Notes under the pieces: model-generated
The model's input: only the letters and a program-made list of their open reading frames with translations
Database searches by the model: none
What the model was told of the DNA's origin: nothing
DNA from: Schizochytrium sp. TIO01
Taxonomy: Eukaryota > Protista > Bigyra: Labyrinthulomycetes
Reading direction: 5' to 3'
DNA: 64,000 nt
NCBI GenBank assembly: GCA_004764695.1
Contig: SMSO01000037.1
Coordinates: 4,874,747-4,938,746, forward strand
In this document: positions 1 through 64,000 of the stretch, piece by piece
Position numbering within the stretch: the stretch's first letter is position 1
Layout of the letters: each line of letters starts with the position of its first letter
Position numbers and translations under genes: made by a program

Positions 1-2538
1 ATCCAGACACTCCCGATGTCCAAATTGCGTCGTGCAATTGGTGCAGGCGGCGGCGGTGGCGGCGGTGGCGGCGGCGGTGGCGATGGCGGCGGCGGCGGCG
101 GCGGTGGTGGTGGTGGTTAATAACAACGCTGTGTCGATCTATCCATCCCTATGGACCTTTAAGTATCCCTTCGTCTTCTTCAGCTTACATCTACAAAAAT
201 TTACATTTTGTCAAGTCTTCTGGACCCAAGTTCTTATAAATCTTGACACAACTAGAAATATAATCATAAAACAAAATTTTAACATCAAAGCATTCTCCTC
301 CTCCTTCTTTCCTGGAAGTATTATCATCAATAACCAAGAAGGAAGACATATTTTTTGAACGTAGGAGCTAGAAGGTTTACCCTTGGTATGTGTAAGATGA
401 TGAAGAGGTGCGGCAGGCAAATTGAACAAACCATAATAGCTGTGTTCGTTCAAGAGCACGAATGATCATATCCAGGAGTTATACAGAACGAAATGCGTGC
501 GCGGGATCTTTCTTTCAATACATACAGACGGTCGAGGAGACTTTGTTGATAAGTTTTATCAGATTTCAGGTTGCGAAGGATTCATATACTAGCATGAAAC
601 TTTAAAGTCAAATAAATAACGAGTCTTTTCTGTGACGAAAATGTAGCGATTGGTATGCCAAATCACCTGATGTTTGATACTACATCCGCATTATATTAAT
701 AGCACATATGCGAGCCGAAGCATGAGTTTTCCGTCATGCTATGAATCGGTTACCTTACTGTTGATATTTTGTTGTTACAGCCTTTATATTGCAATACGAG
801 CCCTGTGCAAATAAGAAGACAGTGCTTTGCGTCTATGCAGGATATTAACCACTGAGTCCCTTTGACCGCTGGATCTGGAACACGAAAGATCGAAGTCAGA
901 TTTTCTCATATCCTGCACGACTCAGAAACCCCCGCCCCATTTGCATGATCAAGACAGGTTGAACAATTACATAGCTAGCCAGAAATGTCATACAATCTCG
1001 TGAACGAATGTGGCATTTTTCGTGGCATAAGATATTGATCCTCCGAAGGTATAGGTACGCTTAAATATATAATGCCACTTGTACAAACACCTTTGCTGAC
1101 AAAAGATCCAGGGTGCTTCTCTCTCTGCCTTCATCACTCTCGTTACGCAACTAGAGAAGAGAGTTTAACTATTTTAAATTCAAGCAGGCTTAGCTCTGTT
1201 CAATACGAGCAATGATGACTTAGTTTCATCGACTTGAAGCCCTGGAAATGGTAAGTTGTAAAACTTCTAGCTAATTTTCTACAAAGCCATACCAAGAGCA
1301 CTAGATAGTGCTGCTACATACTTCCTGAAGGGAATCTCTGTTGGAATGATGTTGCTAAAATTCCTATCTACCTACTGTTGCTGCTCATATTACTATCTGG
1401 TGATTCATCAAGACATTTTTGCAAAGCACAGTGGTCGCTCCTTTACTCCAAAACCAGTTGCATTAGTAGGTAGCTACTTACTACATTGCAGCGTTTTCTC
1501 GTCTCCGTCCTGTAGAAGTCGTATCTGCCGTCGTCTCAAATTTCTCCTATGATCCATACCTGATCAAATTGCTCCTTCGTTATCCCAATTCTGACAATTT
1601 CCAACAAAATGCATGCATGAAATTCGATGCCAAGACAATGATCTCATTACCCGTAAAGAAAGAGCATCAATACGTGCAAATGAAATAAAATCCCACACAT
1701 GAAAGCTCCCAGTGCTTTTTCAAAATCCTCACCGACCAGCAAGAGCACCAGCCAAATGTCCTCCAGTTCTTGCTTTCTGTGCAAATTCCTCTCGACATCA
1801 TCTCACATCTCCTACTATATGATGATGGCCTCCGCGCCAGGTTACCCCTTCGAGTTGACACCTTGTCCCATTCTCCATATAACTACCCTAACCCTACCCT
1901 CCCGCGGCCCCTAGTACCTTTCTATATTGTGGGAACGCGGGGATCACCCCATTGGCTGGCGGCGGAGCGTGTGGATTTGCAGGTTTTCTATGCGTAATGA
2001 GGGGTAATGCGGGGAACTCTTATTCTGGGTGGCAGGAATTAAGAGAAAAGAAAGAATAAAGAAAGCAAAAAGAATGGCTGAAGGGGGTCCTGGTAGTGCG
2101 CAGGTAAGGTCTCTTAGGCGGTCTGTGAAGGAGTTCTGCTCCTAATGCCAAGGTTGTGATTATTGGTTTATAATGTTGTATGGGTAGGGGTAATTAGGTG
2201 TCTCGTAGTCTTGGGTTTCTTTTCATTTTCCTTTATTTTGCTTTCCTATTATGGGTAAAGAGGTTAACTATGGCGTCTCGTGAGAGGCCTAGTCCTGTGG
2301 TTTTGCGTAGGAGGCCACTAGCCTTAGTTCTTGGTGGCGGCGGAAGCAGAGTGTCTAGGGAGATATAGAGGTGATATGGAGCGTAAGTAATATAGAGGAG
2401 TAATATAATATAATTGCTTGGCTTAGGTAGCGGAGCAAACAAAGCACTTCTTGTTCGTTTGCGGCACGGCGTCGCGAACCCCTTACTCGGACCCGCTCAG
2501 CAGCAGTTGTAGGCTCGTGCTCCACCCCCTCGGTCAAG

Positions 2539-3027
2539 ATGCCTCACTCGTTCGGTAAGAAGGCGCGGACGCGCGACATGTTCTCCAAGCCCTTCCGGCG
2601 GCAAGGAGAGCCCGCGCTGTCCAAGTACCTCATCACCTACCGCGTGGGTGACATCGTGGACGTCAAGGCCGACTCCTCGATCCACCGCGGTATGCCCCAC
2701 AAGTACTACCACGGTCGTACCGGTGTTGTCTACAACGTGACCAAGTCCTCCGTCGGCGTTGAGATCGTCAAGCCCGTCAAGCACCGCCTCATCCGCAAGC
2801 GCATCAACGTCCGCATCGAGCACGTCTCCCCCTCCCGCTCGCGCGAGAACTTTCTCCAGCGCGTGAAGGAGAACGACGTTGCCTCCAAGAAGGCTAAGGA
2901 GACTGGCGAGCGTGTCACCGAGACCAAGCGCCTCCCCGCACAGCCCAAGGCCGGCTACGAGCTCGAGATCACCGAGGCCAATGCCCCGGTCACCATGCGC
3001 CCCCTCAAATTCGACTACTACATTTAA
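2539..3027 (+). CDS. RPL21: 60S ribosomal protein L21 (eL21)
   Basis: 162 aa with eL21 signatures (RTRDMFSKPFR, YRVGDIVDVKAD, GMPHKYYHGRTGVVYNVT, KRINVRIEHV, LPAQPK). Strong C/G-ending codon bias. Start context GTCAAG-ATG. Confidence 0.98.
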   Translation: MPHSFGKKARTRDMFSKPFRRQGEPALSKYLITYRVGDIVDVKADSSIHRGMPHKYYHGRTGVVYNVTKSSVGVEIVKPVKHRLIRKRINVRIEHVSPSRSRENFLQRVKENDVASKKAKETGERVTETKRLPAQPKAGYELEITEANAPVTMRPLKFDYYI

Positions 3028-3197
3028 GTGTGTGGTTTATTCACTTACCTTTTTTGCATTCAAATTTCTTCTCACTCCATCGTTTTCTTGGTTGGTCGAT
3101 GGTTTTGTTGCCCATTCGCTCACTTTCCTCTCATTCACACATTGGTCCCATCTTCGTTCATTCATCCTTTCCGGGTTCTTTCTTCGTTTATGGCTGA

Positions 3198-3992
3198 TCA
3201 TTCATGATTTGTCATCTGTGGTTCATCTAACACATCTACGGGAGCTTCTTCGACTGTGTTCAATCCTGCATTAGCAAGTTGGACTTTCAGAGTTCTGCAT
3301 CTACGAAATTTTCGTAAGAGAATTTTCGTCAGTGCAGTTGTTGCTGTTGTTGTTCTTCCGTGGAGATGTCTGAGAATCATGAGGACAAAGCCAAATTGAT
3401 GCAAGGGATGCTTATGTTCGAGACCCGTGGAGTTTATAATGTTGGTGGATGTCTTGAAATCTTGTTTGTTTATTGCTGTATGGTCTAGCTTGTCAGGCAG
3501 AGCTTGTACATCGTCGCCTGTCATGCAAAAGGAATTTACAGTACTTGATTCCGTCTTGTTTACTCTTCGAGGAATGCCTTCTGATGCAGCCCATTAAGTG
3601 CTGTCTCGTTGTTGGATCTCTAACACTGGTGTGAAGTTGAGTGGCATCTTGAAAAAAATGTTCAACACCCCTTTTTCCTTCCCTTCAAACTTTTTAGATG
3701 TTGACGGTAACTTCATCCGTGCTTCTTGTATCTAGCGTATCTAGATCTCGCTTGATGGCGGATGTGTACGTGGTTCTTGTCTATAGCATGCTGTGAATAC
3801 TGCATCTCCTTATTGTTGAGGCAAACTTGGACTCGTTGCACTGAGTGTTGCCCTTGAATTACTCCTTCCCTCTTCTATCATATGTTGAAGTTTCTGGACT
3901 TGCCAATACAATTCTTGTTCCCAAACAAGTTTTGACTTGCTCTGCTCACATATGACTGTGATATCTTCTGACCCAAATGCTTGCTTTATCAT
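3198..3992 (-). pseudogene. Possible decayed reading frame
   Basis: ORFs 3810-3992 and 3198-3524 share a frame and are joined by 95 codons. The ~265 codons contain four internal stops (TAA, TAG, TAG, TAA). Confidence 0.3.
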
Positions 3993-4783
3993 ATTGTAAA
4001 ATATACTTGATTATCAAAATGTGATATCCTTGAGATGTGAAGTTCATCTGTTCGATACATGCGTTTTCAAGGTACAAGTGCTTTTTCGACTTTAGACTAA
4101 CAAGAAACATAAAGTATGTTGGTATTCATTCCCCTTTCAGCAAAAATTAGAGATTAAGAATATACGGTTTCGAGCATGGTAGATATAACTCGAAGCAGTG
4201 ATCTCTGGAAACTTGATTATCTCTAGCAGATATCTCGCTCTAAAGTCATTAAGTTAAAAAAAATAAAAATATTCGTTTTACTACTGATACAAGAGAATCA
4301 AGTGTCGAGCTGAGCACGATCTACAAATGTATAAAAGTGAATATTAACGACAATAGACTCTTAGGTAGCATAGCAAGCAAAGCAATATCTTCTCTTATCA
4401 TTTGTTTGAAAGGCGACGAAGAAAAATGTGTCGAGGCTGAATGCCAAATCCAACGATTGCATCTTCTTGGACAACTTACTCTAAGATTTTGTAAAAATCA
4501 CAAAAGATTTTCAAAAGTAATGATAAAAAGAAAAGAATAACTAATGCATTTTGGAGTTCGAATATACTTGCTCTATACACAAGCATGCGCTTGAGACTAT
4601 GACGACTAAAGGAACTCTAGCTCCTGGAGGAGACAAACAGAGTTTATATTTGCTATCAAGAAGCATTGGAAATAAACAAACACTTGGAGATAGAATCCCC
4701 ATGACTGTGCTTAGAATTGAATAACACGGCGGGGGGAGGCGAAGGACAGAATATTTGTCAAGCAGCGCCAACGTTATTCACCC

Positions 4784-5470
4784 TTACTTGGAGCGCTTGA
4801 GAAGCTTATCAAGAAGTTCATCGTTGAGTTCATTGAGGGACTCCAACGTGGCATCAGTAAAGGCATACCGCGGCAGGTCAGACTCTGACACAATACGCTT
4901 GTCTGGCACCGTAACACAGAACATACGGGCAGCCTTTGCAGCCAGAGCCCCTGTTACAGAGTCCTCAAAAGCAAGGCACTTTGTAGCTTCAACTCCCAAA
5001 AGGTCTGCCGCACGCAAGTACACGCCAGGGTAGGGCTTGCCAAGCTTGTCATGTGCAGCAGAGCAAACGTGCTCAAACTTATCTGTGATGCCGAGACCGA
5101 TGAGCGCTGCTTGAATAACTTCCATAGGGGAGGAAGATGCGACTGCGAGGGGGAGGCCCTTGCTCTTACAGAATTCGAGGGCGTGCATAAGACCTGGCAT
5201 AGGCTTGGCACCACCGGATTCGAGCTTAGACACCATAAGATCAATCATCTCCTGCGTAATCTGAGCCGGATCGGTGCCAGTGAGACCGTGTTTCAAAGCG
5301 TGGTGCTTTGCAATTTCATCGATGCGAAGCCCAAGGGTCTCGATGCAGTTTGCTGTAGTTAGAGTTACTCCATAACGTGCAAAGACCTCAATTTCTACCG
5401 TATGCCAAACTGGTTCACTATCGAGCATGAGCCCATCCATGTCAAACACAGCTGCTTTAATCTCCAGCAT
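4784..5470 (-). CDS. HAD-superfamily IA sugar/hexitol-phosphate phosphatase, YniC/HxpB-like
   Basis: Motif I FDMDGLMLDSEP, motif II VASSS, motif III KPYPGVY, motif IV FEDS. Also carries TLGLRID and AKAARM segments recalled from E. coli YniC. Start context GGCAAG-ATG. Confidence 0.93.
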   Translation of the reverse strand: MLEIKAAVFDMDGLMLDSEPVWHTVEIEVFARYGVTLTTANCIETLGLRIDEIAKHHALKHGLTGTDPAQITQEMIDLMVSKLESGGAKPMPGLMHALEFCKSKGLPLAVASSSPMEVIQAALIGLGITDKFEHVCSAAHDKLGKPYPGVYLRAADLLGVEATKCLAFEDSVTGALAAKAARMFCVTVPDKRIVSESDLPRYAFTDATLESLNELNDELLDKLLKRSK

Positions 5471-7089
5471 CTTGCCGACAGATATTATTCCTCAACCTTT
5501 ACGTGAAGCGATACCTCTTCTCTACAAAAAGCTCACGCACAGTGTCAGGCTATCAAAGCCTTAGTTCTTCAATCCCTCGCTGTGAATCTTAAATTCCCAA
5601 ACTGTTCTTGCCAGAAACCTCAATCGTTGACGCGCCATACGGATTGATTGCATCATGCTCTGTTTTTCTTTTCTTTAAAAGAGAAAGAAAAGGGCATTTG
5701 AAGTGTACAACTTATTCCAATAGGCTATTCTAAAGCCTCAAATCAAACAAACCTTCACACACAGTAGAACAAATCAATCTATAGCCTCGGACCGAAAACA
5801 AATCATTCAGAAAACCATTTCAAATACAATTAATTACCTACGCCTACAACAGTTCCTGGAGTGCTACCTTGACACCTAGTAACTCATAGCCCCATAGTTT
5901 TCTCCCGCCTTATAGGCGACGTATCTCCTTTTCGCCCGAGTATACCCCATACCCCCCCTCTTACCAATACTACCACTGCGTGGGGGGGCATCATGGGTGC
6001 CTCAGAATAATAGGGTGCCGAGCTAACTAGCTACTACTAGAGGCTACCACATAATGTCCCTAGTTGGAGAGTCAGTAGTGTTAGTCCTAGATTACTGGGT
6101 AGACAGCCCCTCCTATTCGGGTAACCTTGGGGTCCAAAAGTTTTCTGAGAGCAGGATTACTAGGATCTAACGACCTAAGGGCTTTGTAGAAGAGGCTAAG
6201 GGGATAAGTGCTATTAAGGAAAAGCATAGGAGGGAGGCACTTTAAAGTAGTCTACATGAGTTTAAATAACTTGCGCAGGGAACGTAAGAAAATGATGGGT
6301 CAAAGGGACCTCAGGAACATCGTCGCTGGGCACGGGGTGGCGGCGGAAGGAAACCAAAACTCTACTCTCCAACTGAGAAGCCTTCCCCGGTGCTCTGCAG
6401 CCCTCTTGCCTTTGGCTTCTCGCTGGCTTGTGGTGCGAGAGGGAGGGGCTCTCGGTTTACACGCCACGGTGCAACTGCCATCGCTGTTCTTTGGACGCTG
6501 TTCGAGGAAATTGTGGCTTGGCGAAGGCGTGTTGGAGGCCTGCAGGGTGTCGGGTTAGAAGAAGAGGTGTAGCACGGAAAGCTGGGAAGCTTCTAGAGTC
6601 AAACTCTGGGCGTATTCAAGCTGGCACCTGCGAACGTGCGAAGTCCGGAAAAATCTGGTTTTGCAGGCCGCTCTCAAGAAGCCAGGAAAGTGGATCGCGA
6701 AAAGGATTACCTCAAGAACGCTCTCAAAATTCTCTTCTACTAGGAGATAGGTGCAGTGTGTCCAAGGATAAGACCAGGTGGATTGCAGGGGCCATTGGCA
6801 AAACTTAAAGTCAAGGGCGCGTGATAGAGGTTTCCATTTTCACTGCTTTGCTTAGTCATTTGTTTTTCGAAGAGAACTTGGCGTAGTCTGGAGGCGGGAT
6901 TTCTACTAGCAGCAGCAGCAGAACAGTAGTACAGAGCAGCATAGAGGACCACCACCAGCAGCAGCAGCAGCACTAAAAGCTCGTTGCTTTCTGTTTGAAT
7001 TACCCGAGGGAGAGAATAAGGGAAAAGGGTAAGGAAGACAGGGACTTTAAAACTGAGGTGACGGAGACAAGCTAATATTAAAATAAAAG

Positions 7090-9513
7090 ATGCCGCCCGT
7101 CAAGACTCGATCATCTTCGCAAGATAGATTTAGAGAGCTTGACCGTCGCGTGGAAGAAAAGGAGGCAGCCTTCGCCAAGTTAAATAAAAGAGTGGCTTAT
7201 ACTAATCCTGATGGCGATGTGCATCATGGAATTGTGAAGCATGTCAACAATGGAAAATCAGGTCCTCGAATCAGGGTTGAATTCGAATCAGGAGAAAGCA
7301 TGACCTTGAATCATAATGATGAGAATCTTAGATTTTCGGAAGCAACGAAGGAGCAAGACAAGACACCCGTTAAAGGCTCAGCAGAAGCAGTGGTCGCGCT
7401 TTGCGAAGCTCTATCCAATTTCAAAGCTACGGAAGAAGAAACGTTTCAGAGTTCTGCGGATGTCTCACGTGGGTCGCGGGCAGACAACAAGCTATCTGTG
7501 AACCGTGTAGCTCGGAAACCAGATCTCTCGCGGTTTCTTCCAAAATTGCCTTCCACAATTCTGCCTCAACCAGTAGGCGCACAAACAACAGAAAACGGTG
7601 AAGTCAAGGTCCGCGAGATAACTGCTAACTCCGTAAAATCTGCACTCCAGGCCAGTGTTGAATTAACTGGTGCACGACCAGTTGAAGTTCAGCATACAAT
7701 AACTGCGCTCCAAATGCTTTATAACTTCTCTCAATCAAAGTGTACAGCGAGATTCCCTGGGAAGAACCAAATGTATGAGTTTCAAACCTCAATAATGGAC
7801 TTGCTTCTTCAAAGCGGCGATCGATCTATCCAACTGTTGGAACAAATTCAATCAGAGTTAGAAAAGGCCAAGAAACACTCACGTTCAAATTCACAAGGTG
7901 ACGATGAACTGTTAAACAGCCTTTCAGACTATTCTGATGGCGAGGAGTTTTCGGACGACGAACTACGAGAGCATCAGCAACGCAGAAAATTCCGTAAGCT
8001 AAATGATACATCTGAGGAGGGTTATGCGTTCATGGGATCTGAAGATGCAGTTCGCGGAGAGGTGGCTCTTCTGCTGCAAGAATGGCGCACAATTCTTCCC
8101 GAGGCTTGGAAACCAAAGTCGACGTTGTATCTCGTGCTTTGTCTACAATCTGTATTGAAGGTTTTGGGCTCTATCATAAACTTGCCAAAAGCATCTACTG
8201 GACGAGCCATGTGCAATTTGATTGGTATGCTTCGCTGCGGGGCAATTGCAGTGCAACATGTATCAGCAGTTGTGTACATGGATGCATGTAAACAGGCTCT
8301 GCAATCCAGTATGGGCGTTGTGGCTTCCTTTTGTGTTCTTGAGGATCTTAAAGGACCACATTTCATGAAGCGGCACATTGGCCTTCTCGTACAAACCTAT
8401 GTAGGGTTTCAACAAATCTGGGAAGTGCTTTCAACTTATCTCAAAAGACACAAGCTGACTCAGGAGCAACTAATGTTTTACAAAGAGGTGCGGATAGTTC
8501 TGGAGCAAATCTGCGACTCCACCAGACACCTTTTCAAGGGCCTCGCTCTCGGAATTGGCATGCATGCTTTTGAGTTTACGACAAGGGAGAGCTATCGCAC
8601 GGACCTGAGTGAGGATCTAGAAGTAATTTTCTCTAGAATTCCACCTCCCTCTGTGTTGAGCAAGTTAGGCTTTAAAAGTGATTCCAAACAACAGAGTGAT
8701 CTTGTGGAAGCAAAGTATGAGCTACTTTCAGTGGCTGACCAACTCCTCCAAAAGCACATTGGCACTCATAAGAGTGCGCTTACGAAAAGCCTACCAAAAT
8801 TAATTGATACTCACATCAAGCTCGGCAAGGTTGAAGAACTTTGCGAGTTAAACCTTTCAAACTTTGATTCTTGGTCAAAGAGTGACGACTGGAGTAAGCT
8901 CGTTGAAGTTTGTTGCGTGCTTTCTTTTGTTGATATTACACAGCGCAGTGCAATCCGTAAAATATTGCTTGCCCATGCTGAGAAGGCTGAGTCGAAGCCA
9001 AAGTCTTTACCTCCAAAGTCAGATTCTGTCAAGGGAAACCTCCAAGACAAACAAAAGACACGAAAAGTAAATGAAGAAAAGAAGCCAAACGCAAAACGAG
9101 CAAGGACGCCAGAATCAAAACAAGGAAAAACAACAAAGCAAGAACTTCGTAAATTTATGCTTGTCAAGTGTAATCGCGAGGAAGACATCCCTGCAAAATT
9201 GGAAATCCCATCCGATAATACAATAGTGCTTGTTGGGCGAGCAAAAGAGTGTGATCTCCGTTTTGTTGGCCAGCGCGATGACAAACAACTGCTGACTATC
9301 TCACGCAAGTGTGCCGAGTTTTCATCAGATGGGACTTCATGCAAAATTGTTGTCACCTCCACCTTTCCGCTTCTGCTGAACGGTCGAAGGTTAGACAAAA
9401 ATTCTAATCCAACTTTCCTTGAGTATGGGGATAAGGTCAGGTTTTGCAAAAATAAGGGTAAGCGTACCTTTGAATATCAATTGTGGGACACTGACCTTGT
9501 TGGAAAAAAATAG
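7090..9513 (+). CDS. Large protein: N-terminal Tudor-like barrel, central helical region, C-terminal FHA domain
   Basis: 807-aa ORF. C-terminus VLVGRAKECDL...ISRKCAEF...LLNGRRL...LEYGDKVRF fits an FHA fold. Basic NLS-like linker PNAKRAR. Residues ~33-82 resemble a Tudor/SH3-like barrel. Confidence 0.88.
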   Translation: MPPVKTRSSSQDRFRELDRRVEEKEAAFAKLNKRVAYTNPDGDVHHGIVKHVNNGKSGPRIRVEFESGESMTLNHNDENLRFSEATKEQDKTPVKGSAEAVVALCEALSNFKATEEETFQSSADVSRGSRADNKLSVNRVARKPDLSRFLPKLPSTILPQPVGAQTTENGEVKVREITANSVKSALQASVELTGARPVEVQHTITALQMLYNFSQSKCTARFPGKNQMYEFQTSIMDLLLQSGDRSIQLLEQIQSELEKAKKHSRSNSQGDDELLNSLSDYSDGEEFSDDELREHQQRRKFRKLNDTSEEGYAFMGSEDAVRGEVALLLQEWRTILPEAWKPKSTLYLVLCLQSVLKVLGSIINLPKASTGRAMCNLIGMLRCGAIAVQHVSAVVYMDACKQALQSSMGVVASFCVLEDLKGPHFMKRHIGLLVQTYVGFQQIWEVLSTYLKRHKLTQEQLMFYKEVRIVLEQICDSTRHLFKGLALGIGMHAFEFTTRESYRTDLSEDLEVIFSRIPPPSVLSKLGFKSDSKQQSDLVEAKYELLSVADQLLQKHIGTHKSALTKSLPKLIDTHIKLGKVEELCELNLSNFDSWSKSDDWSKLVEVCCVLSFVDITQRSAIRKILLAHAEKAESKPKSLPPKSDSVKGNLQDKQKTRKVNEEKKPNAKRARTPESKQGKTTKQELRKFMLVKCNREEDIPAKLEIPSDNTIVLVGRAKECDLRFVGQRDDKQLLTISRKCAEFSSDGTSCKIVVTSTFPLLLNGRRLDKNSNPTFLEYGDKVRFCKNKGKRTFEYQLWDTDLVGKK

Positions 9514-12115
9514 GATTGTTGATCAGCGTATGTATACCCAAATATCTTGACTGGCATTTTCCCTACCCTTTCTTTAATTTCTGATTTTCTACACACTTCT
9601 TTCTGCAAGGTATTGCGTGCTCTATCTTTAGAAGACAAAATCATCTTATTTACCTTGCTTACCTACTAAGTGGTCTTTTAGATCGCGAGCTGATGGTAAC
9701 ATGTAAATTTACCTGATTTGGGGGGGCTCAAGATAATATTAGGGCGACTGTGCTGCGATAACTTATGTTCTGGTATATTTAAAATAGGAAGTTACATTTT
9801 GTTTTCTTCAATGTCTTCCAGGACCTTAATGCAAAGGACGGAAGCGAGGGCCTGCACAAAGACTATTTTTTCCTTGCAAATCACAGTCAAGAGGGAAAGC
9901 CCTGCCAGCGGCAGGATGTTGAGGAGAATGTTGCAAGACATCAGCCCACCAAGCTGTGTACCATGGCATAATAATTCTGCGTGCTGTCAAGCCACAGCAC
10001 GAAGCTTCAAGTGCTTGGTTTACATGCAAACTAAAATATGTTCGTTCATGAACATTTCTAACCCGCAGTAGTAACATGCTTGGGCTTATGCTGAAGTAGT
10101 TCTACGCTCACGTTCTTTTTACAATATTGAATGTGCACGACTCTGGAAATATTATCACAGGCACTGCAAGTCGATTGTGGAAAACACCCACGTATCACTT
10201 TCATTTGATATTTTACCCAAGCGATTAAAAAAAAAAGAACAAAATTTCAGATACATTGTTTGTTGTGCGGAGCTTTCAAAGTCAAATGTTCGAAGAATAT
10301 CTCATCAAAGACCCAACACGCACATACGTGGTCAGCTGCTGCGTTTAAGCTCTGCTCCGAAGGAATATGGCACCAAGAGCAGCCTAACATCCAGAGATTT
10401 GTCCTACATAATATCATTTAGAATACCTGGGCAACTGTATTCACCCCACTTATCTCAGAGAGGAGGAATTCAAGTTGCATGGAGGTGCCTCTGTACAAGA
10501 TTATGATGAAAGGTTATTGACCTAAAAATACAATCTCTAATTTGAATACCACGATGAGGCAATGGTCAGCCTATGCAATGTAATAACTAACACCTGCCTG
10601 TACTTCACCCAGGGAAGCACACAAAAGTGTTTCACCACTACTACTATTTGAACCACCTAAACTTGTCTGAAAAGCAATACTCGCAAAAGCACGTGCAAAC
10701 TACGTGTATGCAACCCGACCCATAGCAATCCATAAATCATCACTGCGGCAACCATTTACCCAATACTGTGAAGAGTCATTCTGAGATTCAAGGCAGAATA
10801 GTCTTCTACTCCTCGATCTACGTTTGATTCTCCGCCGAGCAGCCGTTGTCGCGAATTGTCGTAAAAAAAGGCCAATCATTTTATCTTACCCTGTCTATCT
10901 GCTACGATGAGAGATTGTTTGGGAGTACCTACTTGGAATTGCTCGAAGTTATATTAATGCTCTCGGGTTCCCCAGACATCTCGACACCCGGCTTGCTCCT
11001 GAAAGAGCAGCCTGCCAGAAAGGACGATAACTACCAGATGCCCAAGCCTTTATCAGAGAACTTAAATATACACGAGGCAAGTTGTTCAAGTACTTGAGCA
11101 ACCATTAGCGCTAGCCGCACCTACGTGATGTTGGCGCATCGCTGCGTTGTACTACTGGTGTCTTCAATAAAGTTGGCAACATAGAGAAAGGCCGTGTGTC
11201 GCTAATGCCTTGCTTGCTAAGTAGGTACCAACCAAGCTTACCTAGTTTCTTTTTTACAAGGAAGTCTGGCATTGACGACCGAGCTTCAACACTATCGCAG
11301 AAGTTAGCGAAGGACGGTCAGCGTGTTGACATACCCACTCAATCATAAAAGCCTACAAATTGCTCGTTCAATCATCCAATGCGGAGAGAAGTGCAGGTGC
11401 GAAATCTGTCAGGCTGAATCAATAGGCAGATCCAAGGGTGATGCAAAGAAATGGGTCAGGCTGCACATGGTTAAAAACTCCCCCACCTGATTCATGTTAT
11501 GCTAGGGAAGTAAACTCATTTGTCTGCGTCACTGTCAGTGTAGAGAAAAGTCCCATGAACTTGTAGCTGGATGGATGCCACGGTGTTGATGTTTTGTATC
11601 GTCGTGCAGCGATTTACAAACAAACGAGACTCAAGAGGAAAACAAATCAGCAGCACCACTTGTAGCTAGCTACTAGCTGCTAGCTAGCTAGTAGCTATAT
11701 CTCGCTGCCTACCAAGTGCATCTCGTCAATGAGAGGAACTTACTTCCCTGCAATTCCATTAAAGTGCGGAAAAACAAGTAAGTAAATGCATATATAAGCT
11801 GCCACAGCAAATCCCAGGTGCAGGATACACTCATCACCGGCAGCATACGCACTACCTACAGAAATCAAACACCGGCTGACTTTTGCATTCGCCATCCGAG
11901 CAGGCTGTTAGAGGTAATCGAAATTCATCTCGCGGATGAATTCTACCCCTCTGCTGAACAACTCCAAGGCCTTCATTTCATGCAATGATCGCCACCTTAG
12001 CAATGAAAAGAAGACAACACAATGGCAATGATAGCACTGGGCACCACTTAGGCAGTACTGTAGAGTGCCTCAAAAACACACTGTAGCACTACGAGCTATG
12101 TACGTAGGACGGTAA

Positions 12116-12135
12116 GTAGGTAGGTACCTACCTAC
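12116..12135. other. Perfect 20-bp palindrome GTAGGTAGGTACCTACCTAC in a TpA-rich patch upstream of the lipase gene
   Basis: Self-complementary, read directly. Confidence 0.85.
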
Positions 12136-12906
12136 ACTAACTACTACCTTGATGCCGGAACTTTTGGCATTTTCTAAAGAGTGTTAGGTTTGAGGCGTCG
12201 TTCACCTTGCTCGCACATGCAGCATATGCAATGGCAACGCCAAGGTTTCTGGCAACACATCTAGCCGAATTGGAGTTCCTCGCTGCGCAAGCAATCTTGA
12301 AATGCAACAATTTACCAGAATTCTTTGGTCCAACTCCGACTAAGCCAGGCATACCAAACCCTACTGGCTGGTAAAATAACACAACATTATAAGAGTGTGC
12401 TATTGGTTCGCTAGTCAAAACTGGTACTTTGCCAGCGGTCAACTAGCTTAGCTGCCCTAGTTGATTACATCCTTGCAAGAGCCGCAGCGCCGCTTGCAAA
12501 CCTCAAACTCCGTGGGTCTTTCGGAGGCACAAGCTGAAGGAGAAAGTTGAATCGTCACTGCCTCCCTGATAAGCTGTAGAGAGTTTGTAAATACGTGGAC
12601 TTAGCAGAGCGTTTTGCTTTCTTTGGTAGCGTGTTGACTTGGTTTCATCGAGTTACAGTACAGTACATTCTCTGCTTACGTCGGAGCCGCTGACTTCGCG
12701 TGCCACGAGAGAAAGCTCTGCGTCTCGCTGGCCCTCGCACAAGCTCAGGGATAACTAAACTATCCTGGAGAGATCACGGAAACCTACATTTTAAGTCTCT
12801 ACGCAGCTGTGAGTAGGTGCAAGCAGGAAACTTGAACTCGAACAATTAGTCGTTGCCTGGTAGGTTTGTCAGGGGCTGAGGTATAGAGATCTATTAACCT
12901 GCAATC

Positions 12907-14145
12907 ATGGTTCTAGGTCCCTACAGCCTCGTGGGCAACTTCATGACTAGCCTAAGCGAGAGTGGGGTAATTGCAGCATGCTCAAAGCTAGCTGCAAACC
13001 TCTTGTACCTTGCTGTGCCTGCATCCGAAATTGGCGCTGTCCTTGTCTTCGTCTATGTCGCATACGCTCTGGCAACTCGTGACACAGCAAAAAAACACTC
13101 TGCAATTCTCAGTGGTATTGCAGGGCCTGATCGAGAGCCACCACACGACATCATGAAACCCCACTTTTTTCAAAACAAGCAAGGTTTGTGGCTTCACCAT
13201 GGCCTAATTTGGGACGAAACCAAGTATGGCCCACCAGTAGCAGTGGCTGTCCTTCTGCATGGACACAGTGAACACTCACGGCGTTTCATTCATGTTGCAG
13301 AACATCTCAATTCTCAAGGTGTTGCTGTTTTTATTATGGACCACCAGGGTTTTGGACGTAGCGAGGGAGATCGCGCCCACGTGGAGGACTTCATGCATTA
13401 TGTCGAGGATGTCATGTACTTTATGCAACACGTTGTTTACGAAGATCACCCAGAGTGGCGTCACTTGGCACGTTTTATTGTAGGTCACAGTATGGGTGGT
13501 CTGATTGCTATTCACACAGCTTTGCGCTGCCAAGAGAGTGACCACCCAAGTCACTTGGTTTCTGGTGTGATGTTGTCTGCACCTGCTGTGCACGTGGATC
13601 CCAGCAGGAATAACGGCTTACTCAAGCTAGTGGGACAGATTTTGGACGTTGTTGCTCCAAAGCTGCCAATTATTTCTTTTCCGGAGCATCCTAGCACAAG
13701 TTTTCTTCAGGTTAAGTTGCATGCCACATTTGATCCACTTAACTATCAAGGCTATGTACGTATTCATCAAGGCTTGGAGCTTCTTCGTGCGACGGAGCTT
13801 GTTCTCAAGCATGCGCCTGCATTTAATACGCCAATCATTATTGCTCACGGTGTAGAAGATATGCACTGTGATATTCGCGGTTCTCGTGAGTTTATGAAAC
13901 TTATCATGTCTGAGGATAAGAAGTTGATTGAGCTGCCCAACATTCGCCACGAGCCGTTTCAGGAAGTAGCTGATGTACGCGATCCTATTTTGCGGCAGCT
14001 TTCCACATGGCTCTTGGAGCGTGCCAACACAAAGTCAGCGCCATTGCCAAAGTCTCTGGATCGCCTTCGCCAGTTGAAGATGAACTCCCACCCCTCCGAT
14101 TCTTCAGTATCGACTGCATGTGGAAGCGAAATCCCCGCCGCGTAA
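12907..14145 (+). CDS. Alpha/beta hydrolase, monoacylglycerol lipase/lysophospholipase (Hydrolase_4) family, with N-terminal hydrophobic segment
   Basis: LLHGHSEH, DHQGFGRSEG, nucleophile elbow GHSMGG, acid HGVED, catalytic His RHEPFQE. Hydrophobic IGAVLVFVYVAYALA near the N-terminus. Confidence 0.94.
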   Translation: MVLGPYSLVGNFMTSLSESGVIAACSKLAANLLYLAVPASEIGAVLVFVYVAYALATRDTAKKHSAILSGIAGPDREPPHDIMKPHFFQNKQGLWLHHGLIWDETKYGPPVAVAVLLHGHSEHSRRFIHVAEHLNSQGVAVFIMDHQGFGRSEGDRAHVEDFMHYVEDVMYFMQHVVYEDHPEWRHLARFIVGHSMGGLIAIHTALRCQESDHPSHLVSGVMLSAPAVHVDPSRNNGLLKLVGQILDVVAPKLPIISFPEHPSTSFLQVKLHATFDPLNYQGYVRIHQGLELLRATELVLKHAPAFNTPIIIAHGVEDMHCDIRGSREFMKLIMSEDKKLIELPNIRHEPFQEVADVRDPILRQLSTWLLERANTKSAPLPKSLDRLRQLKMNSHPSDSSVSTACGSEIPAA

Positions 14146-17100
14146 ACTGTACACGAAGAATTATGTGTGGATGCAAAAGCTTGGCATGGCCAGTTTCGAA
14201 GCCGTTAAGAACAATTACTTGAGGAAAGTCCTATTTCATATGCGGAGTCTGCGTAATCTTCTTTGGATATGCCAATTTCTCGGTTAACGGGATTTTGTTT
14301 GTCGTTGTCTTTCAGCGACAGATAGCTTAGATGCCTGCTTTGGGTTTCTTGCATCTCTGCCGTATGTTTTTGATCCAACTGAGGCATATACTTTTCCGGG
14401 AAATTGTGCGAGAGATCCCTTGACAAAGAATCACGATCATGCTAATGCTCTGTATGTGTGATGTTTATGTGTTTGTGACGATATAAATGACCAAATCCTA
14501 AAAAGATAAATCTATATTTTTCTGAAAAAGATACATGATTCTCATCATCATGACTTGTTGAAACATTTCGTTATAAGTTTTATTCACGGAGCGTTTTGAA
14601 AGTAGCTGTCTTTGAAAAGTCACTTTCTCGTCAGTTCAGCATAAAGTTTGATGGGTGCCACACCAGTAGACTGAGTTCCAGCATGAATCCTGTTTGTTGC
14701 TTTTACTTTAAATGAATTCTTAGGATCTCAGAGAAGGAAGTGATATTTATATTTGAGGAGTCACTGTTGTCATCTTAGCTCCCTTTACATGTGAAGTATT
14801 TGTATTAGGTTACAGGTCTTTTGATGTGTGAAACCAGTTTTGTAAGAGACAACTCAAAGAAGTATTCTTTCCAGATAGGGTAGGGCCTAGAGATGAGCTG
14901 AAGGGTGGAAACTTTAGTCTCTTTGATGAATGAAACAGAACTATGAGTGAGACGGAAGGATTTAATCTAATGCTCTTGAACCAAAAATAAATAATAATAC
15001 TACAAAAACTTCGTTTTTAAAGCGCTGCAGTTAAAGTTGAAAAGAACCGGGGCACTATTAAGTGTTAGTAGCAACTTAAATGCCAGTGGGTGTAATATAC
15101 TTGTTTGGTGAGAAAGATTGGATTTTGCCTGCGATTTTTCGTTTACTTTACTAATGGCAGTACCTAGGTAAGCGCTATACGAAATGAAAAATTGGGCCCG
15201 CCAGTCTTGTCTTTACTACCCTTTCGCATTAAGATTGGTCCGAGCTACGTGAACAAGCCAAGTTCTTCGAAGATAATATTATGGATGTTTAGGTCTAATG
15301 GCGTATACATAGCATTGATAGAAGTCGAAAGACCTTCCTGTTGACGTTAACATCTGATCAATCGAGCGTGGGAGGAAAACTTGGAGTCTAAAGATCGAAG
15401 AAACACAACGAAAGATCATCTTCGCGTAAGCACGGCAAGCAGCAGTCAAATTGCTACCTTTGTTGATGGGGTGCCGCAGTAATCATGTTGCAAGCGATAC
15501 TAGATGAGTCAGTACGAGAGTTCTCAATTAAGTACGCTTTTCGTTCTCATTCTTCCACACTACCTACTTCCAAACTTGCAATCTATCCCGCATAAAAAAA
15601 GAAGTGCTTTAGCTAGGAGGTACCTACCAGGTTAAAGGAGCAGGCCTCGGCTCCCTTTTCCCGTTTTCATTAACTACATCTGCTGTTGTGTTTTTTGTTT
15701 TTTGTTCAACTTTCCTGCTTGGTAGTATTGCAAGTTGTCAATAAAAGATCTACGGTAGTGCGACTAAACTAACCCAAAGCTTGGCCAGACCCGACCTTGT
15801 AAAGTCACTTTGTGGCCGTTCGGGGCGCTCAAAGTCTTTCCACAAAACAACGCCAGCAGGAGGGCCAGTAGCAGCAAAGACTGCCAGGGCCCAAGCAAGG
15901 CAGCGGCTAGCGGCTAGTGAGTCAGTCCCTAGTGCGGCGGACCAAGTGCCGGCACGTGAATGGGCAAGTGGAAGTTGGGATCCCGACAGGAACAAAGTAG
16001 TTCACACGAGAGAGTGTTGATTGAGAGTGCTCACGCGTCGCTCGGGTCGACTCTGGCGGCAAAAGGTTTGTTTAGGGTAGTATATGATCGAGCTAGCTCT
16101 TACGTACTTACTTACTTAGTTACTAGGTTCAACATACGTGAGTGCTTCCTTGGTTACGCGGGTAGATCATACCACCGAGGCGAGTAGTCTAGGAGTGGGA
16201 AGAAGGTTTGCCAACTAGTAAAACCAGGAGGAGCGTGTGGAATGGCTATATAACGACATAACAAACGCTGGTGATACTGGCTGGTGCTTTCAAAGTTAAC
16301 CTTTGTTGAAAGATATTTGGTCTTTCAATGAATAAATGATACCCGGGCTGCTTGTTGTTGTAGTACTTACCTCTTCTGCACGATTCAATCGCACCACTTC
16401 GAAAAGAGTTAATTGCTTCGCTCCATGAACAAGGAAACGAACATGGGGGGTTTGGATGACACGGAGTACTAGCTACTTCCTTAGTCTTTGCTTAAAAAGA
16501 GTTGCACTTCGCAAAAGGAATTACGGTGCAAGAAATTGAGCACCAGCCAAATAATAAGTGCAGCTTACGAAAGTTTTGCCATTTCGGGGATGATGTTAAA
16601 GGATTGGTGGCGCTCGCAGGCCTTGGTCGGTTGACTTAAAGGCTTTCAGGTTTGTAGGTCTGTTTCTATATTGAACGAGTCGTTGCTAAAATTTCGTATG
16701 TGCTGCTGAAGAACAGAGTGACCGAAGAAAAGAGAAGGAGGAGTGAAGGCGAGAATGAGGCAGAAGAAGGGAGGGACCACTTGAAGGACAGCTTGAGGTG
16801 ACGATAGTAGTCTTGTTATGGATGTAGTAGGTAGATGATGGATATATAAATAGTAAGCAGTATAAAAGTCGAAACGAAGAAAGAAAATCCATGAATGATA
16901 CAGGTTACAAAGAAGAGTAAAATAAAGGGGCGAAATTGAATGGGACACTTGATGTGTCCCTATTTTGCCCGCATGCGGTGTGAGGAAATGATTGTAGTAC
17001 ATGTGTAAGCAATGGGAGCGAAGTAAATAAGACGGGTTAACTGCAGTCGTTGACAGCGTGCAGCGAGTACGAATCGCTGGCGCTGAGCGGGCTGCTGGTG

Positions 17101-17160
17101 GTGCTGCTGAAAGCGGTTTTATATATAGATAGGAAATAGCCAGGGGTTGAGGCATGCCAA

Positions 17161-18357
17161 TTAAGGCGAGTCTTGACCCTTCTGGTTCTTGGTCCAGCGC
17201 TCGACGATGAGCTTGCGGAGGTTGCTGCGAGAGATGGCGTAAGTGCCAACATAGAGTGTGATTTCGCTGTGCTTGCCGTCACCACGGCGCACAACAGCAG
17301 AGTATCCAGCCTCAGTGAGGAGCCAGCACACTCGTACAACAAGAGCAGACCAGATGCATCCGGGGTCATCTTGCGCAAGGCTCTCGGCGTAGTTAGCGAC
17401 GACGAGTTTGCATGCATGAGCGACGAGTTCGCGGCTGGGAATGCCACGGTGCGGGCCCTGAGTGAGCTCGTGGGCACACTTGGAGCGGAGCAAGAGTTGG
17501 ACGTCTTCCTGGAAAAGAACTGCTTTGCGGTGCTTACGCTGGTTTCTAAACCCTGAGGCCTTGAGGCGCGTAGCCTCTTCAGGGTTGAGTTGTCTGACCT
17601 GGTAAGACTCCATCATGTCAAGTACAATATCGGCCTCTGTCCTAGAGATGCCTCCGCTGGTTTCGATTTCGTGCATATGACTGAGCGGAAGCGGGGCGCA
17701 ATCATGGTTTGAGCTGGAGACCTGTTCGAGTCCTGCCTCTTCGTCGCTGTCGACTTGGTTGTTGTTGTTCATGTGCGTCGAGGAGGATGAGGAGGAGGAT
17801 GAGATGGCGGTAGCAGAGATCGATTCGGTGGAAGCGCTGCGCTTAACGGGGAGCACGGGCATCGGGAACGGGCGCATCTGCTCCTCACGAGGTGCGTGGG
17901 CTCTTGCACTGCTGTTGTTGCTGCTGCTGCTGCTTCCGTCGTCGATGGCGAGGTCATCATCCACCATTATAGGGGCACCCATGTTGGCATTGTTGTTGCT
18001 GCTGTGGTCGTTGTGGATACTGTCGATGTCGTCATCAAGGGCTGCAGGGGTGAACCAAAAGGGTGTGGTGGCTCTGGAGTTGTTGTTGGTGGACGAGAAG
18101 CCGTGGAATGGGGCATCAAAGTCGAACTCGTCCTCATTTTCGTGCATGCTATCTCCAAAGAATCCTTGCATGGAAGAACCCCAGAAGCTACCCGGCGCAC
18201 TGGGGACGACCACGTCGGACGCCATGAGAACGAACTCGTCCTCCGGGTCTGTCTTGGCCTTTTTCGCAGGCCTTGGGTCGTACAGGTCCGCCGCCGGCGC
18301 TGCTGCTGCCTTAAAACGGTGGCTGCTGTCCGCACTAATGTTGCTAAGGGCCGTCGT
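17161..18357 (-). CDS. Orphan putative nuclear regulator (long acidic/Ser/Asn-rich disordered region plus ~165-aa globular C-terminal domain). Proposed ACG start at 18357; first ATG is at 18225
   Basis: Open frame with GC-rich, coding-like codon use. NLS-like PRPAKKAK lies upstream of the first ATG. Poly-S/N and acidic-aromatic tracts. C-terminal region has ordinary globular composition. The start position is inferred. Confidence 0.8.
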   Translation of the reverse strand, partial: TTALSNISADSSHRFKAAAAPAADLYDPRPAKKAKTDPEDEFVLMASDVVVPSAPGSFWGSSMQGFFGDSMHENEDEFDFDAPFHGFSSTNNNSRATTPFWFTPAALDDDIDSIHNDHSSNNNANMGAPIMVDDDLAIDDGSSSSSNNSSARAHAPREEQMRPFPMPVLPVKRSASTESISATAISSSSSSSSTHMNNNNQVDSDEEAGLEQVSSSNHDCAPLPLSHMHEIETSGGISRTEADIVLDMMESYQVRQLNPEEATRLKASGFRNQRKHRKAVLFQEDVQLLLRSKCAHELTQGPHRGIPSRELVAHACKLVVANYAESLAQDDPGCIWSALVVRVCWLLTEAGYSAVVRRGDGKHSEITLYVGTYAISRSNLRKLIVERWTKNQKGQDSP

Positions 18358-18509
18358 TTTGCCAAATTTGTTCCACCCACTCGCGTGGGCGGTCTTCAGA
18401 TCCCTAGTGCTTTTCCGAGAGACTTTTCTTCTAATCGCTAAACACGAGCAACCAAGCTCGCTGCGATGCACGAGGATGTCTTCCTCGCCGCTGAGCAGTG
18501 AGCTGCTTG

Positions 18510-18549
<40 letters not shown>

Positions 18550-19089
18550 CTTGTTTGCTGTCTTGCTGCTGCTTCTTGATCTACCCTGAGCTCTCAGGAA
18601 CTCTTCGGCCTGAGTTTCAGATTTGCTGTCTGCTTGCCTCACTTGTGCCAGTTGGGGCTTTGTTTGGTAGCAGCTAGCTACTTATCACACCGGGACTAAG
18701 ACTCCTAGCGAGCTTCAGGAAGGAGCGCGACGGGTTTGTCTGCTGCTTCTTCTGCTTCTGCTTTTGATCTATATCTCTTTCGCTTTTTTCAGAGTTAAGA
18801 GTTTGTTTGCTCTTCGCTCTCTCTCCTTGGCTTGGCTTTCTTTCTTTTCTCTTCCTTCCTTGTTTTCCAACTAACTAACTATTTAATTAATTAGTTGATA
18901 ATTAAATTAAATTAATAGTTAGCAGAAGAACCTCCAAGAACAAAGAGGCACTTATCTACTAAGAACTAAGTCGCTTCTTGCTCTGCTTTTGCTCTGCTTT
19001 TGCTCTGCTTTTGCTTTGCTTGTGGGTTTGCTGTGAGTTGGCGAGGTGCTCGGAGTTGCGGTTTTGCTGGCGACTTTGCGTGGGCGGCA
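18358..19089 (-). promoter_or_regulatory. Putative long AUG-free 5' leader
   Basis: No CAT on the + strand between 18226 and 19089, so no ATG on the minus strand for ~865 nt. Confidence 0.55.
18373..18392 (-). promoter_or_regulatory. GNRA-tetraloop RNA hairpin in the putative 5' leader
   Basis: Minus strand reads CCGCCCAC-GCGA-GTGGGTGG: an 8-bp stem (one G-U pair) with a GCGA loop, ending 15 nt before the ACG. Confidence 0.55.
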
Positions 19090-21324
19090 CATCCAACCGC
19101 AGCTGTCTGCCGCGACTATGCCTGCGATAGGTACTAAGCGTGACGAAGCATGGCATTCCTTATGTGCTTGCTAGCCTTGCCATCATTCAATGCAAAAGAG
19201 AGAAAGAAAGAAAGAAAGAAAGAATAGATGAAAAGAAAGGAAAGAGGCCCTCCCTGTCTCTCCTCTCCCTTGGAGTGTGAGGAAAAAGGCTTTTCACTTC
19301 CCCTCTCATCTTGGAAAGTGAACAAAAGTAAAAGCTCTTCCCTCCTTTTCTTTTGTCTCTGCATGGGTCGGTCGCTTTCTTTCTCACTTTGAAAAGAACC
19401 GGCTCATCAGACAAACTTTCTTATTCCTTTCTAGTAATATTACTACAGTACACCTTCATTGAAAAAAGATTAAAAAGAAAGAAAGAGAAGAATGATCGAT
19501 CGATTGATAGAAGAAGAAGAAGAAGAAGATTATTGAATAAAGGATAAAAGAAAGCATCGCTTAAATAAAAAAGAAAGATGAAAACCTACTCTGTTGCAGC
19601 TTCTCTGAGGAGGCGCAAGGAACAAACAAACAGATGAATGAATGAATGAATGAATGAATGAAGAAATAAATAAATATTTGAATACGTGACAAATGAAAGG
19701 GTGGAAGAAAGACACGGGTCCCCTCGAGACTGCTTGCTGCCTCTTCCTGATCCGAGTGAGACTTTCAATTCTTAATTCGTTATCCATCTCCGGTCGCTCA
19801 AGTCTTCATTAATTAAAACAGACTGGCCGCCCGAGTTCCCAGAAAGCACATGCACCGATATGTTAAAACTAATCTAAAATAATAGTACACATACAGAAAG
19901 AGAGAGGGCTGCCCTGTCAGGGAGCCAGTCAGCCCAGCCTGTTTCCCTTTTGTGAGTTTGAGATCACTAACTCTCTCGTAATTGTTTTGTTTGATTTCTG
20001 TTTTCCTCTTTCATTTGAAGGAAAACAAGAAACTGACAATGAAGTTAGTTAGTTTTAAACTTAAAAGAGGGGAAGCTAGAAAGCAGAGGGGCTTCTGAGT
20101 CGGAGAGAGTTTCTCCGACGATTTCCTTTTACCATTAAAAAAAAAGAAGAAGAAAAAAGTTAAATGATGCAAACTATAAAATGAAATTAAAAAACCAAAA
20201 CATAAACGTTTTTTTCTTATTTTCTTATTTTTTTTTCTTCTCAAATAGTGATTTAAACGAAAAGCCTTCGTTTTCGTTTTCCCAATCTAGCGACTCAGTG
20301 CCAAACAAACTGGTACAGATTCAAATAGGTCTCTCTCTACCGACTGTTTAATTCATTTGTTTCTTCCTTTGTTAGAAAAACTTGACACTCTTGCATCATA
20401 AAGGCGAATCAAGATGCACCGAGAGCTTCTCCTTTACACAGCATGGCATAGCGCCAGTTCGCCCTCACGTTTGCTTTCCTCGCCTCTGCCGCGTTCGTTT
20501 TTTGTGGTGCCAGAGACCCCTGGAGGCCTGCCTCTCTCGAGGCCAAGGGCGCATCAGAGAGAAGAAACTCGAGGCCTAACGATCCTCTCTCTCTCTCTCT
20601 CTCTCTTCTCGCTGTTCCGCCGGTCCAGAAAGGAAAAGGCAAAAGAAAGAAAGAAAGAGAGAAAGAAAGAGAGAAAGAGAGAAAGAAAGAAAGAAGGAAA
20701 GAAAGGAAAAGAATGCCGAAAGAACTGGCGAAAGAGAGAACGGTCCATCGATCGCTCTGCTGGTTTTGAAAGTAGATGATATCACATCTGCTGTGCCACC
20801 GAACAGTCCATCCATCGTTGTTTGTATTAGACACATTCTCTTCTCGAGACTGCCGATGTCTGAGGACCTCGAGGAAAACAAGCAAATGCGGGGATTAGGA
20901 ATCGAGCAAAGTCGATCGAAAAGCGATTTTGATCAACTGAGACAAAATGGCCAGCGACCCGTCTCGTAGGGGTCCCCTAAGGTTTACTGTAGTGTATCCT
21001 CTTTGCGCCATGCTCACAGAGAGAGACGTCTCGCCTTGGGAAACGAACGTCGTAATTGCTTTTGCACTCTTTCGCCTCCATCTCCTACCGTGCAGCTAGC
21101 GGTAACTATAACCCCCATCAATTACGCTCCTTTGCTCTTTGTGTACCACGAGACTCCCCAGATGTTTGAAAGTTTTTTCTTTTTCTTTCTTTGTTTCTTC
21201 TCTACGCTTATGTATCAGTATGGAAAAGCAATTCATTGAAAACAAAGAAAGAAACTTTTCAAAATAACAGCCTAACAAACTGTTCTCCAAAAGTTGATGA
21301 TGGATGTACTAGTGAGAAAAGCAC

Positions 21325-21464
<140 letters not shown>

Positions 21465-21550
21465 GATGTGGCTGAGCTCCCAAGTCTCGCGATTCGTCCT
21501 CCCTCTTCTCAGGTGGGTAAACGGACTGTCCCATAGATAATGTTGTAAAA

Positions 21551-21581
<31 letters not shown>

Positions 21582-22855
21582 TGCTAGATATTGATTCTTC
21601 GAAGCGAGATCAAGTTTTGTTAGCTTTTCTTCTTGTCCATCTCAGTCAGTTCCTTGTCAAGGCGGGAGGGGGGCATTTTGCAAGAGTAAAGGACCTTTTT
21701 AACGATATTTTCTTTCAAGTTTCTTTTTACAGAGTGCAGATTCTGCTTTTCCTTTTAAAAAAAAGCAAAAAAAAAAAGCATAAAACGAAAAAAAGTATTT
21801 CTTTCATTCTAAATTTGGAAATAGCAAAAAAGTGTCGCAGAATAAGATAGTTTGGTTTCTGGCTTTTCTTATGAATGGAAGAAATAGTAGTACAGTGCCT
21901 TCAATTTAAAAAGAGAAAAGTGAAAAGAAATTTCTGAGGTAGTGATTACTCCATATGTAATCAGAGCAATTCTATTATTTTCGTTTCCTCTTTCTTCCCT
22001 AGCCTGCCTTCTACAGAAACAGTAGCAGGCTGGCACTTTCTTCCTACTGGGTCCTTCTCTACAGGCAACTGTTACAGAGCTAATACCTCGGTAAGTACCT
22101 TTATTGTCCTGCAACAGACAGTCAACGCACGAACGAACGAACGAACCAGCCAACCAACCAACCAACTAAATCAAACGAATGAATGAAAGAAGCAAAGCTA
22201 ATGGATTTTACACAAGGCACTGCTACGTGCATACATACAGGTCGAGCGATCCAGGGCGAGCTCATGGACCCATGCATGGGCGAGTAACAAATAAAACTGA
22301 TCAACTGCATCACTTGCACTGACGTACGAAAGGAAATTATAGTAAAAACAAATTATTAAAATCTTTATTTAAATATAGCTACTATCAGATCATGATCTAA
22401 AATATATACAATCGTCGTTCTTTATCTATGTATACTAATACATACATACAGAAATGCATGTATATATGTATGTATTGATTGATTGAATTGAATTGCTTCT
22501 TCGAGCTCATTCACGAAATAACTAACTAAGGAGCCAACTAAGCAGCCAAGTATGGGTGACGAATGAACTCCCTAGTGATCGCCATGTTGCGGCGGAGGGA
22601 ACTCTGAGTTGTCGTCGCGCATGAGCTCTGAGCTGAGGAGGCTTTGGACCAGCCCGCGCAGGCGGAGGCGATAAACGGACTATCCTCGAGACCAGTGCAG
22701 GCACGAGGCCGATGCTTTCGTACTTCTGGAGGGCGGAGGATCGCTCTCCATCCGCAGTCGATAGAATGGCTGACCGATTGATCAGTCCTCCATTGATTGG
22801 CTCGCTCGAGTTCTTGTCCATTCAATTGTCGTGCTCGAGTTGTTGCCTGACAAGT

Positions 22856-22972
22856 TCTCTTATCTCTTATCTATCTTATTATCTATCTTATTATTCATCT
22901 TATTATTCATCTTATTATTTACCTATCTTATTATTTACCTATCTTATTATTTACCTATCTTATTATCTATCT
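22856..22972 (+). repeat. Evolving TATCTTATTA(TTC/TTTACC) minisatellite
   Basis: About 8 related units of 12-16 bp. Confidence 0.85.
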
Positions 22973-25900
22973 ACGTCTTGTTGTGCTTTACATATTAGGT
23001 ACCTTTGAAACAATCATAAGGAGAGGTTTCCAAGGAGCGAAAGAACTCAGCAGCTGAGTGAGGCCCCTCGAGAGTACAGCTGATAGTGGATATGAGGCAG
23101 GTATTGTTGTTTGAGATTGAAAACGCACTGAAGGTCGTCGATGAAAGTTAAAAAGCTAGTGGAGATGTTGGAAAGGTCAATAAAATTGCTTCGGTTTAAA
23201 AACAGAACTCAGACGATGAAAGGGACAGCGGCGATTCTGCTGCTCGAGACCTGGCCAACAAGACTTAGCATTGATGGTAGCAGGCACTATTCCAACTTGA
23301 GGAGATGTCCGCTTTCAAGAATGTGAGGGCGAGTGAGGCTTCGCCGCCTTTCTTTTGAAAGAGAGGAAGCGAGCCCCGTGCTCTCTGAGCACTGTGGGAG
23401 CGGTACAGAGGTGGCGGTTCTTGTGAGGGATGCTGTATCCCCTCACAATAATCTGTAATGGCCATCTCCGAAAGAGCTACAAGCTGCGATGGCGACATGT
23501 GGTGTGGGTATTTCATCTTGGCGAGGCCTACTATAAATTTTCAAAAATTCTCTGCGCTGCGGGGACAAGCAGTCCTCACACTACACTGGAAACTCGGGGT
23601 CGAAACCCGGCGGTCACTCAGACATGAGGCAGTGAACTTGACTGGCACGCACTCGGTCGTCTCTCCGTACGACGCTAAGAGTGTTCTGAGGAACACGGTA
23701 AATGGCGCAGGGTTTTAACGCTGTCCCCTCCTAGGGTATACTGTAGGAGGGCTAAAGAAGACCCAAGAGGTCCTTGATCCAGGTCACTGCTGGCACGGGA
23801 CTGACTGACTGACTGATTGACTGATTGAATGCTTGAAATTGAATGATTGAATGGCCGACTGCGAAAGGCATTGATTGCAAACTATGCCGAGGCTGCGTTG
23901 CTTTCTTGAAACCTTGAGGCAAGCAGCCTCGCCGAGCAAGTGGCAAAAGAGGCATGGTTTTCGTTGATCCAGAAGAACTAATTATGCATGCCACGCCAGT
24001 GTGGCTGACCTTGAACAACTTTAGAGTGCACTGGACGGGCTGGTTGTCTTTAAAAGTACCTGCGAAAATTGAATCTCGAATGGCAGTAGTTGATTGATTG
24101 ATTGATCATCACCGGTCTCACGCCAAAGAAGAAGCAAAAAGTATCAAATCTCAACTTGTCATCGCAAGAGCCATTCGAAAAGGCTCTCCTTTTGTTCTCA
24201 ATGGGTCACTTTCTTTTACCGTCCAGTATTTTGAAAGTAGGCCTTTATCGAGGAAAAGAGCCGCTGTTCGGGTAAAAGGTGAGCACGTAAACGTCTCTGC
24301 TGAAATCGTGTAAGTAAAAGCGAACGAGCCATGCGATTGAGCTCCTTCGCTTGATAGGCAAGAAAAGGAAGAACTCTCCTCCTGAGATCTGCTTCTGTGG
24401 TGACAGAGACGCAGAGAGACACCATCCGTTGTTTCGCAACTTTTGCGAGTGAGGACTTACGTGTTGTTCTGTTTTTTGTGGTCATATTCAGGTAGATAGA
24501 GAAGCAAGCTGGTACACGGCTCCTTTTCTTTGAGGCTTTAAATTGCTGCCAATCATTTGTTCGCAGTCTTAGAACTAATGACCAAAGGATCTCTTGCTCA
24601 TCAAAGATGAAGGCAGAAAAAAATCAAGCAACCCCAAGATTATGCGTGCTTGCATCTCTTCTGAAGTCAAAAGAGAAGAAGAAGCAAACGAAAGGGTTGT
24701 TCTTAGAACCATCTTCGAAGTGACAGCCGTAATGACTTTAGGGGAGATTGTATGATGTTATTTCCTGATTTTGAGATCTCTTCGATATGAATGTCTCAAG
24801 TTATCACTCGCTTTCGTCTGCCTCATTCTTCGCCCGTTCCATTTCGTACTACGGCGTAGATTCCGTAATTTGAAATGAATGAAATGAATGAAATAGCATA
24901 TGAAAATTCACAAGACTTGGTTGTTCAAGGATAAATACTTTCAATCCTTCTGCGGTGGTCACTTTAATCAGTCGTCTGCTCCTGTTTGCGGAGTACATGG
25001 GCGATTGCTTTGCATCTTTTAGGCTTTTGGCTCCATGCGGATTCATACAGGTTCAGTGATATCGGGGATGGAGAAGAGTAAAGTTGGGTGCATTTCTCTC
25101 TTCTGGAGTCTGCGGAAAACCCCTCAATAAGAAGGGGGATATTTTGTTAAAGATCGCTTGGGCAGCTCCAGGTCCTCAGAGGCATTGCGGCATATAGGTC
25201 TAGAGTTAGTTTTCCAGGCTGTGAAGAAATAACACCAAACTGTTGATCAAGCTAGCTGATGTATTTTTTTATATTTTTAACCTTTAAAAAAGAGTTTTTA
25301 ATGAAAACCTTTCATTTTCTAAAAAGAAAAAGCAAAGAAGAGATAAAAAGAAAGCGTACGTAGCTGATTCCTTCAATTTCTCTTTTGTAACTTTTTAGTA
25401 GTTGTTGTTTTGTATGTTTGTTTCTGGGAAGCCACGCGCAACTGCAAAGCGAGCCTGGGCGCAGGCCGCCTTGGGGCTCAAGGCCAAAGCGCAAGCAAGG
25501 AAGACGGAGGAGGGCATCGCTCTGGAAACCTTTGGAAGCACAGCTGCGTTTGCATTGCGTTGGCCGCGGTCATCTTCATGGAAACTGCATTTCAGGATCA
25601 TATCCTCTTCTCTGTTGTTTTGTTTTCTTTTTAGTGTGTTTCCTCAAGTTTGTCTCATTTCTTTTATAGTTGAACATTTTCCTCGGCAGGAAGTAATTAT
25701 AATTGCATATCTCCCTTCTTACTACCTACAGCTAGCTATTCGTTGTGTTGTTGTGGCTAATGGCCAAGGAGACATTTTTGCATTCGGTTCGTTTGGTTTC
25801 ATCAGACTATCAGCCTTTTCTTTCTTTTCTTTCACTGTATATGTGCTTTTTGTTTGTCAACGTTTGAAAAAGAAATCAAAACCTTCTTTTATAGGAAAGA

Positions 25901-28156
25901 AAAGTAGAGGAAGGGGAAGGACAATGAATGCCTTTCTTTGGGCAGTATGGCAGACAGACGGCAGCGGAGATCTGCCTCAGACTAAAGCGGTGCTTTGCAG
26001 GAAGCCGGGGGAATCCTCCGCTGTCCCACCACAGCTCTGCTGCCACTGCTTCTTTTGCTGGCGCCTTCTTCTTCGTCCGAGTGCAGTTTTGAGGAACCCT
26101 GGTCAACTACATACATATTTCAATTTTTCAATTTTTTTTACAACGTTACAGGTATATACTTACTTACAAACGAAGATACATTTTACTTCGTTCTTTGGCA
26201 AAGGTCGACCTTTGGCATTATCAAATTGCCGCATCATCAATCAGTAAGCTCGCTTGGGCAGCACACCAAAGCACGTGGCGATTCTCCAAAGCAGCTTATC
26301 GTGCCCAAGGAGCCTAGACTTTGATTGAGCTAAGCTTGAGTTGGTTGATCAAGTCTTCGCTCCTTTCAACTTCCGCAGCTCGGCGATAGGCCGTCTCAGC
26401 GTAAGGAAATGGAACCAGCTCACTAAGAAGAGGGGCTCTTGTGCAATCAACGATACGGAATGGTTAGTTGAAATGGAAAGAAACGATAGGCTGTCTATCC
26501 TATGACACGACAGAAAAGGAGGTTTGTCTGTCAGTCTTTTGTTTGTCTGTCTTTTGTCTGTCTGTGTGTCTGTGTGTCTGTGTGTCTGTGTCTGTCCTGC
26601 GGCAAGTGATCTGGAGAGCGCGGCGAAACGAAGGAAACAGCAGACACCGAGGTGGCCACAGAAAGGAGTAATACTAAAGTGCCGAGCATCCAACAAACTG
26701 TTGACAATCACGATGCCCTTTGCATCATATACTCTACTCTTTTGCTTCTGCCGCTTCGCCACTTCCTTCGCACATCATCCATCAGTTTTGCTCTTGCTTT
26801 TATTTACATGTACACAATTTTAGTCAATTGGTTCAAATTGAAAGATTGATCAAGAAAAGAGAAGAAAGGAAAAGAGAAGAAAAGTTTTTATTTTTTATTT
26901 TTTATTCAAAATTAAATAGCAGGGACTTGGTAGGTACTAGTAAGAAAACACGTGGAATAAAGCGCGACAGGAAACTTGAAGATGAAAGCAACCAAGCCGG
27001 AAGAAACAAACAAGCAGCAAAGCGCCTTCAGGCCTCTGGAAGGAAGCCTGACCCAGGTCCAGGGCTTCTCCGCTTTATCGGGGGGCTCTCCGCGGCCCTG
27101 CTTAGCCATTGCCTTCCCGCCAGCAACAACAACCGACAGGCAAGGTGGCTCACCATGTTTCCTCTATTCTATTATTATTATTTTAAAGAATAAAACTAAA
27201 AAACAATATATATATACATATACATATATATGTAAAAGAAAAGAAGAGTTCGGATATCCGAGCCCTATAGTTTGGGGTAGCCTGCGAGTAGCGCACCCTT
27301 GGCCTCTTCGAGTGGAATCCATTCTCTCTCTCTCTTTCTCTCTTCTTCTCTCTTCTCCAAGCTTCTTCAACGTGAGTCTTCACAGTTCACGATTCGCGAT
27401 TCTCTGCGATTGACCGACCATTGAGCTCGAAGCGGATGCGCCGAGGCTGATCCGTTCTCATCGGAGACGCCGCCTCCGCCATGGAGGCAGAAGGCACGGC
27501 TGCCACGAGGAGGTGAACGCCAAGGTATGAGGGGAGGGCAGTCACGGCGGTTCGTCGTTGGGTCAGTTGCCGCTTATCTTATTAGTTGGTCAGTTGGGCA
27601 GAATTCACTTTGTGTAAGAAGAGAAGTTTTATTCTTCAAAAAGTCGAAGTCAAATCGAATAGTCTGTAATATGCAGTGGAATGGAATGGAATGGAATAGA
27701 ATGGAATGAATAGAGTAGAGTGGAGTAGCTCTGCCTACGAAGGCGTTGAGTGAAAGGGACGCATGGACAGGATATAGAAGACAGACACAGACAAAGTGTC
27801 TTAGTAGAAAAGGTGCCTGGGAACGAAGTATCTAAATGGCAGAAAGGCGGCCGCAAATGCTTCCTCTGGAGAGGACAAAGTATGTAAAGAGCTCCTCGCT
27901 CCGTACAAAATGGGGTGCAGGTTTCCGATCTTCGAGGTACCTTGATGCATGTACGGGAGTTGAGGAGATGGCGACTCTCTCTCTCTCTCTCTCTCTCACT
28001 CACTCTCACTCACTCTCTCTTTGGTTTGATTTATCTTATCCTCTTGTTGAGTTTTTGTTGAAGGTTTCAATTTTTTTTAGTGGTTCCACGAGGTCAGTCA
28101 GAGGAAGCAGGGCTGTGGACACGGGGATTCCACAAACTGTCACCTCAATCAATACA

Positions 28157-28230
28157 ATCCTTTTGATCAATCCTTTTGATCAATCCTTTTGATCAATCCT
28201 TTTGATCAATCCTTTTGATCAATCCTTTTG

Positions 28231-28281
<51 letters not shown>

Positions 28282-28287
28282 CTTTTG

Positions 28288-28318
<31 letters not shown>

Positions 28319-28324
28319 CTTTTG

Positions 28325-28359
<35 letters not shown>

Positions 28360-28484
28360 CTTTTGATCAATCAATCCTTTTGATCAATCAATCAATCCTT
28401 TTGATCAATCAATCAATCAATCAATCAATCCTTTTGATCAATCAATCAATCAATCAATCCTTTTGATCAATCAATCAATCAATT
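28157..28484 (+). repeat. Compound array: 13 x CTTTTGATC separated by (AATC)n
   Basis: AATC counts after each unit, read by eye: 1,1,1,1,1,12,7,8,2,3,6,5,3. Confidence 0.95.
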
Positions 28485-29573
28485 AAGGCTGTGCCGCCAG
28501 GAAGAGAAAGAAACGAATGAACGCCTGCGCAAGATTCACTCCTTCTCGACACCTTCCAGGCAGACAGACAAACAAAAGCAATCGTACGAAGTTTAACTTA
28601 AAGGCAAGCTTCGTTCAAGGGCTTGGCCAAAGTCAAGAAGTCTCAAAAGAAGAAGGTTATCCAATCCAACCGAATCCCGTCAAACCGAATCGATTTTGGG
28701 AAAGCGAGGGCAGAAAACAACGAGAGAGAGAGAGAGAGAAAGAAATAAATAAATAAATAAATAAGAAAGAAATGCCAGCATATCAGGCAATAAATGATTG
28801 CTATGTGGCACGTGGCGAGCAGCGCTCTGATTAAACTTCTCTTTCGAGACACGCCCTCGAGCTCGCGAGTTGTCAGGCAGTCAGGCAGTCAGGCAGGCAG
28901 GCAGGAGCGCCTGCGTCTTGCACCCGAGAAGCTCCGTGGCCTCGAGAAACGGATGAGCAGTCGGCGCGACACCCTCCGGGAAGCGGCAGGAAGCCTCAAC
29001 GGACGCCTTGTCTCCAATCCAATTCAAGCTTATTGGCAATGTATCTATTGGCAGTATATTATGAGAGAGATTGTGAGTACATTAGGGCGACCAGCAAAGG
29101 CGACAATAGATACAGATTAGTTTGATTTTATAGATAGATAAATAAATAGATAAACAAACCAGTCAATAATTTGTTGATTGATTAGAAGCATTGGTCAGAA
29201 GCATTGAAGAAGGGCGAAAGAGAGAATGGACAATAACAGACATACTCTTTCGATCGATCGATTCTCACTTCTGTTTCTTCTGTTTCTTCTGTTTCGTGGT
29301 TCTTGGGCAGAAATGAAGAGAGGAGCAGCACAAATTCAACTTTCGCTCTGGACTTGAGGAATGAATAAATCTTGCCCCAACAACAACAACAACAATGGCA
29401 ATATACTCATCGTCATCACCATCATCATCATCATTAGCAGCAGCAGCAGCAACAACAACAACAACAACAAGAACACAAGGGAGGCAGGTCATCACGGCCT
29501 CACAGCGTCCAACACACTCGGCCCTTGAAGAAGAGTCCAAGAAAAGGAAGACGGGTGTCTCCTTTTACATTCA

Positions 29574-29574
29574 A

Positions 29575-29665
<91 letters not shown>
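29574..29665 (+). repeat. (AAAG)23 microsatellite
   Basis: Perfect tract. Confidence 0.95.
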
Positions 29666-29666
<1 letters not shown>

Positions 29667-30627
29667 AGTTGGAGAAGAAAGAGTGAGAAAGAAAAGAATG
29701 AGAGAAGAGACGAAAGCAGAAAGATTAAAAAAAAAAAATAGAAAAAGAAAAAGAAAAAAGAAAGAACACACACGCACAAAATCAGGAAAAGAAGCAACAA
29801 AGGGAGAAAGAAAAAGCGATCTCTGCATTGCTTGATTAGATAGGGCAGTTCGCCCGCGATGATGAGTGAGTGATTTCTTCGTCAAGCCTAAGTGAGGCCT
29901 TCAGGAAAGCAGACAAAAAGACCAGTGCCATAGGTACTTTGTCTCTGCCTCGCCTCATGATCTTGCAGTCAAGAACCGACCTTTCAAGAACCAATAAATG
30001 CAAGAAGAAGCAGAAGCAGGATCAGTTGAAATTGAAAATTGAAAATCGAAAATTGAAAATTGAAAATGGTGGCGCTTCTATAAGGAAGAAGGGGTCGCAA
30101 AACGAACGACAATAAGAATAAGCAGAGGAAGAAGAAGACTATCTATCTATCTTGTGCTGAGTACTTCGGTACTTAATCCTCTCTCCTCCTGATTTCGGGC
30201 CTTTTGGCTTACAAGGCAGGCAAGAAACGAAGGGGTAGCGCTGTTTTCTCGAGCCAGCAGCAGGGCCGCCTCTCTCTCTCCGTGGCGTGGCGTTGAGGTT
30301 GAAGTTCGAGGATACACACATACCCCAAGAACGCGCAGTCTCTTTCTTTCGCTCTGGTGCTCGAAATCGCCCAATTTCAACCTTCGCGGATCTCGTCTCT
30401 CGAAAGCCATGGGTTATGTATGTAGGTATCTCTCTCTCTATCTATCTCTCCATCATGATCTTTCGAAAAGCTAGCATTTCTCAAGATCTCTTCGACGTTA
30501 CACTGTGCTGTGCTGTGCTGTTCTGTGCTATGCTCGAGCCGATGCTGTCTTCAGCGATCGTCGCTTTCCCAACAGCTTTCGAGCAGCGACGGAGGTGGCG
30601 GAAACATCAATGCAACGAGAACGACTG

Positions 30628-30710
30628 CAAAAACAACGAAAACAACGAAAACAACGAAAACAACGAGAAGAAGAAGAAGAAGAAGAAGAAGAAGAAGAAG
30701 AAGAAGAAGA
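30628..30710 (+). repeat. (AAAACAACG)n followed by (GAA)~14
   Basis: Read directly from the sequence. Confidence 0.9.
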
Positions 30711-31224
30711 GCTGTAATAGTGTATCCATGGTGGTGCAATTCCCTGCTTCTCCCCGCATGAGCAAAATGTAAGAACAACGGAAGTAGGTACATGCTTGCT
30801 TACCCACCGAGAAATAAAGAAAGGCCAAAGGTTGGAAGACCAAGTTCTGCGGCGAAAGGACCTTCTTCGGCTTACTTGAACGCGGCCACCGCTGCTGTTT
30901 GCTGATCGAAAAGAATTCGAGGACGGGCTTGGAGAGAACTTGAAGAAGACGGGGCGCTGGCAGTGAGAGTGCATTTCGGTGCGATACTTTGCATGTACCA
31001 GGTACTAGGCACTTAGGTATTTTGTATTTGTCCCTCTGTTTCTAAAATTTAAATAATAAAATAATAAAATTAAAACAAAACAGAAACATTGCAGAAAATG
31101 GAAACGAGTGAAGAAGAGCTACTCTTTTTGTAATTTTGAAGAAGAATGATGAACTGTTATAAATAATTGAAAACCTGTGCTTTCATTTGGTACTTCCTCG
31201 ATTCCTTATTGGTTGTTTTTTGTT

Positions 31225-31301
31225 CACTCTTTTTCCTTTTTTGGCCTTTTCCACTCTTTTTCCTTTTTTCCTTTTCCACTCTTTTTCCTTTTTTCCTTTT
31301 T
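31225..31301 (+). repeat. ~26-bp polypyrimidine tandem repeat x3
   Basis: CACTCTTTTTCCTTTTTTCCTTTTC-like units. Confidence 0.85.
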
Positions 31302-34300
31302 GAAGTCGAAAACTATTTTACATTCTGATTAGGCCTTGAAATGGGAGGTAAAGGGTGGTACATCCGAAGTCCATTGAAAAGAAGGTAGCACGATGCACGG
31401 TCCCTTTGAATATCCGCCTACTTACTGGCTACCTGAGACCTTTCTCCAGCATATCGAAATGCTCACGGGAATAAGTCTAATGCGGAAGCCTCGCCGGCCA
31501 AAGGAAGGGAAGATACCAACGCAACGACACAGGTGAGCCATCCATCATCAACCCACTGGCACAAAGCCAAATCCAGAACGGTCCCAAGTTTGCATTCGTA
31601 GTAGCGCATTAATTAAATAGTTATTTATTTGTCTCACTATGCAGGGACCGCCCGCTCTTTTTCAAAATCATTCTGAATAGGGTCTTCAAGAGTATAAATT
31701 AAAAAACTTCTTTAGTTCGGAACAAGAACTTGACAGTTTTCACCACTATGAGACTTGAGACATTGACGGGCTGGGGATGAAGAATTCGGCCATGATCCAT
31801 TCGTTCATTTCTTCAGCCAATATGATCAGAATAATAGCAAACGATGCCAATTGCTGCGTTTGACAGAAGAAAAAAAAGAATAACTTAAGCAAAGTACAAC
31901 ATGTGGTTTCAGTTCAAGGATAGGTCAGAAGCTTCTCCCATCTTTAGCACTCTTGATCCAGCAAATCGTTAAATGTTTTTTCCTTCTTTTCTTTTTTTCA
32001 AACCAAATTAACATATTTATAATTTTAAGATTATCTAGTCTTACAAGTATTAATGTGTGGGCATGTGGAAGAAAGCAACGCTTAGGCTTAAGCGCTGAAA
32101 AATGCGCATTTCTGAGTCAGGCAATTCTTTCGAAATCTTTTCCCGTTTTTCTCTTTTCCTCTTTCCCTCCAGATTCAGATGCACTCATCTCCCCTGTTTT
32201 CTGCCTGCTACATCCTCTAAGAGCCTTTGATCATCATTCTACACTTTGCTTACAGTGTACAATCCAGGGTCGCAGATTTTGGCTCCAGCGTGCATTTACG
32301 GCATTTACTTTGAACCTTTGCAAATGTCACGAGGTCCGCGCGTAATCGTCAGCATGGCACTCACTAATCGTGCCACAACGAACGAACGAGGTGACGCTGG
32401 ATTTACACCCCTCGTCGAACAACCTCCTTGCATTACGCACCCATCCAGAGACCTTGGCCTGCTTCATCGCGGAATGCAAGAAACCATTTCATTTTCCTCG
32501 AGCAGACTTCAAGCGGGTCCGTTCCCTTGAGTGAAGACTCTGGTGCACGATGATTGAGGAGGGACCGGTGTAAGCATGGGCAGGTAGGCAAGGCTCTCTC
32601 TTGAGTCACTCGAAGAATTGTTCCATGATCTCGAGAGCTCGACAGGATCATCCATCCCTCTGAGCCATCTACGGCTGTTAATCTTACGCATAATCTCGTT
32701 AATGCATGCACGCATTCATCCATCCATTCATTCATTCATTCATTCATTTATTCATTCATATATTCATATGTGCGTCCATGGATGTACCAGCGTAAAAAGC
32801 ATCGTTGTAAAGACCTCAAAAGCGCAAGCCATCGATTTCAATCGACCGCCCTTTGCACTGCCATCGCTTACGAAAAGGGTTCTCACCAAAGATGGATGGG
32901 CACGCTATTCCCGAACACCTAAGCAGAACCCGTAGGCCCCAAGGTTTCCTGCTTTCTCGATGGTCTTTCTCTCTACGCCATCGGTTGCACGCCTTTGCTG
33001 CTTCGGTTCGAACCCCTCGCTGCTCGATTGCCTGCTCGATTGATTTCCCCTCGGAGCTGTAAGTAATGCTTGAATTTGATATTTCCTTGCATTTTCGCCA
33101 TCCTCGCGGTAGTGAGGGGACTACAACGTCAACGTGACCGAAGCACAAAGTTTCAAGACTTCACATTGATCAAGTCTTGAAACAAGCTGATTGTACAACT
33201 ACTGTAGGGCTCCTGTCTTGTTCTGTTCTTCTCTGCTCTCCTCTTCTCGCTTGCTTCAATCCGGCTCACTCAGTGTCTCAATCATTCATTTCTTCATTTC
33301 TTCATTCTCTCATTCTCTCATTCACTCATTCACTCATTCACTCACTCGCTGGCAAGCAAAAGAAAAGAAGAAAAGAAGAGGAAGAAGAAGACAAGCAAAA
33401 GAAAACAGCAAAAGCAAGACCTGAGACGTCCTTCCACTGGCAACCCAACCGCCGAGGCGTCCCGCAGCTTTGACAGCTTCGGAGCAGGAGGGACGGCCAA
33501 GGTTGCGATGGAAGCCTTACGCGTGGAAAAGGAGGCCGGCAGCCACTGAGCTTTCGGCCTTTCGATTGCTTGCATCGACAACGAATCAAATGAATTCTCA
33601 ATTTTCCATTTTTAATTTCTAATGTTTAAAAGACAATTTTAAAAAAATAAATAATAAAAACTAGCCTATGTTGTTCCCTTCGCTTTTGAGATTGTACATG
33701 TATTATAGGGAGAGAAATGAAATGAAAAGCTCAACAGAAGAGGTAGGTATATATAATATAATACCTACTTCTTACTTACCTCCCAGCTTCAGGAAGAAAA
33801 GGCGGAGTGCGCGAGAAAGCCAACGACGAGAGCCTCTTATTCGTGTGTATTCGTGGCGCAAGCGCTTTGGGGGAAGTAATACCTACATAGCGCCAAGAGA
33901 GTTAAAAAGCGCCTAAACAAATGACGCACGCAGAGTTCAAAAAGAGAGCTCTGCTCTCTGGTTTATATGCCTTTAAAAAGTTAAAAATGTAAAAAACACC
34001 ACAAACTAATGCGCCTCAGAGTGGTTCGTTCACCAACCAATCAACTTGCTTTGAAGGAATGAACCAATGAACGAAAGAAAACTCAACCTAGAAATCACGA
34101 AAGAAAGAAAGAAAGAAAGAAATCGAGGGAAGTCGCAATAACTTCCACCAATAGAAGGCACAAAAAAGGTCCACTTGAACGATGTGCCAAAGACTTGAAC
34201 AGTTATTATTACGCTGCCAGATCAATGAATGCGAAAACAAACTGGTCGATTCTTTGCTCGAGTCGTTGTGCAACAATTTACAACGAAACGCATGACAACT

Positions 34301-37300
34301 AAAGCATACACCAGACTAAAGCAAAGCAAAGCAAAGCAAAAAGGAAAGGAAACGTCACAGGCCTGAGCAAACTCCGAGGGTCTACCAAAACATAAACCAC
34401 AGCACCGCCTTGAAAAGACCAGCTGCATTTTCAGCGGCCTCATACGCTTTGGGGATGTCCAAAGTAAGGCTATTCAGCGAATTCCGTATTAGACATAGGC
34501 GGGAAATGAAGAATAAACCCAACCAATGAAAGGGTACCTGCGTATTCAAATCTAAATTTTGACTCTGCATAATTTTAAAACATTACAAGCACCTAACTAG
34601 CTACCTACTGCATGGTATCTAGAGTTTTCAACAAAGTAGACGAATTAACCAACCAACCAACAAACAAGCAGCAGTTAAATTTAAAATAAAAATCAATCAA
34701 TCATTCTCTTTCTTCTAAAAAATCAAATTAAACAATTGGTGAGGGGTCGCAAGGAGCCTCGATCTGGAAGGCGGAGGAGCCTCAGGACTCGCGGTCCTGG
34801 TCAAGTGACGTTTGGCCCAGCTGAGTGGAACTTCGAAGAAGAACATAACTTTTTTTAATGCAGGGATTTATTTAATTCTTTGTTTGTATGCCTTTAAAAA
34901 CGGTTTGTCTGACTCTGATTGATTCGCGTGTTTTGGCACGTGTGGCCGAAGATTATATTTCTTGAAAGCAAGTGAAACAAGGAGCCATTTTGAATTATAT
35001 AAGCCTCCAAGTTGTTATCTTTTGAATTTTGTTTTGTTTTTAATTACTTACTAATATATATATAGAAAAGAAATTTAAAAAAAGGCGCAAGTCAAAGCAA
35101 GTAACGCCGCTCTCCTTCTTCTGCATCGTGGTCAACCCGGAATTTAAAGACGCGACGCCTATGCACACTGACCGCGGCCGCGGGATTCTGTAAAGCCCGC
35201 TTGCCTGTTGGGAAGCCTATATGCCATCATGGTACTCGCGCTGCGGACGGACCCACGTGAACGTGAAGAGCGGACCCCAGAATCGAGGGAAAACTAGAGC
35301 AAGACTTGCCAAATAAGAAGATGGCATATTTTTATTTATTTTTTCTAAATAGTTTTACAAACCTTCACTTACAGCACATATAACTGACTAACTGTTCATG
35401 CTTTGTCGGATTGTTCATTCACTTCAGAAAGTAGGAGGTAGAGGTAGGCACTATCTATAATGACATGACGTTTCGGTTGAGTGCGCCACCCGTCCCAATC
35501 TTGAAAAAGTTGCCAGTCGAGAAGGAAAGAAAGCTTCACTTACAAGACGTGCGGCTGAGTTAATAGGGAACCTCTCGCATGGGAGCCACCCTCTGCAGCA
35601 CAGAGAGGCATCATCACCATTGGTCCCCGCATTATTACGTCTTCAGTTCACTGTTACCTCTCCCACGAAGAAGATATTTCTCCATGAAGAAGGTATTCAT
35701 TGCTTCATTCATTGCTTCATTCATTCATTCATTACGTTTTCAACATGAAAAGCATTAACAAAGCGAAAAAGCTACAGATGTGCGAATGAACGGGGTCGCA
35801 AGGCTTGGCGCCCCGACCAAGGGTCTCAAGGGCGGAGAAGAGTAAAGAAGAAGAAGAAGACGAAGAAGAAGAAGGAGAAGAGGGAGAGAAAGGAAGGTTT
35901 CCAGGAGCTTCAAGTTCGTCTCTCACCCTTGGAGGTTCTTGAACAACCTCAGAAAGTAGAACAGCAAATACAAAATTGAACAGCGCCCCCCTCGAAGGCC
36001 CCGCCTACGCCTAACTGTAGCAGGATGTAACAGCAAGTGTGGCCGAGTTTAACACTTTTTGCCGTTCAAGATCCCTTCTGTGCCCACTTCGCCTAATCTT
36101 AATTTGTTTAGCTAGAGTTAGGTTAGTTAGTGCCCCTGCTACCGATACAGCCAATGCTTGCTTGCTTGCATTTGTGTCTGTCTGTAGTTTGTATCTCTGA
36201 CTGTTTCCAATTTCCTCCTCTCGCGGCGATCTTCCTCTTCGCCTGCAGCATCTTCCGCCCATCCGAGGCGTCCTTTCCTTCCTGCCTTAGCACTCGGCAC
36301 TCTTCTGCGCCTGTGGACCATCTCCATCTGTTTATTTATTTATCGATCTGTCAATCATCGAGCAAATGAATCTTCAGAGCTGGAGCCCTAATTATTCCAG
36401 GTACCTCTAGCTAGAGTACCTTTTTATTCTTTGTTGCTGTTGTTTTCTCTTACCATATTTTAGTATTATTTGTGTATTCCCGTATTCCCCTTATCCTCGC
36501 GCTCGACGCCTTTATGGTTTAGTAAGAGTAAGAAAAAACTCAATACAGAAAGTGGTTTCCAAGCGGGCTCTGGCTGTGGCTGTGGCTTTTATTTTTATTT
36601 TATTTTTTAACTTTGAAGAAACAAATGGCTCTACTTTTTATCTGGAAAAACACCATATTCGTATTATTATTAAATTATAAAAAAATGAAATTAACTCACG
36701 CTTATTTTCAGTACAAATATAAATTTTACAATAAATAAAAAGAATTAAATTGGAAAATAATTTGAATTGAAAACCTCAAAGCGATTGAAAGGAGAAGGAC
36801 CAGCCAGCCAGCTCAGAGTCACTCAGCTAGACCATAGGAGGCAGGGCTGAACAAGTGCCGAGCACAAAGATTGGCATACTTGGAAAGATCCATGGGGTGC
36901 AGTGCCAGACCAGGCGATAATTGATCAAACGAGGGCAGGCGATCAGACTAAATCGAGAGAAACGGCACGGCCGCCAAAAAGCCTGAGACGAAAGGAAAGA
37001 AGTTAGTCATCCGTCGCGTACGTCCACAAGCTGGCTGGCTACCGGTCAGTGATTTGTACTGTTCGCTTGGCTACGAATTGATTCTGGATCGTCGGCGTTT
37101 GGATTTGAGTGCCAAAGTATCTTGGTCGAAAAGAAGAAGAAGAAGAAGAAGGAAGAAGAAGAAGAAAGAAACGCGCGGTCTCAATTTTAAGAGAATAGAG
37201 CTCGAGAAAGGTTCTGAAAAACGAATTGAGCCAGTCCTTGATTATCAATATCCAGGGGCCTGGTCTCCTGCGGCCGCTTCCTAAGCCGCGGAGAAGATAC

Positions 37301-37726
37301 CATGACCAATGAATCGAGACACAGAAAGAGGTTTACTAACTGCATCGAAGGCCTTTGCGATGCTTGTTCAAACGCGCTCTACGCACTTAGGCGCAAGCAA
37401 GCAAGCAAGCAAACAAACAAACAAACAAACTACCTTCCTACATAACTAACAAGCGCAGCTCAAGCTCTAGTCTCTCATGAATTGAACTTGAACTTGAACT
37501 TGAACTTGAACTTGGAAACCTCAGATCTTTTTCGCTCGCTCAAGCAGCATTGGGGCTTCTCAGCTGCTGGCGACACGAAGAAACGCAGTGCACGCGCGAG
37601 CGGAGGGTTTGGAATTACTAATGCGGGGCCGCTGCTGAGATCGTAGTTGCCTGCAGAACAGCAGCGTGCGTGCGTGCATCCTCGAGCAGGCCACCGCGGC
37701 CTCCGACGACTCGGAAGAAGCGGAGC

Positions 37727-37775
37727 TGAGCTGTCTGTGATGAGCTGTCTGTGATGAGCTGTCTGTGATGAGCTG
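37727..37775 (+). repeat. (TGAGCTGTCTGTGA)3 tandem repeat
   Basis: Three perfect 14-mers plus a partial copy. Confidence 0.9.
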
Positions 37776-40700
37776 GCTGCTCGAGCAGAAGAGGGGAAGG
37801 AAGGCTGTCCGACTGAGGGCCCTCGAGATGGCTGTGCTCGCTGGCCGCAGCGAGGTGGCGACGGTGCAGCGACGGCACTTTTATGGGCAGCGTCGCCATG
37901 GCCACTGAGTTTTCAAGTCCGTACCCACGGATTAGTAGCATGACATTATGCCAACGTGGTGGGGAGAAGTTGAATGTGGCAAATTCGTAGAATCGTGAAA
38001 GCGAAGAATTTGCGTGCCGCACACTTAACAAGAGCTTTGGAGGAGCAACCGAGTACTAAACTGGCTTAACGAAACGAAATGCCCTCTTCTTGTTTCCTGA
38101 CTCTTCTTTTTAATGAATTATAATATATCAGACAAATCAAAGCAAGGGAGCTACCTACCTACCTGCCTACCTACCTACCAATCTACTTACCTACCACAAC
38201 AGTTCGGGAAAACCTTCCGTAGTCGTTAAGGCGGCCATGCGACATGTAATTAAGAAGTAGACTTTAGAAAATAGAAAAATGTAATACCTGATTTTCAAGG
38301 AAATGTAATTGGATCAACTTGAAGGAAACGAATCAAATGCAGTCTTTTTCCTTCTCCATTCTTTGCTTTCACGAAGTAACTAAGGAGAAACGCGGCTTCG
38401 TAACTACAGCTAACTACAATATGCCCTTTCAAGTTGGTCATAGTCAATGTGCTGCCCTCTAAGCTCCCCGCCTTCTTGAAAAAGTAACAAAGACAAGAAA
38501 TGCCTGCCATAAAACTAGCCATCCCCTCTTCAGTTGCATATCGTTGGTGTAGTCCTCGCCATTAGGGGTCTTTGTGAGCCAGCGTCCTTGCGGAGGCTGG
38601 CTCGCTAAAGAAGCACTTACAATTGTGTTCCTGAGTAATACACATAGCTGGCTTTGCAGGAAGCCTTTTCAACTTCTTTTTTCTTTTTTTAATAAACTTT
38701 TTTTAAATTAAATATAAAGCAACGTTTCTTCTACTGCGTTTTAGAAAGTAACGAGATGATTGATAAGAGCTATTCGCGAAGTTTGCGAGGGGTTCTTATT
38801 CATTCCAATAGTGGCAAAGTAGAAGAGGCGCAAGAACTACCAAGACCATGGAAAGATCCGTCCGTACGACGGTCGCCACAATGAGACGGACAGCCCACCC
38901 ACCATGGTGGACACCGAGTCTTGCTTTACAAAAGCTCTAAATCTTCTTTTCTCTTTTTTCATTTTTCATTTTAAAATTAAAAAATATCGTTTATGCAAAA
39001 TAACAAAATTTAAATTTCTGTTTAAAAAAAAGCAGCAGCTAGGGGGGCTTTTCCGCACAAGATAAGGAGAGAAGGAAGAAAGAGGAGCCCTTGACTATCG
39101 CGTCTCCTCACTCAAAGCCCCTCGCTTAATCCTTGGACGCACCGCGTCGGTACCGAGCTTCAACATAATGACGAGAAGGAGGTTTTCTTCGTTCATGTTT
39201 TCCGATAGCGAGTGGACGGGCCTGCGAGCCAGCTTTCCGCAAGGCAGGCAGGCGCTCATTCGTATGCTGGCCCCAAAGAGAAAAAATGAGGGTAAAAGCA
39301 AGCAAATTGATGGATGTTTATGAGCTCTTCTTCTTGTTCTTGTTCTCGTTCTTATTCTTCTTTGCTTGAGTTCCCGTCCTCTTTCTTTGAATTGCTCAAG
39401 GAGATGAACTGGTCTCGATTTAAAGATCGGTGTCGCCCATAAAGCAAGTTGGGCTCTCTGGTGCTAACGAGGGGTCGCAAACTTTTGTAGGTATTCACTT
39501 TTCTGAGTATGCCATGTAAGCAGCAGCATCCTTAGTTCGTCCGGGGGACAACTGCCTTCCTTCCTTCCTTCCTTCCTTCCTTCCTTCGTAAGCTGTCAAA
39601 AGGCAGACGACAACGCGACCCAAAGTGATCGTGCATCCTCCGGGCCTCGGAGCAGGCATCGAGCAAAAGACGCAAGAGCCACGCAACGAACGGGTGCATT
39701 ACATCTTCGTCTTGATGACCTTGGTTGGGAGGCTGAAGGATGAACGAACTTGTTCTTTTCTTGCTTTTGCTTGCTTACTTGGCTTGATTTCTTTCTTCTT
39801 CTCCTTCTTTTTCAAAGCCTCCGCTCCACAGGAGAATTGGCGACAAGGCGATCACCTTTTGGGCCTTCTCGAGACAGCCACCACTCGTTCGCCTGTTGGG
39901 ACGGGCTCGTGAAGCCATGTGACCCATGGACGTGCTCTGCTCTACAGGCAAGCAAGTGCCTGGCACCTGTGGTTTATGAGCTAGCTAGCTAGCTAGCTAG
40001 CTATGTGGTGGTGTTCCAAAGGCAGAGCCGCGAGAGCTGTGTGGCCTAGTCGACAGGTCTTCTTGTTTCTTTTCTTTCACTTCTGCATGTTCTGTTTTTT
40101 CTTTGTTCTTCTCCGCCCCTTCTTTTTGAAGTTAAAGTAAATGAATGAACCATCGGTATCGCCATTTCAGTGTTTCCGCCATTTCAAAAAGGCGCAGGAT
40201 TTTTCCGCTCGGTCCATATCACTCAACCTTAAGCGCTGAAACTCGCAACCCACAATTATACCTTTTGGATCACCAGACAGATCCTCGTTTGTTGAGAACG
40301 AGGCGCCACGTGAAGGTAGAGTACAGGGCATTAGTTCATCAATTGGACATGCTGGTTCTGAGCTCACTAACTGAGTGAGTTCTGAGTCCTGAGTTCTGAC
40401 TCTGGTTCGGAGAGAAGGGTTGGAGACAAAAACAAGTTTCGACGATATAGGCTCTGAAACCGGCGGTCACTCAGTCAGTCAGCCAACCGTCTGCTTGAGC
40501 AGATGGATGGAGCACTCCGCTTTCAAGCACTGTACCATACATACCCTTCGGCGGGCGAGCGTGAGATGGAGGATCTTCGGAACTTGCTCTCCGTCTGTCC
40601 TCCTTCGAGCATCGAAAGGTGCCAGAGCGGCACTTGCCTGCTTGCCATCAAGATTGTCTGTCCCCTTGAGATTGAAGAGACAGGCAGAAGCCTCAGCAGA

Positions 40701-42511
40701 GAAGAAGAGGTTGAAGGCTATAATTAACGCACCCTCGAAGAGTGTGTTGGCAAGCAGAGCATAGCGAGCCAATTAACAGCAGCTAGCTAGCTAAGGTAGA
40801 TTACAGGCAAGCAGGTGAAAAGAGCCAACTGTCCCAAAGGACAGATTTCGAAATGGGCTAGGTGTGAGATGCCACTGCTTTCTGTCTGTCTGTTGATGAC
40901 AGGACGTATCGAGTCCGGGCCGGTGGCACTTTTCTGAATCATTTGCGGTTCAGGAACCTTTGTTTCAAGGAGGTTTCTTGTTTTTGCCTCTTTTCGTAGG
41001 TACAAAAAGGAACGACCAACACCTAGTAGGTTAGATTTATTTTCAGAGACAAGGGAAGTAGAGGTGCTTCCCCTGCCTGTCTATTTTTCGACATAGAAGA
41101 TAATCTTCCTTGTTTGTCATGTCCACTGGTTAATTTTGAGTTTTTAGAATGAGCATTCATTATTATGGTATTATGTTATTATTACACAGTTGTTTGAACT
41201 CTTTTTTCCCTTTTACTTCTTATGCCAGGTCGCGTCTCACCTTGCGCGCTAAAAAACGAATTCGATGACAAATTATTATATTGACTACTGAGGTAGGTAG
41301 GTAGGTAGGTAGGTAGGTACATGCGATATGGGTGTTTCTTTGATTTCTATCCTTTTCATTTGGTATAAGATATAAAGATAAAAAACGTTTTTATCTTCCT
41401 TTATAATTTAGAAGTACTACGGTACCAATAATCCTACTTTTTTATCCCCCCTCGACCTCGACGAGGGGATTTAATAATATTAAATTTTAAAACCTCTTCA
41501 TTGGAAGCTGGAAATCGATGATTGCGAAGCAGTAGTAGCAAGCAAGAAGGGCCGATCCATAATCAATGCTACAAGACCAAATCGAGATTAAAACAGAAAC
41601 AACCTCTTTAAGGGGCGACTTCATATAACCGTCGAGCCATGCCCGTGAAGCGAAGCAGGTTTTGAGATCAACGTAGTCTTTTCCTGAATGGATTCCCTCT
41701 GTTTTCTTTTCCCTTTCAATAAGTTCCTCAATTTGTAACCCTTCACAGTTGTGAAAAAGAGAGCACGTATTTATTATTAGCAGCGGAACGATTATACATG
41801 CCCCCAAACAATCTATTTCGGCAGCAATACTTTCTTTCTTACTTACTTACCTACTTTCTCTCCTTCTTATATCAAGCAGCACAGAGGGAGAGAGAGAGAG
41901 AGAGAGATCTTTGAATTAGAAAAGAAAAGGTCACCCAGCTAGCTGGCCCTTTGGAACCGGCCAGCTGTGGCCTTCATATAGCGCTCTGAACTTGAGCTGA
42001 GTGACCTTCTCCAATCATTTCGCTAGAGACCGATGCCATCATGGGCGGCAGGGAGGCCCGCCTGCCAGACGGTTGCGGCCAGGCTCTACGACGCGGACGA
42101 GGACGAGGACGGCCACCCGGTGGTGCCAAGCTACGCAATCAACCACCACCCGACGAGACGCAACCCCCTTCGTACGTACCTGCTGAGGAGTTGAGGCTCG
42201 AAGTGATCTGACGCTAGCTCGTATTACGAAACATATGGCTAGCAAGAGAAAGAAAAAAGATTTTAAGAAAATAAAACAAACTGCTGAAGAACGAATGATG
42301 ATGAGTTTCTTAAATTTTGCCCGCCACCCAACACTCAGAATGAGGATAGCAACAATAAACCAGGGACGAAGAAGTGACCGATGCACAACTCGCTTCAGGG
42401 CTGGCAGCGACGAAGGTTTATGTGCAGACATAGCATACTGCAATAGACGAGGATCAGGCTTCCGCTAAGCACGCGTTTCGACCGATCTCGGGAACAGCTT
42501 CCTCCTGCTTT

Positions 42512-42541
42512 AATAATAATAATAATATTATTATTATTATT
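42512..42541. repeat. Perfect 30-bp AT palindrome (AAT)5(ATT)5
   Basis: Self-complementary with no spacer. Confidence 0.9.
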
Positions 42542-43746
42542 TTAATAAAGTAAATAATAATTCTGTCGTTCATACTTTTTCTTTTCTTCGCGCACTGCCA
42601 GATGATATTTATTAAAATTAAAAAAGCGAAAGGAAAATAAAACGACGTTTAATCTCAATGTTACGATTGATCAGCAGAACAGCACAGGCGAATTGACATG
42701 CACGCACTCACTCACCCACGCACACACGCGCTCTAGAAGGAGCAAAAACACCCTGAGGAAGAATAAAACTAGCCAGCCAGCCAGCCAGCCAGCCGGGTGT
42801 GAAAGTGCCTGTCTTTATGAAAATAAAAATTGATTGATTTTGCCACTTAGCTACTGCACTGGGAAGCAGAGGAAAAAGAACTCAAACCCTTTTAGTCACC
42901 CAGCTATGGAAGTAATTGGAACTACCACACTGTCACTATCCGGTCGCGTACTTCTGCTGATAATGCAGCTCTTTAATAATTATAATTTTAATAATTATAA
43001 TTCTACCTAATTTTTAAACTTATAAAAGGATGATGAAAGGATTTTGAAAAAGAAAGAAGAAAGTGCCATAAAGAAAAAGTGGGAATACAGGCTTGCTTGT
43101 CCCAGGTAGTCAGCTCTACGCAGTTGTAGTGTCAACGGCAGAAACGAAAAGAAAGAAAAAGGAATCGTAAAAGAAAAAGATTAGAGGGAAGAAAGGAGGC
43201 GAGTTGGAGCTTTGGAAGCAAAAACAGCAAGAGCTGGTGAATTCAGCATCGCTACTGCCGCAGTTTGTTGGTGTCATACGATGGAAAACCTGGAAACAAA
43301 AGAGCAATCGTTCATCTTTCCGTAAGGAGAAAGAGAAACACTTGTGATGCATGCTTCCTCGGCTCCATTGAGTTTCCTTCAAATGCCATCCATCCACCCA
43401 TCCATCCAGGTGTTTTGTTCCTTCCTACAAGTTATATTATTCAAACATACTATTCTTTTGTACTCGGCATACCTACTCTTTCATGATTTAGAGTTAACTA
43501 AAAGAAAGAAAGAAAGAAAGAAAGAAAGAATCACCTCCATTTTATGTCATCACTCTAATCAACCTCGCAATTGTTTCAATTGTTTGTAGTGAAAGCGAGA
43601 AACAAACAATAGTTTGCGCAGCGCCGTCGCAACCGCACCTTCAGCATGGCGCATGCCGCACCCCGTGAGCCGAGCGTCGGATAGCGAACCAAGGACCTCT
43701 CCCGCTCTCTCTAACCAACCGCGATGGATGCGTGCTTCGCATCAGC

Positions 43747-43779
<33 letters not shown>

Positions 43780-43908
43780 CCTCTCTGGGCCGACTCGGCC
43801 TCTCCCCGAGCTCTTCCGCGGCCTGCGCTCTCTCTGTCTGTCTGTCTGTTTCTCTGTCTGTCTGCTTCTCTCTTTTCCCAATAAACCGCAAAGACGAGGA
43901 CAGAAACG

Positions 43909-43910
<2 letters not shown>

Positions 43911-43963
<53 letters not shown>
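43911..43963 (+). repeat. (AAAG)~13 microsatellite
   Basis: Read directly from the sequence. Confidence 0.9.
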
Positions 43964-44128
43964 GCGCCACTACGTAATACAGCGATAGCTAAGAGAAGCT
44001 AGTTCCCCGTTCACCTATTTCACCCTAGCTAGTTAGCTAGCTAGCTATACGCAGTAGCGCCTCTCTAGCCGGCGCTAGGCCTGCCTGACTCTTATTCTAC
44101 GCAGCGGGCTTGACGAGCGGAGATTTGA

Positions 44129-44160
<32 letters not shown>

Positions 44161-45135
44161 CAAGTCTGCCGGTCGCTTTCCCTCGAGGCTCACGACCCTG
44201 GTTCGGGCTGGGCATGCGCGGCCTTCGCTGCAAGAGAGGCGCGAAGGAATGGCTAAACGTCAGACGGATGGATGGAGGGATGGAGGGAAGGAGGGAAGGC
44301 AAGCAGCAGAGACTACAGCAGGCGCTCAATGGCAGGAAGAAGGCCATGGCTGGCTGGCTGGCTGGCTGGCTATAGCAGGCCTAGGGGATACGGTAGGGGT
44401 CACTCAGGCCAGCGGCGAATTCTCCGCAGGTGCGCTGCGAGCCGCTCTCCGGCCAACCCTCAGCGAGTGCTCGTTGAACTGTCTCGGCCATGCGATATGG
44501 CGGCGATGGCGATGGCCAAGCGAGCGAGAGAACGAGAGAACGAGTGAGCGAGCGAGTGGAGAAGCAGAAGTAGGCATCGAGCGGCTCCTGCCTGCCTGTC
44601 CCTTGCCGCGTACGGAGGGAGCGGCGAATTGGCATCTTCGTCGAGTACAGAACAGAAGAAAAGGACAAGAAGATCGTTTGAATGCCAGCGCTGTGGCTGA
44701 ATAAATTAACATAAACAAGCAAATGAACGAGTGAATGATCAGAGGAATAAATTAACTTAAACAAATGAATGAATGAATGAAAGATGCCCTCCAAGTCCTC
44801 TTCGCAGGCGCCAGTCTTCCTGCAGGTATATAGGCATATCTATCAGTCTATCTCTCTGTCGATCTATCTGTCGATCGGTTGCCACGCAGGCGAAGACGAG
44901 ACGGAGCTCGAAGCGGAACTCGCCCTCGTGACTGTGTTCCATGGAAGAAGAAGCGGAGGTGCCAGCCAGGCAGGCAGACAGACAGACAGACAGACAGCCG
45001 CGTCCAGTCAGGCGCGTCCAGCTGCCAGCCAGCCAGGCCTGCCTTCCTTCTTGCCTCGCAACGACGATCCCCATAACGCCGAGTCCGAGTGACCTCTTCT
45101 CTCCTTCCTTCCTTCTTCTTTCTTCTTTCTTTCTC

Positions 45136-45172
<37 letters not shown>

Positions 45173-48100
45173 AGTCTTCGCCCCTCAACTTCTTCGGCCG
45201 CTGGCGCAGAAGAGTGAAGAAGGCCTGCTTTGGGCCTGCTTTGGGCCTGCTTTGAGCTTGCTGCGGCGGAAAGCTGGCCTGGAAGCTGGCAGCTCGCTGT
45301 GGACAGGCCTCTGGAGAGGCTTTGAAAGCAGGCGTCTGAGTTCTTGCTTGTTCGCGTGCTCACTTGCTTGCTTGCTTGCTTGCTTATTGGCTGTGCTTGG
45401 GAAAGAGGACCGGGAGGAGGAGGAGGAGGAGGGCGCTGCGCGATCACTCGGTTCTGGGCCGACTGGGGCCTGGCCTCGTACGCTTCTTCCTTGATCTAGC
45501 TCGAATGAGGAAGCGATGGAGAAGAAAAAGTTGGAGTGAGTCCAAGTTGCTGCAGCTTTTGAAGAAACCAGAGGACTTCTGCCTTTTTCACCTCCTTTTC
45601 GTGAAGATTACTTTAATTAAATAGTAATAGTATATATAGAGAGAGAGAACTCATCCAACTACCCTGTATCATGTTATGAAAAAACAACAAAACACATTTA
45701 TATTATGAATTTTCTTTTAAAAAGTTTTTAATGTAGGAAATAACTCAGAGAGAGAAAGAGGGCTTTTAGGGAAGAGTAGAAGTAAAACGAGCTGGTCGCT
45801 GCCAGTTCTATTCTCCTGCAGCAAGGAGGCTTCGTGTATTGAGGCTGTTGGCTATTTGGCTGGCTGGCTGGAAAATAGACTTCAGTTGTCTGTTACTGCA
45901 AACGTTTGGAGGAGCGAGCTCTCTAGAGGTGGGTAGGTGGGTGGGTGGGTTGGTCGATACCTAGACACCTCGACTTCGCCAAGATGCTTCCAAATTAGTC
46001 GCAACGACGGACTTTGAGAAGCCTCGGCCGCCCCTACTGTCTACCTAAGCACTGGTAGGGAAGTACATCACACTACTACAGTTGCGCTGCACTGGTGCCA
46101 AAATGAAGAATAGCAAAAGAACGAGTGACAGAGGTTTCACCTGATTTCATGTATGTTGCGTGACGTTGGTTGGTTGTTGAAGGGAGACTTTCCAGGCTCG
46201 CCTTTAATCGAATGTTGATCAATCGAGGATGGAAAACTCGACTTTGTTGCGGGTGAAGAAAAGAACTAACTAATTATTCTTTTTACCTTTGGTTTTTTTG
46301 TTATATAACTTAAAACTTTATTTACTTTTTATATAATTAATATGAACGAAAAAAGATGCGTTTTCTATATATGAAATCATTGTTTCTCTTCCCTCTCTCT
46401 CTCTGATAGTCTTGATTCAATGATTGATTCATTAATCGCAGAGACCCAGAGAAACCGAGAGAGACGGCTCTCTGCCCCTTATGTTGGGCGGCGAAAGCGC
46501 AGCTCGTTCAAGACCACATAAGGCAGCTGCAACAGGCCCTCGGCGGTACTAGTGCCGCTCTGGTCCAGGCTCGTACAGGAAGAAAAGCGAGGAAAGCAGG
46601 AAACACATCGGTGCACACCTCAGACTGCAAGCGATGCGGAATCCTTCGTCAAAGTGTCTGTGTGAGTGGGCAGTCAGTAAGAGGTATCTAGGACCTCTCT
46701 CCAGCCAGCTAGTTATAACTAAGGGCGGACTACTTACGCAAGCAAGGAAGTAATTAATTAGGGGTAGCTGTTAAGTTTTCTCGTTTTGTGAATGTTTGCA
46801 GTGAGGATGTTGCCGATGACAGGTTAGATTTTGAGAGCTTGCTTTCTCTTTGGAAACGCGACCTCGCTCACTTCCGTTGGCGGAAAACGTGGCAGGACAG
46901 TGCGGATTCTTGCGGGGAGCAGGTCTCGCCGATGCTCATTTCAAGAAGAATAGACACACCCAAAGACAAGACAAGAACTTTTAAAAGCGAGTCATTTGAA
47001 CTTAAATCCGTTCAGAAACCAACTGTTGGTTGAAAACCGCAGTCTTTCATACGTTCTTGTTTGTTTCTTTGTTTCTTTGTTTGCCTTCTTGCTTGCTTGC
47101 TCGTTTGTAAGCCTTATAAATAAACTCTTGCACCATGATCTAAAAGTGGACAGCTCTAGTTTTCTTTCTTTCTTTGAGCAGGCAAGGCATCGATTGAGCC
47201 GGCGCAGCATCGCTTTCTCCAGCCTCTTGAGCACAGAGCGATCGCGAAAGCGCTTTCAATCTCGAGGTCTTTGCGGTTCTCCCCATCGAAGATAACTGCG
47301 GCCTCTACTGGCGATACCTCCATTCTTTCATGCAAATCTGGCGGCCAGCGAGCTGCGAGCTGAAAAGCGGTGCGCCTGCGAGGCACTGGAGCGAGCGGAG
47401 GACTCTCTGCAGGCGCGGCTGCTCTGAGCGTTGCGTACGCAGAGCTCTCCAGACCCCGGCTCTGTCCACCGGTGACCCGCGAGAGAGAGTCCAGTTCTCC
47501 GCCTATTCTATTCTTCCATCCTTTGAGGTCCTTCCTTCTGAGGCCTGTGCCGTTTGAGACCTTCCAATTTCGGGTTGTCCAGGCGAAGCTCCTACCTGCC
47601 TCCTAGGCTATTCAGTATAACTTAGAACAAGGTTAACCTCATATACTATGTACGACACTTCAGATTGTGCTGGGAAGCACAGCACGCAAGGCTTGATAGA
47701 GGAAGAAGACGAGAGTGGAAGCCTTACGGTGGGCTAGAGTAAGGGGTATGAGGCACCCTGGATGGGCGCTGTGACTCGTAGCCTTCCACTTAGCTGCAGG
47801 CCTAGAGAGAGAGTCGAAGAAAAAAGAAACAACGAAAGGACATGAAGGCGAAGCGGCTCTCTTCCAGCCAGAGAGTCCTTTTCTCTTCTCCTGCCTGCTT
47901 ATAAGTAGTGTTTTTATTTAGTTTTATTTATTAAAATTTAATTAAATATAAAAACTTTGTTCAGAGAAAAGAAAGTAGTCAAACGAAAACAAGAGCAAGG
48001 GGTTGCTTGCTTGGCTACTTTGAGGCCGTCTATGTGGACGCCGGTCTGTGAATTTGAAGCAAGGAAGTAGAAGCCAAGGTGGAGGCGAAGCGACCCAGCC

Positions 48101-48312
48101 ACGTGAACACCTCCCTCGCATGCACAAGTCCAAGTACCTTGGAGTTCTTCCTTATTTTCCAATGATTGTTAAGTTTTTTTAACCTGTTATTAACTATTTT
48201 ACAATTTAAACACCTCTGTTTTCAACCACTGGCAGGTTGTGTTGTGAATGCATGCCCTCTCCAGCCCCAGCTCGCCCAGCTTCGCCTGTAACTGAGAAGG
48301 ACGCCAACCAAC

Positions 48313-48371
48313 CAAGAAAGCAATCAAGAAAGCAATCAAGAAAGCAATCAAGAAAGCAATCAAGAAAGCAA
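48313..48371 (+). repeat. (CAAGAAAGCAAT)~5 tandem repeat
   Basis: 12-bp unit. Confidence 0.9.
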
Positions 48372-49580
48372 GCGCGGTTCGGATAATTGTTTAGCCGTGA
48401 GGCAGATATCGGCAGCGTGCGCGTGGCAACCAAGCCTTCTTCACTCGCAGCTCGCCTGGATTACCGCCGCCGCCGCTCCTAGAGGCGCCTCGTATGCTTA
48501 TCCGTAGAACTGATAGATTTTTGCGATCGTTCAGGTGTCTCAAGTGGAACTTGAAAGCCCCGCTGTTCCATTTCCTCCTTCAAGTGACTTTGGCACTTGC
48601 ATAAGTAAACACATACATAGATAGGCGCATGTTCTCCCTGAGGAAAAGAACGAACTTGAAGTAAGTGTCACAGTAATGCATCGACTGCGCTCCGGCCAGT
48701 AGGACTGCCTAAGCGCTGCCTAGCAGTGCCGCACAGCAATGAGGGGATGCGAAAGTAACAGGAAAAAGGACACCTCCTCAGGCTTTCGAGGCTCTTCCAG
48801 CCAGAGCCGAGTCCAGCCTGAAGGCAAAGGAAACTGCCGCTTCCAAGCCGCGCCTGGGACAAAACTAGCTAGCAGCAGCTTACAGCTTACAGCTTACAGC
48901 TTACAGGTGGCTTCGCAGCGGCCGGCCTCCTCAACGAGATTCTTGCGAGCCTGGGTGGCCTTCGTTCGGCAAAGCAAATATCCCGAGCGAGCGCTACTGA
49001 AAACCATAGCTAAGCGCCTAGCGCCACGCGCCTGCCAGTGCAAACCAACACAAGCCAGCTAGCGAGCCTGCCTAGCAAAGTCCTAGGGACCTAGTACGCT
49101 CTGTTCTAGAACGTTCGTTCTGTTCCGCCGTGTTCCGTTCCGAAGGTGTCTCCGCTGTTCGAGATCGATGCTCACTCAGCTACCAAGTTCTGATCGGGCT
49201 CCGCCAGGCACCGCGGGATTGTGTGTGGATGTATGCATGCTGCCGAGTACAGGCTTGCGTGGCTTAGGCGTCTGCGTCGAGCAGGGCGGGGACCTGGCCA
49301 GGAAGCAGACGCGGCTGTGGCTGGCCAAGGTTCCCTCGATCGAAGGTTCTTGGAAAGATGTGCAGCTGTTTAGACAGAAAAGCGCCAAGGTCGTTTGCTA
49401 TCATCTGTATGGTATTATGTGCTTCACTTCCAATTGTTTTGTTTTGTTTAGTTTTGTTTGTTTATTTGTTTGCTTTGAAAGAACTTTATTTAAACTATCT
49501 TTTGCTGCTTCGCTTACTACAGCTGGAATTGCTTTGTTTGGTTTTTAATAGGGAGGAGCTTATTAGTAGGAGTATGGATA

Positions 49581-49652
49581 AAGGAGAAGAAGAAGGAAAA
49601 GGAGAAGAAGAAGGAAAAGGAGAAGAAGAAGGAAATGGAGAAAAAGAAGAAG
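49581..49652 (+). repeat. 18-bp polypurine tandem repeat (AAGGAGAAGAAGAAGGAA)3-4
   Basis: Read directly from the sequence. Confidence 0.85.
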
Positions 49653-49724
49653 TCACTCGGCCACGCAGATAATGGATGGCTCAAGGGCAGGAGAGGCCGA
49701 GTTGACCGAGCCAGCCAGCCAGCC

Positions 49725-49771
<47 letters not shown>

Positions 49772-51525
49772 GAGCGAGCGAGCTGAGTCCGCAGCAGAGA
49801 GGAGAGGTGCCGCCGAAATGCATCGCAGGTGGAGCGTGCATGCCTGGACAATGCAGGCCTGCCTCGCTGACCCAGGTGCTGGCAGAGGCGGAGCCACATT
49901 CCTCCACTGATGAGGAGGAAGCAGTGGAAACAATAAGTAGGCAAGTAAGGAAGTACCCATAGATCGACCTTAAGGGGATGCGATAGAGTGGCGTAGCAGT
50001 CGGATAGGGAGCTCTACTGCGGAGTAAATTGACTCTGTTTCTTCTTTTTTAGTTAATGCTCTGCTCGTACTACTACATTGGGTGTGCAGCTGTTTTTTTT
50101 ATTGTTGTTGTTTTTTGTTGCTTTTTTGGCTTTTTAATAATAAGTGCTCTGTTGAAGCAGTTTAGTAAGTTTGACTTGAAAACAGAATTGGAAGAGAAAA
50201 TATTGTTCAGACAAGGAACCTTGTGCCCTCACGGGGAAACAATACACTCTTCAATTTGACCGAAAAAAGAAAATCGTTATAATGTTTTCTTTTTTCTTTT
50301 ATTTTTTAAATGATGATTTATCGTTATTTATATTTTTAATTGTTTCAGATAAAGGTACCTATGAATAATATGGGCAAAACAGGGAGGCATCGAGCGATTA
50401 TTAACTTTTAAAATATTTCTCTCAAGATTAATTACCTTTTTTTAATGAATTCACTTTTGAAAGTTTAGGTTTGCCATCATGTACACATAAATATATAGTG
50501 AAATGAGGAAGGGGGTTAGCTTGCAAAGAAAAGAAAATAATCATTTTATTTTTAAAAGTTTCTGCACCTATTCTTTCTTCACTGTTAGAATTTGAATTAT
50601 ATAGATTTGTTTTTAATGCTCACTCTGACATAAATTATACTTTCACTTTAAATTGAAAAAAAAAAAATAACAAAATCATCTCGACTTTTATTTTTATTTT
50701 ATTTTTTTTATTTTTTCCATTTTATTTCGATTTTATTTCGATTTCGATTATTTTTATTTTTTTTTTAATTAGAAAGCCTCACATCATTCACATGATTTGA
50801 ACCGTACAAGAAAGGAAAGTGCTAACTCCCTTTCAGAAGTAATAGAAAAAAAGTGATTGTGATCTATCTTTTCAAAGAAAGAAACCAGTGGCATTACTTT
50901 ATCCTGAGGTGCTGCTTTTACTTTCACGATAGACTGAAGGACGGCCTCAAGTCTCACACGGGAAGAGGCCTCAAAGAGGGCAACTACCTCAGTGTAGCAG
51001 TGATAACACGTCAGTCTCTAGCAATCGATCAACTTGAACCAGCACACCTCTAGCCAGCTAGTGCTACTACCAAGTTCTGAGAGCCCCCTCTTCATTTAAA
51101 TAGTGTGACGTTATTGGCGCAAGTAATAGATAAGCAATTACTTACTTGCTTTTGGAAGCAAGGCAGCAGAATCAAGACTGGAGTCGAGTGACCTCGTGGT
51201 GGGCGCTGAGTGACCTCTATAGAAAGAATCATTGCGCGTTGCAAGAGGCAGAGAGGTACCTAAATAGCTAGCTATAGCTAGAAAAGAGAGAAAGTGGACT
51301 TTGAAAGCAGAGCAAAGAGAAGGGAATGGAAGGTGAAAGAACCTGCCGATTGCACGATTGAAAGCTGAGGTAGAATCCGCGTCGCTTGATGCTACTTGCT
51401 GTGCCTCGCGTTGCTCTCCATGGCCAGACGTCATGGGTAAAGGAGTGACCCTCTGCTGGACCCTGAGAGTGCTCCGTAGCAAAGCGGGGCGAATACAGTG
51501 CAGGCCTCTGGCCTTTTGACACACC

Positions 51526-51557
<32 letters not shown>

Positions 51558-54500
51558 GCACGCGCTCACCTTGAGCTAGTAGCCAGCCATTCTTAACGCA
51601 TGTCTGTACAGAGGGAGGATGGCAAAAGGAAGGCTCGCCAAAGGGAGGGCACTTTGCATTGTGCCGTTTGTTTTGCTCCTGTAGACGGATGGATTCATCT
51701 TCTGATAAATGGGCAGCACCTTGGGAGGGGAAAGGGAGGAGCTGGTTCAACACCATTGCCTACGGTGAGTTTGCACGCATTGCTAGATGACGAGAAGCAA
51801 AACAGGCAGGGTCGCGGCCCGCAACTGAGATAGCTCCAAAACTCAGTCCATGGTCGTGTTGGACGCTACTGCACCTACCAAAGATGCCTTGCCTTTCTGC
51901 GCTAGTTTCGTTGCTGCACTTGCTTTTGCAACTTCTGCGACCCAGAGAGATATTTGACATCGATTCTGTCTGTGTGAACAAGCTATAGCATTGGCAGAAA
52001 GCACTTTCCTTAGAGTCTACGGCTCAAGTTGCGCTGGCGGGAAGCTGCTTGTAGCAAGAACCTAGCTTCTCAACTCACCTGCGAATGGACTTGGATTTGC
52101 CAATCTGCATCACAGGAGCACTTGGGAACACTCCCTTCCTCACTCACTCACTCACTCTCTCTCTCTCTCTCTTTCTCTCACACACCGAAATTTCAGACTT
52201 CTCTTAGCTTCTCGATACCAGGTACGCTAAGAAGGTGCTCGCTTGCTTGTACTCTGATTTTAGAATACTTAGGCAGAATTAGCAAGTCCATGAAAATCAA
52301 AGGAAAGCCGGTCTCACTGATCACAGTTTCACAGAGTTAGATGTCAAAACTTTACAGGAACACATCGTCCTGTCGACTTGGTGCATAACGTGAGCTCCGG
52401 GGAAGAGCTGTTTTTTCCTCCTCTTTGAAAACGGTATGCGAGAGCACTAGCTACTGGACACTTGTGCACATTTGCCAACAGCTTCCACTGTGGTACAATC
52501 AGTGGATGCTGGTGAGGTGCATCATTTTAGAAATAAGAAAAGTTGAAATGGAAGGAAACTCATACATTTCGTTACCACCTCTTGTTTTCGATGTCAAAGA
52601 GCTCACTGAATGCTAGCAGATGCCTAGTCCCCAGTAGGGAGTACGCCGGCTGGCCAAGAGTGGGTAAGTTTCCAGTAGTTTGTTGACTAAGGAACAGGTC
52701 AAGGCATCCAAAGCCTTCTTTGGCTCTGCACTGCGCCACCAGGTCAGGCAAGTGAATCACAATGGCATATTGGCAACAAGAGAGACTTCAAACACCCACA
52801 CATAGCAAGTGAAGGGAAAACACCCTGGCGAGACCTGGCGGAACCTGGCGATCCTTGGACCTTAGGAGAAAAGGGGAAAAAGGAAAGAGAAGAAATCTCC
52901 AACAGTGCATCCTCTCCAACAAGAATCATCAGCTCACAAGATTATCAAGCTAAGCCGTGCTGCAGCTTCTTTACAAAGATAATGCCTCTCCTCACTCACC
53001 CTCAGACAAACCGCGCTCATTTTGGTTCCATCACTTCGGAGAAGAAGAAGTGAAGCTAAAAAATGCCTTCCCAATTCCGTCTGATAGTTTTACTAGATAA
53101 TTTCCCCTTTTATTTCTATGTTTGTTTTTAAAAGTTGAAGGAATCATCTTTATTCAACGTTATGCTTTCAAGATGCATTTGTCCAACTAAGCCTTGTTGG
53201 AGGGAACGTGACCACGATACCGCACCTTGCTACCAATCCAGCTAGAACTTTCTCTCAACTGAGGCTATCATTTCATACTTTGCATGTCTTTGTATGACAT
53301 TGCCTAAAATTCCATCTAAAAATCCCGCATACGTAGTTTTTAAAAGCGAGGTGAGAACCTTTTCTTTTCAATTGTAGCTACCGAGGAATAGCTTTTAATA
53401 GGAAACTATAGAAGTAACAGCATCCCACGCATTTGATGACTTGCAGCGGGAAGCGTACGCGTTTCAGGATTCGCATCAGCTACTTTGGAGTAGAAAGTGG
53501 GGGCGAGGAAGGGGCTAAGTTCCCCAAACACTAGACATCTGCTTTAAATATTACAGTCCTGAGCTGGTGTATAGCAACCCAGCAAGGAATTTCCCTTGAG
53601 GGTTTTGTCTCTTCAAAAGATGGATTTTTGTTACAGAAAGAAATTTATGACTCAAGGCTCGCACTACTGATTTCTCAGGGGGAAACCTAGGACGCAGTAT
53701 ACATTCATTGTTCTTGTAGGTATTGTCTTGGTCATTCTATCGAAGAAGAAATAGAACACAGAGTTTTCAATAATAAAATATTACTCACCAGTGATTTGGC
53801 AAATAGAAAAGAGGGGTTGAAGCTTGATTCTATAGCAACACACAGTTTCATGTGTAAAGAAACGTCTCCAAAACAAAACAAAAAAGAGCAGCTAAAGAGC
53901 TGTTGTTGCGTCCAACTGACGTATAATATTCACCAAGTGTAGAGCTCTTAAGTTTGCATAGTAGCCAATGTCCAAGACAGATAAAGAGTCAGTCTCTGAG
54001 AGCTGCGGAAAAGGTGCTAAATCATTCAGTTATCCTCCACATGTTAGCTTACTACTGGGTCTTTGCTGCACGGAGCTCTTCACTGCATGTCATGTTTCAA
54101 TTTAAATAGGTTCAGCAGCAACGAATAATAACAAGAACCTACCTTTGCAGCTGCGATAAAGCCTTTATTGTGATTTTAACTTCAAAAGAATGTCGCCCGC
54201 TGTGCAAGGCTTTCAATAACTCTCCTCAGCATACAAGTGAAAAGGAATAGGTGCATAGACCGATAGGCACTTATTTCCTCCTTTACTTATTTCCGTAACC
54301 CTCCTTGCACGGCAGGCAAAGAAGACAAGCTATAGCTTTCTTTACGTGTTGTATCGTATGCTAAATAGCTTTCATCTGTGTGAGCTGGCATACAAGAAAG
54401 CTTCCTGTGTATACCCGATATAGTAAAACTAAACGATCAAAATTCATCGGCCGTTTAAAAAAACTGGCCAAAGTGCGCTCCAGCTGACGTGTAGTCCACA

Positions 54501-55617
54501 TGAGTTCTTCAACAAATGAACGTGAGAAAAGGAAAAGAAAAAAAAAAAAAAGGAGTGCCTGTGTTTTCTTTAACTGTTTTCGCTCGTTTTCCGCAGCACT
54601 ACGTTTCTTCTTCTTTACTCTTCTTCTTTACCATTAGAACTTACCTTGTAGACAGACCCACTAGAGGCCGAGGAATAAAACGGACGGTTTTCTAAAACTC
54701 TACGGCAGCCGATTGCCAAACGTCAAAACGCTGCTGCTGCTGCTGCGAGTTTCATCTGCTTTTATGCTAGCTGCGTTCCTCTAAATCGTAATTGCTGGTC
54801 TACACTTTTTCACACCCATATTTTCTTATCACAAGCTGTTTACGAGGTGCTGGTGGCAGATGAAGCAGACGAGTTACCAAGTCAAGAGATGCAGTTGCTT
54901 ACCCTCTACGTGTGGGAAGCATCTTTGGGGGGCACAGCAATTGATTAAACTAAGATTTAGAAAAGAAATTGTAGCAAAGTACAAGCAATGAGTCTCCACA
55001 TGACAATTGGGAAAGGATGTCTTAGAGAGCCTCTCGTAAAAAGTTTTTGCAGTATTTCCATCTCGTAACTGACAAAGCTGGAGCGAATGACCAAATCTCA
55101 TGTCGAGACGCGATACGTTAAAGGAATATGTGTCTTACTTATGCGGAGCTCACTATCCACCAGCTTGGTGCAGATACAACAAATCATCTTTGTATGGACT
55201 TGGACTTTAGAAAAGATATGACGTGATAAACTGTAATTAAATTATTCAATCTACAGTCTTCAAAACGAAGCTCAAATAATCAGACAGTTCAACTTCTCTC
55301 TCTCTCCAAGCACAAAAATGCAATGAGCCAGTTCGCCGTTTGATAATCTTTCAACAAACATGTTCTTCACACAGACACGAATGTTCTTGTTGGACTAGCA
55401 CCATTGCAAACTGGATTGCGCACTTCATTCTTTGACTTTGATGTTCTTTTCATGTAAGAATGAGGGGCACGCCCGAGACTGATTGCAAAAGACTTCACTA
55501 GACAAAATCCATGTGACACCACTGAAATCATTTTCTGAAGTTTAAAAACTTTATTTATGTTTATTCTTGTCATTTCTTCTCTCCACTCTTGACATGCTCT
55601 GCTGTTTTGCGAAAGTG

Positions 55618-55645
55618 CCCCCCCCCCCCCCCCCCCCAAAAAAAA
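55618..55645 (+). repeat. C20 homopolymer followed by A8
   Basis: Read directly from the sequence. Confidence 0.9.
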
Positions 55646-56828
55646 GGTTAATCATAGCTCAGATTTTCGAATTTTCTCTTGATTACTATTTCAAATTTTC
55701 TATTACAAAACACATTAGATTGAAACTCTGGACAACTGCTTAGCTTTGGAATTTCTGAACTTTTCGTTTTTCTTCTTGACATTTTTAATTATAAATTTGT
55801 TACAGCAACTAGCTTTGTTTGTGAAGCTCGCAGCTCGTGCTAACTGTGTTGTTGTGTGATGGAGGTTTTGAAGTATTGACAATAAAACGTGTTTGCTGTT
55901 CGGGCTGCTTGCTCCATGTAAGGACTCGTTTGGGCGCGTCAGAACTTCACAGGTGACGCGAAATTACTGTTATTTGTTGCATGATATGATCATGGTACAA
56001 ACACCGTTCACTTGGGTTGAGTTGGGGGGTGTCTTAGGATTTCATATTTCTACAATGAAATGAGTCTTTAAAGATCCAGTTTGTCTCGACATGCGAGTGT
56101 TTGTATTACGCACTAGCATTCGCCCGTCGCTAAAAACTCGAAATCCAATTTTCAAATGCCCCAAATTATAGACTAGCAGTACCTACTTTGATATGTCTAT
56201 TTTTAAAAGTGTCCAAGGCCATAGACTAGCAAGCACCATCTCTTTTATTGGTCTTTTAGTTCTGGTTTTTACTATTCCGAAATTAGAAACAAACATCACC
56301 TCATTCGTTGCTTATCTTGTTCACCATCCTCAATCGCACATCATAAATATATACTGAGAACACACATTTTCTTTTGCCTATAATAGAATCAAATGCAGCC
56401 CAGCGATCTATGTACCCCATGTTCTGTACTATGTTCTGGACCATGTTCCTCTCTTCAACGATTCTGCTCTTCATTTTAATACTATCTACCTAATGCCGTA
56501 TCACAAGGGCAGCAGTGAAGCGTCGCGAGGCCACCGCTATCCAAAACTATAGTAGTAGTATTAGTAAGTATATATTAGTTAATGGCTTCGTAGGGTAGTA
56601 GATATACCTACTAGGTAGAAAAAATGGCTTTGTATCTATATAACAACGAAGTTGCAAGGAGCACTGTTCTGTGATCAAAGTCCTTCCTTCACGCTGAGTC
56701 TTCTTCACGCCCGGCAATATCAGCCGGACTTGAAGAAGCTGACGGCAACGTAGAGTCTCGTGCTCTGAACACTGATCTGTGCCCCGAACTCTAGCTGGTG
56801 GACCAAGGGTGCGCCTCTAGCAAGGATC

Positions 56829-57596
56829 ATGACGGACAACGAGGAAGATAAGGTGCGTCTGGACCACGAAGGACGTGACGTTTGGCTTGTACGCGTGCCT
56901 CCAAGTGTCGCGCGCGCGTGGGATCAAGTAAATGATGAAGATGCTCAACTTGGAAAGCTGCGAATTTATCACGCTCAGGAAGGCGAGAGGCCGCAAATTA
57001 CTTTTCATATGACTCAAGGAGCAGTCCCTTCGAAAACCGCGCTCGGCACAACGACGGATTTCACTTTGCAATTCATTGATGGAAAGCCCAACCAGCGTAT
57101 CTTCTCAAAGGGAGATGCAGGTGTAGATTTCCAGGGTGTTGTGGAGCACTCTTTTCTCATGCAACCACTCCGATCTCAAGCGTACCAAGATGCTGTGCAC
57201 AAGCGAGTCCGCCAGCAGGTCGAAAAGGGTCGGCATACGAAGGAGATTGACGGATGGGAGATGATGCGGAGGCAGAAGAAGAACCACATTGTGCGCATCG
57301 AAGACCCTGCAAACAGAAACCTTGGCGCCGGGGAAGATGGCAACGCCAAGAGGAGAAAACTTGACAATTCCGAGGAGTCAAAGCTGCGTGAGCGTATTTT
57401 TGAACTGTTCTCGCGCAAGGATAGTGATGGCAAACGCTTGACCCATTGGACCCTTAAGGATGCCAAGAATGAGCTTGGATTTGGAGAAACTCCTGTGCGC
57501 AATATCCTGCGCACCCTGTGTATTTATCATCGTGATGGCGACTATGCGCGCACCTACGAGCTCAAGCCCGAATTCAAATCCTCTGCTAGCAGTTAG
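56829..57596 (+). CDS. GTF2F2: Transcription initiation factor IIF beta subunit (RAP30/Tfg2)
   Basis: N-terminal VWLVRVPPSVARAW...LGKLRI dimerisation module. C-terminal winged helix IFELFS...HWTLKD...RNILRTLCIYHRDG...YELKPEFK. Confidence 0.93.
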   Translation: MTDNEEDKVRLDHEGRDVWLVRVPPSVARAWDQVNDEDAQLGKLRIYHAQEGERPQITFHMTQGAVPSKTALGTTTDFTLQFIDGKPNQRIFSKGDAGVDFQGVVEHSFLMQPLRSQAYQDAVHKRVRQQVEKGRHTKEIDGWEMMRRQKKNHIVRIEDPANRNLGAGEDGNAKRRKLDNSEESKLRERIFELFSRKDSDGKRLTHWTLKDAKNELGFGETPVRNILRTLCIYHRDGDYARTYELKPEFKSSASS

Positions 57597-59029
57597 ACGC
57601 TCAAGTCAATATCCAATCTACAATTTCAAGCAGTGGGAGTAATCTTTCTTTGCCTGCGCCATCACGACTGCAAGCAGCGATTATTCATCACACCTTAGCA
57701 TAGGAAAGTAAAATTAGTATAGCGCTTTTTTGGTTGACTTCACTACTTTACATTTATCCTCTTGCTTTGTTAACACCCTAGGCCGCAGTCCTTTATGGTG
57801 GCTTCAGTCAGTATTAATAAACCTTTTACTTTCTTTCCCCTACACGGCCTCGATGTCCAAACCGAATTGCAATGTTTCGAAGCTATACTCTTCACTTTCT
57901 TCTTCCACTAAGAAGAGGCAATCACTAGAATAACATACCGAACGCTGCTTGTTTTACTGCTTCTTTTCACATGCCCAGGGAAAGACGTTCCCTTTCCCTC
58001 TCGCCCTTTTGAGTTGGTTATTGTCCACTTCACTGCTATCTTTGACAAGTCCCCTCCTTTGGTCAATCATTAAATAAAAGGGTAATTATTCAGGAATGAC
58101 CAACTAGCTTTCCTTTATTTCAGAAAAGGCATTTCCTTTTTTCGAAGGTACGGCAACTGTTTTTGTTTTTTGTAGTGTTCCACATGATGTAAACTACTCC
58201 GCAAGATTCGTACGCTATGACTTTCAGGAGCCACTGAGCAAGTCTCTTTTATCCCCTCCATCATCATGCCACTAAAGAATGTTTCATGTCTTTTTTGTCC
58301 TAGCCCCTGAGCCTTTCATGTTCATCTTCCTTCCTGCATAACTGGGTTAACTACATGTTTGTATGCCTTGTGCGCTGAGCCTCCTTCTCTAACCGCCTGC
58401 TATCCTGGTAGAGGAGACCTCCAAGGAAGCTCCCATTCTTTGAGATCAACTCGATCATCATGAGCAACTTCGCCTCATCGGGAAACGCAAAACATCATAA
58501 GGGTTTCGCACACGTCATGACAGGGCTTTGCATTCTACTTTTTGATGCTGCAAGAACTTTTGATGCCAAGACATTTGATTAGTTCTTCATTTGTTTATCC
58601 TTTTTTTAATTAGCATCGCTGACTCGTACTAGTAGGTAGCGAGAGGTACTTTTTTTTTTTAAACCTCTAATGGAACATACAGCCGGTAGTACCTATTATT
58701 AGTTACTGCTATGAGGCAATTGCCTAATTTCTCATCAGTCCTTCTATCTCTTCAAAGCGCACGCGCCCTCAGCATGAGCCAGCGACACATCATACCTAGC
58801 TAGGTACAGCAGAAGTCGTCACTTGATGAGTTCTCGCAAACTCGGATTGGGTTGCAGAGAGTTTATCTACTTGCCAAACCTTGCGCAGCGGCCTCGGGAC
58901 GTGAAGCTGGGCTTTGACTTGGCACCTCTGCATCGAGCATCAACCTTGATTCTTTTTTCACCTAAGGCGTTTCCGTTTATCACTGGAAGGGTTCGTTTCC
59001 TCTGAAGCCATTCATCTCCCATCGTCGCC

Positions 59030-59866
59030 ATGGGGTTCTTTAGCTGCGGCTGTATGCGGCTTCCAAAGGACCAAGAGGGTACCACGAGGCGATGTGAAAA
59101 GGACTCTGCCCCTGTGGAATTGCCTGCGGGAGCCGCTCTTGAGGCGCAGGCAGAAAATAAAATCAAGGTGCCTGTGGGCGAGGAGCCCAAAACCTATGAA
59201 AATGCTGCTTTGATCGAAAATAAAGACTCCTCCAGAGGGCAGCAGAAAGCAGACGAGACCCCCAATGATGATCCTTGTGAGCTTGTGATCGAGGATATCA
59301 CAAATGACACTACCCAACATGATGCAGATGTAAATATGCAGGAGAGTCCTGCAATGGAAGGGCCACTTCCCCGGGATGGCTTCGACATAAATTATGGGTC
59401 TCATGAGGATGAGCTCTCTACGGGTGGCCATGTTGACCATGAAGATGCAGACTTGAACGTTGAGGACGCATGCCACGAAAATGGACCTGATATGGAGTTC
59501 GAGCATCATGAGGGTAGTATGGAAGAGGCTCATGATACTGTGCCTGAGCTTGTAAATCACGAGGCGGATACCAGCATGACCAAGAAGCCACGTATTTCAC
59601 AGAGCATCTCAGATCGCATGGCACGTTTCTCAGGTCAGAGCAAGGGCAGCAGCGTCAGTAGCACCAGCGAAACAGAATTGTCGAATTCAAATGAACCGGT
59701 TGATGAGAGTTATGGCATTCAGTCTGTGCGCAAAGATCGCGAAGCTCGCATTGATGATTTGCAGTCCCGAGTCAAAACACGTCAGATGAATACCAAAAGA
59801 ACTGCAAAACACATGGAAGACCTCATATGGATCAGCCAAAATACTGTGAATATCAAGCACTTTTAA
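59030..59866 (+). CDS. Hypothetical acidic disordered protein with N-terminal myristoylation/palmitoylation-like motif
   Basis: 278-aa ORF with good start context GTCGCC-ATG. Begins MGFFSCGC. D/E-rich middle and a short basic helical C-terminus. Confidence 0.75.
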   Translation: MGFFSCGCMRLPKDQEGTTRRCEKDSAPVELPAGAALEAQAENKIKVPVGEEPKTYENAALIENKDSSRGQQKADETPNDDPCELVIEDITNDTTQHDADVNMQESPAMEGPLPRDGFDINYGSHEDELSTGGHVDHEDADLNVEDACHENGPDMEFEHHEGSMEEAHDTVPELVNHEADTSMTKKPRISQSISDRMARFSGQSKGSSVSSTSETELSNSNEPVDESYGIQSVRKDREARIDDLQSRVKTRQMNTKRTAKHMEDLIWISQNTVNIKHF

Positions 59867-60691
59867 AGCAAGGCACTCCATCATGGTGCGCTCTTTTCTT
59901 TCTCTGTCAAAGATGTCTATGATGCGCGTATGTAAGGAAAACAAAACCATGATTCATCCCTGTGAACTAAGCATGCGTTGTGCTTTTCTATGAGATATAT
60001 GCTGACTCTTGACTATACTATGTCTGCGTACCACGCTCTCTGTTCTGAGGATACAGCCAAAACGATGATGCATTGGTTGGATACGTAGAGGCAAGCTTCT
60101 CTTCATGATCATGGATAAATCACCATATTTGGGCCCGCAAAGGACTTCTTTTATTCATGTTTGCCTTCCTTTCCTTTTCTTTTTTTTTTTTTAATGAAAA
60201 AATGAGCCCCCCTGGAGGAAGGAGGATCCATCTCTCCAGAGCTTATGATTGTTTTGATTTCCCTGGTTTTTTTTTGTTTTTTCTCTATAAAGATCATCTC
60301 ATTTGTTTTGTTCGATTTGTTGATTTGATGTCTTCGCATCGCACTTTAGCCCCAAATACTTCCGTCCAAAAATTGTAGAACAATAGACAAGTTTGCATTG
60401 CGAGAAAAGGGAGGGGGGTATTAAAAAACTCGTTATGACATATATCCAATTAATGTTAAGAGGTGTTGCACTCAAGCATCTCCGCTGTCTCCGCTCATTC
60501 ATGTGTATGATTGACAAAATCAGAGCGTGAAGAATAAAATCTCAATGCTGGAATCTCCTTGAGCAAGGTGAGATGATTTGAAGTACGAGCACAATAAAAT
60601 TGTATCAATGAACTTTTAGAATACAGGATTGAGACACCGCAAGGAACTAAAAAGAGCAAGAGCAGGGTCGAATGTAAAGATTACTTGATGT

Positions 60692-61162
60692 TCATTTTGA
60701 ATTGACGGCCGTGACAATAATGTTACGAAGTTCGGACTCGTTCCAGCCGCGCAACGAGTTCGTCTCCTTGGCATCGCACGAGAAGACTTTAAAGGTGGGC
60801 ATGGCGGAGATGCCGTGTGCGCTCGCAACGTCCCTTGCCTCATCAACATTGACCTTGGCAAAGATAACATCCTCTTCCTTGTATACCTTGGACATCTCGC
60901 CGTACACAGGAGCCGCCGAACGGCATGGAGGACACCACGTGGCATAATAGTCAACAACCAAAATAGCCCGTGTATTTTTGCACTCTTGAATGAGGCCTTT
61001 GAAGTCTGCCATACTGGCAATGCTGCGTACCTTGGAGCCCTCCACGACCGGAAATGGTTGTGAATTTTTGTATAGCCGCAGCAGCAAGTATCCCACGAGC
61101 ACAAGCAATAGAGGGTGATCGAAGACAAAGGATATCACCATTTGCAGTCCATCCTCGAGCAT
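60692..61162 (-). CDS. Thioredoxin with N-terminal membrane anchor (WCPPC active site)
   Basis: VVDYYATWCPPC, FAKVNVDE, cis-Pro AMPTF. Hydrophobic PLLLVLVGYLLLRLY. Start context GGCAAA-ATG. Confidence 0.95.
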   Translation of the reverse strand: MLEDGLQMVISFVFDHPLLLVLVGYLLLRLYKNSQPFPVVEGSKVRSIASMADFKGLIQECKNTRAILVVDYYATWCPPCRSAAPVYGEMSKVYKEEDVIFAKVNVDEARDVASAHGISAMPTFKVFSCDAKETNSLRGWNESELRNIIVTAVNSK

Positions 61163-62462
61163 TTTGCCTGGTATGTTTGTTTCCGAATTATATGCGTGGC
61201 TTTGCAGGGCACTGATGGCAATACCCTTTGGCCTCGCCCAACTTCTCCGGCGTACTTCCTTCGAGCAGCTCTTGGGAGAGGTTTGTCCTGCCGCGAGGGA
61301 AGAACTTGGGGTTCAATTTAAGTTTGCTGTAGCGGAGAAATGAGAAGTGAGAAGTCATAAGGTAGCTAACTAGCAGGTACCTATGTAAACAGTAGCAGAT
61401 ACTACTTTCACTTAGGTCCTCCTATTGTAAATAGAATTTTACGATACTTCACTTGCTCTTTGTTCCTGCTGCACTTTCCTTCCCTCTAATGATTTTTGGT
61501 CATTGCGTTTTAATTTCCTTCCAACCTACTAGGTGTCTTTCTGCTTCTTCAACGTTGACCGTAGTTGCTTCTTTTTTGAAGTCTTCTTTTTTGCTAAAGG
61601 TTTTCTGGGTTCTCCGATAGCACAAAAGGCCGTAGAGGTAGCACTGCCTATCAGGGGAAGTAGGTAGTAATAGTATTACCTGAGACTATATGAAAAGTTA
61701 GACAAAGCTATGTAAAATGTTTCAAAGACGGGACTTTCATAGCGTAGTTGTAAAAACATAGATAAAGAGCAATCACATGATATTCAACATAGCTGATGAA
61801 GCAAAGCAAAGCTGCAGAGCTCCATTCTGATGCAATAGAAGTCGAGACAAACAAACCAAAAATGTTCTTTCCCCAAGTGCTACCTGAGGGTCCCGCTTGA
61901 TGCAGAGACGCCAGCCTGTCCGTAGCACGCGGTATCTTACATAGACGCTACAGATGGCCTCTCTCTCTGATCACTTGGGCCACACAAACTTTCAACTATC
62001 TACCATTTCAAAAAACGACGTTGAGGCCGATTTGCCCAAGTACAATCATAACTTGAAAAAGACCAATTTGATTTGCAAACTGAACGTAGGCATTGGAGGT
62101 CAAAGTTCTGGAAATGGAAAACGGACCCCGTTGGGCCCAGAATTTGCATGTCGTGGTCGTGTACTAATAACTTCAAGAGAAACGAAGAACGGGACCTACT
62201 AGTATACGATTGCGTAAGGAAAATATGATACCTTCTATAAATAACATGATTGTCCTGTGCACACGAGAACCATATGGTGACTATCTCGACAGAGTAGAAC
62301 CCAGCTAGCCTTGACTCGCTTAGACTTGAGTCCTGATTTGTCTTAGCTAAACACAAAATAAGTAAAAAACCACAGAACTTTGATCTCATCGCTGTAAATG
62401 CCATCTGATCTTTGTAGGAATCGCTGCCTTGGGCCGCCCGTCTTGTGCTGGGACCGCTAAAG

Positions 62463-62548
62463 CATCACGGCCTCCTTGAGCTTTCTATATTCCTGGAAAC
62501 AGGCATCATCACGGCCTCCTTGAGCTTTCTGTATTCCTGGAAACAGGC
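62463..62548 (+). repeat. Tandem duplication, 44-bp period
   Basis: CATCACGGCCTCCTTGAGCTTTCT(A/G)TATTCCTGGAAACAGGC at 62463 and 62507, one mismatch. Confidence 0.92.
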
Positions 62549-63411
62549 TTCAGGTTGTGTAAATATTCCTACCCAGGAAGTAACAGGTAGGATAGAAGTA
62601 GTAAGTCAGTCCCTTGTGCACTCAAGGTGCTCACGACCCTTGGCCCCGATCTCTTTACTATCCTTCTTCAAAGGACTGAAGTGCGCCCAAACTCCAAGCT
62701 CACCTCGCTGCAAAACGCCAGACTGAATCACGAGTTCAATCTTGAAGTCTCGTCTCTTGGTGCTGCTATCCTGATCAAGTAAAAGCCTTTGTTCCGCTAT
62801 TATCACATCTTCCATAAATGAAGGAGACATCATGTTTTCGATTATGCAGACTCCGTACGAATACCTGTCACCTCGGCGTGTAGGTATGCAACGAGAGCTC
62901 TGCTGTCTTCGTGCGCGCAGCATTGACCACTGCCTCGCGCCCTGGCACACGCGCTGCTTCAAGATTGCAGAGAAAAGTGAACTCACGGCACGCACGCGCT
63001 TCGCTCTCTGTGCCACGCGCCCAAGGGCTTCGCACACTTTGTTACGAAAGCGCGCACCCTTGAAAGACCAAAACGCAGCGAATAGCTGTAGCTAGCTACT
63101 CAAAGGCACTTGAACGCTGGTTTCGGAATAGGGAGGGTCCGAGTGGGTGTTGAAAGGAAAGGACGCGCGCCCTGTTTTTGGCAGGCTCAGCTTAGCTGAT
63201 CGATTGGCAGAATTGTTGCCAGGGAAATCTACTTTGAAAGTGCAGACGTGATGGAGAATATGAGTCCAGATGAGAGGTAAAGCCAATCCAGCTAGTCGAG
63301 AAGCTAAGGGGAGCACCCAGATAAAACTAAAACGTTCTGTGTGTTTGTATTTTATTTTTTATTTGGTTTGATTATATAAAAATAAATTGAAAATGGGCTG
63401 GAAACAACTTC

Positions 63412-63999
63412 TTAGAGTAGGGTACTAGTTCTCAAGGCGCGCAGTTGCGCTGACCAACCAAGCGGACTCGCCTGAGAACGATCAATATTAGTTTCTTCGA
63501 CAGTTTCAGTGTTGCCAACGTCACCGCTACCCTCTTGATAACTCATTGCATTGTCTTCTCTATTGAAAAGCGAATCAGCAATATTCTCAGAATTGACGCC
63601 AAGGTTCATCGTAGCAGCTGCAGCAACTTTAGCCACCTTGAGGTTTTTTGATCCCTGAGTTTGCAATCGGTCTAGAAAGTCAACCTCAGCATCGCGAAAG
63701 AGCGGAGGCCATTTAAGTGCCATCTCACGAGAAGGCATACTATCACCACGGAATTCACGATCTTCGAGCATTCGCCAGCCCGCCACAGAAACTGGCACGG
63801 GATTCCGGGCCAAAATACGATGAGGCCGCTTAGCTTGCTCATTAGCATCTATCCGTTCTTGCAAGGTGTATCCTCCTAAGGTGTCCCCTTCTACAGCTGG
63901 ATCTGTTACAGCAAAACCATCTCCTGCCGACCCAGTTTTAATATGAGGATCAAAGCCAGCTAGCAGGGGCGCCACAGCTCTTAGATCGAAATTTTCTAG
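63412..63999 (-). CDS. 3' part of a hypothetical protein that starts beyond the window
   Basis: The frame stays open from the window edge (LENFDLRAVAPLLAGFDP...) to the stop at 63412. Protein-like composition; no family recognised. Confidence 0.7.
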   Translation of the reverse strand, partial: LENFDLRAVAPLLAGFDPHIKTGSAGDGFAVTDPAVEGDTLGGYTLQERIDANEQAKRPHRILARNPVPVSVAGWRMLEDREFRGDSMPSREMALKWPPLFRDAEVDFLDRLQTQGSKNLKVAKVAAAATMNLGVNSENIADSLFNREDNAMSYQEGSGDVGNTETVEETNIDRSQASPLGWSAQLRALRTSTLL

Positions 64000-64000
64000 A

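Follow-up and report, generated by a model that had tools for sequence, protein, structure and literature searches.

Gene models in the protist Schizochytrium sp. TIO01 assume that translation starts at AUG, and if other codons are used as well, annotation built on that assumption truncates some of its proteins. A gene on the minus strand of the window (the whole 64,000-nt stretch analyzed, from contig SMSO01000037.1) raises this question in a concrete form: is its protein made only from the first AUG of the main open reading frame, or is a second, longer form initiated at an ACG codon further upstream, at the end of a leader devoid of AUG? The sequence-only reading had proposed the latter, with the long isoform bound for the nucleus and the short one produced by leaky scanning. 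All features described below lie on the minus strand unless they belong to other genes, and higher coordinates are therefore upstream.

Transcript, leader and coding sequence

The gene is intronless, lineage-specific, and belongs to a marine protist. In three transcript-like public runs (X1, X2, and X12), contig coverage is confined to 16877-19148, while contigs of the DNA-like run X19 also span the flanks. These transcript contigs are colinear with the genome, and record 1 of X1 (2222 nt) passes from 19148 to 16909 with no splice joint. Thus, the mRNA is unspliced, approximately 2.3 kb in length, with a ~0.8-0.9-kb leader and no ATG-bearing upstream exon. Contigs end at 19052-19148 on the 5′ side and at 16877-16909 on the 3′ side, the 3′ UTR occupying 16877-17160. 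The leader preceding the candidate start (18358-19148; at least ~790 nt) is rich in low-complexity sequence and poor in T (15.6%). In runs X2 and X12, contigs upstream of 18565 have a depth three- to sevenfold lower than the contig of the coding sequence, so that many mRNAs may begin further downstream. The AUG-initiated coding sequence (17161-18225; 354 codons and a stop) is under purifying selection, strain differences within it comprising eight synonymous changes and a single V-to-I replacement.

The tract between the last upstream ATG, at 19092, and the ATG at 18225 (18226-19091) leaves an 867-nt gap, and the earlier claim that the minus strand holds no ATG from 19089 to 18226 is accurate. 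No other such gap in the window is as long, the runners-up measuring 831 and 795 nt, and the tract corresponds to the 5′ UTR as mapped by the contigs. Base composition alone would predict 12 ATGs in the tract, versus 4.2 under a first-order Markov model, by which the probability of finding none is ~0.015. Within 278 kb sampled from this genome, ATG-free upstream tracts of at least 470 nt precede 9 of 48 genes, and the present tract ranks third after those of 978 and 959 nt. The ATG desert is therefore real and non-random, yet it belongs to a recurrent class in this genome. Ordinary scanning to the AUG at 18225 would need such a leader as well. An ordinary long 5′ UTR depleted of upstream AUGs would look alike, its ATG-free tract matching the 5′ UTR, although this leaves the coding-like usage and frame-specific GC content of the last 44 codons unexplained.

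Two further elements lie in the leader. The ATG at 19092 could open a uORF of 46 codons (18952-19092) in those mRNAs whose 5′ end lies upstream of it; its context (TGG-ATG-T) falls at the 6th percentile of gene starts, and an 11-nt repeat-unit polymorphism is located within it. Between the contig 5′ ends and the ACG it is the sole AUG candidate, and no efficient one exists. A (GCAG)12 microsatellite (18503-18550), which reads as QAGR repeats in frame 0, appears to differ in length among strains. RAN-type translation of this (CAGG)/(GCAG) repeat, considered because of the QAGR reading, was rejected, as a repeat of 12 units is much too short for it and the codon score is neutral over this stretch.

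The tandem ACG and the segment that follows it

The proposed start, at 18357, lies 44 codons upstream of the first AUG and in frame with the main open reading frame. It is in fact the first of two adjacent in-frame ACG codons (18352-18357), the second of which, at 18354, had escaped the earlier reading. The pair is unchanged in all four runs compared, and is read as T-T in protein calls P0001 and P0034. The ACG at 18357 is the same in all strains, RNA contigs, and protein calls that were compared, and is neither a sequencing error nor a strain variant. Editing of the ACG to AUG was likewise rejected, since the RNA-like contigs retain ACG and show no C-to-U change at the majority level, minor editing being beyond the reach of contigs.

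Start contexts were scored with a weight matrix built from 49 genes, in which position -3 is A in 55%, G in 29%, C in 8%, and T in 8%. The ACG at 18357, preceded by GGCAAA and hence with A at -3 and AAA at -3 to -1, ranks at the 55th percentile among gene starts; the ACG at 18354, with G at +4, reaches the 76th. The sequence AAA-ACG-ACG-G thus has the features of a favorable context (a purine at -3, AAR in yeast, and G at +4). The described GGCAAA-ACG is confirmed, as is its identity with the GGCAAA-ATG (61168-61160) that begins a Pfam thioredoxin, but the word "strong" overstated a context that is only average. Nor does it stand out: scores as high are reached at 10.8% of leader positions, and the open frame contains 25 in-frame near-cognate codons. 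The first AUG (18223-18225, CTC-ATG-G), the start of the 354-aa protein, is at the 27th percentile, weak without being an outlier, as would be expected of an internal Met codon; the next, at 18171 (TCC-ATG-C), is at the bottom of the ranking. Both contexts are as the sequence-only reading gave them, and a purine occupies -3 in all eight other window genes that were scored.

The strongest observations concern the 44 codons of the candidate N-terminal extension (18226-18357; candidate peptide, e.g., AAAAPAADLYDPRPAK), at a locus picked post hoc from many windows. Measured against a codon background of 48-49 genes of the same genome, the extension scores +0.26 bits per codon in frame 0, versus 0.27-0.31 for the gene's own coding sequence, and frames 1 and 2 are negative. 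Such a score is attained by just 1.5% of open upstream 44-codon windows, and in a leave-one-out comparison by none of the frame-0 upstream segments of the 49 other genes, at lengths of 14, 20, 30, or 44 codons. The GC contents at the three codon positions (.61/.52/.70) resemble those of the gene's own coding sequence and differ from those of the leader. The extension is thus coding-like and starts about where it was said to start. The signal is mainly one of amino-acid composition: its synonymous-choice component is matched by 10 of 49 controls and alone is not significant. Nor is the boundary sharp, as the cumulative score dips to nearly the same minimum at 18405 and at 18354, and the likelihood could equally place it at ~18402. 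Frame 0 is free of stops from 18684 to the AUG at 18225, a stretch that holds eight stops in frame 1 and five in frame 2. It remains open for 108 codons beyond the ACG with no coding signal, the score being ~0 over 18358-18684 with a clearly negative patch at 18474-18430, which indicates that open frames here can arise from T-poor composition.

A hairpin, CCGCCCAC-GCGA-GTGGGTGG (18373-18392), forms 8 bp including one G-U pair, with a predicted stability of -14.8 kcal/mol, and ends 15 nt upstream of the ACG at 18357 (position -16). Hairpins of equal grade are fairly rare in the window (0.11 per kb), and the local fold around it has no extra stability relative to shuffles (z = -0.8). The hairpin thus exists where it was described, but the role in initiation suggested for it is not borne out: known structures that stimulate near-cognate starts begin 14-18 nt downstream of the codon they act on (PMC5666671), and this one is on the wrong side of the ACG. 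On the downstream side, the 60 nt after the ACG fold no better than shuffles (z = +0.38), and no hairpin of the structure-assisted kind (Kozak 1990; PTEN-beta type), at ~14-18 nt, is found there. An AGG at 18405, with A at -3, G at +4, and an ideal +14 spacing to the hairpin, was rejected as a start, AGG having been reported as a non-functional initiator in yeast (PMC2909995). The GCC-rich NAT1 motif, mammal-specific and found at -9 to -4 (PMC13754004), is absent, and TTTGGC stands in its place.

The protein and its basic motif

The PAKKAKTD segment of the extension contains the KKAK motif (18253-18264), which was singled out as the only clear nuclear localization signal; it is indeed the sole K[KR]x[KR] match in the whole protein. 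The region is modeled as unstructured (pLDDT ~45-53). A motif of this type is present in the N-terminal region of 4 of 22 homologues, where 0.73 would be expected. Even without such a motif, a protein of 354 aa is small enough to diffuse into the nucleus. A nuclear long isoform, which would depend on these four residues, is a speculative candidate.

At the opposite end of the protein is its only conserved domain, lineage-restricted and ~160 aa long (17173-17655), which AlphaFold2 predicts confidently (pLDDT >90) and which has no known fold or function: searches with the predicted structure returned no PDB match in Foldseek (E at least 0.5) and nothing above Z 4.4 in VIA-align, and Pfam gave no match to the protein. 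With no PDB match, a DNA-binding or "regulator" role is unsupported. An exhaustive HMMER search recovered 32 relatives, all of which match the C-terminal domain only, and no orthologue with an alignable N-terminus was among them. A homologue search with the protein returned the same gene only, two metagenome scans gave no match, and the other assemblies compared are of the same species, at ~99% identity.

Candidate starts, their rivals and known systems

How might these elements work together? A scanning 43S complex would reach the ACG pair (18357/18354) before any AUG, with the possible exception of one AUG in poor context, 56 nt downstream of the most distal 5′ end. A fraction of ribosomes would then initiate at the pair with Met-tRNAi, as at yeast ALA1, and yield a form of 398 or 397 aa that carries an extra disordered segment with KKAK. 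The remainder would scan on to the AUG at 18225, which has a pyrimidine at -3 and G at +4, and produce the 354-aa form. More speculatively, the extension would direct nuclear import; no part in initiation is assigned to the upstream hairpin. We put the probability of initiation at the ACG pair, combined with leaky scanning to the AUG, at roughly 0.4, and consider a longer protein form from a non-AUG start plausible; the sequence-only interpretation is borne out in part.

Nearly as much of our weight goes to the AUG at 18225 being the only start in meaningful use, with the 44 codons either a product of compositional chance or the relic of a recently lost start. In the relic case, which is a serious rival, an ancestral GGCAAA-ATG-ACG would have become ACG by a T-to-C change, and ribosomes would now scan past it. 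A single transition separates the two codons, the ancestral context would have been that of a normal start, and the weak context at 18225 suits a former internal Met codon. However, no sampled strain departs from the ACG, and these strains differ at ~8 synonymous sites of the coding sequence, so any loss of the start predates their divergence, and despite that age the 44 codons show no stop, frameshift, or decay. Use of the AUG alone, by whichever route, agrees with the TransDecoder call in the MMETSP transcriptome (P0033, 353 aa), which begins at that AUG, and with the frequency of long ATG-free tracts in this genome, the leader then reflecting the ordinary selection by which a long 5′ UTR is kept free of upstream AUGs. 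The largely compositional nature of the codon signal also favors it, while strain differences in the 132 nt of the extension (0 versus ~1 expected) carry no selection signal either way. Chance is harder to reconcile with the complete absence of comparable scores among the 49 control segments, and a near-cognate codon with A at -3 behind an AUG-free leader would be expected to initiate at a low percentage in any case (PMC5666671, PMC2909995).

It is also conceivable, though improbable, that an extension begins at another near-cognate codon, such as CUG 18399, AUU 18339, or one further upstream in the 152-codon open frame (GUG 18471, CUG 18597, GUG 18642); a start in that upstream part could include (GCAG)n translated as poly-QAGR. 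That frames 1 and 2 each have five stops upstream of the ACG while frame 0 has none, that the codon-score minimum at 18405 rivals the one at the ACG pair, and that among near-cognate codons CUG usually works most efficiently (PMC11706245) would all fit, as would the X1 contig, which is 24 nt shorter, most likely within the microsatellite, a difference that would keep the frame. Yet the flat or negative codon score upstream of the ACG points the other way, and the contexts are poor (6th percentile for CUG 18399, 2nd for GUG 18471). The hairpin would follow CUG 18399 by just 7 nt, within the mRNA channel; coding sequence is unlikely to tolerate a microsatellite of tetranucleotide units, and protein call P0034 differs upstream of the repeat. 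The unrelated sequence that P0034 carries there would, together with the open frame before the first AUG and the TTTAG acceptor-like site at 18440-18438, suit a spliced-in exon bearing an upstream ATG. Contigs of all three transcript-like runs nevertheless cross 18440 without a joint, and one is colinear to 19148, beyond which these runs have zero coverage. Although rare isoforms can escape contigs, such an exon is largely refuted and would now come as a considerable surprise.

Should initiation at the ACG pair be confirmed, near-cognate ACG initiation with tandem redundant starts would extend from fungi, plants, and animals to an industrial stramenopile protist. The mechanism itself is known, but no described case of non-AUG initiation in stramenopile-type protists was found in the literature, and this would be the first dual-isoform gene with a non-AUG start to be documented in a thraustochytrid-type lineage. 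It would also provide a handle on the localization of a lineage-restricted protein family without a known fold. As about one sampled gene in five has an ATG-free tract of at least 470 nt, which bears on translational control in this organism, the gene could open the way to a wider class. If it is not confirmed, the locus reduces to an ordinary gene whose leader is long and whose start codon was lost recently.

Two known systems offer parallels. The CUG-initiated forms of FGF2 are non-AUG, N-extended nuclear isoforms (cited in PMC5666671), and in these as in AUU-initiated PTEN-beta, an upstream near-cognate start adds a basic, localization-changing N-terminal segment and leaky scanning yields two proteoforms from one mRNA, as would be the case here. 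Systems of this type start at CUG or AUU, and a conserved hairpin often lies 14-18 nt downstream (PMC5666671), whereas the present gene has ACG and a hairpin upstream. In yeast, the mitochondrial form of the alanyl-tRNA synthetase ALA1 starts at a pair of adjacent in-frame ACGs; redundant ACGs outperform a single one, and AAR is the optimal context (PMC2909995). ALA1 is experimentally proven and its extension is a mitochondrial presequence, whereas ACG initiation in the present gene is a proposal and its basic KKAK has a putative function. The leader here, at ~0.8-0.9 kb, is far longer than typical yeast leaders, and the host is a stramenopile-type protist instead of a yeast. That an ALA1-like tandem ACG start, behind the ~0.8-kb AUG-free leader, yields two proteoforms of this orphan-domain protein, with a basic nuclear-import motif on the longer one only, is as a complete package doubtful. 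The likeness is nonetheless close in its parts: both genes have an in-frame ACG-ACG upstream of the first AUG (by 23 codons in ALA1 and 43-44 here), both are A-rich at -3 to -1 (an AAR optimum in yeast, AAA here), and each extension brings with it a candidate targeting signal, with the short form arising, as it would here, from leaky scanning to the first AUG.

The coding-like extension

The gene's minus-strand ORF of 354 codons begins at ATG 18225 and ends with the stop codon 17163-17161; its product has no Pfam match. Its C-terminal ~160 aa (17173-17655, minus) form a domain of a lineage-restricted family present at 5 loci of the 64-Mb genome (this gene and four others, L002-L005) and in 32 representative clusters of public data (this gene's and 31 others). 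The family is marked by a near-invariant signature, ...CIWSAL...HISRSNFTK..., and by invariant residues that include R342, E365, R377-S378-N379, and K382 (numbering of the 398-aa form). AlphaFold2 models the domain with pLDDT above 90 and the first ~230 residues as disordered; neither Foldseek nor VIA-align returned a solved structural relative of the domain (best Z 4.4). Strain differences in the coding sequence comprise 8 synonymous changes and a single V->I, indicative of strong purifying selection. Close to its N-terminus (18180-18195, minus), 13 residues from AUG 18225, the protein carries a short SFWG/SFWD motif that recurs in the distant homologous proteins P0004 and P0013 at ~100-140 residues from their N-termini; this offset hints weakly at a longer ancestral N-terminal region.

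The 44 codons immediately ahead of the first AUG (18357-18226, minus), which open with a tandem ACG pair and would, if translated, yield peptides such as AAAAPAADLYDPRPAK, look coding, as the sequence-only reading had held. Under a codon log-odds model for which 30 long genomic ORFs other than this gene were used, frame 0 of this extension (the frame of the ORF) scores +0.26 bits per codon (frames 1 and 2: -0.12 and -0.44), close to the +0.27 to +0.31 bits per codon of the gene's own coding segments. Among 44-codon windows free of stops that lie upstream of other genes, just 1.5% reach such a score. When frame-0 segments just upstream of the first ATG are compared leave-one-out, 0 of 49 other genes attain this gene's value at 14, 20, 30, or 44 codons. 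For codon positions 1/2/3, the extension has a GC content of.61/.52/.70, the gene's own coding sequence.57/.46/.68, and the stretch upstream of the ACG.52/.55/.58. The signal consists mostly of amino-acid composition, a component that none of the 49 controls matches, while synonymous choice is matched by 10 of 49. Its likelihood boundary is a near tie between ~18402 and ~18351. Strains show 0 differences within the extension against only ~1 expected, a comparison that hence carries no power.

Beyond the ACG, frame 0 remains free of stops for another 108 codons (152 counted from the AUG) across 18358-18684, where frames 1 and 2 contain 5 stops each and the frame-0 codon score is about 0 with a negative patch at 18474-18430 (minus). 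This open stretch could be a T-poor chance occurrence (p ~0.007), an older coding relic, or a trace of initiation further upstream. Within it lies a (GCAG)12 microsatellite that reads as QAGR repeats (18503-18550, minus) and breaks the de Bruijn contigs of three public sequencing runs (X2, X12, and X19); in a fourth, X1, the assembly spans it but is 24 letters shorter, probably a loss of 6 GCAG units that would preserve the frame. The JGI protein call P0034 also has a shorter repeat, preceded by unrelated sequence (VGASE); the contig is chimeric or the variant is real.

Transcript structure and the AUG-free leader

These four runs, out of 24 public runs containing the locus, were compared with it as assembled contigs. 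X19 comprises 64.5 million letters, and nearly the whole 4.8-kb stretch is covered; it is taken as DNA because of this near-complete coverage and a letter total of about genome size. X1, X2, and X12 comprise 16-35 million letters with coverage confined to 16877/16909 through 19052/19148, and behave as transcriptomes, the RNA label itself being a guess. The 2222-nt X1 contig follows the genome colinearly between 19148 and 16909, and no splice joint occurs in the contigs of X1, X2, or X12, all of which cross the acceptor-like TTTAG at 18440 uninterrupted; the mRNA is thus unspliced, and the ATG-bearing upstream exon that the sequence-only reading had envisaged as its main possible undoing is removed by these contigs. 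From them, the leader measures ~790 nt or more up to the ACG (~920 nt up to the AUG), and the 3′ UTR ~255-285 nt. In X2 and X12, contigs upstream of the (GCAG)n tract are 3-7 times shallower than the coding-sequence contig, so that, from contig data, downstream transcription starts are possible.

The longest 5′ end, 19148, falls just downstream of ATGs 19151 and 19156. A transcript of that length takes in ATG 19092, the start of a possible upstream ORF of 46 codons whose context is poor (6th percentile). Within this possible ORF, at 18973-19021 (minus), lies an 11-nt tandem repeat of 4.4 copies. One unit is absent in X12 and X19, and this polymorphism makes selection on the encoded peptide unlikely. 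Further upstream, a ~6-kb gene-free region is full of tetranucleotide microsatellites, (AAAG)n, (ATGA)n, and long (TTTC)n, dense at 19195-19245, 19634-19662, and 21300-21500; X1, X2, and X12 give no coverage there (examined to 21200).

The minus strand does lack ATG between 19092 and 18225, as claimed, a gap of 867 nt that no other in the window exceeds on either strand. The expectation of 13 ATGs attached to the claim ignored composition; the leader is only 15.6% T, and a first-order Markov model expects 4.2, with P(0) ~0.015. Across 278 kb of the same genome (L007-L026 plus the window; 48-49 genes), ATG depletion is overall restricted to the 100 nt nearest the starts on their upstream side (5.5 vs ~15 per kb). 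ATG-free tracts of at least 470 nt, extending up to 978 nt, nevertheless precede the first ATG in 9 of 48 genes, far above Poisson expectation, with this gene ranking third-longest. This gene's desert is thus genuine and not a product of chance, but it recurs elsewhere, which suggests that genes with long AUG-free leaders form a class in this genome. In a second gene, L019:7769-8839 (minus), the first ATG is preceded by 112 open codons and by an ATG-free tract of 726 nt; the codon score of this upstream frame is outside the top controls, and the frame is probably not coding.

The tandem ACG and its surroundings

Positions 18355-18357 do not differ in any of the four runs, and two independent JGI gene calls, P0001 and P0034, read Thr-Thr at the tandem ACG. 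The codon is therefore neither an assembly error nor a strain variant, and the RNA-like contigs display no majority C-to-U editing there. In a start-context matrix from 49 genes (-3 position: A 55%, G 29%, C 8%, T 8%), AUG 18171 comes last and AUG 18225 stands at the 27th percentile, bearing out the weak contexts ascribed to them. The percentiles of ACG 18357 and of the adjacent in-frame ACG 18354 are the 55th and the 76th. The "strong context" claimed for ACG 18357 is that of a middling gene start; 10.8% of all leader positions score as high or higher, and the open frame holds 25 in-frame near-cognate codons. The likeness to the thioredoxin start GGCAAA-ATG was confirmed.

The hairpin invoked as part of the initiation system is present at 18392-18373 (minus), with 8 bp, a GCGA loop, and -14.8 kcal/mol; hairpins of such grade number 0.11 per kb in the window. 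The surrounding 121 nt have no extra fold stability relative to shuffles (z = -0.8). The stimulatory structures known from Kozak 1990 and from PTEN-beta (reviewed in PMC5666671) begin 14-18 nt past the start codon on its downstream side, whereas this hairpin ends 15 nt upstream of the ACG and so misfits the known mechanism; the 60 nt downstream hold no stable fold beyond shuffles (z = +0.38). The mammalian GCC-rich NAT1 motif is absent at the ACG site.

As for the proposed nuclear localization signal, KKAK is indeed the protein's only strict match, and such a motif occurs in the N-terminal region of only 4 of 22 homologues vs 0.73 expected; the NLS idea draws on this single KKAK. A "nuclear regulator" role is conjecture. 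All five sequence features named in the sequence-only reading were thus confirmed, and its interpretation is partly supported: the extension is coding-like and the ACG pair credible as a start, with the hairpin and NLS roles unsupported.

Competing explanations and precedent

The most economical reading is that scanning ribosomes would initiate at the tandem ACG-ACG, and that leaky scanning past the pair would deliver others to AUG 18225. Its serious rival is a relic, in which a recent ATG-to-ACG change abolished the start and an internal Met is now used. The same coding-like signature, weak context at the internal Met, and AUG-free leader would be expected of such a relic. The ACG was in place before the sampled strains diverged, and the extension shows no visible decay. 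Initiation at another near-cognate codon, be it CUG 18399, AUU 18339, or one further upstream, is possible but less favoured given context and codon score, and a start supplied by a spliced upstream exon is essentially excluded by the colinear contigs.

In a literature search, no paper that connects non-AUG initiation with Aurantiochytrium came up. If true, initiation at the ACG pair would add a further case to a well-known type of system. Its closest proven precedent is yeast ALA1, where redundant ACGs are stronger than one and AAR is best at -3 to -1 (PMC2909995); the AAA-ACG-ACG-G found here combines an AAR-type context with redundant ACGs.
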